Below, piece after piece: positions 1-64,000 of a stretch of 64,000 nucleotides of DNA. The position numbers were made by a program, and so were the translations under genes. The notes beneath the pieces were generated by a model, which saw only the letters and a program-made list of their open reading frames with translations, was not told the origin of the DNA and did not search any database. This stretch comes from an uncultured delta proteobacterium. GTDB lineage: Bacteria > Desulfobacterota > Binatia > UBA9968. Within the stretch, counting starts at the first letter, position 1, and each line of letters starts with the position of its first letter. The stretch is from positions 64,001 to 128,000 of the forward strand of contig CAVWLW010000027.1 in NCBI GenBank assembly GCA_963755715.1, given 5' to 3'.

Positions 1-1828
1 GAGTGCGGTCCTGATCGCCTGCTTTACGATGCTTTTGTCGGTGATGGTGCTCACGCAACACTCGTTATTCGATCTGATCGGCCATACCAAAAAGAGCTTT
101 GTCGATTTCAGAAAGTCGTTCGTTCCCGCCATTAACAATCGGCTAAAGGAGTTTAAGGACAAGAGCGACAAACGCAAAGGCGAGAATACCAAGAAAGAAA
201 AAAAGGACTACATCCCGCCGCCGATCGTCTTGAAAGATGAAGTCAAAGACGACCCGACGGCGAAAAAGCTGCCAAAAAAGCCGGCGCTGCCGCCGGAGCA
301 ATTCAAGCTCCCGGAGGTTGGCGAAGGCTATAAGCTGCCGCCGTCAGAGTTGCTGGATCCCTCCGAAGGCGAGCAATTCAAGATCGATAAAGAAACGCTC
401 CACGCCAATTCGCTCATCCTGCAAAAGAAGCTCGAGGATTTTGGCGTCGAAGGCGAAGTGGTGGCGGTGCGTCCCGGTCCGGTCATCACCATGTACGAAT
501 TCAAGCCCGCGGCGGGCGTCAAAGTACGTCGCATCGTGATGCTGGCGGATGATCTCGCCATGGCGCTGCGCGCCGTGAGCGTGCGCATCCTGGCGCCGAT
601 CCCCGGTGAATCAGTAGTCGGCATCGAGATTCCCAACCCGCGCCGCGAAACGGTTTATTTACGCGAAGTAATTGAAAGCGAAAGCTATCGTGGCACGGAC
701 TCGAAGATTACCCTCGCACTCGGCAAAGATATCGGCGGCACGCCGTTCGCGACCGATCTCGGCAGGATGCCCCATCTACTCGTCGCGGGCGCCACCGGCA
801 CCGGCAAATCGATTTCGATCAACGCGATGATTTTGAGCATTCTTTTCAAGTCGAGCCCACAGGACGTGAAATTCATCATGGTCGACCCAAAGATGCTCGA
901 GCTCACGGTTTATGAAGATATCCCGCACTTACTGGTGCCGGTCGTGACCGATCCAAAAAAGGCAGCCGCGGCGCTCTTTTGGGCAATGGATGAAATGGAC
1001 CGCCGCTATCGTCTAATGAGGGACAAAGGAGCGCGCAACATCGACAATTACAATCGCACGCTCGAAAGAGAAGCCGGCAGCAAGAGAAGCGTCATCGATC
1101 TAATGGAGCCGGAAGCAACAGAAGAAACGCCCGTCGTCGGTGGCAATCTTTCCCCGGTCGCCCCGCTCGTGCATGAAAAACTGCCGAGAATCGTGATCAT
1201 TATCGATGAATTGGCCGATCTTATGATGACGGTCGGACGCGATATCGAGGAATACATTACGAGGCTGGCGCAAAAAGCGCGCGCCGCGGGCATTCATTTG
1301 ATTCTCGCGACTCAGCGCCCCTCCGTGGACGTAATTACCGGGTTGATCAAAGCAAATTTTCCGGCGCGAATTTCATTTCAAGTGACTTCCCGTGTCGATT
1401 CGCGAACGATTTTGGACTCTATGGGGGGTGAGAAACTCCTGGGCAATGGCGATTTACTTTTTCTGCCACCGGGAACCGCACGCATAATCCGGGTGCATGG
1501 CGCGTTTGTCTCAGACCAAGAGGTCCTTCGGGTGATGAAATTCATCAAGCAGCAGGGCCGGCCAACCTATCGACCGGAAGTGCTCGAGGCCAAGAGAGAA
1601 ATCGAAGCGGCGGCGGCAGCCGATGAAGAATATGACGAGATGTACGATCAGGCGCTCGCGATCGTCACGGAAACCCAGCAGGCTTCGATCTCTATGATTC
1701 AACGGAGATTGCGGGTAGGATACAATCGCGCGGCTCGGATGATCGAGCAAATGGAAAGAGACGGTGTGGTCGGACCCCCCGACGGTGCCAAACCCCGTGA
1801 AGTTTATGCACGAAAAATCGACGCTTAA
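1..1828 (+). CDS. ftsK: DNA translocase FtsK (probably 5'-truncated by window edge)
   Basis: Walker A GATGTGKS, MVDPKMLEL, IIIDELADLMM, ATQRPSVDVITG and C-terminal gamma domain SISMIQRRLRVGYNRAAR. Confidence 0.97.
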   Translation, partial: SAVLIACFTMLLSVMVLTQHSLFDLIGHTKKSFVDFRKSFVPAINNRLKEFKDKSDKRKGENTKKEKKDYIPPPIVLKDEVKDDPTAKKLPKKPALPPEQFKLPEVGEGYKLPPSELLDPSEGEQFKIDKETLHANSLILQKKLEDFGVEGEVVAVRPGPVITMYEFKPAAGVKVRRIVMLADDLAMALRAVSVRILAPIPGESVVGIEIPNPRRETVYLREVIESESYRGTDSKITLALGKDIGGTPFATDLGRMPHLLVAGATGTGKSISINAMILSILFKSSPQDVKFIMVDPKMLELTVYEDIPHLLVPVVTDPKKAAAALFWAMDEMDRRYRLMRDKGARNIDNYNRTLEREAGSKRSVIDLMEPEATEETPVVGGNLSPVAPLVHEKLPRIVIIIDELADLMMTVGRDIEEYITRLAQKARAAGIHLILATQRPSVDVITGLIKANFPARISFQVTSRVDSRTILDSMGGEKLLGNGDLLFLPPGTARIIRVHGAFVSDQEVLRVMKFIKQQGRPTYRPEVLEAKREIEAAAAADEEYDEMYDQALAIVTETQQASISMIQRRLRVGYNRAARMIEQMERDGVVGPPDGAKPREVYARKIDA

Positions 1829-1868
1829 GACGCCTGGATGGATAGCCTGCTTCTTTATACTAACGCTT

Positions 1869-2492
1869 ATGGCGTTCGCCCTAGTGCAATGGAGCGGCGC
1901 CGCGGAGAACAACAACGCCGATGCGATCGTCGACAAGTTACAAAAAAATTACGACGCGACGGTGGATTTTGTCGCGGACTTCCGTCAGGAAACTGAAGTC
2001 AAAACTCTCAACCGCAGTCTCAAAGCATCGGGCAAGCTATCCTTCAAGCGTCCCGGCAAGATGCTCTGGCGTTACGACGAACCGAAAGGACAGTTCGTGC
2101 TCGCCGACGGCAAGCATCTGTATTTTTATCAGCCGGAGCAAAATCAAGTGATCAAAAGCCCGCTCAAAAATGCTTTTCGCGGCGATATTCCACTCTCTTT
2201 CCTGCTCGGCTTGGGAAATTTGAAAAAGGATTTCAATGCTACCCTCAAGGCAAGCGAAGACAATCAGTATGTCTTGCGCCTCGAACCCAAGGGCGAGGCC
2301 GGAGGATTCACGGAAATTCTCCTCGGCGTCAACAAGACATCCTTCGATATCGTCTGGGTAAGCGTGCGCGATGCGGCGAGCAATCTGACGACCGTGCGCT
2401 TTTCCGCCATGCGCAAAGGCGTCGGCTTAAAGGATTCGTTATTTGACGCGCAGATTCCGAAAGGCGCCGATGTGGTTGAGCTAGGACAATGA
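1869..2492 (+). CDS. lolA: Outer-membrane lipoprotein carrier LolA (start approximate)
   Basis: Signal peptide, ADFRQE...GKLSFKRPGKMLWRY...ADGKHLYFYQP; conserved position after ftsK. Confidence 0.88.
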   Translation: MAFALVQWSGAAENNNADAIVDKLQKNYDATVDFVADFRQETEVKTLNRSLKASGKLSFKRPGKMLWRYDEPKGQFVLADGKHLYFYQPEQNQVIKSPLKNAFRGDIPLSFLLGLGNLKKDFNATLKASEDNQYVLRLEPKGEAGGFTEILLGVNKTSFDIVWVSVRDAASNLTTVRFSAMRKGVGLKDSLFDAQIPKGADVVELGQ

Positions 2493-3841
2493 GCGAGACC
2501 AAACAAAAATTCAACATTATCAGTTTGGGATGCGCCCGTAACCTGGTCGATTCCGAAGTCATGGCCGGGCTGCTGCACAAGAACAATTTCGAAATGGTGC
2601 GCGAGCCCGAGCTCGCTGACATTGTCCTGGTCAATACTTGCGGCTTTATCGGCGCCGCTAAAGAAGAATCCATCGATACCATCCTCGATGTGGCGCGACT
2701 CAAAGAAACGGGACAAATAAAAAAACTCGTTGTCGCCGGATGCCTCTCCCAGCGCTATCCGGACGAACTCGCCGCCGAATTACCGGAAGTCGATCTGTTC
2801 ATCGGCACCGGCGAAGTCCCGCGCATCGCCGAAATCCTGCGCGAGCATGAAGCGAACACCGCCCGGCGCCAATTTATCGGCGTTCCGAGTTACATTTACG
2901 ATCACGCCACGCCTCGTTTACGATCGACGCCTTCCTATACCGCATTTCTAAAAGTATCGGAGGGGTGCGATCACAAATGTGCTTTCTGCATCATCCCGCA
3001 AATGCGCGGCCCGCACCGCAGCCGCTCGATCGATTCGGTGGTCGAAGAAACAGCCGAGCTCGCGCAAAACGGCGTCAAAGAGATCAATCTCATCGCGCAA
3101 GATCTCACCGCTTACGGTCGAGACCGAAAAGACGGCACCACCCTCGAACGTTTGCTGTGCAGAATGGAAAAAGTACCAGGGATCGAGTGGATTCGGCTTT
3201 TATACGCTTATCCTAACTTTCTCGATTTACCGCTCCTCGAGCTCATCCGCGACAGCGATAAAATCTGCAAGTACATGGATATTCCCTTTCAACACAGCAG
3301 CAAATCGGTCTTGCAGCGAATGCGCCGGGGCAAAAGCGGCAGCGCCGTTCGAGAAGCAGTGAGTAAACTGCGCCAATCGATTCCCGGATTGACCCTGCGC
3401 ACGTCATTGATCGTTGGGTTTCCGGGCGAGAGCGAAGCGGATTTCGCGGAACTTTTGCAGTTCGTGGAGGAAGCAGAATTCGAGAGACTCGGTGTATTCA
3501 AGTACTCCGAGGAAGAAGGCACCGCCGCGGCGCGCATGCCAGGGAAGGTTTCGGAACAAGATAAAGAACGGCGTTGGCAGGAAGTGATGGACTTGCAATC
3601 AACGATCTCACGAAAAAAGAACGAGGCCTTGATTGGGAGCATTCAGCGCGTTATGATCGACGAGGTCGATCTTGACTCCGACAAAGCAACGGGTCGTACC
3701 CAAGCCCACGCACCGGAGGTGGACGGAACCGTATATGTGGAAGGTTTGGCAGGAGAGACTACAGTTTGCGGCGAAATGGTCGATGTCAGAATCACCGGTG
3801 CCCTCGATTACGACCTGATAGGTGAGATTATCAATGCCTAA
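2489..3841 (+). CDS. rimO: Ribosomal protein S12 methylthiotransferase RimO
   Basis: SLGCARNLVDSE, VNTCGFI..AKEESI, radical SAM CDHKCAFC, APEVDG, TRAM domain. Confidence 0.95.
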   Translation: MSETKQKFNIISLGCARNLVDSEVMAGLLHKNNFEMVREPELADIVLVNTCGFIGAAKEESIDTILDVARLKETGQIKKLVVAGCLSQRYPDELAAELPEVDLFIGTGEVPRIAEILREHEANTARRQFIGVPSYIYDHATPRLRSTPSYTAFLKVSEGCDHKCAFCIIPQMRGPHRSRSIDSVVEETAELAQNGVKEINLIAQDLTAYGRDRKDGTTLERLLCRMEKVPGIEWIRLLYAYPNFLDLPLLELIRDSDKICKYMDIPFQHSSKSVLQRMRRGKSGSAVREAVSKLRQSIPGLTLRTSLIVGFPGESEADFAELLQFVEEAEFERLGVFKYSEEEGTAAARMPGKVSEQDKERRWQEVMDLQSTISRKKNEALIGSIQRVMIDEVDLDSDKATGRTQAHAPEVDGTVYVEGLAGETTVCGEMVDVRITGALDYDLIGEIINA

Positions 3842-4292
3842 AACCGATCCCGATAAAGAAAAAAAACAACGAAGAGATTTCTTGAAACAAGCTTCGGATA
3901 TGCTCGAGGAGATGAAGCGGCAACTGATGAAAGAAATGCAAGGCCGCGTCAAAGAAGAGACCGAAGGGGTGAAAGACGAAGGCCGTGACACCTACGATCT
4001 CGCCAGCGATGAGAGAGATCGAGAAATCAATTTTATTCTCAACGATCGCGAGCGCGAAAAGCTCGTCGCCATCGACGACGCGCTCCAGCGGATCGCCGAT
4101 AAAACCTACGGTATTTGCGAGAGCTGCGAAGGTGAAATCCAACTGGGCCGCTTAAAAATCCTGCCTTTTACGCGCCTTTGCGTGAGATGCCAGGAAGAGA
4201 ACGAAAGAGAAGCGAAGCGGCAAAAAACTTTAGAAAACGAACGCAGCTACCGTAAGCTGGATCTCGCCGACACGGAAGAAGACGGTTTTTAA
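3834..4292 (+). CDS. dksA: DksA/TraR family C4 zinc-finger protein
   Basis: DxxDxA tip (DTYDLA), YGICESC...RLCVRC zinc finger. Confidence 0.85.
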   Translation: MPKTDPDKEKKQRRDFLKQASDMLEEMKRQLMKEMQGRVKEETEGVKDEGRDTYDLASDERDREINFILNDREREKLVAIDDALQRIADKTYGICESCEGEIQLGRLKILPFTRLCVRCQEENEREAKRQKTLENERSYRKLDLADTEEDGF

Positions 4293-4415
4293 TTCTAGCG
4301 CCGGGTCGCGCCAGCCAATCTCGCCATAGCACTCAATCCTAAATCCAAGCTAATTCTCGGTCCCGGCCACCGGGCCAAACAACATTCGATTCAACGCATT
4401 CAATTTGAAGTGAAC

Positions 4416-4455
4416 AAAAAAATGGGCATGGCGTGCGCCGCCATGCCCATTTTTT
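4416..4455. terminator. Bidirectional intrinsic terminator
   Basis: A-tract, ATGGGCATGGCG/CGCCATGCCCAT 12-bp stem, T-tract, between convergent genes. Confidence 0.9.
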
Positions 4456-4480
4456 AGACCTGCCACAATCGGAGACGAGC

Positions 4481-4852
4481 TTACTCGCCTTTCGCTGGCG
4501 TGAATTCCATCTTGCTCAAGAAATTTTTCTCGCCTTTAGTCGTGTACTCGACAACTGCCGAAGAGCCGAGGCCAACGTCTCCCATCTTCACTTTCGTCTC
4601 TTTAATCTCAGTTGCCTTGGTCTTCTGGTTAAAATCCAAAGTGATTAACTTTCCCTCTTTAGTGACGACAATCATGTAGTTTTTTTCGGTATCCAATAAA
4701 CCTATGTCGCCTGAAACCTTCTCCGCTTTAGCCTTGGCCGGTTCGGCTTTCTTCTCTTCCGCCTTCTTTTCCTCTTGGGCAACAACCGGTAACGCCAAAG
4801 ACGCCGCCAGTAACAAAGCCAACCCGCCTAAAGCCATCGTATTCGCTCTCAT
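4481..4852 (-). CDS. Small secreted protein, PAKGE-family copy A1 (putative OB-fold-like beta domain)
   Basis: ATG at 4852 after GGAGG; Sec signal peptide ending AQ; GDIGLLDTEKNYMIVVTKEGK core; ends PAKGE. Confidence 0.85.
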   Translation of the reverse strand: MRANTMALGGLALLLAASLALPVVAQEEKKAEEKKAEPAKAKAEKVSGDIGLLDTEKNYMIVVTKEGKLITLDFNQKTKATEIKETKVKMGDVGLGSSAVVEYTTKGEKNFLSKMEFTPAKGE

Positions 4853-4904
4853 TTGCGTGTTTCCTCCTGATTCGTAATTAAGACTTTTCAAGCCAGCGGT
4901 CTTC

Positions 4905-5345
4905 TTACTCGCCCTTTGCCGGCACAAATTCGATATTCGTAGCGATACTCTTTTCTCCTTCTTTAGTATATTGCACAACCGCCGACGAGCCGAGCCCGAT
5001 GTCGGCGACTTTGCTTTCGACCGGCTCCTTCTGGGTCGGCTGATATTTGGCGTCGAAATCAATCGTCACGAGCTTGCCTTCTTTAGTTACCAGAATCATA
5101 TAGTTCTTTTCGGTATCCAGAAGTCCGACATCGCCAGCGAGCTTGGTTGCTTTCGCCTTTTCAGCTCCCTTTTCCTCGGGCGCTTTCCCGTCGGCCTTCT
5201 CGGCCGGCGCTTTGGCTTCGGCCTTTGCAGCCGGGGCGGGTGCCGGAGCCGGCTTAGGCGCCATTTCTTCTTGGCTCGAACATCCTGAGAGCGCAAATAT
5301 TACAGACACTGCTGCAACACCAGTAATTGATAACAGGCTCTTCAT
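4905..5345 (-). CDS. Lipoprotein, PAKGE-family copy B1
   Basis: Lipobox LSGC, Pro/Ala/Lys linker, same core domain as A1, RBS GGAGG. Confidence 0.87.
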   Translation of the reverse strand: MKSLLSITGVAAVSVIFALSGCSSQEEMAPKPAPAPAPAAKAEAKAPAEKADGKAPEEKGAEKAKATKLAGDVGLLDTEKNYMILVTKEGKLVTIDFDAKYQPTQKEPVESKVADIGLGSSAVVQYTKEGEKSIATNIEFVPAKGE

Positions 5346-5469
5346 TTTACCTCCGTAATAAAGAGAATTTCTTTGGATTAGCGACGATACTTATCGTGAC
5401 CGTCAGGTCATCTCAATACGCTTTAGGTATGATTTTGCCTTTCCTCCCCGTCATGAAACTCGATCGTTA

Positions 5470-5485
5470 TACAACTAAAGTTGTA
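5470..5485. promoter_or_regulatory. 7-2-7 inverted repeat TACAACT-AA-AGTTGTA, candidate NarL/LuxR-family operator
   Basis: Perfect 7-bp arms in the divergent intergenic region between B1 and the response regulator. Confidence 0.65.
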
Positions 5486-5582
5486 GAACGCTTGATGAAC
5501 CTATTTCATCCGTTTGCATGTGTGCATAATTGATGTATTTTCATTTCAACTACATAATTGGTCGAGTATCGTGAGGTAGCTT

Positions 5583-6248
5583 ATGTTACCGATTAAAGTC
5601 GTAATCGCCGACGATCACGCGCTGTTCCGGGACGGTTTGCGGAAAATATTATCGCTCGAAAAAGATATTCTCGTTGTCGGTGAAGCTGGAAACGGCGACG
5701 AAGTCCCCAAGGTCGTTGAACGGACCAAACCGGACGTATTGCTCCTCGACCTAAAGATGCCCAAAGGGGACGTCGTCCAAAACCTTCTCGATGTCGGTGC
5801 TAGAAGTCCATCCACTCGGGTCATGATCCTGACCGCGTTTTCCGACGAAGAAAACGTCCTGAACGCCGCCAAGGGAGGGGCTAAAGGCTACGTGCCCAAG
5901 GGAGTCCCTTCGGCAACTCTGCTACAGGCAATTAAAGTGGTCTATGGCGGCGGCTATTGGATCGATCGGGAAGTCCCATCGTGGGAAACTTTTCAAGAAA
6001 TCGTCCAAGATCAAGCAGCGCCGCGCGAGGCCGCGCCCCCCGTTGATGAAAGTATTAAAACTCTGACGAAAAGAGAGATGGAAATCTTAAGACTGGTTGC
6101 CGAGGGTCTAACCAACGAGGAAATCGGCAAGAAAATTTTTATCAGCGAAAAGACGGTCAAAACACACCTGACTAACATTTTCGACAAGCTCAAAGTCAAT
6201 AACCGGTTTAAGGCAGCGCTCATGCTGATGGGAAACTCGAGTAATTGA
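5583..6248 (+). CDS. NarL/FixJ-family response regulator (REC + LuxR HTH)
   Basis: IADDHALFRDG, LLLDLKMP phospho-Asp, LTKREMEILRLVAEGLTNEEIG...TVKTHLTNIFDKL. Confidence 0.95.
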   Translation: MLPIKVVIADDHALFRDGLRKILSLEKDILVVGEAGNGDEVPKVVERTKPDVLLLDLKMPKGDVVQNLLDVGARSPSTRVMILTAFSDEENVLNAAKGGAKGYVPKGVPSATLLQAIKVVYGGGYWIDREVPSWETFQEIVQDQAAPREAAPPVDESIKTLTKREMEILRLVAEGLTNEEIGKKIFISEKTVKTHLTNIFDKLKVNNRFKAALMLMGNSSN

Positions 6249-6316
6249 GTCGACACCGCAACAAAGGCAAACTTCGTTCAACTGCGAGGCAGGTACCGCG
6301 AATACGGTAAACCATA

Positions 6317-7555
6317 ATGACGAGCCCTGACAAAATCACGCCTGAAGACGGGTGGCTGTTGCAGCGGGTCACCGCCGTGGCTTGGTTGCGCGTGGCTTTC
6401 GCGGTGGTGGCCGTCCTGGTGATACAACTCAATCCGGAACGAGTGGCTCGTTTTCCGACATTGTCATTTGTTTCGCTGATCTCTTTTTTACTCTATAGCC
6501 TGGTTGTCCTCTATTTCGCCCGCCGAAGCGAGCTCGCGTCGGCGTGGGTTGGGATACTGACGAACGCTCTTGACGTGGTCTGGATCGCGGTCATCGTCTT
6601 TTCCACCGGCGGAACCCGCACGCCGTTTTTCTTTTATTATTCATTCCCCGTCATCACGGCGAGTATCCGTTGGGGACTCAAGGGCAGCATTCCAGTCGCA
6701 CTCGCTGGCGTCGTGCTCTACGGCATTGTCCGGCTGACCCTCGCCGCAGAATCGCTCGAGGGGCCGATCGGAATTGACACCCTACTTGTTCGAAGTCTCT
6801 ACCTGATCGTCCTGGCCGGCATCTTTGGTTACATTTGCGAATTTGAGCGAAACCAAAATCAGCGTCTGTTAACGCTCTCAAGAACGGCGGGCGAAGTAGC
6901 AACTCTTCAGGAAAGACGCAGGATCCTGTTCGAATTGCATGATGGAATCCTCCAATCACTCGCTACTTTGATTCTCCGTCTTGAAGGTTGTCGCAGAGAC
7001 CTAGCTGATTCCCAAAAAGAATTGATTGATGAAATGCGATCGCTGGAAGATCTTACCAGAGATTCGATGAAAGAAATCCGCCAGTTTCTTATGGGCCAAG
7101 CGACAAAACCGCTCATCGCCGGCACTCTCGTGGAAAAATTGCGTGAAGAAGCGCGGTTTTTGCGCGACGGTATGGGCTTGGATGTGATTCTGGAGAGTGA
7201 GCCGGAGGAGCTGAATTTACCGGCGGATATAGAGCGCGAGATCTATTACGTTCTTCGCGAAGCTTTAACCAATGTAACGCGTCATTCGCACGCGTCGAAG
7301 ACTGATATCCATCTTGTGCGCAATAATGGCCGGTTGGAAGGATCGCTGTCGGATAACGGCGTCGGATTCCAGAAAGAGATCATAAAGAGTGAAACGCGAT
7401 TCGGTTTGGCCGGGATGGAACAAAGGGTAAAACAACTCGGGGGAGAATTTTTGGTCAAATCCTCCCCCGGTAACGGCACTAAAATATCCTTCTTCATTCC
7501 GATCGCGTCACAGCCGAAACGCCGGGACAAGATCGAGCCACTGCCCGCGGCTTGA
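6317..7555 (+). CDS. Membrane sensor histidine kinase (HisKA_3 type)
   Basis: About 6 N-terminal TM helices, ELHDGILQSL H-box, REALTNVTRHS, DNGVGF, GLAGMEQR. Confidence 0.94.
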   Translation: MTSPDKITPEDGWLLQRVTAVAWLRVAFAVVAVLVIQLNPERVARFPTLSFVSLISFLLYSLVVLYFARRSELASAWVGILTNALDVVWIAVIVFSTGGTRTPFFFYYSFPVITASIRWGLKGSIPVALAGVVLYGIVRLTLAAESLEGPIGIDTLLVRSLYLIVLAGIFGYICEFERNQNQRLLTLSRTAGEVATLQERRRILFELHDGILQSLATLILRLEGCRRDLADSQKELIDEMRSLEDLTRDSMKEIRQFLMGQATKPLIAGTLVEKLREEARFLRDGMGLDVILESEPEELNLPADIEREIYYVLREALTNVTRHSHASKTDIHLVRNNGRLEGSLSDNGVGFQKEIIKSETRFGLAGMEQRVKQLGGEFLVKSSPGNGTKISFFIPIASQPKRRDKIEPLPAA

Positions 7556-7580
7556 TCCCGCTTGATTTACTGGTTTTTCG

Positions 7581-7954
7581 CTATTCACCTTTGGCAGGAC
7601 TGAATTCCATCTTTGTTAGAAAATTCTTATCGGCCTTCGTCACGTACTCCACACTTGCGGCCGACCCAAGTCCGACCTCCGCCATTTTCACCTTCGTTTG
7701 CTTAATTTCCTGCGCTTTAGTTTTGCTGTTGTAATCCAGCGTAATGAGTTTGCCCTCTTTGGTCACCACGATCATGTAGTTTTTTTCCGTATCCAACAAG
7801 CCGATATCGCCCGCTACTTTCTCCGCCTTGGCCTTCGCGGGCTCAGTTCCCTTCTTTGCCTCGTCCGCTTTCTTCTCCTGGGCAATGACTGGCAATGCCA
7901 AAGCCGCCGCCAAAACACGCCCGCAACACCTGCAATCTTTGTTTGCGCTCTCAT
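7581..7954 (-). CDS. Small secreted protein, PAKGE-family copy A2 (1-nt indel near 7912, probably sequencing error)
   Basis: ATG at 7954 (MRAQTK..., parallel to MRANT of A1) after GGAGG; out of frame by one base at an A/T run; body is a close paralog of A1. Confidence 0.8.
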
Positions 7955-7986
7955 TCGCGTTTCCTCCTTAAGTCTATGGTCGGATC

Positions 7987-8415
7987 TCACTCACCCTTGG
8001 CCGGTAGAAATTCAACATTGGTTGCGACGTTCTTGTCGCCTTCTTTGGTGTATTGCACGACCGCAGATGAGCCAAGGCCGACATCAGCCATTTTCGCGGG
8101 ATGCGGCGTCTTCTCGACCGGCTGAAACTTCGGATCGAAGTCGAGGGTTACCAGCTTCCCGTCTTTCGTGACTAAAATCATATAATTTTTTTCCGTGTCC
8201 AAGAGCCCGACATCGCCGGCTAGCTTGGTCGCCTTGGCCTTCTCGGCTGCCTTTTCTTCGGGCGCTTTGGTCTCAGCCTTGGCCGCCGGTGCTGGCGCTG
8301 CTGGAGCGGGCTTAGGAGGCGGCTTGGACGCCATCTCTTCCTGCGTCGAGCATGCGGAAACCATCAGCATTATTGAGATGGCGGCTACGCTAGTAAATGA
8401 GTTAAGATTTTTCAT
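7987..8415 (-). CDS. Lipoprotein, PAKGE-family copy B2
   Basis: Lipobox VSAC, close paralog of B1, ends PAKGE. Confidence 0.87.
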   Translation of the reverse strand: MKNLNSFTSVAAISIMLMVSACSTQEEMASKPPPKPAPAAPAPAAKAETKAPEEKAAEKAKATKLAGDVGLLDTEKNYMILVTKDGKLVTLDFDPKFQPVEKTPHPAKMADVGLGSSAVVQYTKEGDKNVATNVEFLPAKGE

Positions 8416-8431
8416 TTTCTCCTCCCAGAAA

Positions 8432-8468
8432 TAAGACTTAAGTCGTGTTAACTAAGCCTAGAGTCGTA
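8432..8468. promoter_or_regulatory. Two tandem 7-2-7 sites (TAAGACT-TA-AGTCGTG; TAAGCCT-AG-AGTCGTA)
   Basis: Sites 21 bp apart, between the B2 RBS and a minus-strand TTGACA at 8489-8494. Confidence 0.55.
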
Positions 8469-8655
8469 TACTGCACGGCGAGTCAACTTGTCAAGCGCTA
8501 AAGCCAATCCAACAAATATTTTGGACAAGATTTTGATTTATTACGAGATCGGCGGCGTTTTACCTTCGACAAATCGGTCACGGCGATTTTTCTGATAGCT
8601 CGTACACTTTTAGTGCGTGGCCGGTATCCGCAAAGTTGCCTCAGGCAAACAAAAT

Positions 8656-8691
8656 AAAAAAGGGGAAGCCATCTCTGACTTCCCCCTTTTT
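8656..8691 (-). terminator. Intrinsic terminator after porin gene
   Basis: AAAAAAGGGGAAG...CTTCCCCCTTTTT hairpin flanked by A/T tracts. Confidence 0.8.
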
Positions 8692-8712
8692 GGTTGAGTT
8701 TCTAAGTTTCGC

Positions 8713-10186
8713 TTAGAACGTGTAGCGCCAGTTAAGAATTACGTTCACCCAATCCCCACCGCCGCCGGGTCTACCGTTGGCCTTGTTGAAGATCTGGTTC
8801 TGCGCAGTAGCGCCATGGCCGTGCGGTTAGATTCGAGGCGTCGTACCAGATGATAATTGACGCCGACGCTCATACTCAGGCGCAACGAAGTACCAAAGAT
8901 CCCATTCCCGCAACAGCACCCTCTCACGGTGAAACTGACCGCCGTTTATAGTAGCGGGACAATTGTTACATTTAAAGTTGTCGCGCTCGAAGTGCGTGCC
9001 AAAAAGTATCGACCCCGGCGTTTGCGCTGAACCCGTCATAAAACCCTTCGGGCTCCAGACAAAGATATCGTGCGCGATCAAGAACACGTTGGCCGACGGG
9101 TCGCCTTTGAAGGCTTGGGCTACAACATGGCGTCTGGTTGCCGCCGTTGTAGAGTTCATGTTACCCGCTATGGCCCGTAACCGGTATGGCCCGACGGTGT
9201 ACTGAAACCCAAAATTGACGTAGTTCTGGCGGCCCGCGCCCACAAGCGTGCCCGTGTCATAAATGGTCGTTTGCGAGTTGGCGTCATTCTCGTTTTCCCG
9301 TACCCGCGAACGGTTACAGGAGTTCGGCTGCTACGGCGCGGGCGTCAACGGCGCAATACAACCAACCCATTTCAAATTTCAAACCGGAGAGCCATTTGTT
9401 CTTAACTTGGGAAAGCGGGTCGATCCCGAAAAACGCCACTAAGTCTCGCCTATCCGTAAACATAAAAGTGTTATCCGACCCCTTGCCTGGAATGGCATAA
9501 GCAAGCTGGAACCGCGAAATTCTTCCGGGAATGCCGATGCCGTCCAGCGAGCGATCATCCCAGTTAAAGACAATGCCAAATCCCGAACTGCCGGTATTGA
9601 AACCGTTGTTGCGGCTCATAAGATCGTAGTCCGCTTGAGCCCCCGTGGCGCTCGATCCTTGGCGGATCGTACCACCGGCGCTGGTCGAAACGTCGTTACC
9701 GAAATCAATCGTCGGCAGGAATGGATTCAAGTTCTCCGCATGGAAATGCACCACGGCCCGCTGAAACAGACTGTTGCCGCCAAAGCCGTCTTTATCGAAG
9801 GTCGATTCAATTTCCCACAAGCAGTTGTCGATGCAATAAAAGAAACCCGGCCGAAAACGCCGCGCCTCTATTTCGCCGTTGGTCCGCTCATACTGGTCCT
9901 GTCCCTGGTTAAAGTACATGCGCAAGTGCGATTCGATAGTCGCGCGAAAACCCCACGACTTATCTGCCGCTTCGATGTTCAACCCGTTGCCCGGACGATA
10001 ACTGAACGTCGGCAGCGCCGCGGCCGCCGCCGTGGCCTCCTTCTTCATCTCGACCTGCTGATCTTTTAACTGCGAGAGCTCCTGCTCGAGCGACTTGATC
10101 TTGTCATCGACGCTCTGAGCTCGCACCGTTCCAGCAGCTAAAAGAAACACAGTGAGCACAGTGAGTGCCCAAAACCTCTTCGCCAT
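8713..10186 (-). CDS. Outer-membrane beta-barrel/porin (OprO/OprP-like architecture), split by frameshifts
   Basis: Signal peptide, N-terminal coiled coil (DDKIKSLEQELSQLK), IEARRFRPGF; C-terminus DWVNVILNWRYTF-stop at 8713 is a typical beta-signal; pieces 9314-10186, 8827-9243 and tail. Confidence 0.75.
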
Positions 10187-10579
10187 ACTTGCCTCCTTTT
10201 TTCCGGCCTAAATTTTTTATTGCGTATTTTTCGTACTACTTTCGGCGGTTTTTAGCCTAACCATGGAAATCTGTCAAGCCTAAAGTTGTATATTAGGTAA
10301 AAATGTTTAGGCACATATGACTATAATAGAGTAAAAATGCTGACTTACCGGAGGGATAAGGCAATTTTAGCAACCCTAAAGTCTTATCTCATCGATGCTC
10401 AATTTAGGTCATAATATGAGGATTTTGTCGCTCCCGAAAAGCTCGAAGCCAGCGCACTTCCACGAGGAGAGAGCTCCCGCGCTTATCGAGACCGCTGTAG
10501 CACATTAGAGGAACTACCAAGGTCGTAGGTCTTTGCTAACTTGTGAAGACAATAAAGCTTCGGTAGATTTGCTGAATCG

Positions 10580-11342
10580 ATGTTAGCAAAGCGCATCATT
10601 CCCTGCCTGGATGTAAACGCCGGCCGCGTCGTCAAGGGAGTAAAGTTTCTTGACCTGCGCGACGCCGGCGATCCCGTTGAAATCGCCCAAGCCTATGACC
10701 GGGAAGGCGCGGATGAGTTGTGTTTCCTTGACATCACCGCGTCGCATGAGAATCGCTCGATCATCCTCGACGTCGTCGCGCGCACGGCCGAGCAAGTCTT
10801 TATGCCGCTCACGGTCGGTGGCGGTATCAACAAGATCGAAGATATTCGTGCGCTGCTAAAGGCGGGAGCAGATAAAGTTTCCATCAACACCGGCGCAGTG
10901 AACCGACCCGAGTTCGTCCAAGAAGCCGCGCAAATGTTCGGCAGTCAATGTATCGTCGTGGCGATCGACGCTAAACGAGGCCGGCAACCGCTGGGAAGTC
11001 TTTACTCACGGGGGGAGAAACCCCACGGGTATCGATGCCGGCGATTGGGCCGAACGGATGGAACACTCCGGCGCGGGAGAAATTCTTCTCACCAGTATGG
11101 ACCGCGACGGTACCAAGGCGGGATACGATTTAGCGTTAACTCGGATGATTTCCGAGCGCGTCAGTATCCCGGTTATCGCCTCGGGCGGTGTCGGCGATCT
11201 CGAACACATCTACGAAGGATTGACCCAAGGCAAGGCGAGCGCCGCGTTAGCCGCGTCGATTTTTCACTTTCGCGAGCACACGATTGCCGAGTGCAAGCGC
11301 TATCTCGAAGCCCGCGGCGTGCTGATACGCCCGGTCAACTGA
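10580..11342 (+). CDS. hisF: Imidazole glycerol phosphate synthase subunit HisF (frameshift near 10985)
   Basis: [18 protein letters not shown], and [29 protein letters not shown] in a second frame. Confidence 0.95.
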
Positions 11343-11348
11343 GATTCG

Positions 11349-12586
11349 TTAGATTAAGCCCGTCCGCGCTTGGTTAAAATTAGCTGGCGCTTGGGACAGC
11401 GCCCGCTTGCGCGGTGGATCGAAGAAGGGCGTTTTCACTACGGTTGCGAGGACGGTCTTGCGCGCGTATTCGACCGTCACTTCCATGTCGAGCTCGGTGC
11501 CCAGCTTCAGCGAAGGCCTTTTCCACCGTCGCGAGCGCAAGGTATTTCTTCAGCGTCGGCGACCATGCGCCAGTCGTCGCATGGCCGATGTGTCGATCTT
11601 CTTTATAGATCGGCACTCCGCCACGCCACGCCGTGAGCGGGATCTGCGGTGGCAACCCCACTTGGCGAAATAGGTATTCATAGTCAGCGAGACTGATCTC
11701 CAAACCGACGATTTGCCGGGGCCACTGTTGGTTGGTGATTTTTTTTAAAGCCGGCCGACCGACAAAATGCTCCTTTTTCATGTCGACGGTCCAGCCCAGA
11801 CCGATTTCAAACGGCGAATAGCGCTGCGATGGCGATCATAGCTTTTTCCGCGCCGGTGTAGTCGACCTCCAGAAGAATAAATCCCGCCTCAAGCCGCGCC
11901 ACGTCGAGAGCCAACATACCCGCGGGTTTGATGCCGAACGCCTTGCCCTTCTCCATAAAAATATCCCAGACCGATAGGGCGTGCGCCGCGTCAAACCAGA
12001 TTTCATAACCCAAGTCGCCCGTGTAGCCGGTGCGCGAAACGATAACCGGAACGGCGCCGATCTTGGCGGCGATCAAGCGAAAAAAACGTAGACCGCTCAA
12101 GTTCCGATCGACAATTTGCTCCAGTATTTTAAGCGCGTTCGGCCCCTGGAGCGCCAGAGCGGCAATCTTTTCGGAAACCTCCTCAAGCGAGAGATCCATG
12201 CCGACGGCATTGAGCCTGAGCCAACGCAAACTCGAATCGGCCAGATGAAAACGAAAATAATCTTCCGCCAACCTGAACACCGTTCCGTCTTGAATCACCG
12301 CGCCATCGTCCTCGCATAGACAACCGTAGAGCGCCTGGCCGACGGCACATTTCGCGGCGTCCCGCGTGATTACCCGATCAACGAGTCGCAGCGCGTCTTT
12401 GCCGCGAATCTCATACTTGTAAAGTGGCGAGATGTCGATGAGTGCCGCCGTGTTGCGGATCGCGTGATATTCGTAGTCATGCATCACGTCGTAGGAGCTG
12501 GCGACGAAATAGCCGGACCAGGTGCGCCAGTTTTGACTGGCGCAGAGAGCCGACGTGCGAGAATGGAATGGAGTTCCGATGGGCAT
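11349..12586 (-). CDS. GcvT-family aminomethyltransferase/THF-dependent demethylase (frameshifted)
   Basis: [43 protein letters not shown]-terminal [10 protein letters not shown]. Confidence 0.88.
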
Positions 12587-12695
12587 TTGTCGTGTCGATG
12601 TTGGATTTGGGCGCGGATTGAATCGATAATCCCGCGGGTCTCGTTGACTTCGCAGACGAAATTACCAAATATGCTCGCTTAAGCAAATCGCCACT

Positions 12696-14285
12696 ATGCC
12701 CAACTATGACGCCATCATTATCGGCGCCGGCCACAACGGCCTCACCAGCGCAGCCTATCTTGCGAAAGCCGGGAAAAAAGTCCTCGTTCTGGAGCGCCGC
12801 CATGTGCTCGGCGGAGCGGCGGTCACCGAAGAGATCTATCCTGGTTTTAAGTATTCGGTCTGCTCCTATGTCGTGAGCCTGCTCCGTCCCGAAGTCATCC
12901 GTGATCTGGAATTGCCGAAATACGACCTCGAAATCATCCCGCTCGACAGCACGTTCACACCGATGCCGGACGGCAATTATCTGTTTCGTTGCGGCGATCA
13001 TGCGCGCACGCGTCGCGAGATCGCGCGCCACTCGGTTCCCGACGCGGAAGCCTACGAGGAGTACGGCCAATTGATGGTGCAGATGGCGATGGCGGTCAAG
13101 CCCCTGCTCGGCATGATCCCACCGGAGCCGACTACGTGGAACCCGAAGGACCTTTTCGGGCTGGCCCGAGTCGGCAATCATTTTCGCGGCTTGGGCGAGA
13201 AGCTTCTCTATGATCTGACCAAACTCATGACCATGAGCTCGGCGGATTTTCTCGACGAATGGTTCGAGACCGACGTGCTTAAAGCGACCATGTCCGCGAG
13301 CGGTATCATCGGCACATTCATGGGACCGCGCTCGCCGGGAACCGCTTACGTGCTGCTACATCATTATATGGGCGAGCTCGATGGCGCTTTTCGGTCCTGG
13401 GGTTTTGCCCGAGGCGGCATGGGCTCGATTAGTCGAGTCATTGCCGAGGCGGCACGCCATCATGGCGCGGAGATCCGAACTCAAGCGCCGGTCGACCAGG
13501 TATTGATCAAAAGCGGCCGCGCGTGCGGCGTCGTGCTCGCCTCGGGCGAAGAGATTCAGAGCAAAGTCGTCGTCTCGGGTGTCGATCCCAAGCGAACGTT
13601 TTTGAAAATGGTCGACGGGCGGCATCTCGATGCGGAATTCACTAAGCAAGTGAGCAATTTCAAAATCCGCGGCTCGTCGGCAAAAGTAAATCTGGCGCTC
13701 GATGCGTTGCCGAATTTCACCAGCATGCCGGGCGACGGTCTCCACTTAGCAGGAGCGGTCTCGATCAGTCCCAGTCTTGATTACATCGAGCGCGCTTACG
13801 ACGACGCGAAATACGGCGATTATTCACGCCGGCCCTACATGGATATCATCTTGCCATCGATGCTCGATCCGTCCATGGCGCCACCGGGCAAGCACGTCAT
13901 GTCGATCTTCGTGCAGTACGCGCCTTATCATCTAAAAAATGGCACCTGGCCGGAGAAACGCGAGGCGCTCGGCGATGCCGTGATCGAGACGCTGAGCGAA
14001 TACGCGCCTAATCTGAAAAACATCATCCTTCATCGCCAAGTCGTCACCCCGTGGGATCTCGAGCAGGAATTTGGCCTCACGGAGGGAAATATTTTTCAAG
14101 GTGAATTGACATTGGACCAGCTCTTTTTTCTCCGTCCCGTTCCTGGCTGGGCGAAATACCGCACGCCGATCAAGAATCTTTATATGTGCGGCGCCTGCAC
14201 CCATCCGGGTGGCGGTGTCATGGCAGCGTCGGGGCGCCTCGCGGCGCTGGAGATCCTGAAAGACATGAAACTGAGGTTGATCTAA
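12696..14285 (+). CDS. Phytoene-desaturase-like (PYROXD2-type) FAD oxidoreductase 1
   Basis: IIGAGHNGL..AAYLAKAG, GGAAVTEE, C-terminal CGACTHPGGGV. Confidence 0.9.
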   Translation: MPNYDAIIIGAGHNGLTSAAYLAKAGKKVLVLERRHVLGGAAVTEEIYPGFKYSVCSYVVSLLRPEVIRDLELPKYDLEIIPLDSTFTPMPDGNYLFRCGDHARTRREIARHSVPDAEAYEEYGQLMVQMAMAVKPLLGMIPPEPTTWNPKDLFGLARVGNHFRGLGEKLLYDLTKLMTMSSADFLDEWFETDVLKATMSASGIIGTFMGPRSPGTAYVLLHHYMGELDGAFRSWGFARGGMGSISRVIAEAARHHGAEIRTQAPVDQVLIKSGRACGVVLASGEEIQSKVVVSGVDPKRTFLKMVDGRHLDAEFTKQVSNFKIRGSSAKVNLALDALPNFTSMPGDGLHLAGAVSISPSLDYIERAYDDAKYGDYSRRPYMDIILPSMLDPSMAPPGKHVMSIFVQYAPYHLKNGTWPEKREALGDAVIETLSEYAPNLKNIILHRQVVTPWDLEQEFGLTEGNIFQGELTLDQLFFLRPVPGWAKYRTPIKNLYMCGACTHPGGGVMAASGRLAALEILKDMKLRLI

Positions 14286-14291
14286 ACCGCC

Positions 14292-15886
14292 GTGGCCACC
14301 TACGACGCGATTATCATCGGCGCCGGCCACAACGGGCTTGTGACCGCGGCTTATCTCGCCAAGGCGGGAAAGAAAGTTCTGGTTTTAGAGCGTCGCTCAA
14401 TCGTCGGCGGTATCGCGGTCACCGAAGAAATATTTCCGGGATTTAAATTCTCCACCTGCGCTCACTTGGCGGGATCGTTTTCCAGTGAGATCATTGCCGA
14501 CCTCGACTTGAAGAGCCACGGTTTCGAGCTGCTCACGCTCGATCCGCTTTTGTTTGTGCCAAGCCTCAATGGTCATTCTTTGCTGATCCCACGGGACTTT
14601 AACAAAGCCGCCGCGGAGATCGGACGCCATTCCAAGTTTGACGCAGACAAATACCCAGCGTTTTGTGCGCTTGCGAAGAATCTCTCAGCTTTTTTACAAA
14701 CTCTCTACGGCATAGCGCTGCCCGATAAAGCCAATCCGAGAAGTTTCAACCCGGCCGAGCTTCTGAAAATCGGCTGGAAGTTTCATCGTCTCGGTGAAAA
14801 AGAGATGTATGAGTTCCTGCGCGTCTTGCCTATGAGCGTCGCCGATTGGCTGAACGAGTGGTTTGAAAACGACTTGCTCAAAGCCACGTTGGCGGCGAGC
14901 GGCATCCTCGGTTCTTTTGTTGGCCCGCGCCAGCAAGGAACAGCGTTCAACCTGCTGCATCATCAAATAGGCGCATCGAACGGCGCTCTGCGAACGTCAG
15001 GCTTCGTCCGCGGCGGCATCGGCCAACTATCGCAAGCTCTCGCCAAGGCCGCCCAGCGGTTTGGCGTCGAGATCCGCACCGGCGCGGAAGTGCTCAAGAT
15101 CGTCACCAATAGCGGTGCCGCCACTGGAATCGTGTTACAGAACGGCGAGGAGATCGACGCAACGCAGGTGATTTCCAGCGCGGACGTGAAGCGGACTTTC
15201 TTAAAGCTGGTGGAGCCGACCTATCTTGGTCCGCATTTTTTACTCCAGGTACAAAACATCCGCGCCCGCGGCACCGTCGCCAAGGTTAATGTAGCGCTCG
15301 ATGCTCTACCCAAGTTCAAGAGCACGAACGATCATGACGCGGCTGCACTCGGTGGCATTATTCATATCGGTCCGACACTGGACTATTTGGAACGCGCCGC
15401 AGACGACGCCAAATATGGGCGATTTTCAGAACAGCCGTTTTTAGAAATTACCATTCCTTCGATCTCCGACCCATCGCTCGCGCCCACAGGCAAACACGTC
15501 ATGTCGATATGGATGCAGTCGGCGCCCTACGATCTCCGCGACGGCAATTGGAACGAGCGGCGCGACACCTTGGGCGACACAGTGGTAAACCTTCATCGAG
15601 GAATACGCGCCGGGGTTTAAGAATTCAGTCCTGCACCGCCAGATTCTCACGCCGCTAGACCTGGAACAGGAATACGGTCTTACAGGGAGGCCATCTCTAC
15701 CATGCCGAAATGGCTCTTGACCAAATCTTCTTCATGCGCCCGGTTCCTGGTTGGTCGCGTTATCACACGCCGATCGAAGATCTCTTCCTCTGCGGTTCCG
15801 GCACGCATCCCGGCGGCGGCGTTACCGGCCTCCCCGGCTATTACGCCGCCAAGGAAATCCTCAAAAATCGTTCTCGCCAAAAGTAA
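14292..15886 (+). CDS. Phytoene-desaturase-like FAD oxidoreductase 2 (frameshifts near 3' end)
   Basis: Paralog of the upstream gene; CGSGTHPGGGVTG continues in another frame to a stop at 15886. Confidence 0.87.
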
Positions 15887-15964
15887 GCTTTCACCTAGGA
15901 TTTTTTCGTCTACCGTGATAGACGAAAGGCGGTTTTGTCGAGTTGTTTCTCAGGACTTAAGCGA

Positions 15965-16948
15965 ATGAAGTTGTATCTCGGTCTTTTAGAAAGCTCTCGC
16001 CCCGATCAAACTAGAATCTTTACCGAGATCGATGGCAGGCTCATCGACGTAAACCTCGCCTATGCGGCTTATCTCCAACAGTCACCAAATAATCCGGCAA
16101 GCGCGTACGAGCTCGCCGATTTCTATTTCCCCGGAACCATCGCGGCGTTTCTCGAACGAGGCGAGCCTGCGCGAAAAGCGTTAGCTGAGGTTATGGCATT
16201 CGCACGCTGCGGCGGCGGCGATCTTCGCGGTCCCGGCGCCGAGAAGATTTCTTATGCCGTCACTGAAGTAAAAATCTTGCCGCCGTTATTGGATCCGGAA
16301 AAATCCTTCGTGATCGGCTTTTCCGATAAGGCTCGCACGGAAGCGATGCCAAAAGCGGAAATCCCCACCGGCTACTATAAATTGCCCCAGACCTTCGTGT
16401 CATCGGGCGCACCGATTGTTTGGCCGAAATTTTCCGAGGAAATTGACGCCGACGCCTGTCTGGCCATCGTCATCGGTAAGCCGGGAAGGCGAATTCCGCT
16501 CGAAAGAGCTTGGGATCATGTCGCAGGAGCAACGTTAATCATCGACATCACCGCCCGCGATATCAACAAACGCGAAGGGCTGACCACCAACAATCTTCTC
16601 GGCAAAAACTTTCCGTCGAGCACCTGCATCGGACCTGCCCTGTTATTGCAACCCGCACGCGAAGAACTCGAAAGGATAGAAGTCGACCTTTCGCTCGACG
16701 GCGCCGTCAAACAAAAGTTCGCGCTGCGCGATTGCGTTTTCACCGTCGAACAAATCATTGCCCGCTGGTCGATCCTCGGCATCAAGCCCGGCGACTGGCT
16801 CGCCATCGGCGCCAGCATGGCGATGGCAGGCGATCGGCTGCAAAATCCTGTGCCGCTCAAAATCGGCTCGACGATCCGCTGCTCTTCAACGGCGATCGGC
16901 GAACTATCGCACCAAGTCGTCGTCGCAGCGGAAGGCGTGCGCCGATGA
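15965..16948 (+). CDS. Fumarylacetoacetate hydrolase-family protein, degenerate active site
   Basis: FAH fold motifs (KLPQT, LAIVIGK, DITARD, GKNFP) but EIDADACL replaces LDYEVEL. Confidence 0.8.
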   Translation: MKLYLGLLESSRPDQTRIFTEIDGRLIDVNLAYAAYLQQSPNNPASAYELADFYFPGTIAAFLERGEPARKALAEVMAFARCGGGDLRGPGAEKISYAVTEVKILPPLLDPEKSFVIGFSDKARTEAMPKAEIPTGYYKLPQTFVSSGAPIVWPKFSEEIDADACLAIVIGKPGRRIPLERAWDHVAGATLIIDITARDINKREGLTTNNLLGKNFPSSTCIGPALLLQPAREELERIEVDLSLDGAVKQKFALRDCVFTVEQIIARWSILGIKPGDWLAIGASMAMAGDRLQNPVPLKIGSTIRCSSTAIGELSHQVVVAAEGVRR

Positions 16949-17895
16949 AGCTCGTCACTTTCATCCATCAAGATCAGGAACGCATCGGCGCCGTCGATAA
17001 CTTTGACCGTATTGTCGATTTGCATCGGGCGTATGGGTCTTATCTACGACAAATCGAATCGAACCCCATCGGTGATCGGTTGGCTGAGATTGCCCTTGGC
17101 CGCGATATGGTAGAATTCTTGAAACGCGGTGAAAAAGCTTTCGACGCAGCGCGCAAAGCTCTGGCTCATGCGGAAAAGGCGAAAGCAGACACCAGTATAG
17201 TCCTCGACCCCGCGCAGGTTCGTCTCAAATCTCCTGTGCCGCGCCCCGGCGCGCTGATATCTGCCGGGAAAAATTTTTCCGATCACGTCGCCGAGATGGC
17301 GTCGAAGAAGGGCCCCGCCGCACCGGTGGCATTTCTCAAGCTACCGGGAACGGTGATCGGCCCCGAAGACGATATCCCGCATCCGCCGGAGGTAAAAAAT
17401 TTAGATTACGAAGTTGAGCTCGCTATCGTGATCGGCAAACCTTGCGTCGACGTGACCGCGGAAGAAGCTTTGAACTACGTCGCCGGCTACTCTGCGTTCA
17501 ATGATATCAGCGCCCGCGACGTCATCCGCGGAGAAAACAAAAATGGTATCCATCTCATGGGCAAAAGCTTTCCGGGCTTTGCGCCGATGGGTCCCTATCT
17601 GGTAACGACTGACGAAATTCCTGATCCGCAAAATTTGAAACTGCGACTTTCCGTCAACGGCGAAATCCGTCAGGATTCAAATCTGAGCTACATGATTTTC
17701 AAAATTCGCGACATGATCGCCTACTGGTCGCAGATGGGCCTCAATCCCGGCGACGTCCTAACAACCGGCACGCCGCGCGGCGTCGCCGCCGGACGAAAAC
17801 CCGATCAAACACCGTGGTGGCTCAAACCCGGAGACGTCGTCGAGGCCGAAGTTGAGAATATCGGTCTGCTCAAAAACCGTATCGTTGCCGAATGA
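16945..17895 (+). CDS. Fumarylacetoacetate hydrolase-family protein
   Basis: GKNFSDH, LDYEVELAIVIG, NDISARD, GKSFPGFAPMGP, TGTPRGV. Confidence 0.92.
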   Translation: MKLVTFIHQDQERIGAVDNFDRIVDLHRAYGSYLRQIESNPIGDRLAEIALGRDMVEFLKRGEKAFDAARKALAHAEKAKADTSIVLDPAQVRLKSPVPRPGALISAGKNFSDHVAEMASKKGPAAPVAFLKLPGTVIGPEDDIPHPPEVKNLDYEVELAIVIGKPCVDVTAEEALNYVAGYSAFNDISARDVIRGENKNGIHLMGKSFPGFAPMGPYLVTTDEIPDPQNLKLRLSVNGEIRQDSNLSYMIFKIRDMIAYWSQMGLNPGDVLTTGTPRGVAAGRKPDQTPWWLKPGDVVEAEVENIGLLKNRIVAE

Positions 17896-17928
17896 CAAAT
17901 TTCAAAGCCGATCACGAGGAGCACTAGA

Positions 17929-18804
17929 ATGGCAGCCGGTACAAAATCAGTCCTTCATCCCACCGGCCTCGTGCACGGCCACAGCGAATGCCGCTATCTC
18001 GACGAGAGCATCCCGGTATTGACGCAGGTTTTGGCTTTGGATCTCGTTCAGCGGCGCGATCATGAAGCGGTGCTGAAGCACCCGAATACCGGCTGGAAAT
18101 TAATCCTGCACGAAGGCGGCGCTGAGGTGAAAGACAAGCCCGAGCGCAATCATTACGGCGTGCGCGTGTCGAACAACGAAGAAGTCGATCGCGCTTACCA
18201 ATATCTTCTGGCAAACAAGGAAAAGCTCGGCCTTAAAAAAGTTGTGAAGCGCAAGGAGCGCGCCGGTTCGTATTCGATGTTTCTTGTCGAACCCGGCGGC
18301 AACTACTGGGAAATTGAATCTTACGAGAATCGCCACAAAGCCGGTTTGCCCGAACCTATCGCCTATCCGTGGAAAACCAAGCTCACTGAAGAAAGACTTC
18401 CCGGCTGTGGCTACATTCCGCAGGCAATGACCCACGGCACCCTGGAGTGCGTCGACTTGGACGCATCGGTAAAGTTTTACAAAGAGGGCTTGGGGCTCGA
18501 CGTCATTACCCACGTTCCAACCGTCAAACCCCATGACATCAAGCATCCTTCGACCCCTTGGTATATTGCGAGCCTCGAGATTCCGGAAAAAAACCGCAAA
18601 TACTTAACGCCGCTGCAGCGATATACCGTGGCCGTCGATTCACCAAGCGCGCTGACGAAGCGCGCATGACGAATTGCAAAATCGCCGCGAAGAGTTCGGC
18701 ATCACGGCGATCGAACGCGATCGAGGACATCGTCTGACGGGCAAGCCTTTTTGCTGAGTGATCTCAACCGCAACTGGTGGGAGATCGCCTACATGCGAAA
18801 CTAG
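17929..18804 (+). CDS. Two-domain VOC/glyoxalase-family protein (frameshift near 3' end)
   Basis: HYGVRV...EPGGNYWEIE; second domain THGTLEC...DLNRNWWEI ending at 18804. Confidence 0.75.
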
Positions 18805-19237
18805 CTGGCTGGAGATGTTCACATTACGATCCATCGCTCGAATGAACGTTAGAGCGGTAATTTCAAACGAGCACCGTTCTGTCTTTTTCTAGCTTAGCGC
18901 TGGTGGTTGCCGCGCAGGCCCAGCCTATCAAGCTCAATGTCGCTTACACTTCGACTGCTGGACATCGCAATTGAGTCCTCGATGAAATCGAGGTCGGTGC
19001 TTGGGCAGCTAGAGTTAGAGCACCTGCATCTTCGCACTGGCGAAAAAGAGTCTATGTTCTGAATAGCCCGCCAACGGAGTCATCGGATCAAGTCACCATT
19101 CGGCAGATTCACACAGAGATCTTTATCGCGTCGGTTCCCCGCTCAGGAGAATCGTCATCCCCGCAGGGCGACAGTAATTTGGTAATGGTGTATTGACACC
19201 AATTCAGCGAAGGCCTTGTTGGTCAACTCACCAAATG

Positions 19238-19468
19238 TAAGACCAAAGTCGTGTAACGTTATTTCTCACAGCTACCAGTTTGAGATACACCGAAGAAAGT
19301 CTCAGGATTTTCTGAGAGAAGCTTCTAAGGGCTTTAACAAGCAGCGTTTCAGCCGCAAGAATGATCTCATCTCAAGTAACCTTTTCTTGCTAAGATCAAA
19401 CCTTAGCGGACGGCCGGCAAGAAACAGAGTTCAGATTAAGCCATTGACAGCATACGACTTTAGTTGTA
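19238..19468. promoter_or_regulatory. Two 7-2-7 sites upstream of the sigma54 activator (19238-19253 TAAGACC-AA-AGTCGTG; 19453-19468 TACGACT-TT-AGTTGTA)
   Basis: Match the motif at 5470/8432; the second lies just 3' of TTGACA at 19444-19449. Confidence 0.5.
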
Positions 19469-19505
19469 AATGCTGAAACGCGAACAACCAAGAGTCGGGT
19501 ATGGC

Positions 19506-20903
19506 ATGAACCGGATTTTGATCATAGAAAAAAACAATCACGCGCGCGCTCTCCTACAATGCCGGCTTGCCGCCGAGGTTAAGATTAAATTTGCTTCGTG
19601 CATGGAAGCGGCCTGGGAAAAAATAAACAGCCGTAAATACGACTTGATTGTATGGAATGCCACCGCGGATTCGGCAGGCGAGATTAACCTTCGCCACACC
19701 ATTAGCATACTTTCGACAAAAACTTTGGGCGCTAGGACGATTGTGTTCACAACGGCCGATCATTCGGAAACGTCACCGTTATGCGATGACAACATTTACC
19801 TTAAGAAATATCCGCGCAGCGATGAAGAATATTTGTCATTTATCGAGAACAATCTTCCTCTCGAATCGCATCGCAGACCGAGTCTCGCCAATGTCGAGGA
19901 CCCTGGTTTTCCGGTGGAATTCGAGGGGATGATTACCGTGGGTTTGTCGATGCGACCGGTCATTCGCCGGATTATGGACGCGGCTGCGGTTGATATTCCT
20001 GTCTTGATTACCGGTGAAACCGGTACGGGGAAAGATCTTGTCGCCGCCGCGATCCACCGACAGAGCGGCCGCAAAAGTCGACCGTACGTTCCGGTCAATA
20101 TGGGAGCAATGTCGCCAGAGCTTATCGCGAGCGAGATATTTGGTCACGAGAGAGGGGCTTTTACCGGGGCGCAAGATGCGCGTCCAGGTATCTTTGAGCA
20201 AGCAAATGGTGGCACGGTATTTTTAGACGAAGTCGCCACTATGGACGAAAAAACGCAAGTCAGTTTGTTGAGGGTTTTGGAAGAAAAGACGTTTCGCCGA
20301 GTCGGCGGCATGAGGAATATCGGAGTTGACGTCCGCATCATCGCTGCGACAAACGAAGATCTGGATAAAACCGTAGCGGAAAAACATTTCCGCGAGGACC
20401 TTTTCTACCGTCTCAATGTTTTTCATATCAGCGTGCCTCCGCTGCGAGAGCGTCCTGGAGCCATCACGGTGCTCACCGATCATTTTCTTTCCCATTTTGC
20501 CAGCGTGTACGGCAAAGACGTCGAGCGCGTCTCCCGTGAAACCTACAGGTTGCTCAGGCACTATCCTTGGCCAGGAAATGTTCGCGAGCTCAAAAACCTC
20601 GTTCAAACGGCGGTTCTCATGGTGGATGGCAAGGAACTCACACCGGACTTTATTCCACAACGAATTCGTGATGCGGTTGCGGGCGGTGAGAACCGTGGCG
20701 ACTCTGTCTGCTCTTTCCCCTTGGGGTCTACTCTGGAATCTGTTGAAAAAGAAGTCATTCGTATGACCCTGACTCGGGTCGGTGGCAATAAGAAACTCGC
20801 TGCCAATATTCTTGGGATCAGTCGCCGGGCGCTGTATAACAAGCTCAAAAGGCATCATTTGTTCTGCCTGTGCACACTGTGCGCACAAGCGCTGATCACC
20901 TGA
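19506..20903 (+). CDS. Sigma54-dependent enhancer-binding protein with atypical receiver domain
   Basis: GETGTGKD, GAFTGA, FLDEV, FREDLFYRLNV, WPGNVRELKN, Fis HTH; REC-like N-terminus has YDLIVWN (no phospho-Asp). Confidence 0.92.
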   Translation: MNRILIIEKNNHARALLQCRLAAEVKIKFASCMEAAWEKINSRKYDLIVWNATADSAGEINLRHTISILSTKTLGARTIVFTTADHSETSPLCDDNIYLKKYPRSDEEYLSFIENNLPLESHRRPSLANVEDPGFPVEFEGMITVGLSMRPVIRRIMDAAAVDIPVLITGETGTGKDLVAAAIHRQSGRKSRPYVPVNMGAMSPELIASEIFGHERGAFTGAQDARPGIFEQANGGTVFLDEVATMDEKTQVSLLRVLEEKTFRRVGGMRNIGVDVRIIAATNEDLDKTVAEKHFREDLFYRLNVFHISVPPLRERPGAITVLTDHFLSHFASVYGKDVERVSRETYRLLRHYPWPGNVRELKNLVQTAVLMVDGKELTPDFIPQRIRDAVAGGENRGDSVCSFPLGSTLESVEKEVIRMTLTRVGGNKKLAANILGISRRALYNKLKRHHLFCLCTLCAQALIT

Positions 20904-21297
20904 TCTGTGCCTCATGCTGCTTGGCGCAATTGCCATGGTTTCAATAATTATCCGGTCTGTTCTTCCGCATTTCTAAGCTACAACGGAGATCGCACTTGTG
21001 TATAACAACTCAAAGACACATTTGTTCTATATGTGCATAATGTGCGCACAAGCGCTCACCCGTAAGACGTTAACGCTGTGAAAGTGCAGTGCTTCTATTT
21101 CTCTTAAATTTATTCCGTGCGCGGTGTGTAAACAATTTTCACACGAAGTGCTTAATATAGTCCCCTCAGTGTGAACCTCCTGTACCAATTTCGGTAAACT
21201 ACCGCGGTCGAGCCGTTCATCCCGTGTAAGCTCCCGCATCTCCACGTTTTGTTTCTTTGGTTCCGATCTTGCTGCCGTGAAGCAACGGGAGGAAACG

Positions 21298-21719
21298 ATG
21301 AACAAGACCGCGGCAGCGACCGATCGATCAGTGGCTTCGCTTTTTGAACCGGACGTCCTAACGACGCATCGGTATTTCCAAGTGTTTCGGCAAAAATGGC
21401 CAAGTACGAGCCGGAAGAAAATCTCATGTTTGCGGTTTTGACGGATGCCATCGAATGTTTCCAAAAATATTTCGGCGACCAGAGTCGCCGGTGCCGTGTG
21501 CTGTTCGGCGAAGCCGAAGCATGGATCGCAAACCAAGACTCGAAGTCGCTATTTTCCTTCGAACATATTTGCCAGGTGCTGAATATCAGCCCGAGCTATC
21601 TTCGGCTGGGTTTGATGCGATGGCGCTTGGCGCATGAAAGCAACAAGGGCCCGCGTAAACGGATACGCGAGGCGCTGCGTTATCAATATCGAGCGAGAAA
21701 TAGGCGCATGAGCTTTTAG
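21298..21719 (+). CDS. Conserved hypothetical protein (frameshift near 21395)
   Basis: GGAGG RBS, MNKTAAATDRSVASLFEPDVL... joined to PEENLMFAVLTDAIECFQKY...FSFEHICQVL. Confidence 0.6.
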
Positions 21720-21804
21720 CTTTTCAGAGTTCGTTTAGAAGCATTGCGCTGGGAAGCGGAAAAATTGTCGCTGCCGCAGTGGCAAGCCGATGTGAAGCCT
21801 AGCA

Positions 21805-22224
21805 ATGTTACGGCAAGCCGATGCCAATTCCACAGTCGGTAAGATCATGCTGGTCGGAACCGACGTCAATCAGATTTTGGAAAGACGCTTCATGGCCGCC
21901 GGATGTCAGGTCGTTAAAGTGAACGATGACCAAGCGGCCATCGATCATGCGCGCCGCGAATCTTTGGATGCGACCGTCCTGATATCGAAGGGTTCGTTGA
22001 TCGACATCGCGGAAACCTTTTTCAACTTACGAGATTTGAACCGATCCATGGAAATTATTGTCCTGGTCAATCGGCGCGGGCGCCATCCAAGCCGATTTCT
22101 CCGCCAACTTCTCGAACATCCCATTGAGGGTACTCGGATTTTCACCCGCCGCCAATTGCAAAAACGGCTGCAAGCATATTTGCAGCAATCGCCACCCGGC
22201 ACGTCGCTCTTAACAGGCTGGTGA
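21805..22224 (+). CDS. Stand-alone degenerate receiver-like protein
   Basis: KIMLVG...GCQVVKVNDDQAAIDHARRESLDATVL..MEIIVL pattern of a REC fold without catalytic Asp. Confidence 0.5.
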   Translation: MLRQADANSTVGKIMLVGTDVNQILERRFMAAGCQVVKVNDDQAAIDHARRESLDATVLISKGSLIDIAETFFNLRDLNRSMEIIVLVNRRGRHPSRFLRQLLEHPIEGTRIFTRRQLQKRLQAYLQQSPPGTSLLTGW

Positions 22225-22712
22225 TGGACCGGGAAAGCGAGGCCATGAAGATGAGGAAGCCCAGACTCAAATTCGCTCGCTGCCGCCAACCGCTCACACG
22301 TCTCACCGCCGTTTTTATCGTCCTAATCTCATTCGGATCTAGTGACGCACGGACGCCTCGATATCCGGAGCTAAGCGTGATCCGAGGTACGACGCCTGCG
22401 GGCTATCCCTACATGAATGGCGGCGTCAGCTTCGATGAGCGGCAGGCGATGGAGCGGGCGGCCAAAATTTACAATCTCAAATTAGTTTTTACCCGACCTG
22501 CCGGCACACCGGTGGCGCCGGCCTTTGTCATGATCGGCGCCAACAACGGTCGTGGAATCGACAAAATCGTCCCGCGCGGTCCGTGGTTTTACATCCAACT
22601 GCCGCCCGGCGGGTACACGATATTGGCCCGTTTCGATCGGCAAGTTGTGCTGATGAGGAACGTCAAGCTGAGCGAAGGGGGACGCGCCACGTTTCGCCTG
22701 CGCGGCGATTGA
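22221..22712 (+). CDS. Secreted protein with carboxypeptidase-regulatory-like domain
   Basis: Signal-like segment, YMNGGVSFDERQAM...YNLKLVF...GPWFYIQLPPGGYTI. Confidence 0.65.
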   Translation: MMDRESEAMKMRKPRLKFARCRQPLTRLTAVFIVLISFGSSDARTPRYPELSVIRGTTPAGYPYMNGGVSFDERQAMERAAKIYNLKLVFTRPAGTPVAPAFVMIGANNGRGIDKIVPRGPWFYIQLPPGGYTILARFDRQVVLMRNVKLSEGGRATFRLRGD

Positions 22713-22807
22713 ATCGAATTGGATGAGAAAGTTTTCCCAGTGGACTCGCAATTCGTCGAATTGAAACCGCTGCGGTTAAACAAACGAAGTAAACGAAGGG
22801 AGACTTT

Positions 22808-23818
22808 ATGAAAAGACTCATGCCACTGATCGGTTTGCTCGTCCTTTGCTCGTCGGTCGCCACCGGCGTAAATTCCGCAGCGGCGGAAGAGATTCGTCTC
22901 TCCTATATCTCCGATTCGCCCGGCTCATCCGCCCCTTATTGGATCGCTAAGGAAGCCGGTTTCTACAAAAAGTACGGATTGGATGTGGAGCTGATCTTCA
23001 TCAATGGCAGCACGCGCGGCATTCAAAGTTTAATCGCGGGCGATCTCGATTTTACTGGCGCCGTCGGTACGTCGGCAATCAACGGTAGGCTGGCGGGCGG
23101 CGATATATTCATTATCGACAGCCTGGTCAACACGCTTCCGTATTACATTCTCGGTAATCCGAAGATCAAATCTCCCGAAGACCTCAAGGGCCGAACTCTG
23201 GCGACCCACATTCCCGGCACCTCCGCCGATTTTGCGGTGCGGCTTGCGCTGCGCAAATACGGCATCGACTACAAAGATATCCGAGCCGTCATGGTCGGCG
23301 GTGCTACGGCGCGGGTTGCCTCGCTGATCAACGGCCAGACCGATTTCACGATGGTGACCGAGCCGGGAAAACTTCAAGGCGAAAAGGCCGGCATGAAAGT
23401 GATCATCGACATGGCCAAGCTCAAAATTCCGTTTCAATTCAGCTGCAGCGTCACGTCGGGAAAGACGATCCGCGAGCGTCCCAAAATGGTCGAGACGATG
23501 GTCAAGGCACTGGCGAATGCGGTGCACTTCTTCAAGACCAACAAGCAAGAATCGATTCGGATCATGGCGAAATACACCCGGGGAGCGGCGCCCGAGGTTC
23601 TTGAGGGTTCCTGGGCAGCGTACGCGGAGCTTCTCGAAGAGGATTTGCATCCCACTCTCGAGGGGTTGAGCGACACGCTCGCCGTACAGGCGGCCTGGGA
23701 TCCCAAAGCCGCCAAAGCCAAGGCGCAGGACATGGTCGATCTTCGCTTTGTCAACAACTTAAAGAGGAGCGGCTTTATCGACCAACTCTACGGGCGCACG
23801 ACGATGAGTCACAAGTAA
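22808..23818 (+). CDS. ABC transporter substrate-binding protein (NMT1/SsuA-like), orphan
   Basis: Signal peptide, WIAKEAGFYKKYGLDVELIF, IKSPEDLKG, DLRFV..L..SGFI. Confidence 0.88.
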   Translation: MKRLMPLIGLLVLCSSVATGVNSAAAEEIRLSYISDSPGSSAPYWIAKEAGFYKKYGLDVELIFINGSTRGIQSLIAGDLDFTGAVGTSAINGRLAGGDIFIIDSLVNTLPYYILGNPKIKSPEDLKGRTLATHIPGTSADFAVRLALRKYGIDYKDIRAVMVGGATARVASLINGQTDFTMVTEPGKLQGEKAGMKVIIDMAKLKIPFQFSCSVTSGKTIRERPKMVETMVKALANAVHFFKTNKQESIRIMAKYTRGAAPEVLEGSWAAYAELLEEDLHPTLEGLSDTLAVQAAWDPKAAKAKAQDMVDLRFVNNLKRSGFIDQLYGRTTMSHK

Positions 23819-23856
23819 ATCGGCGCGATCGAACGCGCCAAGAATCGGAGGCCCAA

Positions 23857-24881
23857 ATGAATCGATCGTTCGGATCAAAATCGTTTCTTATCGCCGGCGC
23901 GTTTTTATTTTCTTCGCTGTCGGTTTCCGCCGCGCGAGCGGGATCCGATGCAAAAATAATCGAGGCGGCAAAGAAAGAAGGGACCGTATCTTATTACACC
24001 ACGATGACCTTATCGCAGAGCAAAAAGGTCGTCGACAAATTTCAAGAGAAATATCCGTTCATCAAGCCGGAGCTATTTCGCGGCGGCGGCGACGAGGTGC
24101 TGAACCGGATTCTGAATGAGGCTCGGGGCGGCCTTAATGCCTGGGATGTCGTATCGACGCGGGGCGATTCGGTGCTGACTTTAAGGGAGGCCAAGCTGAT
24201 CACGTCCTACCGTTCGCCCGAGAGCAAGTTCATCGATCGCGACATGGTCGATGACGAAGGATATTGGACCGCCTACTACGTCAATCCTTATGTGCTCGGC
24301 TACAACACCAAGTTGGTCAAGAAAGAAGAGGTTCCCAAAACCTACGAAGAACTGCTGGATCCCAAGTGGAAAGGAAAAAAGATCTCCATCGACGACTCGG
24401 CCTACGGGTTGCTTGCAGGACTCATTCACGCTTGGGGAAAAGAAAAGGCGGTCGGGTATTTCAAGAAACTGGCCGCGCAGGAGCCCGTGGTCAGAGGGGA
24501 AACACCAACCGCGTCCAACTCGCGATGGCCGGAGAATATCCGCTGATCATCGCCTACGCGCCGACGATCCAAAGAGAGACTTCAAAGGGACATCCCATGG
24601 ATTGGGTTCCTCTGGAACCTGTGCCGGTGCAAGTCAATCCCATGATGCTCGCGGCTAAAGCGCCCCATCCGAACGCCGGCAAGCTTTTCATAGATTTTCT
24701 GCTGTCTAAAGCGGGACAGAAGATGCTCGTTGGTTTCAGACGCATTCCGGTTCGAGAAGACATAGAACCCGATCCGCCTCGGCTGTTCAGGGGTTACAAG
24801 CGCATCGTTGAGCACCCGGAAGATTATAAAAACTTCAACGAGACGATTAAGCTTTATCAAGAAATTTTCGGCATTCGCTGA
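23857..24881 (+). CDS. ABC substrate-binding protein (Fe3+/SBP_bac_6-like), frameshift near 24495
   Basis: IEAAKKEG, YNTKLV..PKTYEELLDPKWKG, APHPNAGKLFIDFLLSKAGQ; paralog of 61475-62497. Confidence 0.85.
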
Positions 24882-24972
24882 GGCCACTGAGTGCACTTGC
24901 CTTCATGATCATCATTTATCGTGCAAATCACATCTGGAAGGCACGTTAATATTGCGCGCAGGTTCCATCGCC

Positions 24973-25893
24973 CTACGGATCCAATTGGAATCGCCTCCCA
25001 GGAGGATTCCCCGCCTCGTACTTCAATAGTTTCATGCGCGGGACAGAAACCTCGCTGCAAACCTTTCGGATGTTTATCAGCTCGGTGGGCGCGTTCCAGT
25101 CGCTCTTCGACTCGCAGACGACTTTCGCGCAGGTGGTCTTCTTCAGCCAGGAGCACACTTTCTCGTCGCGGCCGGCTGCATCCACCAGCTCGGTCAGATA
25201 CCAGGTAGTGGGTTTGTCCTTGCCATCCTCTAAATGCACGCTTTGCACTATCGTGTAGAAGACGCCGCCGACCTCCAGCAAGCTCAGCACTCTGTCAACG
25301 AACTGCGACAAGTCCTCGGTATAGGAGAAACCGCCGAACACGTCGGTAATGATCTGGAATTTTCCCAGCTCCTCGGGCGAATAGTCCCGCAGACGCTTGC
25401 CGGTGAGATAGCGTAGACGGTCATCGCCGAGGCTCGCGGCCTGCTGTTGCCACGTGTCCGTCCGGCGGTCCTCTATCGACATCGCGACCGCGCGCACCTT
25501 GCCGCCGGCCCCGGCGCACCTTTTACCCGGCGCCGCCTCGTTTTCGGGTGCGTTGTAGTCCAGTATGGCCTGCCCGGCGCCCGCGCCGATATCGAGCCAT
25601 CGGTCCGAGCTTCCCAGCGTGCCGAGCGCGTCACAGAAGCCGGAGGGAAGAAGTTCCAGGTAGTCCGAGAGCCCTCGATTGGTGACGTAGCCGCCGGGAA
25701 CATCGGCGCCCCGGCTGCGGTAGATTTTTTCCTGCTTGGCGATTTCCTCGTCAATCTGCGGTGGAGTGGGTTCCTGCGGCCAGACAACTCCCAGCCCAAG
25801 CGCCTGCAGAACGATGACGATCAGAACGGCCAAGCGCGCTGCCGCGGTCTTCCATCCTTGCACCGACGATTTGACTGAACCCATGACAATCAC
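24973..25893 (-). CDS. Exported class I SAM-methyltransferase-like protein, copy 1 (intact)
   Basis: Hydrophobic N-terminal segment, WLDIGAGAGQA motif I, FQIITDVFGGFSY, LLEVGGVF. Confidence 0.75.
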   Translation of the reverse strand: MIVMGSVKSSVQGWKTAAARLAVLIVIVLQALGLGVVWPQEPTPPQIDEEIAKQEKIYRSRGADVPGGYVTNRGLSDYLELLPSGFCDALGTLGSSDRWLDIGAGAGQAILDYNAPENEAAPGKRCAGAGGKVRAVAMSIEDRRTDTWQQQAASLGDDRLRYLTGKRLRDYSPEELGKFQIITDVFGGFSYTEDLSQFVDRVLSLLEVGGVFYTIVQSVHLEDGKDKPTTWYLTELVDAAGRDEKVCSWLKKTTCAKVVCESKSDWNAPTELINIRKVCSEVSVPRMKLLKYEAGNPPGRRFQLDP

Positions 25894-26861
25894 TTCCTCC
25901 TCGCGTTGAAGAAAATGCCTTTCTTAAGACCGTTTTCAAAGCTGTTCCAGCCATAGTCTATGCTGCCGGTGGCCGCAAGGCTGAAGGCGGAGGCGGTCAG
26001 CGCGCTGACGAAAGTGATCTGCGCTTCTTCGGTGTCATCCGGGTCGTCTTCGAATGGGCGCAGCGTGTGCTGGTTCGGATACTGGGCATCTTCGTGGAGC
26101 GTGTCCCGTATCGAGATCTCTCCGACCGCGGCCGGAATGAACCGGTAAAATTGCCCGCGGTTGCGGGTGGGCCGGATGTCCTCGTCCGCACCGATCACCA
26201 TCACCGGAGCGGTGATCCGCTGCAGCAACTGCCGCAATTCCCGGCCGATCCCGGCGGGATCGAGCAGGACGCCGCCCAGCGCGGGGGCGCCTTCGCCCAA
26301 CGCGGCGGCGACGGCAGTCGCGCCGAATGAGTGGCCCACGAGAATGATCTTGTCCGCGTCTATGCGGCCGTCGACGAGCTGCGGTGTCCGATAAATGGCG
26401 TCGACGAGCTTGGCAAGGGTTCTGCCGTTGGCGATCCAGGGGCCGCGCTTGGGCAAGTCGATGGCCATGCCATGCATGCCCCAGGAGGCCACGTGCATCG
26501 CTTGGAAGGCATGGTCCTCCTTGGAATTGTCTTGACCGTGCAACACGATGACCAGCGGAGCCTTGCGAGCCGCCGCGCACAGGTATAAGTCCGCTTCCAC
26601 CGTGAGACCGGAAACCAGGGGGATTTCCAGGTCTCTGCGCTCGATGACGGCAAAGGGCCCACGCAGCCTGAATTGCGCTACATCGGGCTTGCGGGACAGT
26701 AGATAGCGCTGGAGCTCGGCAGGGTTTGCGGCCTTTATCGGCGTGACTTCAGTCGGCGGAAACCGGCGCGCACAGCCGACCAAATGCACCATGAGGGTGA
26801 TCAGCAAAAGGGCTGGAATGTGAAAACCTGATCGGCCGATCGCGGCTGCGGTTCCTGGCAC
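25890..26861 (-). CDS. Alpha/beta hydrolase, probable lipoprotein
   Basis: Lipobox LVGC, VIVLHG, nucleophile GHSFG, LLDP; stop overlaps the start of the methyltransferase gene. Confidence 0.82.
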   Translation of the reverse strand: MPGTAAAIGRSGFHIPALLLITLMVHLVGCARRFPPTEVTPIKAANPAELQRYLLSRKPDVAQFRLRGPFAVIERRDLEIPLVSGLTVEADLYLCAAARKAPLVIVLHGQDNSKEDHAFQAMHVASWGMHGMAIDLPKRGPWIANGRTLAKLVDAIYRTPQLVDGRIDADKIILVGHSFGATAVAAALGEGAPALGGVLLDPAGIGRELRQLLQRITAPVMVIGADEDIRPTRNRGQFYRFIPAAVGEISIRDTLHEDAQYPNQHTLRPFEDDPDDTEEAQITFVSALTASAFSLAATGSIDYGWNSFENGLKKGIFFNARRK

Positions 26862-27072
26862 GTTACTCCCGAGGGACGATTCACTGGGGGAAACAAAGGT
26901 TAGACCTTTACTTCCAGACTTTCGAGCTTTTTGTTTTGTTCATCGCGCACTGGCGCTATGAATTCAACTTCACAACCCCTACGGCTCCAATTGGCATCGC
27001 CTGTCGTGTACCCAACTTTATACCGGTAAGGAGGCTGTCAATAAGTTGCCAGCCCCCTTGAGTGCATGTGCT

Positions 27073-27897
27073 TCAGTCGCAGTTCTTAAGCTTAGACTCC
27101 TGACAACGCCGTGCCATCTCCTGCGCGGTTGCAATCTGCTCGGCTGTCATTTTTGAAGCAATTCTATCTCGATTCTTTGTCGCCGTATCTCCAGAATCGC
27201 CGCTCAATGCTGCGGCAGCGAGCGTAAACCACATATGCGCACGCACAAAGTCCTGCCGCACGCCTGTGCCATTGGTATACATCACACCCAGATTAATTTG
27301 CGCAAATTGGTTTCCCTGCGCTGCCGCGAGGCGATACCAATTCACGGCTTCCTGATAATCCTGCGGCACGCCTTGTCCTTTCTCATACGCCAGACCCAGA
27401 CTGGACTGTGCCGGTGCGTATCCCTGTGCCGCCGCGAGGCGATACCAGTTTACAGCCTCCTGATAATCCTGCGGCACGCCTCTCCCCTCTGCGTATATCG
27501 AACCCAGCCTCGTCTGCGCCCATTCGTCTTCCCGAGACGCCGCGATGCGATACCAATTCACGGCTTCCTGATAATCCTGCGGCACGCCTTGGCCTTTCTC
27601 ATACGCCAGACCCAGACTATATTGCGCCGGGACATTTCCCTGCGCTGCCGCGAGGCGATACCACTTCACAGCCTCCTGATAATCCTGTGTCGCGCCTTTC
27701 CCCTCTGCGTACATCGAACCCACTCGCCTCTGCGCCCATTGGTTTCCCTTCTCGGCAAGTTGGCGAAAGAGTTTCATCGCCTGAACATAGTCGCCGCGCT
27801 CGTACGCAGCGCTTGCGTCATCAAAAGGGTTCGATGCGGCAAAACTACTGGTACCGAGTAAATAAAGAATGGCGAGCAAAAGCAGGTTGGTTTTCAT
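27073..27897 (-). CDS. Secreted Sel1-repeat protein
   Basis: Signal peptide MKTNLLLLAILYLLG; 36-aa repeats AQ.SLG..Y..G.GVPQDYQEAV.WYRLAAAQG; C-terminal MTAEQIATAQEMARRC. Confidence 0.93.
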   Translation of the reverse strand: MKTNLLLLAILYLLGTSSFAASNPFDDASAAYERGDYVQAMKLFRQLAEKGNQWAQRRVGSMYAEGKGATQDYQEAVKWYRLAAAQGNVPAQYSLGLAYEKGQGVPQDYQEAVNWYRIAASREDEWAQTRLGSIYAEGRGVPQDYQEAVNWYRLAAAQGYAPAQSSLGLAYEKGQGVPQDYQEAVNWYRLAAAQGNQFAQINLGVMYTNGTGVRQDFVRAHMWFTLAAAALSGDSGDTATKNRDRIASKMTAEQIATAQEMARRCQESKLKNCD

Positions 27898-28233
27898 GGC
27901 GATTCCCGTGCCGTTACCGACTGTGGGTTGCCTGACTGTTGCACGAGTCCGCTGTTGACGGTCGAATTGAGAGGTCTTGAATAGTGAAATTTTTAATTTT
28001 CGAGCTTGCTCTTTATGCGTCGCGGCAACATCGTGAGTCGCCAAGACTCCATAGTTGCTTTTGCCGGCTTGGCAAACCCGTCATTTACTTCTTTCCCATA
28101 GGAAAGCAACTTCTTAAACTCGACGCTTCTGCATCGGCTTGAAATGCGCCGCGCCGTTGGGGAAGCCTGAAAACCATCCAACTGGACGCTCATTGATCTT
28201 CCGGTTCGCGAACTGTAACCAAGATTTACCACC

Positions 28234-29274
28234 CTACTGTTCCAATTGGAATCGCCTGTCGGGAGGATATCCCGCCTCGAACTCCACTAATTTCATGCGC
28301 GGGACCGAGGTGTCGCTGCAAACCTTCCGAATGTTTATCAGCTCGGTGGGCCTTTTCCAGTCGCTCTTCGACTCGCAGGTGACTTGCACGCAGGAGGTCT
28401 TCTTCAGCCAGGAGCACACTAGTTTCAGGCGCGGGCCGCACGCGGCTTGCAAACCTTCCGAATATTTAACAGCTCGGTGGGTCTTTTCCAGTTGCTCTTC
28501 GACTCGCAGGAACTTGCGCGCAGGCGGTAGCTGCTTCAGCCAGGAGCACACTCTTAGAGGCGGCCGGCGGCATCCTCCAGCTCGGTCAGATAAAAGACGC
28601 CGAGTTTATTTCGAACCACCCTCTAAGTGCACGCCTGGCACCAGCGTGTAGAAGCTACCGCCGACCTCCAGCAAGCTCAGCACCTGCCCACAAACCCGGA
28701 CAAGTCCTCGGTATAGGTGAATCCGCCGAACACGTCGGTAATAATCTGGAATGTTCCCAGCTCCTCGCGCGAATATTGCCGCAGACGCTTGCCGGAGAGA
28801 TACCGTATCCGGTCGCCGAGGCTCGCGGCCTGCTGCTGCCACTTGTCCGTCCGGCGGTCCTCTATGGAGATCGCGACCGCGCGCGCCTTAGGCCGGATCC
28901 GCCGCACTTTTCACCCGAGCCCCGTCGCCTTCGGGTGCATAGTAGTCCAGTATGGCCTGCCCCTCGCCCGCGCCGATATCCAGCCATCGGTCCGAGCTGC
29001 CAAGCCTGCCGAGAGCGTCGCAGAACCCGGCGGGAAGAAGCTCCGCGTAGTCCGAGAGCCCTCGGTTGGTGACGTAGCCGCGGGGAACATCGGCGCCCCG
29101 GCTGCGGAAGATTTTTTCCTGTTTCGTGAATTCCTCGTCGAGTCGCAGTTGAGCGGGCTCCTGTGGCCAGACAGGTCCGAGCCAAGCGCCTAGCAGGATG
29201 ATGATCAAAACGGCCAGGCGGGTTCCAACGGCCTTCCGTCCTTGTACCGACGAAATAACTGAAGGGATGACCAT
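28234..29274 (-). pseudogene. Exported methyltransferase-like copy 2 (frameshifts and ~130-bp internal duplication)
   Basis: Fragments 28888-29274, 28677-28907 and 28234-28551 are all homologous to copy 1. Confidence 0.7.
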
Positions 29275-29390
29275 TACTTTCTCCTCGCGTTGAAAAAATG
29301 CCGTTCTTGAAAGCGATTCGAGGCTGTTCAAAGCATAGTATAGGCTTCCCCGGCGTCTTCCGGGTTGTCTTCAAACGCGCGCAGCATGCG
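29271..29390 (-). pseudogene. 3' remnant of the alpha/beta hydrolase
   Basis: Encodes ...FEDNPEDA...FKNGIFSTRGE, matching the 3' end of 25890-26861 with an internal deletion. Confidence 0.6.
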
Positions 29391-29483
29391 CTCGTCCTTT
29401 AGTCAAACCAACAAATACGCAAACGTGGCGGCTGCGTCCACCCACAAATCGTCTGGACGAAGCTATGCGCCAGGTTTCATCGC

Positions 29484-30381
29484 CTATGGCTCCAATTGGA
29501 ATCGCCTGCCGGGAGGAGCCCCCGCCATGTACTCCACAAGGTTCGTGCGCGGAACCGCAATGTCGCTGCAAGCCTTGCGAATTTTTATCAACTGCGTGGG
29601 CTCGTCCCAGTCGCTCTTCGACTCGCAGACGATTTTCGCGCAGGTGGTCTGCTTGAGCCAGGAGCACACTTTTATCGGGCGGCTGGCTGCATCCACCAGC
29701 TCGGTCTTATACCAGGTGCCGAGTTTATCCGTGCCATCCTCCAAGTGCACGGCCGGTAACACTGTGTAGAAGGCGCCGCCCATCTCCAGCAAGCTCAGTA
29801 CCTTCTCGAGGAATCGGGATAAATTTTCCGTGTAAGTGAAGCCGCCGTACACGTCGGTGATAATCTGGAATTTTCCAAGCTCATCGCGTGAATATTGGCT
29901 CAGACGTTTGCCGGCGAGATCCCGCATCCGGTCGCCGAGGCTCGCGGCCTGCTGTTTCCACCTGTCTGCCCGGCGGTCCTCTATGGAGATCGCGACCACG
30001 CGCGCCTTGGGGCCGGATCCGCCACACTTTTCAGGAGCCCCATCGCCTTGCGGGTGCATAGTAGTCGAGTATGGCCTGCCCCTCGCCCGCGCCGATATCC
30101 AGCCATCGGCCGAAGCTGCCGAGCTTGCCGAGCGCGTCGCAGAAGCCGGTGGGAAGAACCTCCGCGTAGTCCGAGAGCCCTCGGTTCGTGGTGTAGCTCC
30201 CGGCACCCCGTCTGCGGTAGATTTTTTCCTGCTTGGCGAATTCCTCGTCGATTCGTGGCTGAACGGGTTCCTGTGGCCAGCCAGCTCCCAGACCAAGGGC
30301 CTGCAGGACGATCAGCACAGCCAGGCGCGCTGCCGCGGCTTTCCGTCCTTGTACCGACGAAATAACTGAAGGGATGACCAT
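29484..30381 (-). CDS. Exported methyltransferase-like copy 3 (frameshift near 30050)
   Basis: MVIPSVISSVQG...WLDIGAGEGQA, then ...GRRFQLEP in another frame. Confidence 0.72.
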
Positions 30382-30575
30382 TACTTTCTCCTCGCGTTGA
30401 AAAACATGGCGTTCTTGAAAGCATTCTCAAAGCTGTTCCACCCATAATCTATGCCGCCGGTGGCCGCAAGGCCGAAGGCGGAGGCGGTCGGTGACCTGAC
30501 GGTAAACGTGACCTGCGCTTCCTCCGTCTCATCGGGCTGGTCCTCGAATGCGCGCAGCGTGTGCTGGTTCGGATT
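30378..30575 (-). pseudogene. 3' remnant of the alpha/beta hydrolase
   Basis: Encodes PNQHTLRAFEDQPDETEEAQVTF...TASAFGLAATGGIDYGWNSFEN, near-identical to the end of 25890-26861. Confidence 0.7.
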
Positions 30576-30759
30576 TTTGATGAGTAGGCAGCTTTTTACA
30601 ATCTATTGATGAGACGGGTGGGTGAGATGGCCATGCAAGGCAAATCTCTCGACGCGATCAAGAGGGAGCTTAAAATGCCGGAATATTCTGATTGGCGGGG
30701 ACAAAAACAATCTGCCACAAAAGATTACCGTGGCCCACGAGTCGGTGAAGAAACAAATC

Positions 30760-31047
30760 GGTGATCAAAAACGCATCGCGGGCTTTGCATTAAAGAGCCG
30801 GTTGCCGTCGGTGTACAGCAACAGAGAATTTGTAGATGCCGGCGGGCTCATGTTCTACGGGGCGGACCTCGCGGACAGCCACCGGCGCGTCGCCTATTAC
30901 GTGGACAAATCCTGAAGGGTGCCAAGCCTGCCGATCTGCCAGTCGAGCAGCCGACGAAGTTTGAGCTGGTGATAAATTTGAAGACGGCGAAGCAGTCTGA
31001 CGATTCCGCAGAACGTGCTGGCGAGAGCGGATAAAGTCATTAAGTAA
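30760..31047 (+). pseudogene. C-terminal fragment of an ABC_sub_bind-type substrate-binding protein
   Basis: [20 protein letters not shown] / [38 protein letters not shown]. Confidence 0.75.
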
Positions 31048-31452
31048 TAGTTCGACGTTGCTCACCTCAAAGGACATGCGCAAACAAATCACCGTCATTA
31101 CTCTTTGCGCTGTAGTGTTAGCGCTTTGCGCGCATGCCGCGAATCTTGGAAAAAGCCAAAGAGAATTGTTTCGTCTCCAACTCGATCAAAAGCACGCACC
31201 ATCAAAATCTAACCGGAATCTTCCACCAACAGACTCCTGCCCACTGGGCGAATCCCCTTCGCCTGACGAGCGAATCTCAGAAACTTAAAGCGCCGGGCGG
31301 CTCATTACTTCTGGGGCCACGTCCAAGTTCCTAGTTTCTGCTTGCGGCTAATGCAAAGTTCCGTTTCGCGCTATTGCTAAAGTTGCCAGGCTTCTTTCCC
31401 AATCTCGACAAATAGTCGGCGCGAGTTTCTCCATAAAACAGTACTTTAGTCG

Positions 31453-31468
31453 TGGCATATTCGTTGCT
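31453..31468 (+). promoter_or_regulatory. Sigma54 (-24/-12) promoter
   Basis: TGGCAT-ATTCG-TTGCT matches TGGCAC-N5-TTGCW, ~55 nt before the ATG at 31524 with an AGGAGG RBS. Confidence 0.75.
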
Positions 31469-31523
31469 CTATGACTCTTTGCCTACCGAATTAAACGCAT
31501 AAACAGAAAGGAGGTGAAAAAAA

Positions 31524-31985
31524 ATGAAGAAGATTGCTTTAGTTCTGTTCGCGGGAGCGATCGCAATTTATGCTAGCGGCTTTGTCGTCCTACGCGCAGC
31601 CAAGAGGGGGGATGATGTGGCGAGGGAGTGGCGGGTGGGGACCGGGAACACAGTACAATAGAATGTACGATCCAAAGGCGGCGGAAACGATCACCGGCGA
31701 GGTCACGGCGTGGATCGGATCACACCGAACAAAGGGATGAGCGGCGGATTCACATGAACGTGAAAACCGATAAGGAGACGGTCTCTGTGCATCTTGGGCC
31801 GAGTTGGTACCTCGAAAATCAGGACGTGAAGATCGAGCCAAAGACAAGGTCGAGGTGAAAGGCGCCAGAACGACATTTGCCGGAAACCGGCGATCATCGC
31901 GGCGGAGGTGAAGAAGGGAGATGAAGTCTTGAAGCTGCGTGACGACAGCGGCTTCCCGGTGTGGAGCGGCTGGAGACGGCGATAG
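31524..31985 (+). CDS. Secreted small OB-fold-like protein (frameshifted)
   Basis: Signal peptide MKKIALVLFAGAIAI; pieces YNRMYDPKAAETITGEV / HMNVKTDKETVSVHLGPSWYL / IIAAEVKKGDEVLKLRDDSGFPVWSGWRRR. Confidence 0.65.
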
Positions 31986-32075
31986 CACAGGAGGTTAAAA
32001 GAATGGGGAACACGGCGGCGAATTCCGAATCGCATACGGTTTTCGCTGCCGCGGATGTTCGACGGAGAATCTTCT

Positions 32076-32597
32076 ATGAACTGGCTCAAAAAAGAAGAAT
32101 GGTCGTGGTGGCAAGCAGGTTTATTGCTAGGGCTGCTTAACATCGCTGTGTTCTATACTGCGAATTACTACCTGTCGGTTTCGACTACTTTCTCACGCGC
32201 CGCGGGCATGCTGGTTGGGCTGGTCGCGCCGGAACATGTAGCGGCGAACGCTTACTGGCAAAACGTCAAGCCGATTGTCGACTGGCAATTTATGCTCGTG
32301 CTCGGCATCCCGATCGGCGCCTATCTGGCGGCACGGCTGAGTCAAAAAGCCCTTAGCTTTAGCGGCTCGCTTCCCGATATGTGGGTGAGCCGATTCGGCA
32401 CGAGCAATACGCAGCGTTGGGTCGTCGGAATTCTCGGCGGCATTTTCGTCGGTTTCGGCGCGCGCCTGGCCGACGGCTGAACCAGCGGCCACGCCCTCAG
32501 TGGAGGGCTTCAATTGGCAGTGAGCAGTTGGATTTTTCTGATCGCAATGATGATTTCAGGAACGATCATGGCGCGGCTGATTTTTCGGAGGGTGTAG
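32076..32597 (+). CDS. YeeE/YedE thiosulfate-transporter-family subunit 1, putative selenoprotein (UGA 32478-32480)
   Basis: GARLADG-[TGA]-TSGHALSG matches family motif GARLAxGCxSGH; the frame continues 38 codons (a TM helix) to TAG 32595-32597. Confidence 0.88.
32481..32518 (+). promoter_or_regulatory. Putative bacterial SECIS element
   Basis: GCCCTC-AGTG-GAGGGC hairpin with lower GCCA/TGGC stem; apical loop 18 nt after UGA, G at loop position 2. Confidence 0.7.
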
Positions 32598-32599
32598 TT

Positions 32600-33163
32600 A
32601 TGGGTCCACTGGAAATTACCGGTCCGGCGCGCCTCGTGCTCGGACTCGTCACGGGAATTCTGTTCGGCTTTATTCTACAAAAAGCACAAGTGACCAAGTA
32701 TCAGAAGATCGTGTCCTTTTTCCGTTGGACCGATCTGACGGTGCAAAAAGTCATGTTCGCGGCGATCCTGGTTGGCATGGTCGGCGTCTACGCGTTGCAC
32801 GATCTTGGTTTGGTCAATCTCCACATCAAACCGACGCTGCTCGGCGCCAATATTCTCGGCGGCCTGATCTTCGGCGTCGGCATGTTGCTCCTTGGATTTT
32901 GACCCGGCACGTGTGCCGCGGCCTTCGGCGAAGGTCGCCTAGACGGTTTGTTTCGCGGCGTTCTAGGTATTCTGATCGGTGCCGGTCTCTACTCGGAAGT
33001 CTATCCGTTCATCGAGAATAATCTTCTCAAACTTGGCGATTATGGCAAGTTAACGATTCCTTCTTTACTTGGGGCGGGGCCCTGGTCAGTGATTGTGCCC
33101 TTCGTTTTAGTTTTCGGTGCCGTATTTTTTGGCTGTATCAACGTAAAGGTATGTGAAAGATAG
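32600..33163 (+). CDS. YeeE/YedE-family subunit 2, putative selenoprotein (UGA 32900-32902)
   Basis: GILFGFILQKA...GGLIFGVGMLLLGF-[TGA]-PGTCAAAFGEGRLD matches G(Y/F)CPGT; ORF 32948-33163 is in the same frame. Confidence 0.88.
32918..32938 (+). promoter_or_regulatory. Putative bacterial SECIS element
   Basis: GCGGCCTTC-GGC-GAAGGTCGC 9-bp stem (one G-U); loop starts with G, 24 nt after UGA. Confidence 0.65.
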
Positions 33164-33299
33164 GTAGTAGGGCCGCTGAAAACGTTGACGCTGAGGACGG
33201 CGCTGATCGAGTGTACGAAAATACGTCAACGCGAAGTTCGGCGAGCTGCACCGAACCAATTTCGCGTCAAAGCTGATCGATTGTTACGTTACGGGCGTC

Positions 33300-33941
33300 G
33301 ACTTCATGGTGTTAACCGGACAGAGTCGCACACTCGTTACGGTGTTAATTTTTCCAGCAACCTCACGACCAATTTAGTCATGCACGGTGGGTTCGCCGTG
33401 GTCAATAACTCTTGATACAATGGCCATCAACGCAAACGGTCAGACGACCAAGACGCAAGCGGCCGCAACCGGTCAGCTGATCGGGTTGCGTTACTTGAGC
33501 GAGAAGGAGACGACCTATTTTCTCGAATACTATCGCAACGGCGGTGGCTTTAGCCGAGCGCAAATAAAAGACTTCATCACCTTCGTCGATAATAGTTATC
33601 GGACCTTCGTCAATACCGGCAACGACAGCGGACTCATGCGCGCGGCGACACTGCTCGACGGGCCCTATGGCAAGCCCAATCCGGCGCGCCACTATTTATA
33701 TTTTCGCGCAAGCCAAAAGGAGCCGTTTGACATTCTTTATTTCACGCCGGCGATTACATCTATTATGAACTTGAACGACGCAAGCCTAACGGTTATCCCC
33801 GAACTTGCCTACAGCCCAATGACCAACCTTGAGATGCGCTTCCGTACGCCGGTCTTAATTGGAAAAAAAGGTACGGAGTACGGCGAGAAGCAAAACGACT
33901 ATCGAATTGAATTGCGCATTCGCTATTATTTCGGTTTGTAG
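33300..33941 (+). pseudogene. 5'-truncated outer-membrane beta-barrel protein
   Basis: Amphipathic beta strands across two frames, C-terminal RIELRIRYYFGL; no signal peptide or N-terminus visible. Confidence 0.55.
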
Positions 33942-34012
33942 AATGGTCAATGGTCCGGTTCATTGCGGGTCGGTTTATTGCCAAACGAACGCTGTCGTCT
34001 ATCGGAGGTCCT

Positions 34013-35722
34013 ATGAAGGAGCAAAGTGAGTCGCGAACGACTGATTTACCCAGCATGGATGCCCGCCGACGTGTGCTGATTGTCGGTGGTGTCGCGGGGG
34101 GCGCTTCCTGCGCGGCGCGGCTAAGACGGCTCGACGAATCCGTGGAGATCTTGATGATCGATCGCGGTCCGTACGTCTCGTTCGCGAACTGCGGTCTGCC
34201 GTACTACGTCGGCAATGTGATTTCCGATGAACGCAAGCTGCTGGTGGCATCGCGGGAGATGTTTCACGAACGGTTCAATATCGATGTGCAAACCGACACC
34301 GAAGTCATCGGTATCGATCGCAGCATGCGCACGATCACAATGCGCGACGTGCACACCGGCAACACTCGCACGGAACGCTACGACGTGCTTGTCCTGTCGC
34401 CCGGCGCGGCGCCGATCCGTCCCGCGCTGCCGGGCGTGGACCTGCCCGGTGTCTTCGCGGTACGCACGATTCCCGACTCGCGCCGCATTCGTTCCTGGAT
34501 TACGGACCATAACGCCAGGAGTGCCGTTGTCGTCGGTGGCGGATTCATTGGCTTGGAGATGGTCGAGAACTTAATCCATCGCGAGTTGTCGGTGGCAATT
34601 TTAGAGAAACTGCCCCAGGTGATGCCTCCGCTGGATCCCGAGATGGCGGTGCCGCTCATGGAACACCTTGCCGCCAAGGGTGTGCGGCTCCATTTGGGTG
34701 ATGGGCTAGCGCGCATCGAAGAGCGCGCTGGCGCTGGTTTGGTCGTCGTGGCGGAGAGCTGCGCGCGTTTGCCCGCTGATTTAGTTATCCTTGCCATCGG
34801 TGTGCGGCCCGAAACCATGTTGGCCAAGGATGCCGGCCTGGAGATCGGTCCGCGTGGCGGCATTGTCGTTGATGCCCAGATGCGCACTTGCGATCCGAAC
34901 ATCTGGGCCGTGGGCGATGTCGTGGAAGTGCAGGACGTACTTACGGGTCAAGAAACGGTGCTGCCGCTCGCGGGACCAGCCAACCGCCAGGGACGAATCG
35001 CGGCTGAATCGATCGCCGGGCGCGCGCCGCGTTTCCGCGGCGTGCAAGCGACAGCTGTGGTTGGTGTGTTGGGACTGACCGTAGCTTCGACCGGCGCCAG
35101 TGAAAAGGGGCTACGGCGCGCCGGCGTCACGGGCTTTCAAAAAGTCTATCTTCACCCAGGTCATCACGCCGGTTACTATCCCGGTGCACGCGAGATTCAT
35201 CTGAAACTCGTGTTCTCGGTCGCCGACGGCCGCATTCTCGGGGCGCAAGCCGTGGGGTTCGAAGGCGTGGAGAAGCGCATCGATGTCATCGCGACCGCTA
35301 TTCAGTTCAATGGCACGGTTCATGATCTCGCCGAGGCCGAGCTGTGCTACGCGCCGCAGTTTGGTGCCGCAAAAGATCCGGTCAATCTTGCCGGCATGCT
35401 TGGCGAAAACGTTTTGAACGGTGACATGCCCGTGGCCGATTGGTCGGAGCTCGAGCAGACCGATGCTTTGTTGCTCGACGTGCGCGAGGTCGACGAGTTT
35501 AGCCGCGGGCACATCCCCAAGGCGATCAACCTGCCGCTCTCGCAGCTGCGCTCCCGTTACCGTGAGCTGCCGAATGCTCGCGATATCTGGGTGTGCTGCG
35601 CGGTCGGACAGCGCGCGTATTTCGCCACGCGTTTTCTGACCCAGCACGGCTATCGCTCACGGAATCTATCCGGAGGTTATACGACCTACAAAGCTCTGAA
35701 GGCGGCGGGGCTTGCGCCGTGA
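34013..35722 (+). CDS. CoA-disulfide/persulfide reductase with C-terminal rhodanese (CoADR-RHD/Npsr-like)
   Basis: IVGGVAGGASCAARLRR, SFANCGLPY, GGGFIGLE, LCYAPQFG, rhodanese LLDVRE..GHIP..CAVGQRA. Confidence 0.93.
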   Translation: MKEQSESRTTDLPSMDARRRVLIVGGVAGGASCAARLRRLDESVEILMIDRGPYVSFANCGLPYYVGNVISDERKLLVASREMFHERFNIDVQTDTEVIGIDRSMRTITMRDVHTGNTRTERYDVLVLSPGAAPIRPALPGVDLPGVFAVRTIPDSRRIRSWITDHNARSAVVVGGGFIGLEMVENLIHRELSVAILEKLPQVMPPLDPEMAVPLMEHLAAKGVRLHLGDGLARIEERAGAGLVVVAESCARLPADLVILAIGVRPETMLAKDAGLEIGPRGGIVVDAQMRTCDPNIWAVGDVVEVQDVLTGQETVLPLAGPANRQGRIAAESIAGRAPRFRGVQATAVVGVLGLTVASTGASEKGLRRAGVTGFQKVYLHPGHHAGYYPGAREIHLKLVFSVADGRILGAQAVGFEGVEKRIDVIATAIQFNGTVHDLAEAELCYAPQFGAAKDPVNLAGMLGENVLNGDMPVADWSELEQTDALLLDVREVDEFSRGHIPKAINLPLSQLRSRYRELPNARDIWVCCAVGQRAYFATRFLTQHGYRSRNLSGGYTTYKALKAAGLAP

Positions 35723-35959
35723 ACTAACCTGCCGGGCGGTATTTGAGGTCGAAAATGCTGGCGCTTTGCCGTAAACTACACCGGCTCAGGTTCCAGTCGT
35801 GCCGCCTGATAAAACTGCTCAGGCGATTTATTCCAGCCGTCTGCTCAATCTCATTGTTTTTGTAATGTTCGTACAGTTAGACTACGAAGGAGGTGCATAT
35901 AAATCTGCCTTTGAACGGTTGCGTGTCTGCGGCAATCCTAGTTTCGAACCTGGTATTCT

Positions 35960-36077
35960 TGAGTTACCGGCACAACCGCCGAAGTTCGAACTCGTGATTA
36001 ATCTCAAGACCGCCAAGCAGATCGGGCTGACGATTCCGCCGAATGTGGTGGCAAGGGCGGATAATGTGATCAAATAA
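35960..36077 (+). pseudogene. Second C-terminal fragment of an ABC_sub_bind-type protein
   Basis: [34 protein letters not shown]. Confidence 0.72.
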
Positions 36078-36259
36078 TCACCCGACACCGCTAGAGATGC
36101 CAGCTGTGGCGTGTCGTAAACGATCCGAACAACGTGCTCATAGCGCTGCCTGTTCCGATAGACCATGAAACATAAAATGACTCTGTGCATTTCACTCCTT
36201 TACCACCCTAATCCCAGTCTTCTCCAGCGCTCCAATTACAAAAAGGAGACATTGAAACC

Positions 36260-36895
36260 ATGAACATCAATCATCTCGACAACAAAAAAACCGCCCTGCT
36301 GTTCTTCGACATGCTCAACGTCTATTACCACGGCGCGTCGGAGGAAACGAAAAAAAGAATGAAGCCGGTGGTCGATAACGCCGTGCGCTTGATGAAAGCG
36401 GCGCGCGAGCACGGCATTCTGATCTTTTATGCTATGGCCAATCACCGAGTCGATGGCGAGAGCAGGAGTATGATTATCACTGAAACCGATATGCGCTTAC
36501 GGCCTTGGGCCAACAACGACTGTAACCCGACCGTGCACGGCGCCACCGAAGGCTCTTGGGAGCAAAAAGTCATCGAAGAGATCGCGCCGCGTCCTGAGGA
36601 CTACGTCATCCCCAAATACCGCTGGAACACCTTTCATCAGACCTACTTCGATCTGGCACTGCGCTCGCGCGGCATCGATACGTTGATCGTTTCCGGCGGC
36701 GCCGTCGACGTCGGCGTCGCCTCGACCGTCTACGCAGCGCGCGATTTGGACTACAACATTATCGTCGTCCGCGACGCCTGCAGCAACTCCCATGAAGACT
36801 CGATGGCCGCCTTTATGGACACCGTATTCCCACGCATGGCGCGAGTCCGAACCACCGCTAATGTGCTGGAGTTGATCCGAAACAGCATGAAGTAG
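36260..36895 (+). CDS. Isochorismatase-family cysteine hydrolase
   Basis: TALLFFDMLN, KYRWNTF, GIDTLIVSG..VASTVYAARDLDY..VRDAC. Confidence 0.85.
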   Translation: MNINHLDNKKTALLFFDMLNVYYHGASEETKKRMKPVVDNAVRLMKAAREHGILIFYAMANHRVDGESRSMIITETDMRLRPWANNDCNPTVHGATEGSWEQKVIEEIAPRPEDYVIPKYRWNTFHQTYFDLALRSRGIDTLIVSGGAVDVGVASTVYAARDLDYNIIVVRDACSNSHEDSMAAFMDTVFPRMARVRTTANVLELIRNSMK

Positions 36896-36962
36896 CGAAC
36901 TCTTTGGGGGTGAACCAACTTTTGCCTGCGCCGAACGTCTAAATCAGGCAGGGTAAGTCATA

Positions 36963-37349
36963 ATGAAAAGAAGGCTGGTTCTCACCGTTTTTTTTGCCTG
37001 CATGGCAACGTTTGCAGCAATCCTGCCGAGCTTTGCGTCTGCACAAAGCGCACCCGCGGCGGAAAAGCAGAAAATCGAGGCATTGATTAAACAGGTGGGC
37101 GATCTTAAAGACGCCAAGTTCGTTCGCAACGGGTGGACCTATGAACCCGCAACCGCAGTGCGCTTTCTGCGCGGCAAGTGGGAAGCCAACGATGCCGAAG
37201 TCAAAACCGCCCGGGATTTCATCGATAAGGTTGCCAGCGCGTCCGGCACGTCGGGCAAACCCTACCTGATTCGTTTCAAAGATGGTCGTGAAATCAAAAA
37301 CCAGGAATTCCTCCTCGCCGAACTGAAGAAGATCGAACCGAAGTTGTAA
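36963..37349 (+). CDS. Secreted DUF5329-like protein
   Basis: Signal peptide, EKQKIEALI..FVRNG..TARDFIDKVASASGTSGKPY. Confidence 0.7.
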   Translation: MKRRLVLTVFFACMATFAAILPSFASAQSAPAAEKQKIEALIKQVGDLKDAKFVRNGWTYEPATAVRFLRGKWEANDAEVKTARDFIDKVASASGTSGKPYLIRFKDGREIKNQEFLLAELKKIEPKL

Positions 37350-37553
37350 CGCGGCGCAGCGCTTTTTTTCCGTTCGACGACGGCGCGATGCTTAACGCCC
37401 GCTCATCCGGCGCGGCGACGCCCAGGTGTATACTCGATTCCCATTTCGCTACATTGTAGAATTTCGTGCAATGGAGCGGACCGCTTGCGGCCGGAGAATC
37501 GGTATTGTCGAGCTGTCACGTTCCGTTGTATCGCGGTTGGAGGAAGCAGAAAA

Positions 37554-37895
37554 ATGTCCGTTGCCCTGAGAACGACCTTGTTGCTTATCGGATCAAATAT
37601 ATTCATGACCTTTGCCTGGTACGCACACTTAAAAAATCTCAATGATCGGAAATGGTACATAGCGGCGCTCGCGAGCTGGGGCATCGCTCTGTTCGAGTAT
37701 CTGCTTCAGGTTCCGGCAAACCGCATCGGTTACACTCAGTTCAGCGTGGCGCAGTTAAAGATCACTCAGGAGGTGATCACTCTTTCAGTATTCGCACCTT
37801 TTGCCATGCTGTATCTGCGTGAACCGATGAAGCTCGATTATTTGTGGGCGGGACTGTGCTTGCTCGGGGCGGTCTATTTCATGTTTCGATCATAG
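37554..37895 (+). CDS. DMT-family small membrane protein (DUF486-like)
   Basis: SNIFMTFAWYAHLK, SWGIALFEYLLQVPANRIG, QLKITQEVITL. Confidence 0.88.
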   Translation: MSVALRTTLLLIGSNIFMTFAWYAHLKNLNDRKWYIAALASWGIALFEYLLQVPANRIGYTQFSVAQLKITQEVITLSVFAPFAMLYLREPMKLDYLWAGLCLLGAVYFMFRS

Positions 37896-37922
37896 AGCGT
37901 CGCTGAGCGACCTCACCCTGCG

Positions 37923-38864
37923 CTAGTGCCCCTGGCTCTCCAAAAACCGCTCGGCGTCAATCGCAGCCATACATCCCGTGCCTGCGGCCGTAACGGCCTG
38001 CCGATAGATGTGATCCTGCACGTCGCCGCAGGCAAAGACGCCGGGAACATTGGTCTTGGTGCCATCGTGGGTCAGAATGTAGCCGTTCGGATCCAATTCC
38101 AATTGACCAACGAAAAGCTTGCTATTCGGCTCGTGACCGATGGCGATAAAAAGACCGTCGGTCTTGAAATCTTCGGTCTTACCGGTCTTGACGTTGACAA
38201 ACCGCACGCCGGTCACTCCGCCTGCTTTCGGGTCGCCGTAGACTTCATCGACAATAGTATCCCACACAAATGCGATCTTGGGGTTTTTCTCTGCCCGGTC
38301 TTGCATGATCTTCGACGCGCGCAGTTGGTCCCGGCGATGTGCAACGGTTACTTTGGTGGCGAACTTCGTGAGAAACGTCGCTTCTTCCATCGCCGTGTCG
38401 CCGCCGCCGACGACAACAAGCTCTTTGTCTCTAAAGAAAAACCCGTCGCAAGTCGCGCAAGCCGAGACACCGTGGCCCATGAGCTTCATCTCCGATTCGA
38501 GACCGAGCAATTTTGCCGTCGCGCCGGTCGCAACGATTAAACTATCGCACGTGTAAGTATCTTTGCCGACAGCGAGTTGAAAGGACCGCTTCTTGAGGTC
38601 AACTGAGGTGACTTCACCAAACACGACTTCCGTGCCGAAGCGCACGGCCTGCTTCTTGAATTCCTCCATCAACTCCGGCCCCATAATTCCCTTGGGAAAA
38701 CCAGGATAATTCTCCACATCGGTTGTAATCGTAAGCTGGCCGCCGGGTTGAGATCCTTCGATCACCAGCGGTTGAAGATTGGCGCGCGCGGCATAAATTG
38801 CCGCCGTCAGTCCGGCGGCACCCGAACCCAAAATGATAACTCGGTAATGACTTTTCTTGTCCAT
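37923..38864 (-). CDS. trxB: Thioredoxin reductase
   Basis: [47 protein letters not shown]. Confidence 0.97.
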
Positions 38865-39009
38865 TGTGATTTTTTAACATAAAAGCAATGGTGCAGAAAG
38901 TAACCCTCAGAGTCGTGCTCGGCTGTCTATTTGAATCTCTATACGAATGGTTGCCATGGGCACGGTGAAGCACATTCGGCTACCAAACCGGATTGAAAGC
39001 GGGATATTT

Positions 39010-39489
39010 ATGGCACAACTCAGTCATTTGGATGAACAAGGCCGAGCCCGAATGGTCGATGTAAGCGCAAAGGAAATAACCAGCAGAATCGCTATCGCGA
39101 GCGGCAGTATTCATATGCGCGCGGAAACTTTGGCGCTGATTCTCGAAGACAAAATCGAGAAAGGCGATGTCTTTTCCGTCGCCCGGGTCGCCGGCATCAT
39201 GGCGGCAAAGAAGACTTCGGAATTAATCCCCATGTGCCACCCGCTCAACATCACTGCGGTGGAAATCGAGCTCACGGCGCAAAAAGAGCCTGCCCGCGTC
39301 GATATCGAAGCCACGGTTCGCGTCAGCGGTAAAACCGGCGTCGAGATGGAGGCCATGACGGCCGTGTCCGTCGCTGGCCTTACGATCTACGACATGTGCA
39401 AAGCCGTCGACCGCGAGATGACGATCGGCGAGATCCGTCTCGTTAAAAAAAGCGGCGGCAAGAGCGGCACGTTCATCCGTAAGGAATAG
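39010..39489 (+). CDS. moaC: Cyclic pyranopterin monophosphate synthase MoaC
   Basis: [47 protein letters not shown]. Confidence 0.97.
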
Positions 39490-39569
39490 AAACCGAAATC
39501 AGCTGCCCAATGCCTGAATGGTAGGGGCGCAGCATGCTGCGCCCCTACTTTTTGGCACAGTCCAATCTC

Positions 39570-40745
39570 ATGTTGACAATTTACCTCAAATCCGGCCGGG
39601 AGCGTCCCGTGCTCAACGGTCATCCTTGGATATTTTCCGGCGCCATCGAGAGAATCGAAGGAGCCGAAGATGACATCGGAGTGGCGGATGTCTTTGATTG
39701 CAAAAAGACTTGGCTCGCCCGCGGGCTTTACAATCCAAGATCGCAAATCCGCTTGCGCTTGCTTACCTGGCAGAAAGAAGAGATCGACAGCGAGTTCTTC
39801 ACGCGTCGGCTCTCCACCGCTCAGGCTTTCAGGAAACGGCACCTTGCTGCATCGACTAACGCCTACCGAATCGTCAACGCCGAAGGCGATTTTCTCCCAG
39901 GATTGATTGTCGATCGCTACGCCGATTTTCTCGTTTGTCAATTTTTCACCGCCGGCATGGCGCTGTTCAAAGACGACATTGCCGAAGCACTGGGCGCTCT
40001 CGAACCCAGCGTCGCGATCTTCGAGCGCAGCGAAGGGCGGGTCGGAGACGAAGAAGGCCTCGACCCTGCCATCGGAGTACTGCGCGGCGACGCGCCGCCG
40101 GAGGCAATTACTGTCGAGGAAAATGGCTATAAGTTTCTCGTCGATATTCGCCGTGGGCAGAAAACCGGCTTTTTTTTGGACCAGCGCGATAACCGGGCGT
40201 TTCTATTGACGCTGGCGCACGATCGCAGTGTATTGAACTGTTTTTCGTTCAGCGGCGCTTTCTCGGTTTACGCCTTCGGCGGCAAAGCGAAAGAAGTCGT
40301 CACTCTCGATTCGTCGAAACCCGCCTTGGAACTGGCCGAGCAGAATTTAGCATTGAACGGCTTCGCCGAGGCGCCAGGAGAGCTGCTGAAAGGCGACGCC
40401 TTCGCTTATCTAAAAGAAATCGAACGAAAGTTCGACTTGATCGTGTTGGACCCGCCGTCTTTGGCTCCTAAACGAAGCAACGTGGACGCCGCCACCGGCG
40501 GCTATAAATTTCTCAATCTGCACGCGCTCAAGCATCTTAACCCAGGCGGTCTGCTCCTGACCTTCTCCTGCTCCCAGCATCTTTCAATAGATCTTTTCCA
40601 AAAAGTCGTCTTCGGCGCGGCCGTCGATGCGCGGCGCAAAGTCACCGTAATCAAAAGGCTCGGCCAGCCGATCGATCATCCCGTTAGCCTGCATCATCCC
40701 GAAGGCGAATACCTCAAAGGGCTTGCGCTCCGCGCCCTGGACTAG
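39570..40745 (+). CDS. rlmI: 23S rRNA m5C1962 methyltransferase RlmI-like
   Basis: PUA GHPWIFSG, EGDFLPGLIVDRY, GQKTGFFLDQRDNR, LDPPS, EGEYLK. Confidence 0.88.
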   Translation: MLTIYLKSGRERPVLNGHPWIFSGAIERIEGAEDDIGVADVFDCKKTWLARGLYNPRSQIRLRLLTWQKEEIDSEFFTRRLSTAQAFRKRHLAASTNAYRIVNAEGDFLPGLIVDRYADFLVCQFFTAGMALFKDDIAEALGALEPSVAIFERSEGRVGDEEGLDPAIGVLRGDAPPEAITVEENGYKFLVDIRRGQKTGFFLDQRDNRAFLLTLAHDRSVLNCFSFSGAFSVYAFGGKAKEVVTLDSSKPALELAEQNLALNGFAEAPGELLKGDAFAYLKEIERKFDLIVLDPPSLAPKRSNVDAATGGYKFLNLHALKHLNPGGLLLTFSCSQHLSIDLFQKVVFGAAVDARRKVTVIKRLGQPIDHPVSLHHPEGEYLKGLALRALD

Positions 40746-40824
40746 TCCTCGGACAGTGTGGTAGACGAACTCGGCGACGAGGACAGCCGGTTCTGATTCG
40801 GTCTCTAAACAACGAGAGGTGTCA

Positions 40825-41517
40825 ATGGCTTCGTACCAGACCATCAAGGATTGGCCCGAGGAAGATCGGCCGCGGGAAAAACTTCTGGCCAAGGGAGCGC
40901 AATCGCTCAGTGAAACCGAATTGCTGGCGATCATCTTGCGTAACGGCAACGCCAGCACGGGCGAGAGCGCTATCGATCATGCGCGCCTTTTGTTGAATCA
41001 ATTCGGCGGCCTGAAGGGCATCGAAGAAGCCTCCTTCGGCGAACTCGGTAAAGTCAAAGGGATCGGGCCGGCAAAAGTCGCCCAACTCAAAGCCTGTCTC
41101 GAAATCGCCAAACGGGTCAGCAGTCAAAAATGGGAAACCGGCCAACCCCTTCGTTCGGCGGAAGACGTCTATCATCATTTTCGCGACAATCTCGGGACTG
41201 AAAAGCGCGAGCTTTTCTATGTCGTGCTGCTCAACAATAAAAACCGCAAGATTCGCGAAGTAAAAATCTCCGAGGGCTCGCTCACGGCCTCGCTGGTCCA
41301 TCCGCGCGAAGTTTACAATCCCGTGATCCGCGAGTCTGCCGCGGCGGTGATTTTCGTCCATAATCATCCGAGCGGCGACCCGGCGCCGAGCCCGGAAGAC
41401 ATCGACATCACCCGGCGCTTGAAAGAAGTCGGTGACGTCATGGGCGTGCGGGTTCTCGATCACGTGGTGATCGGCCGCGACCGCTTCTTTAGCTTCAACG
41501 ACAAAGGAATGTTGTAA
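40825..41517 (+). CDS. radC: RadC/JAB-domain protein (full-length, chromosomal type)
   Basis: EDRPREKL..G...LSETELLAI, HhH GIGPAK, HNHPSGDPAPSPED, LDHVVIG. Confidence 0.93.
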   Translation: MASYQTIKDWPEEDRPREKLLAKGAQSLSETELLAIILRNGNASTGESAIDHARLLLNQFGGLKGIEEASFGELGKVKGIGPAKVAQLKACLEIAKRVSSQKWETGQPLRSAEDVYHHFRDNLGTEKRELFYVVLLNNKNRKIREVKISEGSLTASLVHPREVYNPVIRESAAAVIFVHNHPSGDPAPSPEDIDITRRLKEVGDVMGVRVLDHVVIGRDRFFSFNDKGML

Positions 41518-41595
41518 CCGGCGCCCTTCCCACTCGTTTGCGCGAACCGCTACCAAACTGTGCTGTCGATTGTGCAAAGTTACAATGGAGTTTTG

Positions 41596-41624
41596 TTGAC
41601 ATCACCGCGAGCCGCGTTTATTCT
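41596..41624 (+). promoter_or_regulatory. Sigma70-type promoter
   Basis: TTGACA-17 bp-TATTCT upstream of the ATG at 41670. Confidence 0.6.
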
Positions 41625-41669
41625 AGCGCTGGAGCGGTTCCCTAATCATATCTTTGATTCATTTAATCC

Positions 41670-43097
41670 ATGAGCGCGCTTGAATTTGGCAAACCCAGGC
41701 GACGGTTTGTGCCGGGTCGCGGCCTCGTCTATCTGGTATTGGTCATCCTCATCATCGGAGGCGGCTACCTTTTGGTACCCCGTTTCGAATGGCGCCGCCC
41801 GCAGATCAAGATCACCCCGGATATCGACACGATCGGCCTCGCCCCGGTGGAGATCGAAGTCGACGAGCCGGGCACGGGCTTAAAATCCTTCGCCGTGGTG
41901 TTGATCGCCGGCGGGACCGAGCACACGCTGGTTTCTGAGCAGTACGATCAGCCTTTAGCGCAAAAGAAATTTACCGTGGCTTTGTCGTCGAAGCTCACCG
42001 GCTTGAAAGAAGGGCCGGCCGTGCTGCGCGTGACCGCTCGTGACCGGTCGTTGTGGAATTTTTTTCGCGGCAATGAGTCCGTCGTTCAAAAGAATTTGAC
42101 CATTGACATCACGCCGCCGTCCCTGGAGCTGGTTGCGGACGATCGTTATGTCAACTTTGGCGGCGTCGGCGTGATCGTTTACAAACCGTCGCCCGATACG
42201 ATCACTTCCGGCATAAAGATCGGTAATTACTTTTTTCCGGGCTACAAAGGCCAAATTAAGGAACATCCGGATCATTACTTGGTTTTTTTCGCGCACCCTT
42301 ACAATGTCCCGGAGACGGAAAAGGCGTCGCTCGTGGCCACCGATAAAGCCGGCAATAGGCGGGAAATGAAACTCGTCTACGAGCTCAAGAATGTAAAGTA
42401 CAAAAAGAGCACGATCCAAATCTCCGAAGATTTCGTCCAGCAAAAGGTCGCGCCGTTGTTAAATGACGTGGGCGCGCGCCAAGGAAGCCCGAAAGATATT
42501 TTTATCAAGGTGAACAAAAATCTGCGCAAAGAGAACGAAGATAAAATCCGCTCGATCACCGAGAAGTCGACGCCGACCATTCTCTGGCACGGCGCCTTTA
42601 GCCAGCTCACGAATTCAAAGGTAGAAGCGAATTTCGCCGACGCGCGCACTTACATTTACAACAACGAAGCGATCGATACGGCGTATCATGTCGGCTACGA
42701 CTTATCGGTCACAAAGCATTACCCGGCCGAAGCGGCCAACAGCGGTGTCGTCGCGTTCGTCGGTGATTTGGGAATCTACGGCAACACGGTCATCATCGAT
42801 CATGGCTTGGGGCTTTTCACCCTCTACTCTCACTTAAGCGCCATCGACGTCAAAGTGGGCGACCCCATCAAGCAACAACAGCCCATCGGCAAAACCGGCG
42901 AAACCGGGCTTGCCGTCGGCGACCATCTTCATTTTGGCGTCTACCTGAACGGCCTACCCGTGCTCCCGGTCGAATGGTGGGACCAAAAATGGATCAATGA
43001 CAACGTCCAACCTAAACTGGATGGTTCGAGCGGAGAGAATATCGAGCAGGCCAAAGGCACCCCTCCGCGCAAGGTCGCGCGCAAACGGAAGAGATAG
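41670..43097 (+). CDS. M23-family metallopeptidase
   Basis: N-terminal TM anchor, HVGYD, YGNTVIIDHG, YSHLS, HLHF. Confidence 0.9.
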   Translation: MSALEFGKPRRRFVPGRGLVYLVLVILIIGGGYLLVPRFEWRRPQIKITPDIDTIGLAPVEIEVDEPGTGLKSFAVVLIAGGTEHTLVSEQYDQPLAQKKFTVALSSKLTGLKEGPAVLRVTARDRSLWNFFRGNESVVQKNLTIDITPPSLELVADDRYVNFGGVGVIVYKPSPDTITSGIKIGNYFFPGYKGQIKEHPDHYLVFFAHPYNVPETEKASLVATDKAGNRREMKLVYELKNVKYKKSTIQISEDFVQQKVAPLLNDVGARQGSPKDIFIKVNKNLRKENEDKIRSITEKSTPTILWHGAFSQLTNSKVEANFADARTYIYNNEAIDTAYHVGYDLSVTKHYPAEAANSGVVAFVGDLGIYGNTVIIDHGLGLFTLYSHLSAIDVKVGDPIKQQQPIGKTGETGLAVGDHLHFGVYLNGLPVLPVEWWDQKWINDNVQPKLDGSSGENIEQAKGTPPRKVARKRKR

Positions 43098-43179
43098 TCG
43101 CTTCACAGCCACCGTCTCTTTTTACGCGGCGAATTTCAAAAGCGACCCAACCGCCGTTTTCCTGACTGAACCTCCGCTC

Positions 43180-44590
43180 GTGAATTCTCGCGGCCAATCC
43201 AGTAAAACGGTTTCCGCTGATATCAGCGACTTCATCGCGCGAGCTACGATAAAAAATATCTCGCCTGAGGTGCGCGAGACCGCCAAGCTTCACTTACTTG
43301 ACGGTTTGGCGACCATGCTGGGCGGCGCCAACGAAAAATCCAGCCTACTTTTGCGCCGCCGTTTTCGCCGGCAGAAATTGACCGGTGAAGCGACAGTGCT
43401 GGGCTCGCTTACCAAATTTTCCGCCGAGCATGCGGCATTGATAAACGGCGTCCAGGGACATGTTCTGGACTACGACGACGCGCAACTCGCCACGTTGCCG
43501 TCGCGTCCGATGGGGCAACAAACCCATCCGACCACGCCTGTGTTGGCCGCGGCACTCGCCTTAGCCGAGAGCCGCAGAGCTACGGGAGCAGCACTGCTTA
43601 CCGCGTACATCGTTGGCCTTGAAGTCGCCTGCCGATTAGGCGATGCGGTTGACCCAAGTCACTATCTGGACGGTTTTCATCCGACCGGGACGCTTGGTGC
43701 ATTCGGCGCCACAGCGGCTGGCGCCCAGCTGCTCAAACTGTCACCGCGTTCGATACGCCATGCTTTGGGCATTGCCGGCACGCTCGCGTCCGGCCTGCGT
43801 GCAAACCGCGGCACCATGGCTAAAGGGCTGAACGCCGGGCGCGCCGCAGAAAATGGCGTGATTGCCGCGACACTCGCTGCCGACGGTTTCACCGCTTCGG
43901 AAAATATTTTCGATGACCCCATGGGGTTTTTCTCCGCCGCCTGCCGCGGCCGGGTCGACGCCGATCTTCTGCGATTCGGCAAGCCATTCTTTGTCGCGCG
44001 AACCAGGGGTAGCCATCAAGCTCTACCCCTGCGCCGGGGTACTCCACCCCACCCTCGACCTGACACTGAACTTGCGCGCAAAACACAGTATCGATCCGAA
44101 GAACATCGATCGAATTCGCGTCGGTCTCGATACCAATGCCGCCCTGCCTCTGGTTTACGAAAATCCGCTAGATAGTCTCCAAGCCAAATTCAGCCTCAAT
44201 TTTGCAGTAGCTGTTGCGATCGTCGACGGCAAAGCCGGACTAAAACAATTCACTGCCGAATGGCTGCATGACCCAAAGGTCAAAAGGCTTATGAAACGAG
44301 TTGAGCTCGTGCGCCGGCCCCCACGGAAAGGAACGCAAAAGATTGGCATCGATACCGAAATCGAAATTACGATGAAAAACGGTGTAGTTCATCGAGGAAA
44401 GACTACCATCGCCCGCGGTCATCCGAAGCTCCCTCCTTCGCGCGCCGAAATTGAAGATAAGTTGCGCCAATGTGCCGATGGTATTTTAGCGCCGCGTCAA
44501 ATTGCGAATTTTTTAAACGACTTTTGGACGTTGGAACGCGCCCCATCGATTGCCGCTTGGCTCCGGCTCCTCCGTCCGTCACGGCGTTGA
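43180..44590 (+). CDS. MmgE/PrpD-family protein (frameshift near 44000; start approximate)
   Basis: NGVQGHVLDYDD, GFHPTGTLG, KLYPCAGVLH, QAKFSLNF. Confidence 0.85.
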
Positions 44591-44646
44591 CTTTTTCCTA
44601 GCCGGGCGGGATAGATGATTGACCAATCGTCTCGGAGGATATTTGA

Positions 44647-45348
44647 ATGCGTATCGTCGATCTCAGCATGACGGTGGAAGAATGCGACTCGGCGCCCTTT
44701 GCGCCCGATGAAAAATATTTCAAACTGAAACCGATCATCAAGTGGGAGGACAAAGGTTTTGTCTCCAACGTCGTTGAGATGACCGTGCACGCCGGCACGC
44801 ACATCGACTCGCCGCATCATTTTTTCCGCGATAAACCGTCGATCGAACAATTGCCTCTCGAATCGATGATGGGCAAAGCCGTGGTTTTGGATCTGACCGC
44901 CAAAGGCATTGCCCATGCCAGCATTTCACCGGACGACTTGGATGAGGCCGAACGAAAACTGAAGCAGCAGGGCGTGGAGATTCAAGAGGGCGGCATGCTG
45001 TTACTCAGAACCGACTGGCCGAAGGGCCACGATACCACCGATCCCAAGTGGTGGAACGACTCGCCCTATCTCACCAAAGAAGCCGCGCAATGGGTCGTAA
45101 ACAAAAAGCCGTCCGTCGTCGGCTACGACTTCGCGCAAGAGGAAAAAGGCGCCGACTATCAGCAGGCCGACCAAATTTTGGAGAGCGCCATGCGCGTTCA
45201 TCGAACGATTCTGCCGAAAGTGATTTTTCAGATCGAGAACCTGATCAACCTCGATCAGATCGGCGCCACGGCTCAAGTCGTCGCCCTGCCGGTCAAATGG
45301 AAGACCGAATCGGCGCCGGCGCGCGTGATTGCGATCCTGGACAATTGA
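44647..45348 (+). CDS. Cyclase/kynurenine formamidase-family metal hydrolase
   Basis: HAGTHIDSPHH, LLLRTDW, IENLINLD, SAPARVIA. Confidence 0.88.
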   Translation: MRIVDLSMTVEECDSAPFAPDEKYFKLKPIIKWEDKGFVSNVVEMTVHAGTHIDSPHHFFRDKPSIEQLPLESMMGKAVVLDLTAKGIAHASISPDDLDEAERKLKQQGVEIQEGGMLLLRTDWPKGHDTTDPKWWNDSPYLTKEAAQWVVNKKPSVVGYDFAQEEKGADYQQADQILESAMRVHRTILPKVIFQIENLINLDQIGATAQVVALPVKWKTESAPARVIAILDN

Positions 45349-45363
45349 TCTCAGCCGCGACGA

Positions 45364-46359
45364 ATGAAAGCAGTCCGCGTCCACGACCTCGGCGGTCCGG
45401 AAGCACTCCGCTATGAAGAAATTCCCGCTCCAAGCCCGAAGTCCGATGAAGTTTTAGTCAAGATCGAAGCTGCCGGTGTTAATTTTCTCGATATCTATTA
45501 TCGCTCCGGCTTTCACTGGGGCGGCCACTATCGCCGCGCGCTGCCATATATTCCCGGCGCCGAGGCATCCGGCACCGTCGTCGAAGTCGGTCCCGACGTT
45601 AAAGACATCAAAATCGGAGATCGGGTTGTCTATGGTATATCCAATGGCTATGGCTCCTATGCCGAATTGTATGCCGTGCCAAGCTGGCACTTGTTCAAGT
45701 TCCCAAGCTCTGTAGATTTTCAAACCGCCGCCGCAGTCATGTTGCAGGGAATGACTGCGCATTATCTAACTCACAGCACCTATTCTTTGAAGCCCAACGA
45801 CACCGCGCTTATCCACGCCGCCGCTGGCGGAACAGGGTTATTGTTGGTTCAAATAAGCAAGCTGCTCGGCGCTCGAGTGATCGGCACCGTATCGACGGAG
45901 GAAAAGGCTCAACTCGCGCGCGCGGCAGGCGCGGACATGACGATCAATTACGCGAAAGAGGATTTTGCCGCCGAAGTAAGAACATTAACCGACGGCAAGG
46001 GTGTCAACGTCGTCTATGATTCCGTGGGCAAAGATACCTATGAGAAAAGCCTCGATTGCCTCGCGCCGCTCGGCGTCCTCGTCATCTTCGGTCAAGCGAG
46101 CGGTCCGGTGCCGCCCTTTGATACCGCGGTGCTGAACGCCAAAGGATCTTTATCGCTGGCGCGCCCGAGTCTCACCCATAACGTCGCGAATCACGCCGAT
46201 GTTGTCTGGCGCGCCGGCGATTTATTCAAATGGATCGAAACTGGGAAGCTCATCAGTCAATATCGGCAAGACTTTTTCTTTGGCCGATGCAGCGAACGCG
46301 CATCGGGAATTGGAATCGCGCAGATCGGTCGGCAAGATTCTCTTGATCCCGTGAAATAA
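45364..46359 (+). CDS. qor: NADPH:quinone oxidoreductase (zeta-crystallin family); likely frameshift near 46255
   Basis: GVNFLDIYYRSG, LQGMTAHYL, HAAAGGTG, YDSVGKDT, FGQASG. Confidence 0.88.
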   Translation: MKAVRVHDLGGPEALRYEEIPAPSPKSDEVLVKIEAAGVNFLDIYYRSGFHWGGHYRRALPYIPGAEASGTVVEVGPDVKDIKIGDRVVYGISNGYGSYAELYAVPSWHLFKFPSSVDFQTAAAVMLQGMTAHYLTHSTYSLKPNDTALIHAAAGGTGLLLVQISKLLGARVIGTVSTEEKAQLARAAGADMTINYAKEDFAAEVRTLTDGKGVNVVYDSVGKDTYEKSLDCLAPLGVLVIFGQASGPVPPFDTAVLNAKGSLSLARPSLTHNVANHADVVWRAGDLFKWIETGKLISQYRQDFFFGRCSERASGIGIAQIGRQDSLDPVK

Positions 46360-46360
46360 A

Positions 46361-47080
46361 ATGTACGGCTGGCGTGCCAAGATCGGACGGATTTCTCCTT
46401 CTCCCGAAACCGTCGGCTGCGAGGAATGGCGCCGCGCTTTACCGGCAGGCGTCTGCCTGGTTGAAACCCGCACGCTCCTCCACGATGTCACGGTCGAAGG
46501 ACTCACCGAAACCGTTAAGCAAGTCGAGCGCGCCGCCCTCGAGCTGGCGTCAGCCGAAGTCGACGTGATTCTCCAAGCCGGCACCGCCATCGCCTTCTTC
46601 CGTGGCTTCGGCCATGATCAAGAGCTCAGTCGCCGCATCAGCACCGCAACCGGGATCAAAGCCACCACGTCATTGACTTCGGTGGTTGACGCGCTACGCG
46701 TGCTCGGCATTAAACGTCCAGCGATCGCGACATCGTACCTCGCGGACATCGATGCGCGGCTAGTCGATGTCTTACAGCAATCGGGTTTTCGTGTTGCCGG
46801 AATTCGCGGCATGGGTCTCAAACGAAGCATCGATATGGGTAAAGTGATGCCAGAGGAAACTTATCGATTGGCCTGCGCGGTCGCGCGCGCCGCAACCGAT
46901 GCCGACGGCATCTTCATCTCGTGTGGCAATCTCCGCAGTTTCGAAGCCATCGAGCCGCTGGAAAAAGACACCGGCTTGCCGGTCGTGACAAGTAATCAGG
47001 CGGGGTTGTGGCAGGCGCTCAGAATGGCCGGAGTCCAAGAGCGACTGCCAAATCTAGGCCGACTCTTGCGCGAGCATTGA
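46361..47080 (+). CDS. Maleate isomerase/arylmalonate decarboxylase (Asp/Glu racemase superfamily)
   Basis: MYGWRAKIG, QAGTA, DGIFISCGNL, PVVTSNQA. Confidence 0.82.
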   Translation: MYGWRAKIGRISPSPETVGCEEWRRALPAGVCLVETRTLLHDVTVEGLTETVKQVERAALELASAEVDVILQAGTAIAFFRGFGHDQELSRRISTATGIKATTSLTSVVDALRVLGIKRPAIATSYLADIDARLVDVLQQSGFRVAGIRGMGLKRSIDMGKVMPEETYRLACAVARAATDADGIFISCGNLRSFEAIEPLEKDTGLPVVTSNQAGLWQALRMAGVQERLPNLGRLLREH

Positions 47081-47099
47081 GGGTAGAGCTTCTTCCAGC

Positions 47100-48185
47100 T
47101 TACGAATGCTCATCCTGGCAAAACCAATCCGTGGGCAGCTCTCTTCCCAATTTGCGTGCTTTGGCGAGCTCGTAGATTCTCGCCGCGGCGGCTGAGAACT
47201 GAAGTCCCAGCCCTAAATGATTGAGCATGCAGGTAACGTCGCGGTCATTTTTCCGGCCCGCTATTTTACCCGCCATGATTTCCGATAATTCAGGCTTAGT
47301 GCGCCAATCGGCGGCCGTGTTTTCCAACTCGGCGCGTCCGTAGTCGCCCCGTCCGAACTCGGGGATCTTAGATTCCTCTCCTGGAAGAGTAAATAGCTTT
47401 GCCGCCTCACGCGTAGACACGGCAATCAGATCGCAACGCATCAGCGCATCGAGCATCATCTCGCTCGGCCGCACGGTCGTAATATGCATGCCGTTAGAAA
47501 TCCACGAAGAAGGAAAGAACGGATCGAGCGCATTGGTCGTCAATGCGACGATATCGGCGCCCTTCGCCGCTTCTTCAGGAGCAGAGACGGCGCGCAAGCG
47601 CGCCTGTGTTTTTTTGCTCATCTTCTCGACGAATCTCTCACGATTTACCCTCGTCGGGCTGTAGACGCGGACTTCTTCAATAGGCAGCACCTGGCACATC
47701 GCCAGCAACGCCGGTCCCGCTTGCCAACCGGAACCGTAGAGCGCCATTACGGAGGAATCCTTTCGCGCCAGATATTTGGCCGAGAGCGCGTTGGTGACAC
47801 CGACGCGAATCGCCTGCATGTAGCCATCGGGAAATATCGCGAGAAGCTCACCGCTAGCCGTGCTGAAGACAAACACCAGCCCGACGTATTTATTGCCCAT
47901 GGCCAATGGAACTTTCACCCGACGTTGCCTGCCGCCGATTGTCGGCCAGGTGATAACGTCGGAGGTTAGCCGCATCGTCGTGACGCCGGCATTCGGCAAC
48001 GCGGCGCAAGAAGTCTTAAGGCCGTGATAACTATTTTCCAGCGGCCCCGGCACGAGCAGATCCTGACGCGGCATATTTACGGCTTGGCCGTTTCCGAGAT
48101 CGCGCAAGGCCGGCTCCAGTGCATTGAAGCATTCTTCCAAGGTAAAAACGCTTTCGATTTCTTCATTGGTGAGAATGAGAGTCAT
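47100..48185 (-). CDS. Ornithine cyclodeaminase/mu-crystallin-family protein 1
   Basis: MTLILTNEEI, GELLAIFPDG..RVGVT, YGSGWQA, GLGLQFSAAA. Confidence 0.87.
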   Translation of the reverse strand: MTLILTNEEIESVFTLEECFNALEPALRDLGNGQAVNMPRQDLLVPGPLENSYHGLKTSCAALPNAGVTTMRLTSDVITWPTIGGRQRRVKVPLAMGNKYVGLVFVFSTASGELLAIFPDGYMQAIRVGVTNALSAKYLARKDSSVMALYGSGWQAGPALLAMCQVLPIEEVRVYSPTRVNRERFVEKMSKKTQARLRAVSAPEEAAKGADIVALTTNALDPFFPSSWISNGMHITTVRPSEMMLDALMRCDLIAVSTREAAKLFTLPGEESKIPEFGRGDYGRAELENTAADWRTKPELSEIMAGKIAGRKNDRDVTCMLNHLGLGLQFSAAAARIYELAKARKLGRELPTDWFCQDEHS

Positions 48186-48214
48186 GACGTCTGTAACTGT
48201 GTAATTCGCGCGAC

Positions 48215-49435
48215 TCAGGAATTCATCGCGCGCGCCGGCTTGAGCAGCAGCAATGTGATAACCGCGGCGATCAATGGAAAGACGGCGATCGCATGCAAAG
48301 CGGCAGGTAAGCCATACGCATCGGCGATCAATCCGGCGGAAACCGGCGCTAGAAATGAAACTCCCATATTCGCGCCGTAAATGAGCGCCACGATGCTGCC
48401 CGAAAGCTCCTGCGGAGCCGCTCCCATCGCCGCCGAAACGATCACCGGCCGAAGCGCCCAGAGAAGCGCGCCGAGCGCGCCAAAACCACCGGCTAGAAGC
48501 AAACCCGACCCAAGAAACGGAATCGCCACGATGGTCGCGAAGCTGAGAAATGAAAATACGATGATTAAAGATTTGTAACCGAAGCGGTCGGAAATCCAAC
48601 CGACGAACGCCGGCGCAATCCCGGCAAACAAAAACAGGATCGACATATACGCGGCGGCAACCCCGGCGGATAATTTCAGATAGAGCGATAGGTAAAGCGG
48701 CAAAAACACCGCCAAAGCAGTTTGTCCCATGGCGCGGAGGGTCGACACTGCGACCAAGCCAAAGACCGCCTTATTTTTAATCACGTCCTCCCACAACGCG
48801 CGCCGATAGTCGCGCGCCCGCGGTGGCGCGAGATTGCCCTCTGAACCGAAGGCGGCGTAGAGCAAGCCGATCGTTAAGCCGGGAATCGCCCAGATTTGCA
48901 AGCTCGTACGCCAATCAAAAAAATTGAGCAAAAAACCGAGTGCGAGGGGGCCGATGACTTCGCCCAAGTTAGCGCTGCTGTCGTGAACACCAAGCGCGAA
49001 GGCTTTCTGCTCGCGATACTTCGCCGACAAGATCGCCAATGACTGCGGGTGAAATCCGCCGCCGCCGAATCCGCCGAGGGCCATATAAACCATCAGCATG
49101 GCGAAATTCGACGAAACGCTGAGCCCGAACGTGGCAAAGCCTATCATAGAGATACAGAGTCCGAGTAACAGGTTTCGCCGGCCGGCGAGATCCGCAAGAA
49201 ATCCGGACGGAAAACTCCCGACCCCGGCGAGTAATGTGCGCGCCGAAGCGAGCGCCCCCGCCTGGGCCAAGCTCAAACCCAACGACGTGGTAATGATCGG
49301 CAACACGACGACAATCACGCCGTTGAAAAGATGCTCGGTCATATGCGCAGCGGAGTTGGCCGCCAACCGGCCCCACGCCGCAAACGGCATCGCGACGGTC
49401 TGAACGTTTTCAATTTTCGCCAACAAAAACCTCAA
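48215..49435 (-). CDS. MFS transporter
   Basis: About 12 TM helices, GFLADLAGRR and GWISDRFGYK motifs, GGFHP. Confidence 0.9.
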   Translation of the reverse strand: MRFLLAKIENVQTVAMPFAAWGRLAANSAAHMTEHLFNGVIVVVLPIITTSLGLSLAQAGALASARTLLAGVGSFPSGFLADLAGRRNLLLGLCISMIGFATFGLSVSSNFAMLMVYMALGGFGGGGFHPQSLAILSAKYREQKAFALGVHDSSANLGEVIGPLALGFLLNFFDWRTSLQIWAIPGLTIGLLYAAFGSEGNLAPPRARDYRRALWEDVIKNKAVFGLVAVSTLRAMGQTALAVFLPLYLSLYLKLSAGVAAAYMSILFLFAGIAPAFVGWISDRFGYKSLIIVFSFLSFATIVAIPFLGSGLLLAGGFGALGALLWALRPVIVSAAMGAAPQELSGSIVALIYGANMGVSFLAPVSAGLIADAYGLPAALHAIAVFPLIAAVITLLLLKPARAMNS

Positions 49436-49558
49436 CGGAATATTAATTCGGATACTTATGCCGATTTCGCCAGAGCCGCAACAAGATCGATGAGGGTTTT
49501 AGCTGGAACGTTTCACCCGGCACTCGTCGGAAACAAAGCGCCGAGCGCCGGCGCCTGA

Positions 49559-49783
49559 TCAGCCGATTTCGATGAGCTTATGGCGCGCCGAATGACCGCG
49601 GATAATTTTAACCGTGGATTTGGCGACGCCAAAGTGGTCCGCGAGGATATCTACAAGAGCCCGATTGGCTTTACCGTCTTGCGCCGCTTCTCGCACCGCT
49701 ACTCGGTACTGCTTCTCGGCAAGCTCTACAACTTGGGCTTTTTTGGCGTTGGGCTTGACCGTTACCGCTATCTTCAACCCCAT
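49559..49783 (-). CDS. DUF167 (YggU) family protein
   Basis: VKPNAKK...DGKANRAL...IIRGHSARHK. Confidence 0.85.
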   Translation of the reverse strand: MGLKIAVTVKPNAKKAQVVELAEKQYRVAVREAAQDGKANRALVDILADHFGVAKSTVKIIRGHSARHKLIEIG

Positions 49784-49906
49784 GATTGACCATAGCGGGA
49801 GAAACGCTTGGCGAGCAAGCGTGAAAGTGCAAATGCGCGGAGGATCTTCGCGCGGGCTCTTCGATTCGCTCCGGACGGCGTGAACGACTTGAGCTTCTTG
49901 AACGAC

Positions 49907-50386
49907 TTAGCGCGCTTGCTTTTGCACCAATTCAAGAATCTGTTGATAAGATTTGAGCAGGTCCGTTGAAGTAACGATACCGCATACGCTGCCGTCATCC
50001 TCGACGACCGGCAGGCAATTGATGCGTTTAGCGAGCATTTTCGAAACCGCATCGATGATCGGAGTATTCCGCTTCACCGTAATCGGGTTGTGCGTCATAA
50101 TCTGCTCGAGGGATTTAGTGCGCGAATTGGGATTACGCGCTAACGCCCGAAAAATATCTCGGTCGGAAATCACGCCGACAACTTTGCCTTGATTGTCGAC
50201 CACGACACAATGGCGAAAAAATCGGTCGTTCATCAGATTGGTGACTTCATTGAAGCCATGATGTGGGCTAAGCGTTACCACTTTACCGGTCATCACGTCG
50301 GCAACCTCGGTGGGACCAATCACTAATGAAATTTTACGCGAAGTCGCAGCATCGGCGGATCCTTTATCGTTGAGATTCTCAAACAT
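49907..50386 (-). CDS. CBS-pair protein
   Basis: VADVMT...VVGVISDRD...IMTHNPITV...LPVVED..GIVTSTDLL. Confidence 0.9.
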   Translation of the reverse strand: MFENLNDKGSADAATSRKISLVIGPTEVADVMTGKVVTLSPHHGFNEVTNLMNDRFFRHCVVVDNQGKVVGVISDRDIFRALARNPNSRTKSLEQIMTHNPITVKRNTPIIDAVSKMLAKRINCLPVVEDDGSVCGIVTSTDLLKSYQQILELVQKQAR

Positions 50387-50439
50387 TGGTTTCGCTCCTG
50401 AAATTACCCAAAATTAAACTGGCGAACTGTCACAAATTA

Positions 50440-50455
50440 AGCAATTCTTACACCA
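50440..50455 (-). promoter_or_regulatory. Sigma54 (-24/-12) promoter for the CBS gene
   Basis: Minus strand TGGTGT-AAGAA-TTGCT, ~54 nt before the ATG. Confidence 0.6.
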
Positions 50456-50776
50456 CAGAGACCAGGCCGGCCTGGGCGTTCTGTCAACTTACATGAACTC
50501 GCAGCAATAGATGAAAAAATTGCCAATTCATCCCTGGTCTTACCGCAAGCTCTCGGCGCAACCCGCTATTGCTCGTCCAAACTTTGTCCAATTTCCGTTT
50601 GCGCATGCCCTAAATTGGTTCGCAGACGGGCCGCCCGCATAATAACATGAATCTTTCGCCGATGCGCTGCGAAATCGCCGGGTAGCAATTTAAAGTCCAT
50701 CAGGCCGCGCTGCATCCTGTACGGACCTCGGACCCTATGCTAAGAACACATTTAAATCTTTGCAGGAGCATTCCCG

Positions 50777-51841
50777 ATGACCCTTATTCTCAGTAACGAT
50801 GATGTCGAGTCGGCACTAAGTGTGCGCCGGTGTTTGGATGTTATGGAAGAGTCTTATCGGGAGCAGGCCGAAAGCCGTGCGGTTAACCGCCCGACCTGCC
50901 ATTCCTATTTGCCGCACTCGCTCGCCAACTCCACTTATAGTTTCAAATCGGTTGATGGCGGCGTCGGCAAATACGGCATTCTAGCGTTGCGGGTCACCTC
51001 CGACGTGGTTCAGGAACAACGAATCCGCGGCTCGATTCGCTTGGAAAAGCTGCCGCTCGCCGGTAAGGGGATGTTTGTCGGACTGGTTCAATTGTTCAGC
51101 GCCGAAACCGGCGAGCTTTTAGCGATCATGCCGGACGGCCTCATTCAACAAACCCGCGTCGGCGTCACGAGCGCTCTCGGAATGAAAGTCATGGCGCGGC
51201 AAGACTCAGAAGTTTTGGGCTTGATCGGTTCGGGCGGGCAAGCAAAAGCACACTACCGTTTCATGACCGCTAGTGATGCCGATCAAAAAAGTCAAAGTTT
51301 TCAGTCCCAATCCCGAGCATCGAAAAGCGTTCGTCGAGGAGATGGAAAAAGAAACCGGCGTTCCGGGCGAACCGGTAAATAGCGCCGAGGAAGCCGCCAA
51401 CGAGTGTCGACGTCGTCTGCACCGCGACAAATTCATCCGAGCCCGGTGTTGAAAATCGAATGGCTCAGGCCGGGTATGCACTACAATTCGATCAGGGAAT
51501 TTGAGACCGATCTCTCCGTGTTGGAGAAATGCGACGTGATCGCGATCCATACTCAATTCGGCGGCATCCAGCACTACCAGCCGCCCGGTATTATCGATGA
51601 CATGCCCGGCGTACGCCGCGAAAAGCCGCGCGACTGGTCGAAGTATCCGGAGATTTGCGATCTTATCGCCGGCAAAGCGCCCAGCCGGACAAACGAAAAA
51701 CAGATCAGTTTTTTCTTGAACAATGTCGGCACCGGCGTCCAGTTCGCCGCCATGGGTTATTGCGCCTACATGGGCGCGAAGGAAAAAGGTAGAGGCCATG
51801 AAATCCCCAGCGAGTGGTTCATGCAGGATATCAAGCCGTGA
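50777..51841 (+). CDS. Ornithine cyclodeaminase/mu-crystallin-family protein 2 (frameshifted)
   Basis: MTLILSNDDV, TGELLAIMPDG, IGSGGQA, NNVGTGVQFAA. Confidence 0.85.
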
Positions 51842-51871
51842 CGATCAGGATTTGAAAGCGGGTCAGAGATT

Positions 51872-52903
51872 TTAGTTTTTCATCATTTTCTTAAGCCGCT
51901 CGATCACTTCTGGCGGCTGGGACATGACATCTTTCGTCAGCGCCTCGACTTCTTCGCCGGTCGTCGGATCCATATCAAGCTTCTTCCTCTTCGTCTCCGC
52001 TAGAAACTCGGGATCTTTCATTGTTTTGTTAAAAGCCTCGCGGATCGTCTTAACAAGCTCCGGGCGTATCTGCGGCGGCGCAAGGTACGGCCGGTGAAAT
52101 TCCCCCGAGGCTAGCAGCGCTGTAGCCAGACGCCGTCCCGCTTCGGGTGTTTTATACTTGTCCATCAACTCGAAGAGCGTCGGCGTATTGGCTAATTTTT
52201 CATCCCTCGTTCGGCCGCCTTGAACCAGCTCGCGAGTAAAACCTCGCTTGCGCCAGGAATGAAACGGCTCGCGTGAGAAATACGCCTCGGAGCTGAGCGA
52301 ACGGCACTGGATCTCGCCCCGCTCGACAGCGAGATCGATCTCGTTGCCACCCTGATAGCCGGCGATGACGTTGAATTTAGCGCCGACGGTTTCTTCTAAA
52401 AGCTTCGGCACGAAATAACCCATGTTGCTCATGCCCGTCGTGCCACATTTGGGCGGCTCTTTGGCGGTGCGCACGTCGTCGATGCTTTTAAAAGGGCTGT
52501 CCGCGCGCATGTAGAGAACCTGCGGCGATTTGGTCGCGTTGCCGATCCAGGTAAATTTCGTCCAGTCGAATTTGACCTCGGGCCGCCCGATCAGTTGCTC
52601 GAAATAAAGACCGGCATTGATCGCCCCGAGTGTGAAACCGTCTGGTTTCGCGACCGTGTAAATATAGTTGGCGGCAATCATGTGGCCCGCGCCCGGCATA
52701 TTTTGCACGATGACGTTGGGATTCCCCGGCAGATACTTGCCCATGTAGAGCGCAATCGCGCGCGCGTAGAGATCGTAGAGGTCTCCCGCGACTGTGCCGA
52801 CGATGATCGTCATGGTTTTTCCTTGATAGTATGGACCTTGAGCGCGTAGGACTACGGGTGCCATGAGCAACAGAAAACTCGCACAGATAAGCGACTTGAG
52901 CAT
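51872..52903 (-). CDS. Bug/TctC tripartite tricarboxylate transporter substrate-binding protein
   Basis: YYQGKT..IVG, VQNMPGAG..AANY.Y.VAKPDG, GYQGGNEIDLAVERGE. Confidence 0.9.
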   Translation of the reverse strand: MLKSLICASFLLLMAPVVLRAQGPYYQGKTMTIIVGTVAGDLYDLYARAIALYMGKYLPGNPNVIVQNMPGAGHMIAANYIYTVAKPDGFTLGAINAGLYFEQLIGRPEVKFDWTKFTWIGNATKSPQVLYMRADSPFKSIDDVRTAKEPPKCGTTGMSNMGYFVPKLLEETVGAKFNVIAGYQGGNEIDLAVERGEIQCRSLSSEAYFSREPFHSWRKRGFTRELVQGGRTRDEKLANTPTLFELMDKYKTPEAGRRLATALLASGEFHRPYLAPPQIRPELVKTIREAFNKTMKDPEFLAETKRKKLDMDPTTGEEVEALTKDVMSQPPEVIERLKKMMKN

Positions 52904-52926
52904 CGGCAGGCTCCTTTCGAGCTTAA

Positions 52927-53979
52927 CTACTCCGATAGTATTTTTTTCATCCGCTCAATGACATCCGGCGGCTGGTCCATGATCTCTTGGACCAGCGCCT
53001 GCAATTCTTCTCCGGTCGAGGGATCCATGTCCATCCGTCCCTTCTTGGCTTCCGCGATGAGCTCGGGGTCTTTCATCGACTTTGCGTAAGCTTCCCGGAG
53101 CATCTTCACTCTGTCCGAAGGCGTTCCAGGCGTAACCAACATGAAGCGGCCAAACTCGGCGCCGCTGAGCAAAACATTGGCAAGACGCCGATTCGACTCC
53201 GTCGTTTTGGATTGATCCATCAGCTCGTAGATCGTCGGCGCTTCCGCCACTACCGGGTCGCGCTTGCGCGCGGTTTGAATCAAATGACGGTCAAAACCCT
53301 TCTTGTGCCAGGTATCGAATGGCTCCCGGCCAAAATGGGGCAAAATCGTGTTTCCCCGGCAATGAACTTCGCCCTTCTCTACCGCCAGATCGATTTCATT
53401 ACCTCCCGGATAGCCCATCACTGTGTTGATCTTCGCGCCCAGAGCGACTTCCAAAACCCGGTCGAGAATATATCCGGCGCTGCCAACGCCGGTGCTGCCG
53501 CATTTCGGCGGCTCCTTGGCTTTGATGATGTCGCCGATAGTTTTGTACGGCGCATCCGCTCTCATGTAGAGCAGCATGTAATTTTTTTCCTGAGAGCCGA
53601 TGATCGGGAACTTGCGTAAGTCGAATCGCACTTCTTTATGGCCGGAGAGTTGTTCCAAATAAACGTTGCTGTTGGGCATGACCATGGTAAGTCCGTCGGG
53701 CTTGGCGACGCCATAAACATAGTTGGCCGCCACCAAAGAACCGCCCCCAGGCATATTCTGCACGATGATATCGGGCTGACCCGGCAAATACTTGGGCATT
53801 GCGCGCGCCAACAACCGCGCCCAGCGGTCATAGAAACCACCGGCCGTTGCCCCGGTGACGATGCGAATCTGTTTGCCTTTGTAAAACGGTTCGGCTTGAG
53901 AATGCGCGGAAGTCGCCACTAAAATATTTAGCAATTGAAACGCCAAGAGAGAGATTAATGCAGATCTGGGGTTAAACAT
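52927..53979 (-). CDS. Bug/TctC substrate-binding protein
   Basis: FYKGKQIRIVTG, QNMPGGGSLVAANY, GYPGGNEIDLAVEKGE. Confidence 0.9.
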   Translation of the reverse strand: MFNPRSALISLLAFQLLNILVATSAHSQAEPFYKGKQIRIVTGATAGGFYDRWARLLARAMPKYLPGQPDIIVQNMPGGGSLVAANYVYGVAKPDGLTMVMPNSNVYLEQLSGHKEVRFDLRKFPIIGSQEKNYMLLYMRADAPYKTIGDIIKAKEPPKCGSTGVGSAGYILDRVLEVALGAKINTVMGYPGGNEIDLAVEKGEVHCRGNTILPHFGREPFDTWHKKGFDRHLIQTARKRDPVVAEAPTIYELMDQSKTTESNRRLANVLLSGAEFGRFMLVTPGTPSDRVKMLREAYAKSMKDPELIAEAKKGRMDMDPSTGEELQALVQEIMDQPPDVIERMKKILSE

Positions 53980-54069
53980 TTCGCCTAGATTCGCCTTTCG
54001 CTTTCCAGCTGTGCGGAGAGAACGTTTGGCCCCTTGAACAGATAAATTCAACCACCGACACCAAGGCAC

Positions 54070-55186
54070 TCACCACGTCTCCGCCCTTCCACCCTGCACC
54101 CACCAGTTTAGGCGCGGCTCGATGCGAAGCTCGTAACCTTTACCATGCTGTCTCGCAAGGTCGTAGCACTTTTTCGCCAGCGCAATATCGACGATGCCCT
54201 GTCCGCCCTGATTTTTGTAAAGGATAATTTGCTTGTCGTCGGTTCGACCCGCCGCTTTGCCCGCGAGCACGTCAGAAATTTCCACCACCTTGTCCCATGT
54301 AATCACACCGCTTTGTACCGGCCAATAAATGTCGCCTTGCTGCGAATCGATCGCCTGAGATTTCGAGAGCGCGACGATTAAGTCGCAGCGCCGCAGCGTG
54401 CCGTCATCGATCTCCCGGCGGGGCGCATCGAGGTTGCCGCTTTTTACCAACTCGATATTGCTGCCGACGACTGAAATAATGTACTGCCCCGCTTCCAGCC
54501 AGGAACCGTCGATCACAGGAACGTTCGTATTGGTCATGCAGAGAATAATGTCGACGTCCTTCGCGGCCAGCTCCGGCGCATCGACGGGGGCCACCGGCAC
54601 ACTCGTTTTTGCCATGATCTTTTTAGCGAAACCCTCGCGATGAGCCGGCGTCGGACTGTAGACTTTAGCGCTCTCGATCGCGCCGCATTTCGCAGAGTCC
54701 GGCGAAGGTCGCCCAAGCCTGCTGGCCCGAACCATAAATGCCAACACGCTTGGCATCCTTGCGCGCAAAGAGGTCGAGCCCCGCCAAACTCGTGGCCGGC
54801 GTGCGCAGGTCCGCGACCGCAGTAAAATCGCGCGGCCGATGCGCCATGACGCCAAGCAGCGAACCCGTGTCGCTATCATAGATCAATGCCAGCTCGGTTT
54901 GATCCGGATTGAACGCCGGGCGCTTTTGCGTGCGACCGGCGATCGCCTTTCGATGCAGCGCCACCTGTGCGCCGATCGCTCCATAGCTGGCAGCCCCGCC
55001 GGCGTAAATATTCAGTACGGTGTCAAAGCTGCCTTCGGCGATGTTGCGGTGAAGGTTCAGTCGCTTGCGCGGCGCGCAAACGCCGTCGGATGAAATCATA
55101 TCCCGCAGCGCATTCTCGGTGATTTGAACCGCTTCTTTGAAAGGAATCAGCTGATCGACATCATCGGAGTGAAAAAAAAGTGCCAT
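54070..55186 (-). CDS. Ornithine cyclodeaminase/mu-crystallin-family protein 3 (frameshift near 54670)
   Basis: TGSLLGVM..LRTPATS, IYGSGQQA, GRTDDKQIILYKNQGGQG. Confidence 0.8.
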
Positions 55187-55200
55187 GACAACCCCTTCTA

Positions 55201-56207
55201 CTAGCTGTTCGACAAACTGAAATCCGTCTCCCAGAGTGTCTTGATCTTCGCCGTCTGCTCGTCAGATAACGGCGGCGCGCCCGAACACGCAACCGCGTCG
55301 TCAATGTGCGTGAGGTTGGAGAACCCGACGAGCACCGTGGAAACTTTTTCATTCATCAAGCCGAAGCGAATCGCTGCTTGCGTGAGATCTTTTCCGTCCA
55401 CTCCGAGCGCGGCTTTGATTTTTTCCGCGCGCTGCAAATCCACCGGGTAATCCGAGCCCGGCGAAAGGTTTGGCCGCTGCCGCCTCCTCCGGCGCTCGGA
55501 TCCGAAGTCAGCGCACCTGCCGCCAACACTCGTATAACGAAGGCGCCCATTCCTTTGGCCGCAGCGCGATCGAGGATTCGCCCATAATCCAAGAGCACTA
55601 AACGTGTGCTGGGACGGGCTGGCCTGCGCTTGGATTAAGCAAATTGTAGTAACACTGAAAACCATGAAACTCGCCGCTATCGACCAGCTCGTGCAGCGCC
55701 TTGGCGATCCCCGAGGCCGCTAAAGCCAAAAAAGCCGACCTTGCCGCGATCGCGCATGGATTTGAAACCGTCGATGACGCCGTTCGGACCGAGCACGTCT
55801 TTCGGAGTGAGACTGAATCGTTTGCCCATCCCGCGATCCAATGTCACCCGCGTATGGAGTTGAACAAAGTCGACTCGATCCCGACCGAGTCTGGATAATC
55901 CAGCTTCCACCGCGCGAACGGTCGCGGCCCGGAGGTCAGCGACCGCGTCGGCCTCAAGACGTATTTTCGTTGAGACAACCGGCTCAGCGCCGAGCTCGTG
56001 CAAAATCCTACCAAGATTCTCTTCAGACTTTCCTAGACCGTAGGCAAATGCGGTATCGAAAAAATTGATCCCCACATCGAGCGCGTGGCGCACCGCCTTT
56101 ACTTGATCTTCGTGTGGCGCCTTGACCATCAAAACCGCGTTATTGCCGCAGCCAAAGCCGATCTCGGAAACTCGGAGGCCGGTTTTGCCAATGGTCCGAT
56201 ACTGCAT
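55201..56207 (-). CDS. Aldo/keto reductase (frameshifted)
   Basis: MQYRTIGKTGLRVSEIGFG, GINFFDTAFAYG.GKSE, VSTVLVG. Confidence 0.85.
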
Positions 56208-56217
56208 CGTTCCCCCT

Positions 56218-56910
56218 TTAGAATTGTGCCAGCATGTTTAGAACCGAATCCGTGTCGGTCAGATCCGCAAGGCATCCGTCCGGCCGCCAATACTGCAACT
56301 CTTCTATCGGATAGCGGCCGGTGCCGACAAGAATGCAATGCATTTGATTTTGCCTCGCCGCCTCTAAATCCTTCGGCGTGTCGCCGACAATAACGCATTG
56401 GTTCGACGCCAGCGACCGTCCGGTGGCCTTTTCCCAGCGTCTTTTGGCGATTGCCGGCAAGTCGGGACGATGATGCGAGTCGCTCGCGTAGGCGCCGCGG
56501 CAAAGGTACGGCGCCAAGCCAGCCGCTTCGAGCTTGATCTCGGCAGTGACTTCGAAATTGCCGGTCACAACGCTCGCAGAGAATTCTTCGCTCGCCGCCA
56601 GCGTTCGCAGCAACACCGCTGCGCCCGGTAAAGGCGCAATCGTCGTCGTGCCGTTTAGCAAGTGATAGTGGTAGCGCTCGCGCAAATTGGTTGTGAACGG
56701 CTCCCAAGCCGCGTCGCGAAACTGAAAATTAACATTGGCCTTGATGAAGATGTCTTGCACGATCAACGGATCGGTATTGCCGTCCGGCACCACCGTGCGA
56801 ATGTCGCCGTAAAAACCGAAGGTATTGAAAATCGCTTCGTTGAAAGGAAGATAGCCGTTTTGCGTCCGCGTCAGCGTGCCGTCGATATCGAAGAGAAGCA
56901 ACCGTTCCAT
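56218..56910 (-). CDS. HAD-family hydrolase
   Basis: LLFDIDGTL motif I, VTGN, VGDTPKD. Confidence 0.88.
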   Translation of the reverse strand: MERLLLFDIDGTLTRTQNGYLPFNEAIFNTFGFYGDIRTVVPDGNTDPLIVQDIFIKANVNFQFRDAAWEPFTTNLRERYHYHLLNGTTTIAPLPGAAVLLRTLAASEEFSASVVTGNFEVTAEIKLEAAGLAPYLCRGAYASDSHHRPDLPAIAKRRWEKATGRSLASNQCVIVGDTPKDLEAARQNQMHCILVGTGRYPIEELQYWRPDGCLADLTDTDSVLNMLAQF

Positions 56911-57016
56911 GCGCAAACGGATATTTGCACAATCAGAATCGCCTTGGCAATCGAGCGCCGCTGGCTGATCCGGCACATTGACAACCCGGACCTTTCAAGA
57001 TAGATATTTTTCGTAA

Positions 57017-57089
57017 GTTTTGCGCGACTGGCGAACGTGGAATTGACCACGAGGGAACGCAAAGCATTAAGACGGCCGAACGCCTGGGT
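57017..57089 (+). ncRNA. ZTP/ZMP (pfl) riboswitch
   Basis: GCGCGACTGGCGAA-GTGG..CCAC-GAGGGAACGC, then linker, then GGCCGAACGCCTGGG with the pseudoknot pairing GGCG/CGCC typical of the pfl motif. Confidence 0.88.
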
Positions 57090-57120
57090 CTCTTACGGAT
57101 AGAGGTCCAGGCTTTTTGTT
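57082..57120 (+). terminator. Riboswitch expression-platform terminator
   Basis: GCCTGGGTCTCT...AGAGGTCCAGGC-TTTTTGTT overlapping the aptamer 3' end. Confidence 0.8.
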
Positions 57121-57191
57121 GTCCGATAAACCGCTGTCAGCATTCGGTTTGTTAACTCTCGCCCCCGGAAGCTGATAGCTTCGAGATTTTC

Positions 57192-58334
57192 ATGATCAAG
57201 CACTATCTACTTTCACCCGGTCCGACGCCGATTCCCAATGAAGTCGCGCTGGCGATGTCGGAAACGATGATCCACCATCGCACGCCGCAGTTTAACAAGA
57301 TCTTTGAAGAAGCTCGGAACGGGCTCAAAAAACTATTCGGCACCAAAAATGACGTTCTTATGCTCGCCTCGTCCGGCACCGGCGCGATGGAGGCCTCGGT
57401 CGCCAATCTGTTTTCACCAGGCGATAAAGTCCTGGTCGTGAACGGCGGGAAATTCGGCGAGCGCTGGCTCAATATCTCCAACGCCTATGGACTAAATCCG
57501 ATCGAACTCAAAGTGGAATGGGGCCAAGCGGTTAAGGTCGCCGACATCGAGCAGCAGCTAAAAGCCCATCCCGACATTCAGGGCGTGATGATCCAGGCGA
57601 GCGAGACTTCGACCACCGTATTTCACCCCGTGAAGGAAATCGCCAAGCTAACCAAAAATGGCCCGCTATTTTTAGTCGACGGTGTCACCGCCGTAGGCGT
57701 GGTTCCGTTGATGATGGATGAATGGGGCATCGACGTCTTGGTCACCGGCTCGCAAAAGGCTTTGATGCTGCCGCCAGGACTGGGCTTCATCGCGCTCAGC
57801 GATCGCGCCTGGGAAAAAACCAAGAAAGCAAAGTTGCCGCGCTTTTATTTCGATTTGAACCTCGAGCGCAAAAACCAGCAAAAAGGCTCAGGCGCGTTCA
57901 CTCCGGCGGTGTCTCTCATTTTCGGTGCGCGCGCTTCGATAAAAATGCTTGAGCGCGAAGGCTTGGAAAATGTTTACGCGCGCCATGCGCGTCTGTGCCG
58001 GGCCACTCGCGCCGCGGCGACCGCGCTCGGGCTGAAACTTTTGGCGCCCGATAGCCCGAGCCCAGCCGCAACCGGCATCTATCTGCCGAGCGGCATCGAT
58101 GCAGACCAGCTACTCGATTACCTGCGCGACAAAATGAATGTCACCCTGGCCGAAGGACAAGATCAGCTTAAAGGCAAAGCGATCCGCATCGCGCATATCG
58201 GCTACATGGGCGCTTTCGACGTGATCACTGCCATCGCCGCTTTGGAAATGGCGCTCAGAAAATTCGGCGCCGAGATTCCTTTCGGACGCGGCGTCGCGGC
58301 CGCCGAAGAAGTTTTAATGGAGGCGCTGGTTTAA
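57192..58334 (+). CDS. Class V PLP aminotransferase (serine-glyoxylate/SerC-like)
   Basis: PGPTP, HHRTPQF, SSGTGAMEA, DVLVTGSQKALMLPPGL, RIAHIG. Confidence 0.92.
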   Translation: MIKHYLLSPGPTPIPNEVALAMSETMIHHRTPQFNKIFEEARNGLKKLFGTKNDVLMLASSGTGAMEASVANLFSPGDKVLVVNGGKFGERWLNISNAYGLNPIELKVEWGQAVKVADIEQQLKAHPDIQGVMIQASETSTTVFHPVKEIAKLTKNGPLFLVDGVTAVGVVPLMMDEWGIDVLVTGSQKALMLPPGLGFIALSDRAWEKTKKAKLPRFYFDLNLERKNQQKGSGAFTPAVSLIFGARASIKMLEREGLENVYARHARLCRATRAAATALGLKLLAPDSPSPAATGIYLPSGIDADQLLDYLRDKMNVTLAEGQDQLKGKAIRIAHIGYMGAFDVITAIAALEMALRKFGAEIPFGRGVAAAEEVLMEALV

Positions 58335-58338
58335 AACC

Positions 58339-58407
58339 GAGGATGGAAAATGGAGGATCGAGGATCGCCCGTGACTTTCCATCCTCGATCTTCAATCCTC
58401 GATCCTC
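58339..58407. repeat. Heptamer tandem-repeat inverted hairpin
   Basis: (GAGGATC-like)x4, 13-nt spacer, (GATCCTC-like)x4. Confidence 0.8.
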
Positions 58408-58435
58408 AACCAATAACCCAGCCGTGGACCGCAAG

Positions 58436-60019
58436 ATGAAGATCTTAGTCACCGATTCACTCGCTCCGGAAGGTCTGGAGGTTTTCAAAAACGCCGAGGG
58501 TTTCGAAGTCGACGTCAAGCTCGGGCTCAAAGCCGCCGAGCTTAAAAAGATCTGCGAGAGTTATGACGGTTGGGTAATCCGGAGCGGCACCAAGATTACC
58601 GCCGAGCTGATCGAAGCGGCGAAGAATTTAAAAGTGATTGGGCGCGCCGGCGTCGGTTATGAAAATATCGACGCCGATGCGGCGACGAAAAAAGGCATCG
58701 TCGTGATGAACACTCCCGGCGGCAACAACGTCACCACCGGCGAGCATACCGTCGCTCTCATGATGGCCCTGGCGCGCCATATCCCGCAAGCCGTTGCCTC
58801 GCTCAAAAGCGGCAAGTGGGACCGCAATAAATTTGTCGGCGTTGAGATGTGCAACAAAACCATCGGCGTGATCGGCCTCGGCAACGTCGGCCGCATCGTC
58901 GCCGAGCGGGCGGCGGGCTTGAGAATGAAAGTGATCGGCTTTGATCCATTCATCGCCGCGGAAAACATCGCGCGCATGGGCGTCGAGCCCGGCACGCTCG
59001 ACGACATCTTCACTAAATCGGACTTCATCACGGTTCATGTGCCCTTGACCCCGGATACCCAAGGTCTGATCAACAAAGCCGCCTTTGCCAAGATGAAAAA
59101 CGGCGTGCGAATTATCAACTGCGCGCGCGGTGGCATCGTCGACGAGCATGACCTCGCCGACGCGATCAAAGCGGGCAAAGTCGCCGGCGCGGCGCTCGAT
59201 GTTTACGTCGATGAGCCGCCGTCCGCCGATCATCCGCTGCTCAAACTCGATCAGGTGATCACGACGCCGCATCTGGGCGCGTCGACCGACGAAGCGCAGC
59301 TCAATGTCGCCATCGCGGTGGCCGAGCAGATGGTCGATTTTCTCGCGCGCGGCGTCGTGCGCTATGCGGTCAATGTGCCGTCGGTCAGCCCGGAGCTGTT
59401 GGCGGTTTTGCGCCCCTATTTAACTCTGGGCGAGAAGCTCGGCAGTCTCCACACGCAAATGGGCGGCGCGCTGCCGAAGGAAGTTCAGGTGGAGTATCGC
59501 GGCGACGTGACCCAATACAACGTCGCGCCGCTCACGGTCGCGGTGTTGAAAGGCCTCTTGTCGCCGGTGATGGAATCGGCGGTCAATTACGTCAACGCGC
59601 CGATGATGGCCAAAGAGCGCGGCATCAAAATTATCGAATCGAAAGGCGAAGAAGCTGGCGATTTCACCAGCTCGCTCACCGTCAAGGCAAAAAATGACAA
59701 GGAAAGCCTCGAAGTCGAAGGAGCAATCTTCGGCGCCAAGCATCCGCGCATCGTGCGGGTCAATAGTTTTTACTTGGAGGCCGTGCCGGAAGGATATATT
59801 CTCATCTTGCAGAATAAAGACGTCCCCGGCGTCGTCGGCGCCGTCGGCACGATTTTGGGCAACAACGGCGTGAACATCGCCGGCATGGAGCTTGGCCGCA
59901 GCGAAAAGGGCGGCAACGCGATTTCATTTACTCATGTCGACGACGCGGTAGCCAAAAAGGCGCTCGATGAGCTCCGTGCCCTGCCGCAAATCGTTTCGGC
60001 AACTTTGGTCAAACTGTAA
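58436..60019 (+). CDS. serA: D-3-phosphoglycerate dehydrogenase (long form with ACT domain)
   Basis: GRAGVG, GLGNVG, INCARGG, TPHLGASTDEAQ, C-terminal ASB/ACT domains. Confidence 0.95.
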   Translation: MKILVTDSLAPEGLEVFKNAEGFEVDVKLGLKAAELKKICESYDGWVIRSGTKITAELIEAAKNLKVIGRAGVGYENIDADAATKKGIVVMNTPGGNNVTTGEHTVALMMALARHIPQAVASLKSGKWDRNKFVGVEMCNKTIGVIGLGNVGRIVAERAAGLRMKVIGFDPFIAAENIARMGVEPGTLDDIFTKSDFITVHVPLTPDTQGLINKAAFAKMKNGVRIINCARGGIVDEHDLADAIKAGKVAGAALDVYVDEPPSADHPLLKLDQVITTPHLGASTDEAQLNVAIAVAEQMVDFLARGVVRYAVNVPSVSPELLAVLRPYLTLGEKLGSLHTQMGGALPKEVQVEYRGDVTQYNVAPLTVAVLKGLLSPVMESAVNYVNAPMMAKERGIKIIESKGEEAGDFTSSLTVKAKNDKESLEVEGAIFGAKHPRIVRVNSFYLEAVPEGYILILQNKDVPGVVGAVGTILGNNGVNIAGMELGRSEKGGNAISFTHVDDAVAKKALDELRALPQIVSATLVKL

Positions 60020-60039
60020 GGAGAAGGCTGAAGGCATGA

Positions 60040-61398
<1,359 letters not shown>

Positions 61399-61474
61399 GC
61401 GAGCGGCCAGAAGGATTGAGGCGTGATCAGGAACTCTTACTCAAGCCTCTCGCCTGGTGCCTGCGTCTATCTTC

Positions 61475-62497
61475 CTATCGCAACTTAAAAATCTCCAGAT
61501 ACTGCTTCACCGAGGCGTCGAAATCTTTGTAATCCTCGGGATCTTCGACGGCGATTTTAAAACCACGAAAAAGCCGCGGCGGATCGGGCTCGACATCCTT
61601 GCGCACCGGAATGCGCTGGAAGCCGCGCAGCATCTCTTGCCCTTCCTTGGAAAGAACAAAATCGTAAAACAGCCGCGCCGCGTTGGGATGCGGCGACTTG
61701 GCGGCCAGCATGATCGGGTTCACCTGGGTAACCGAAGGCTCCAACGGTAGCCAATCAACCGGCGCGCCGCGCGAGGTCATTCTCTGAAGGGTTTGGTTAT
61801 AGGCGATGATGAGCGGGTACTCGCCGGCGACGACCAGTTGGACGCGCTCGGTATTGCCGCGTTTCAAGACCGGATCCAAAGCGGCGAGCCGCTTGAAATA
61901 GCTAATGCCTTTTTCCTTGCCCCACACGCGCTTGAGCCCTTCCATCATCCCATAAGCTTCGGTATCAAGCGAAATTTGCCCGCCCTTCCATTTTGGGTTG
62001 AGTAGCTCCTCGTAGGTTTTAGGCACGTCCTGCTTTTTGACAAGCTTGGTGTTCCAGCCTAGCACATAGCTGTTCACGTAGTAGGCGGTCCAATAGCCCT
62101 GCTTATCAACGAGCTGTTCTTCGATCATCTTGGTTTCCGGAGATAGGTAAGAGGCCACAAGTTTTCTCTCTATTAATGGCAAGACCATCTCACCGCGTCC
62201 GACGACGACGTCCCAATCGTATCGTCCGCCGCGCGCTTCGGTGAAAATCTTATTGAGTAAAGGGCCGCCGCCGGTGCGGAAAAGGGTTGCTTTGATGCCG
62301 TACTTCTTTTCGAAACGGTCGGTGACGGTCTTACTCTGATCGAGCGTCATGGTCGTGTAATAGACCAGCTCACCTTCTTTCTTCGCAGCCTCCACCAGCT
62401 TTTGGTTGGGACTCCCCTGAGCCCAAGCGGCCACGGGCGCCGCAAGAGTTATCAAAAAAAACGCGCCGAGCAGTCGGCGCCAATAGTGACAGATCAT
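61475..62497 (-). CDS. ABC substrate-binding protein (Fe3+/SBP_bac_6-like), orphan
   Basis: EAAKKEGELVYYTTM, PKTYEELLNPKWKG, SPHPNAARLF..LSKEGQ. Confidence 0.88.
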   Translation of the reverse strand: MICHYWRRLLGAFFLITLAAPVAAWAQGSPNQKLVEAAKKEGELVYYTTMTLDQSKTVTDRFEKKYGIKATLFRTGGGPLLNKIFTEARGGRYDWDVVVGRGEMVLPLIERKLVASYLSPETKMIEEQLVDKQGYWTAYYVNSYVLGWNTKLVKKQDVPKTYEELLNPKWKGGQISLDTEAYGMMEGLKRVWGKEKGISYFKRLAALDPVLKRGNTERVQLVVAGEYPLIIAYNQTLQRMTSRGAPVDWLPLEPSVTQVNPIMLAAKSPHPNAARLFYDFVLSKEGQEMLRGFQRIPVRKDVEPDPPRLFRGFKIAVEDPEDYKDFDASVKQYLEIFKLR

Positions 62498-62671
62498 TTC
62501 AAATATCCTCCTCGCCTCGTTCGAGGCAAAAGAATGCATAACATTTAAACAACGTAAATCAACTTCTCGCGGGCCGCGCTAAAACCCTTGTTCAGGGAAA
62601 TTATGACCTTGAATAGCGCCGCCGCGGTGATTATCATAAGAACGTCAGCAGCCTGAACCGCGGAGGTGTTT

Positions 62672-62980
62672 ATGGACGGCGAAACCAGCAGCAAAGAGAG
62701 ACTCGTTAGCGACTTGCGAACGCTAGTCGGCGATGCGGAGGAGTTATTGAAGGCGACAGCCAGCCAGGCGGGCGAAAAAATCGGCGTCGCGCGGCAAAAA
62801 ATCGAACAGAGCCTGATCGAGGGTAAAAAAGCTCTGGGCGATGCTGAACAAACTCTGCGAAAAAAATCCAAAGAATGCGCCGAAATCGCCGACGATTACG
62901 TTCGGGAAAATCCTTGGAGCGCCGTGGGCATCGCGGCCGCCGTCGGATTGGCCTTCGGCTTATTGATTCGTGGCAAGTAA
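62672..62980 (+). CDS. ElaB/YqjD/DUF883 tail-anchored protein
   Basis: DAEELLKATA...DDYVRENPWSAVGIAAAVG. Confidence 0.9.
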   Translation: MDGETSSKERLVSDLRTLVGDAEELLKATASQAGEKIGVARQKIEQSLIEGKKALGDAEQTLRKKSKECAEIADDYVRENPWSAVGIAAAVGLAFGLLIRGK

Positions 62981-62986
62981 TCGCCG

Positions 62987-63409
62987 ATGAGCGATTTGGG
63001 AAGCAGCCAAAGCCGCGAAGGCTCGTCGAGCTTCTTCCAGCCGCTTAAGGCCGTGCTCGCCGGGTTAAGCTCGGCCTTGCACACACGCCTTGACCTATTC
63101 GTCACAGAACTCGAAGAAGAACGTGAACGGATCAAACAGGCCCTTGTCTTCACCCTCCTGCTGCTCTTCGGGTTCACTTTTGGCATCGTCCTTTTGACGA
63201 TTTTTCTCGTCGCTTTGTTTTGGCAAAACGGCTGGATTGCGGCAATCGGCGGTCTCGCGCTGGCGTATTTCGCCGTCGGGGTTGTTGCCGCGGTCAAACT
63301 GCGCGGCGTGATTATTCACCATCCTCGTCTATTCCCCACCACTATGGCCGAGCTCGGCAAAGATCGCGACTACTTGAGGGCCTCCACTCGTGAGCAGTCG
63401 TCTCGATAA
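62987..63409 (+). CDS. YqjE-like (phage-holin family) membrane protein
   Basis: HTRLDLFVTELEEERER, two TM helices, TMAELGKDR. Confidence 0.85.
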   Translation: MSDLGSSQSREGSSSFFQPLKAVLAGLSSALHTRLDLFVTELEEERERIKQALVFTLLLLFGFTFGIVLLTIFLVALFWQNGWIAAIGGLALAYFAVGVVAAVKLRGVIIHHPRLFPTTMAELGKDRDYLRASTREQSSR

Positions 63410-63716
63410 CATCGCGCGCCGCAAACAAGCGCTGATCGAAAAAGCGGCATTGGAGCGCCTCGAGTTGACCACTGCCTGTCGGAGAATCCGTTCGCCGATC
63501 GACATCGACGGCAAGCTTTTCGGAATCGGCCGGCTAATCAGTTCCCATCCGTTGCTCACTGCCGGCGTATCGACGTTTTTGATCGGCGGCTTCGGCAAGA
63601 AAATATTCAGGACCGCCAGCGCTGTGCTGAAATTGTGGCGAGTGGTTTTACCGATTCTAAGCCTGTGGCCCAAGCGGCGGCGAAGCTCCTGGCGATTGTT
63701 TGGACGGAACCGCTAG
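63390..63716 (+). CDS. YqjK-like protein
   Basis: Position after yqjD/yqjE; RKQALIEKAALERLEL. Confidence 0.6.
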   Translation: MSSRLDNIARRKQALIEKAALERLELTTACRRIRSPIDIDGKLFGIGRLISSHPLLTAGVSTFLIGGFGKKIFRTASAVLKLWRVVLPILSLWPKRRRSSWRLFGRNR

Positions 63717-63768
63717 AATCGCCAGGTCTAACGGTTCACAAAAATATTTTCATCGCCGCTCGCACGCG

Positions 63769-64000
63769 CTATTCCGTGCGCGCTCTTTCGGTTTTCCTCG
63801 AATCAGCCGTGCCGCTCATCGTCGAGTCTTGCCAAGTGATCGCTTGCACGACTCCGAGTTCGCTCTGCTCGCGGAGCACATGACCGCGCTGTTCCAGGCC
63901 CTTTCTTTCCTCAACAGTGATCTTGGCTTCGACATTTAACCGCTCCGGGAGCCACTGATGATGAACGCGCGGCGCTTCGACGGCCGCGCCGACCGGCATA
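63769..64000 (-). CDS. ggt: Gamma-glutamyltransferase, C-terminal end (partial)
   Basis: AVEAPRVHHQWLP...LEQRGH...VQAI...GTADSRK. Confidence 0.85.
   Translation of the reverse strand, partial: MPVGAAVEAPRVHHQWLPERLNVEAKITVEERKGLEQRGHVLREQSELGVVQAITWQDSTMSGTADSRKTERARTE

What the first reader, a model, noticed from the sequence alone, without database searches (positions are those of the whole stretch)
32076..33163. Split YeeE/YedE transporter in which both subunits appear to be selenoproteins
Seen in sequence: two adjacent membrane-protein genes, 2 nt apart, each interrupted by TGA. The contexts are GARLADG-TGA-TSGH (32478) and GMLLLGF-TGA-PGTC (32900). Both frames continue with family-like TM sequence. 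Each TGA is followed by a hairpin whose G-containing loop lies 18 or 24 nt downstream. Established: YeeE/YedE (TsuA) proteins use conserved Cys residues in GC motifs to relay thiosulfate, and bacterial SECIS elements sit immediately 3' of UGA. Inference: a heterodimeric transporter with two Sec residues in the substrate relay, suited to sulfur/selenium oxyanion or persulfide transport. The assembly errors evident elsewhere here are indels, so two independent Cys-to-TGA changes at catalytic positions, each with a SECIS, are very unlikely to be noise. Standard gene callers would truncate both genes. I cannot tell from the window whether this exact subfamily is already described.
Basis: partly seen in the sequence, partly recalled or inferred. 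Interest (0 to 1): 0.9.

Follow-up and report, generated by a model that had tools for sequence, protein, structure and literature searches.

The report
Split sulfur transporter with two selenocysteines
Two neighbouring genes encode the two halves of a YeeE/YedE-type membrane transporter, and in each half the one essential pore cysteine is written as a selenocysteine codon, which hints that these residues do real chemistry on the cargo.

Summary
Gene A (32076-32597) and gene B (32600-33163) are half-size PF04143 proteins. Each has one in-frame TGA, at 32478 and at 32900.

- **Position of the TGAs:** they align with the invariant Cys of full-length homologues, and with the essential C293 and C91 of the solved Spirochaeta thermophila (St) YeeE.
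- **Machinery:** the genome has tRNA-Sec, selA, selB and selD.
- **Conservation:** both TGAs are kept in a second genome of the genus and in 11 named metagenome-assembled genomes (MAGs) of several phyla. They are also kept in 50 of the 68 metagenome loci where both sites can be read, and in contigs from independent runs.
- **SECIS:** each TGA is followed by a hairpin. Pairing is 99% (B) and 89% (A) in Sec forms against 66% and 62% in Cys forms, with compensatory changes.

The pair is a PmpAB/YedE1E2-type split transporter, most likely for sulfane sulfur or thiosulfate.

The A-type Sec form (GUxSG) is already in selenoprotein catalogues. I found the B-type Sec form and the double-Sec pair in no paper searched, so I call this a new variant of a known kind. 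No experiment shows selenium incorporation or the substrate.

The parts
32076..32597 (+). Gene A. A half-size YeeE/YedE protein of 173 aa, PmpA/YedE-C-half type, read with UGA as Sec.
   Evidence: Translation. PF04143 9.5e-25, profile positions 171-307. Aligns with StYeeE residues 239-330. Homologues of 173 aa.
32478..32480 (+). Sec codon of gene A (U135, motif DG-U-TSGH).
   Evidence: Cys in 12 of 12 full-length homologues aligned. 7 of 7 aligned 134-aa homologues end just before it. Aligns with StYeeE C293. TGA kept in 12 of 15 named-MAG loci and in 50 of the 68 metagenome loci where this site matched a pattern.
32493..32508 (+). SECIS-like hairpin of gene A: 6-bp stem, loop AGUG.
   Evidence: RNAalifold. 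88.7% of cells paired in 37 distinct Sec-form sequences, with pair 23/36 CG:18 GC:17. 61.5% paired in 16 distinct Cys-form sequences.
32600..33163 (+). Gene B. A half-size YeeE/YedE protein, PmpB/YedE-N-half type, 187 aa as written in the window. The real end is probably TGA 33154-33156.
   Evidence: Translation. PF04143 1.4e-15, profile positions 12-147. Aligns with StYeeE residues 4-126. Homologues.
32900..32902 (+). Sec codon of gene B (U101, motif GF-U-PGTC).
   Evidence: Cys in 15 of 15 natural full-length homologues aligned. 2 of 2 truncated ones end at F100. Aligns with StYeeE C91. TGA kept in 12 of 14 named-MAG loci and in 72 of 80 metagenome loci.
32920..32936 (+). SECIS-like hairpin of gene B: 7-bp conserved stem, loop GGC. 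In the window the stem extends to 9 bp, 32918-32938.
   Evidence: 99.0% of cells paired in 41 distinct Sec-form sequences, with pair 31/39 UA:33 CG:8 and slid controls 32-59%. 66.1% paired in 8 distinct Cys-form sequences.
33125..33130 (+). T-run where the window is one T shorter than its relatives. This is a probable frameshift, by assembly error or real, that replaces the family's C-terminus W-x-x-K-K-G-L* with GCINVKVCER*.
   Evidence: G018 sequence. Loose end of the X10 contig at 33130. C-termini of homologues.
31524..31985 (+). Upstream neighbour, broken into three frames. It is a copy of a 155-aa secreted protein with a weak MamS-like domain, which is intact upstream of the pair in L063 and L065.
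   Evidence: ORF pieces. Intact copies at L063:1934-2401 and L065:1875-2342, 82% identical to each other. NF040991 MamS 6e-06, far below its cut-off. Broken in a similar way in L062.
33950..35722 (+). Context only. A CoA-disulfide-reductase-like flavoprotein fused to a rhodanese domain, on the same strand 787 nt downstream.
   Evidence: Pyr_redox_2 4.8e-59 and Rhodanese 4.8e-17. TIGR03385 460 bits, below its cut-off of 578.8. No ORF of 100 aa or more downstream of the pair on its strand in the nearest relative L062, and different neighbours in L070, so the link is not conserved.

Best explanation
The locus encodes a two-subunit (PmpA/PmpB- or YedE1/YedE2-type) YeeE/YedE-family membrane transporter. 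In each subunit the single conserved pore cysteine is replaced by selenocysteine.

Shown by computation:
- Both UGAs are read-through codons, not stops or errors.
- Each sits at the position of an essential YeeE cysteine: A at C293, B at C91.
- Each is followed by a conserved hairpin at SECIS distance.
- The genome has the Sec machinery.

Inferred:
- SelB and tRNA-Sec insert Sec at both sites.
- A and B pair to rebuild the pseudo-symmetric YeeE fold, so the two selenols lie in line in the narrow centre of the pore. The matching cysteines are 8.6 Å apart in StYeeE.
- The substrate is a reactive sulfur species, such as sulfane or zero-valent sulfur or thiosulfate. It is passed from one selenol to the next by transient Se-S bonds, which Sec makes and breaks faster than Cys.

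The substrate and the direction of transport are the weakest steps.
For: **Family.**
- PF04143 is above cut-off for both proteins.
- A aligns with StYeeE 239-330 and B with StYeeE 4-126. U135 falls on C293 and U101 on C91.
- C91A and C293A abolish StYeeE function, while C22A does not (passages of PMC7449682).
- C293 and C91 are 8.6 Å apart (passage of PMC11073785).

**Split type.**
- PmpA matches the C-half with Cys293 and PmpB the N-half with Cys91, and a heterodimer has been proposed (passage of PMC11582611).
- YedE1E2 is described as a protein complex that takes up zero-valent sulfur (abstract and passages of PMC10812762).

**Sec reading.**
- Cys stands at both sites in natural full-length homologues: 12 of 12 for A and 15 of 15 for B.
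- 58 of the 120 listed A homologues are exactly 134 aa, that is, cut at the UGA.
- The genome holds tRNA-Sec at 76.7 bits, called SeC(tca) by ARAGORN, plus selA, selB and selD.

**Conservation.**
- Both TGAs are kept in G018, of the same genus and 96% identical.
- 11 of the 14 named-MAG loci readable at both sites are Sec/Sec. Their labels are delta proteobacterium, Binatia, Methylomirabilota, Rokubacteria, NC10 and Solibacteraceae.
- Of 80 metagenome loci, 50 are Sec/Sec, 10 Cys(A)/Sec(B), 8 Cys/Cys and 0 Sec(A)/Cys(B). In 12 the A site is unread.

**SECIS.**
- Hairpin pairing is 99.0% (B) and 88.7% (A) in Sec forms against 66.1% and 61.5% in Cys forms. Compensatory changes are present, and 0 of 500 shuffles reach the observed values.

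**Independent data.**
- 20 runs of 11 studies hold the stretch.
- One 1235-nt DNA contig (X10) spans both sites with 30 differences, none of kind A>C or A>T. Contigs of X1, X15 (RNA library) and X17 (RNA library) cover 32478 with the TGA intact.

**Sulfur context.**
- A CoADR-rhodanese gene lies downstream in the window.
- In L069 an ORF with FCSD, cytochrome c and metallo-beta-lactamase hits lies just upstream of the pair.
Against: - No experiment shows selenium in either protein, the heterodimer, or any transport. I ran no complex prediction.
- The folding energies of the two hairpins in the window are no better than shuffles.
- Rfam gave no match in 31500-34000 apart from one chance-level snoRNA hit.
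- Covariation rests on one truly compensatory pair per hairpin. For hairpin A a register slid by +1 pairs nearly as well (82%).
- The CM-made alignments lean towards the model's structure, and many metagenome loci are close kin (41 distinct of 71).
- Neighbours are not conserved across relatives, so the context says little about the substrate.
- No TusA/YeeD family gene (PF01206) was found in the genome, which is 93.6% complete. The YeeE-YeeD thiosulfate route is therefore not supported.
- The NCBIfam TsuA and YedE models score far below their cut-offs.
- selA was not found in one of four Sec/Sec carrier genomes tested (G444, completeness unknown).
- Gene B's C-terminus looks frameshifted in this assembly.
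Confidence: 0.8

Rival explanations
1. The pair is a selenium-specific importer of the YedE/FdhT kind. It brings in selenite, selenide or a Se-S species for SelD, and uses its own Sec residues to bind selenium.
For: - Weak NCBIfam hits to NF033796 'selenium metabolism membrane protein YedE/FdhT' (A 9.4e-10, B 1.4e-08) and TIGR04112 (B 3e-07).
- A YedE-like protein is linked to selenium transport in Methanococcus maripaludis (passage of PMC11582611).
- The carriers are mostly Sec-decoding genomes: selA found in 3 of 4 Sec/Sec carriers tested.
Against: - The scores are 38 and 34 bits against a cut-off of 350, and 29.9 against 200.
- The locus is on contig C27, while selA, selB and selD are on C3.
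- No YedF/TusA-like gene was found.
- Cys/Cys versions of the same subfamily exist, one of them in a selA-carrying genome (L066).
- The tested split relatives carry sulfur.
Confidence: 0.12
2. The pair is not mainly a bulk transporter. It acts as a sensor or conduit that passes a sulfur signal to a cytoplasmic regulator, as proposed for SoxT1B.
For: YeeE-like SoxT proteins are reported to mediate sulfur import for signal transduction (title and abstract of PMC11582611). A Fur-family regulator gene lies just downstream of the pair in L065.
Against: No regulator lies next to the pair in the window. No SoxR/BigR-type gene turned up in the neighbourhoods I read.
Confidence: 0.05
3. The TGAs are ordinary stops, assembly errors or marks of decaying pseudogenes, and the downstream frames are not translated.
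For: This assembly does carry frame errors: selD is in two pieces, the upstream gene is in three frames, and gene B's 3' end looks shifted. Gene callers elsewhere called 134-aa products.
Against: - The same two TGAs recur in independent genomes, in metagenomes and in contigs from independent runs.
- The errors seen here are indels, not substitutions.
- The downstream frames are conserved at the protein level, with synonymous third-base changes.
- Cys stands at the same columns in homologues.
- The hairpins track the TGA.
Confidence: 0.02

Closest known systems
PmpA/PmpB (Serratia sp. ATCC 39006) and YedE1/YedE2 (Cupriavidus pinatubonensis, Sinorhizobium meliloti): split YeeE/YedE transporters
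   Same: Two adjacent half-size genes, with the C-half type first and the N-half type second. Each has one conserved Cys, equivalent to C293 and C91 of StYeeE. They are proposed or reported to act as a complex that carries sulfur species (passages).
   Different: Here both conserved Cys are Sec codons with SECIS hairpins. The proteins are longer: 173 and about 185 aa against roughly 130-140 aa. Gene B of this subfamily has a second Cys four residues after the Sec (U-P-G-T-C), which is absent from more distant relatives. I made no direct sequence comparison with PmpAB or YedE1E2, because their sequences were not on hand.
Spirochaeta thermophila YeeE/TsuA (PDB 6LEO, 6LEP, 8J4C)
   Same: Same Pfam family. 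A and B together cover its two repeats. The Sec sites fall on its essential C293 and C91.
   Different: YeeE is one 330-aa chain with a central extra helix and a third Cys (C22), where gene B has Thr. It needs the TusA-like YeeD, and no such gene was found in this genome. The E-values are only 1e-6 to 5e-6.
[quoted passage not shown]
   Same: Gene A has this exact motif (G-U-T-S-G). In my sample of the window's own phylum, 39 of 99 A-type matches carry one TGA. I checked the position in one of them, L034, where it is GUPSG.
   Different: - The catalogue lists one Sec and no second subunit.
- In all 39 of those loci the adjacent B gene has no stop.
- The B-type Sec (F/Y-U-P-G-T) and the double-Sec pair are not in the tables I read.
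- I saw only the two review tables. The cited primary papers do not name the family in their main text, and their supplements were closed.
YedE/FdhT selenium metabolism membrane protein (NF033796, TIGR04112)
   Same: Same superfamily, and a link to selenium.
   Different: It is not itself a selenoprotein by that definition. It is full length, and the scores here are far below the cut-offs.

Membership tests
Bacterial selenoprotein gene (Sec-UGA) | In-frame UGA that aligns with Cys in homologues | tested here: met
   A: Cys in 12 of 12 full-length homologues. B: Cys in 15 of 15. DNA alignments show TGA against TGC/TGT at the same codon.
Bacterial selenoprotein gene (Sec-UGA) | SECIS stem-loop shortly 3' of the UGA, conserved with the UGA | tested here: met
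   The hairpins start 12 nt (A) and 17 nt (B) after the UGA. They are paired in 88.7% and 99.0% of cells in Sec forms against 61.5% and 66.1% in Cys forms. Single-sequence energy is not significant, and there is no Rfam match.
Bacterial selenoprotein gene (Sec-UGA) | Reading frame conserved downstream of the UGA | tested here: met
   The 38 and 86 codons after the UGAs align with homologues at the protein level, with third-base variation in the DNA. I could not compute dN/dS because the script machine was lost.
Bacterial selenoprotein gene (Sec-UGA) | tRNA-Sec, SelA, SelB and SelD in the genome | tested here: met
   RF01852 at 76.7 bits and ARAGORN SeC(tca). selA 617 bits, selB 416 bits, and selD at 213 and 155 bits in two pieces with one TGA.
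Bacterial selenoprotein gene (Sec-UGA) | Selenium shown in the protein | not testable with these tools
   Needs 75Se labelling or mass spectrometry.
YeeE/YedE family (Pfam PF04143 Sulf_transp) | Score above the gathering cut-off | tested here: met
   A 88.2 bits and B 58.1 bits against 27.
Split PmpAB/YedE1E2 type | Two adjacent half-size genes, one matching the C-half with the C293 Cys and one the N-half with the C91 Cys | tested here: met
   Profile ranges 171-307 and 12-147. StYeeE alignments. The definition is taken from a passage of PMC11582611. There was no direct alignment to PmpAB.
Split PmpAB/YedE1E2 type | The two products form a complex | not tested
   No complex prediction was run. 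Inferred from adjacency (2-nt gap) and from the pseudo-symmetry of YeeE.
TsuA-TsuB (YeeE-YeeD) thiosulfate uptake system | Score above the NCBIfam TsuA cut-offs | tested here: not met
   NF052577: 45.3 and 50.1 bits against 400. NF041049: 27.7 and 32.7 bits against 645.
TsuA-TsuB (YeeE-YeeD) thiosulfate uptake system | TusA-like partner YeeD/TsuB | tested here: not met
   No PF01206 match in the own genome, which is 93.6% complete. The control search found the family in 10 of 14 control genomes.
TsuA-TsuB (YeeE-YeeD) thiosulfate uptake system | Three conserved cysteines (C22, C91, C293) | tested here: not met
   The C22 position is Thr32 in gene B. Only the C91 and C293 positions are kept, as Sec.
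YedE/FdhT selenium metabolism protein | Score above the NF033796 or TIGR04112 cut-off | tested here: not met
   38.2 and 34.3 bits against 350. 29.9 bits against 200.
Catalogued YeeE/YedE selenoprotein (GUxSG) | Sec in the motif G-U-x-S-G of a PF04143 protein | tested here: met
   Gene A has G134-U135-T136-S137-G138. The motif comes from the table in PMC13188914. Gene B's F-U-P-G-T does not fit it.

The most novel reading that the evidence does not exclude
The two selenols, stacked a few Å apart in the pore, form a covalent chalcogen relay. The cargo, sulfane sulfur or a selenium species, is handed across the membrane as Se-S or Se-Se adducts, perhaps with a diselenide or the U-x-x-x-C selenenyl-sulfide as a redox gate. 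This would be the first transporter known to work through selenocysteine chemistry. It would also imply that the essential cysteines of the whole YeeE/YedE family act as nucleophiles and not as hydrogen-bond donors.
Probability: 0.3. Interest if true: 0.8.

Novelty: new variant of a known kind. Interest (0 to 1): 0.55.

Why it matters
- **Mechanism of the family.** Natural Cys-to-Sec replacement is otherwise seen at redox-active or nucleophilic cysteines (general knowledge, recalled). The published YeeE model has the essential cysteines guide thiosulfate by S-H-S hydrogen bonds (PMC7449682). Finding Sec at both of those positions, kept across many soil and sediment lineages, argues for covalent chemistry in the pore. 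It also gives a direct test: compare natural Sec/Sec, Cys/Sec and Cys/Cys pairs.
- **Catalogue of selenoproteins.** It adds a second Sec site and a two-selenoprotein complex to a catalogued family.
- **Annotation.** Gene callers cut these genes. 58 of the 120 listed A homologues are 134-aa stubs, so the transporter is under-annotated in soil metagenomes.

Tried and rejected
- **Rfam**. The scan of 31500-34000 at E up to 10 gave only a chance-level snoRNA hit and no SECIS family match.
- **Single-sequence folding**. Energies are no better than shuffles, so I dropped energy as evidence.
- **First covariation test of hairpin B**. On 13 sequences it was not significant (56 of 500 shuffles reached it). 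It became clear only with 71 metagenome sequences.
- **Hairpin A register.** Position 24/35 pairs in only about half of the Sec forms, and a +1 register fits the others. The exact stem register is therefore not settled.
- **Other TGAs in the phylum sample.**
  - The second locus of G367 has a TGA in its B-like gene, but at a Gly position and not at the Cys site. The 'TAA' in its A-like gene is simply the stop. Neither counts as Sec.
  - I did not look at the match in G224 with 2 TGA.
  - Of the 39 A-type matches with a TGA, I read the position in only one (L034). Of the 8 distant B-type matches with a TGA, I read one (L118).
- **Other read-through ORFs in the window**. None looks like a selenoprotein.
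- **Literature.** The main texts of PMC2398784 and PMC5029168, which the reviews cite for the YeeE/YedE selenoprotein, do not name it. Their supplements were closed. PMC12013277 has no mention. The search for 'DUF395' plus 'selenocysteine' found 0 papers. Deng et al. 2026 (Cell Rep) was not searched for or read. It or its supplements may list these genes.
- **Reads**.
  - All four runs are contigs, not raw reads.
  - X1 and X17 do not cover 32900.
  - X15 has one A>C change whose place was not shown. Its record 18 covers 32900, so I cannot exclude TGC there.
  - Seventeen differences were not listed.
  - Presence in RNA libraries does not show transcription.
- **Not done.** A tree of Sec/Cys states, dN/dS, a complex or structure prediction, the third homologue search, the representative-library search and the Atlas search.
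Full report
**What is there.**
- The window holds two genes on the + strand, 2 nt apart.
- Gene A runs 32076-32597 and gives 173 residues when TGA 32478-32480 is read through (GARLADG-U-TSGH).
- Gene B starts at 32600. Read through TGA 32900-32902 (GMLLLGF-U-PGTC), it gives 187 residues up to TAG 33161-33163.
- Under table 11 both are cut, to 134 and 100 residues counted from these ATGs.
- Both read-through products pass Pfam's cut-off for PF04143 Sulf_transp. A matches profile positions 171-307 and B matches 12-147, so each is one half of a YeeE/YedE protein.
- NCBIfam's TsuA and YedE models hit only weakly, far below their cut-offs.

**The TGAs sit on the two essential cysteines.**
- Against the Protein Data Bank, A aligns with residues 239-330 of Spirochaeta thermophila YeeE and B with residues 4-126. 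U135 falls on C293 and U101 on C91. The third YeeE cysteine, C22, is Thr32 in B.
- In that protein C91A and C293A abolish complementation, while C22A does not (passages of PMC7449682). C293 and C91 lie 8.6 Å apart along the pore (passage of PMC11073785).
- Among natural full-length homologues that I aligned, Cys stands at the A site in 12 of 12 and at the B site in 15 of 15.
- Of the 120 A homologues listed, 58 are exactly 134 residues. All 7 that I aligned end at G134. Two 124-residue B homologues end at F100. Gene callers have therefore met the same stop at the same place many times.

**The genome can decode Sec.**
- The window's assembly is 7.4 Mb in 76 contigs and 93.6% complete.
- It has a tRNA-Sec (76.7 bits, above Rfam's cut-off; ARAGORN calls SeC with anticodon tca).
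- It also has a selA-selB-selD cluster on contig C3. selD is in two pieces and carries one TGA.

**Conservation of both TGAs.**
- In the same genus, G018 (96% identical) keeps both TGAs amid synonymous changes. G008 (84% identical) has TGT at both sites.
- In named MAG records that are 62-96% identical, the A codon is TGA in 12 of 15 loci and the B codon is TGA in 12 of the 14 that reach it.
  - 11 loci are Sec/Sec (L062-65, L067-72, L074).
  - 2 are Cys/Cys (L066, L075).
  - 1 is Cys(A)/Sec(B) (L076).
  - Their labels are delta proteobacterium, Deltaproteobacteria, Binatia, Methylomirabilota, Rokubacteria, NC10 and Solibacteraceae.
- In the 80 best of 212 metagenome relatives, the B codon is TGA in 72 and TGY in 8. 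The A codon is TGA in 50 and TGY in 18. It lies outside the locus in 11 and is unmatched in 1.
  - 50 loci are Sec/Sec.
  - 10 are Cys(A)/Sec(B).
  - 8 are Cys/Cys.
  - None is Sec(A)/Cys(B).
  - The fetch was, if anything, biased towards Cys forms, because one search pattern spelled Cys.
- selA was found in 3 of 4 Sec/Sec carrier genomes tested, and also in one Cys/Cys carrier.

**A different pattern further away.**
- I searched 400 other genomes of the window's phylum. They gave 99 A-type matches at 31-52% identity, of which 39 carry one TGA. In the one I read (L034) it is the same site, GUPSG.
- In all 39, the adjacent B gene has no stop.
- A separate group of 8 distant B-type matches has a TGA while A has none. 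In the one I read (L118) the motif is GGY-U-PGTS, next to an A with GCTSG.
- So each site has become Sec on its own in some lineages. The double form belongs to one subfamily that is spread over several phyla and is patchy within the window's genus: 3 of 25 genomes have a close copy.

**SECIS evidence.**
- In the window alone the energies are not better than shuffles (z -0.58 and -0.83), and Rfam has no match.
- The comparison across relatives is what counts.
- Hairpin B, in 71 Sec-form metagenome sequences (41 distinct):
  - 99.0% of cells pair, against 32-59% when the partners are slid.
  - U-A changes to C-G in 8 sequences and G-C to G-U in 9.
  - No shuffle of 500 reaches the observed values.
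  - In 11 Cys forms (8 distinct) only 66.1% of cells pair.
- Hairpin A, in 50 Sec forms (37 distinct):
  - 88.7% of cells pair, and one pair is split C-G:18 against G-C:17.
  - In 22 Cys forms (16 distinct) 61.5% pair.
- Caveats:
  - Each hairpin has only one truly compensatory pair.
  - Hairpin A has two registers (the +1 slide gives 82%).
  - The large alignments were fitted to the model.
  - Many sequences are kin.

**Independent sequence data.**
- Twenty public runs from 11 studies hold the stretch. They come from soil, rhizosphere, mine drainage and sediment, and 6 are RNA libraries.
- Four were laid as contigs:
  - X10 has one 1235-nt contig over 32133-33130 with 30 differences, none of kind A>C or A>T.
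  - X1, X15 (record 16) and X17 (record 20) cover 32478, and all their listed differences lie elsewhere.
  - One A>C change in X15 was not located, so TGC at 32900 in that run cannot be excluded.

**What it most likely is.**
- PmpA/PmpB and YedE1/YedE2 are described half-size pairs. PmpA matches the C-half with the C293 cysteine and PmpB the N-half with the C91 cysteine, and a heterodimer is proposed (PMC11582611).
- YedE1E2 is reported as a complex that takes up zero-valent sulfur (PMC10812762).
- The locus has that architecture and gene order, with Sec at both cysteines.
- I infer a heterodimer whose two selenols line the pore and pass a reactive sulfur species on by Se-S exchange.
- The context is only suggestive. 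A CoA-disulfide-reductase-like flavoprotein with a rhodanese domain lies 787 nt downstream, and in L069 an ORF with sulfide-dehydrogenase, cytochrome c and metallo-beta-lactamase hits lies upstream. The neighbours differ between relatives, however.
- The YeeE-YeeD thiosulfate route is not supported: no TusA-family gene was found in the genome. This is the genome's only clear Sulf_transp locus.

**Novelty.**
[quoted passage not shown] The 2026 review adds the motif GUxSG and one Sec. That is gene A's motif.
- I found no mention of a Sec at the PmpB/C91 site, or of a pair with Sec in both subunits. This rests on the two reviews read by passages, the main texts of three cited papers and three searches.
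- Supplements were closed and some recent papers were not held, so prior listing cannot be excluded.
- I rate it a new variant of a known kind.

No structure or complex was predicted.

Noticed in passing
window 33125-33163: Gene B's end reads AVFFGCINVKVCER* in the window. Relatives end W-[LIF]-[DE]-[RK]-K-G-L*. With one more T in the run 33125-33130, as in G018 and in the X10 contig, the window would read FFWLYQRKGM* and stop at TGA 33154-33156. This is probably a homopolymer length error.
   Followed up: partly
window 31524-31985; L062:1935-2408: The gene upstream of the pair is a 155-aa secreted protein with a weak MamS-like match. It is intact in L063 and L065, but split into three frames both in the window and in the 96% relative L062, at what look like similar places. 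This could be a shared pseudogene or a recurrent assembly error.
   Followed up: partly
G000:C3:71086-72013 (L018, L019): selD matches in two adjacent pieces (profile 1-125 and 119-310). The first piece carries one TGA, so selD is probably itself a selenoprotein gene, and it has a frame break in this assembly.
   Followed up: no
window 31058-31334; L062:1210-1842: L062 has a 210-aa OsmC-like gene upstream of the MamS-like gene. The window keeps only a piece that matches its C-terminal part (MPRILEKAKENCFVSNSIKS...).
   Followed up: no
window 28888-30381, minus strand: Two neighbouring ORFs share a near-identical N-terminal stretch (MVIPSVISSVQGRKA...WPQEP...DEEF.KQEKI.R.RGA...). They look like tandem paralogues or a duplicated segment. 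Neither has a Pfam match.
   Followed up: no
L026 (G008:C63), codon 11 of gene A: The Cys/Cys copy in a genome of the same genus has TAG where all relatives have Trp (W11). This is either an error or an inactivated gene.
   Followed up: no
gene B, residues 101-105 (window 32900-32914): A second Cys four residues after the Sec (U-P-G-T-C) is kept in every relative of 56% identity or more that I aligned, in Sec and Cys forms alike. It is Ala or Ser in more distant ones. It may be a partner for a selenenyl-sulfide.
   Followed up: partly
L071 / G444: The MAG labelled Solibacteraceae carries a Sec/Sec pair, but selA was not found in it (best match 25 bits). The MAG may be incomplete or the contig mis-binned.
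   Followed up: no
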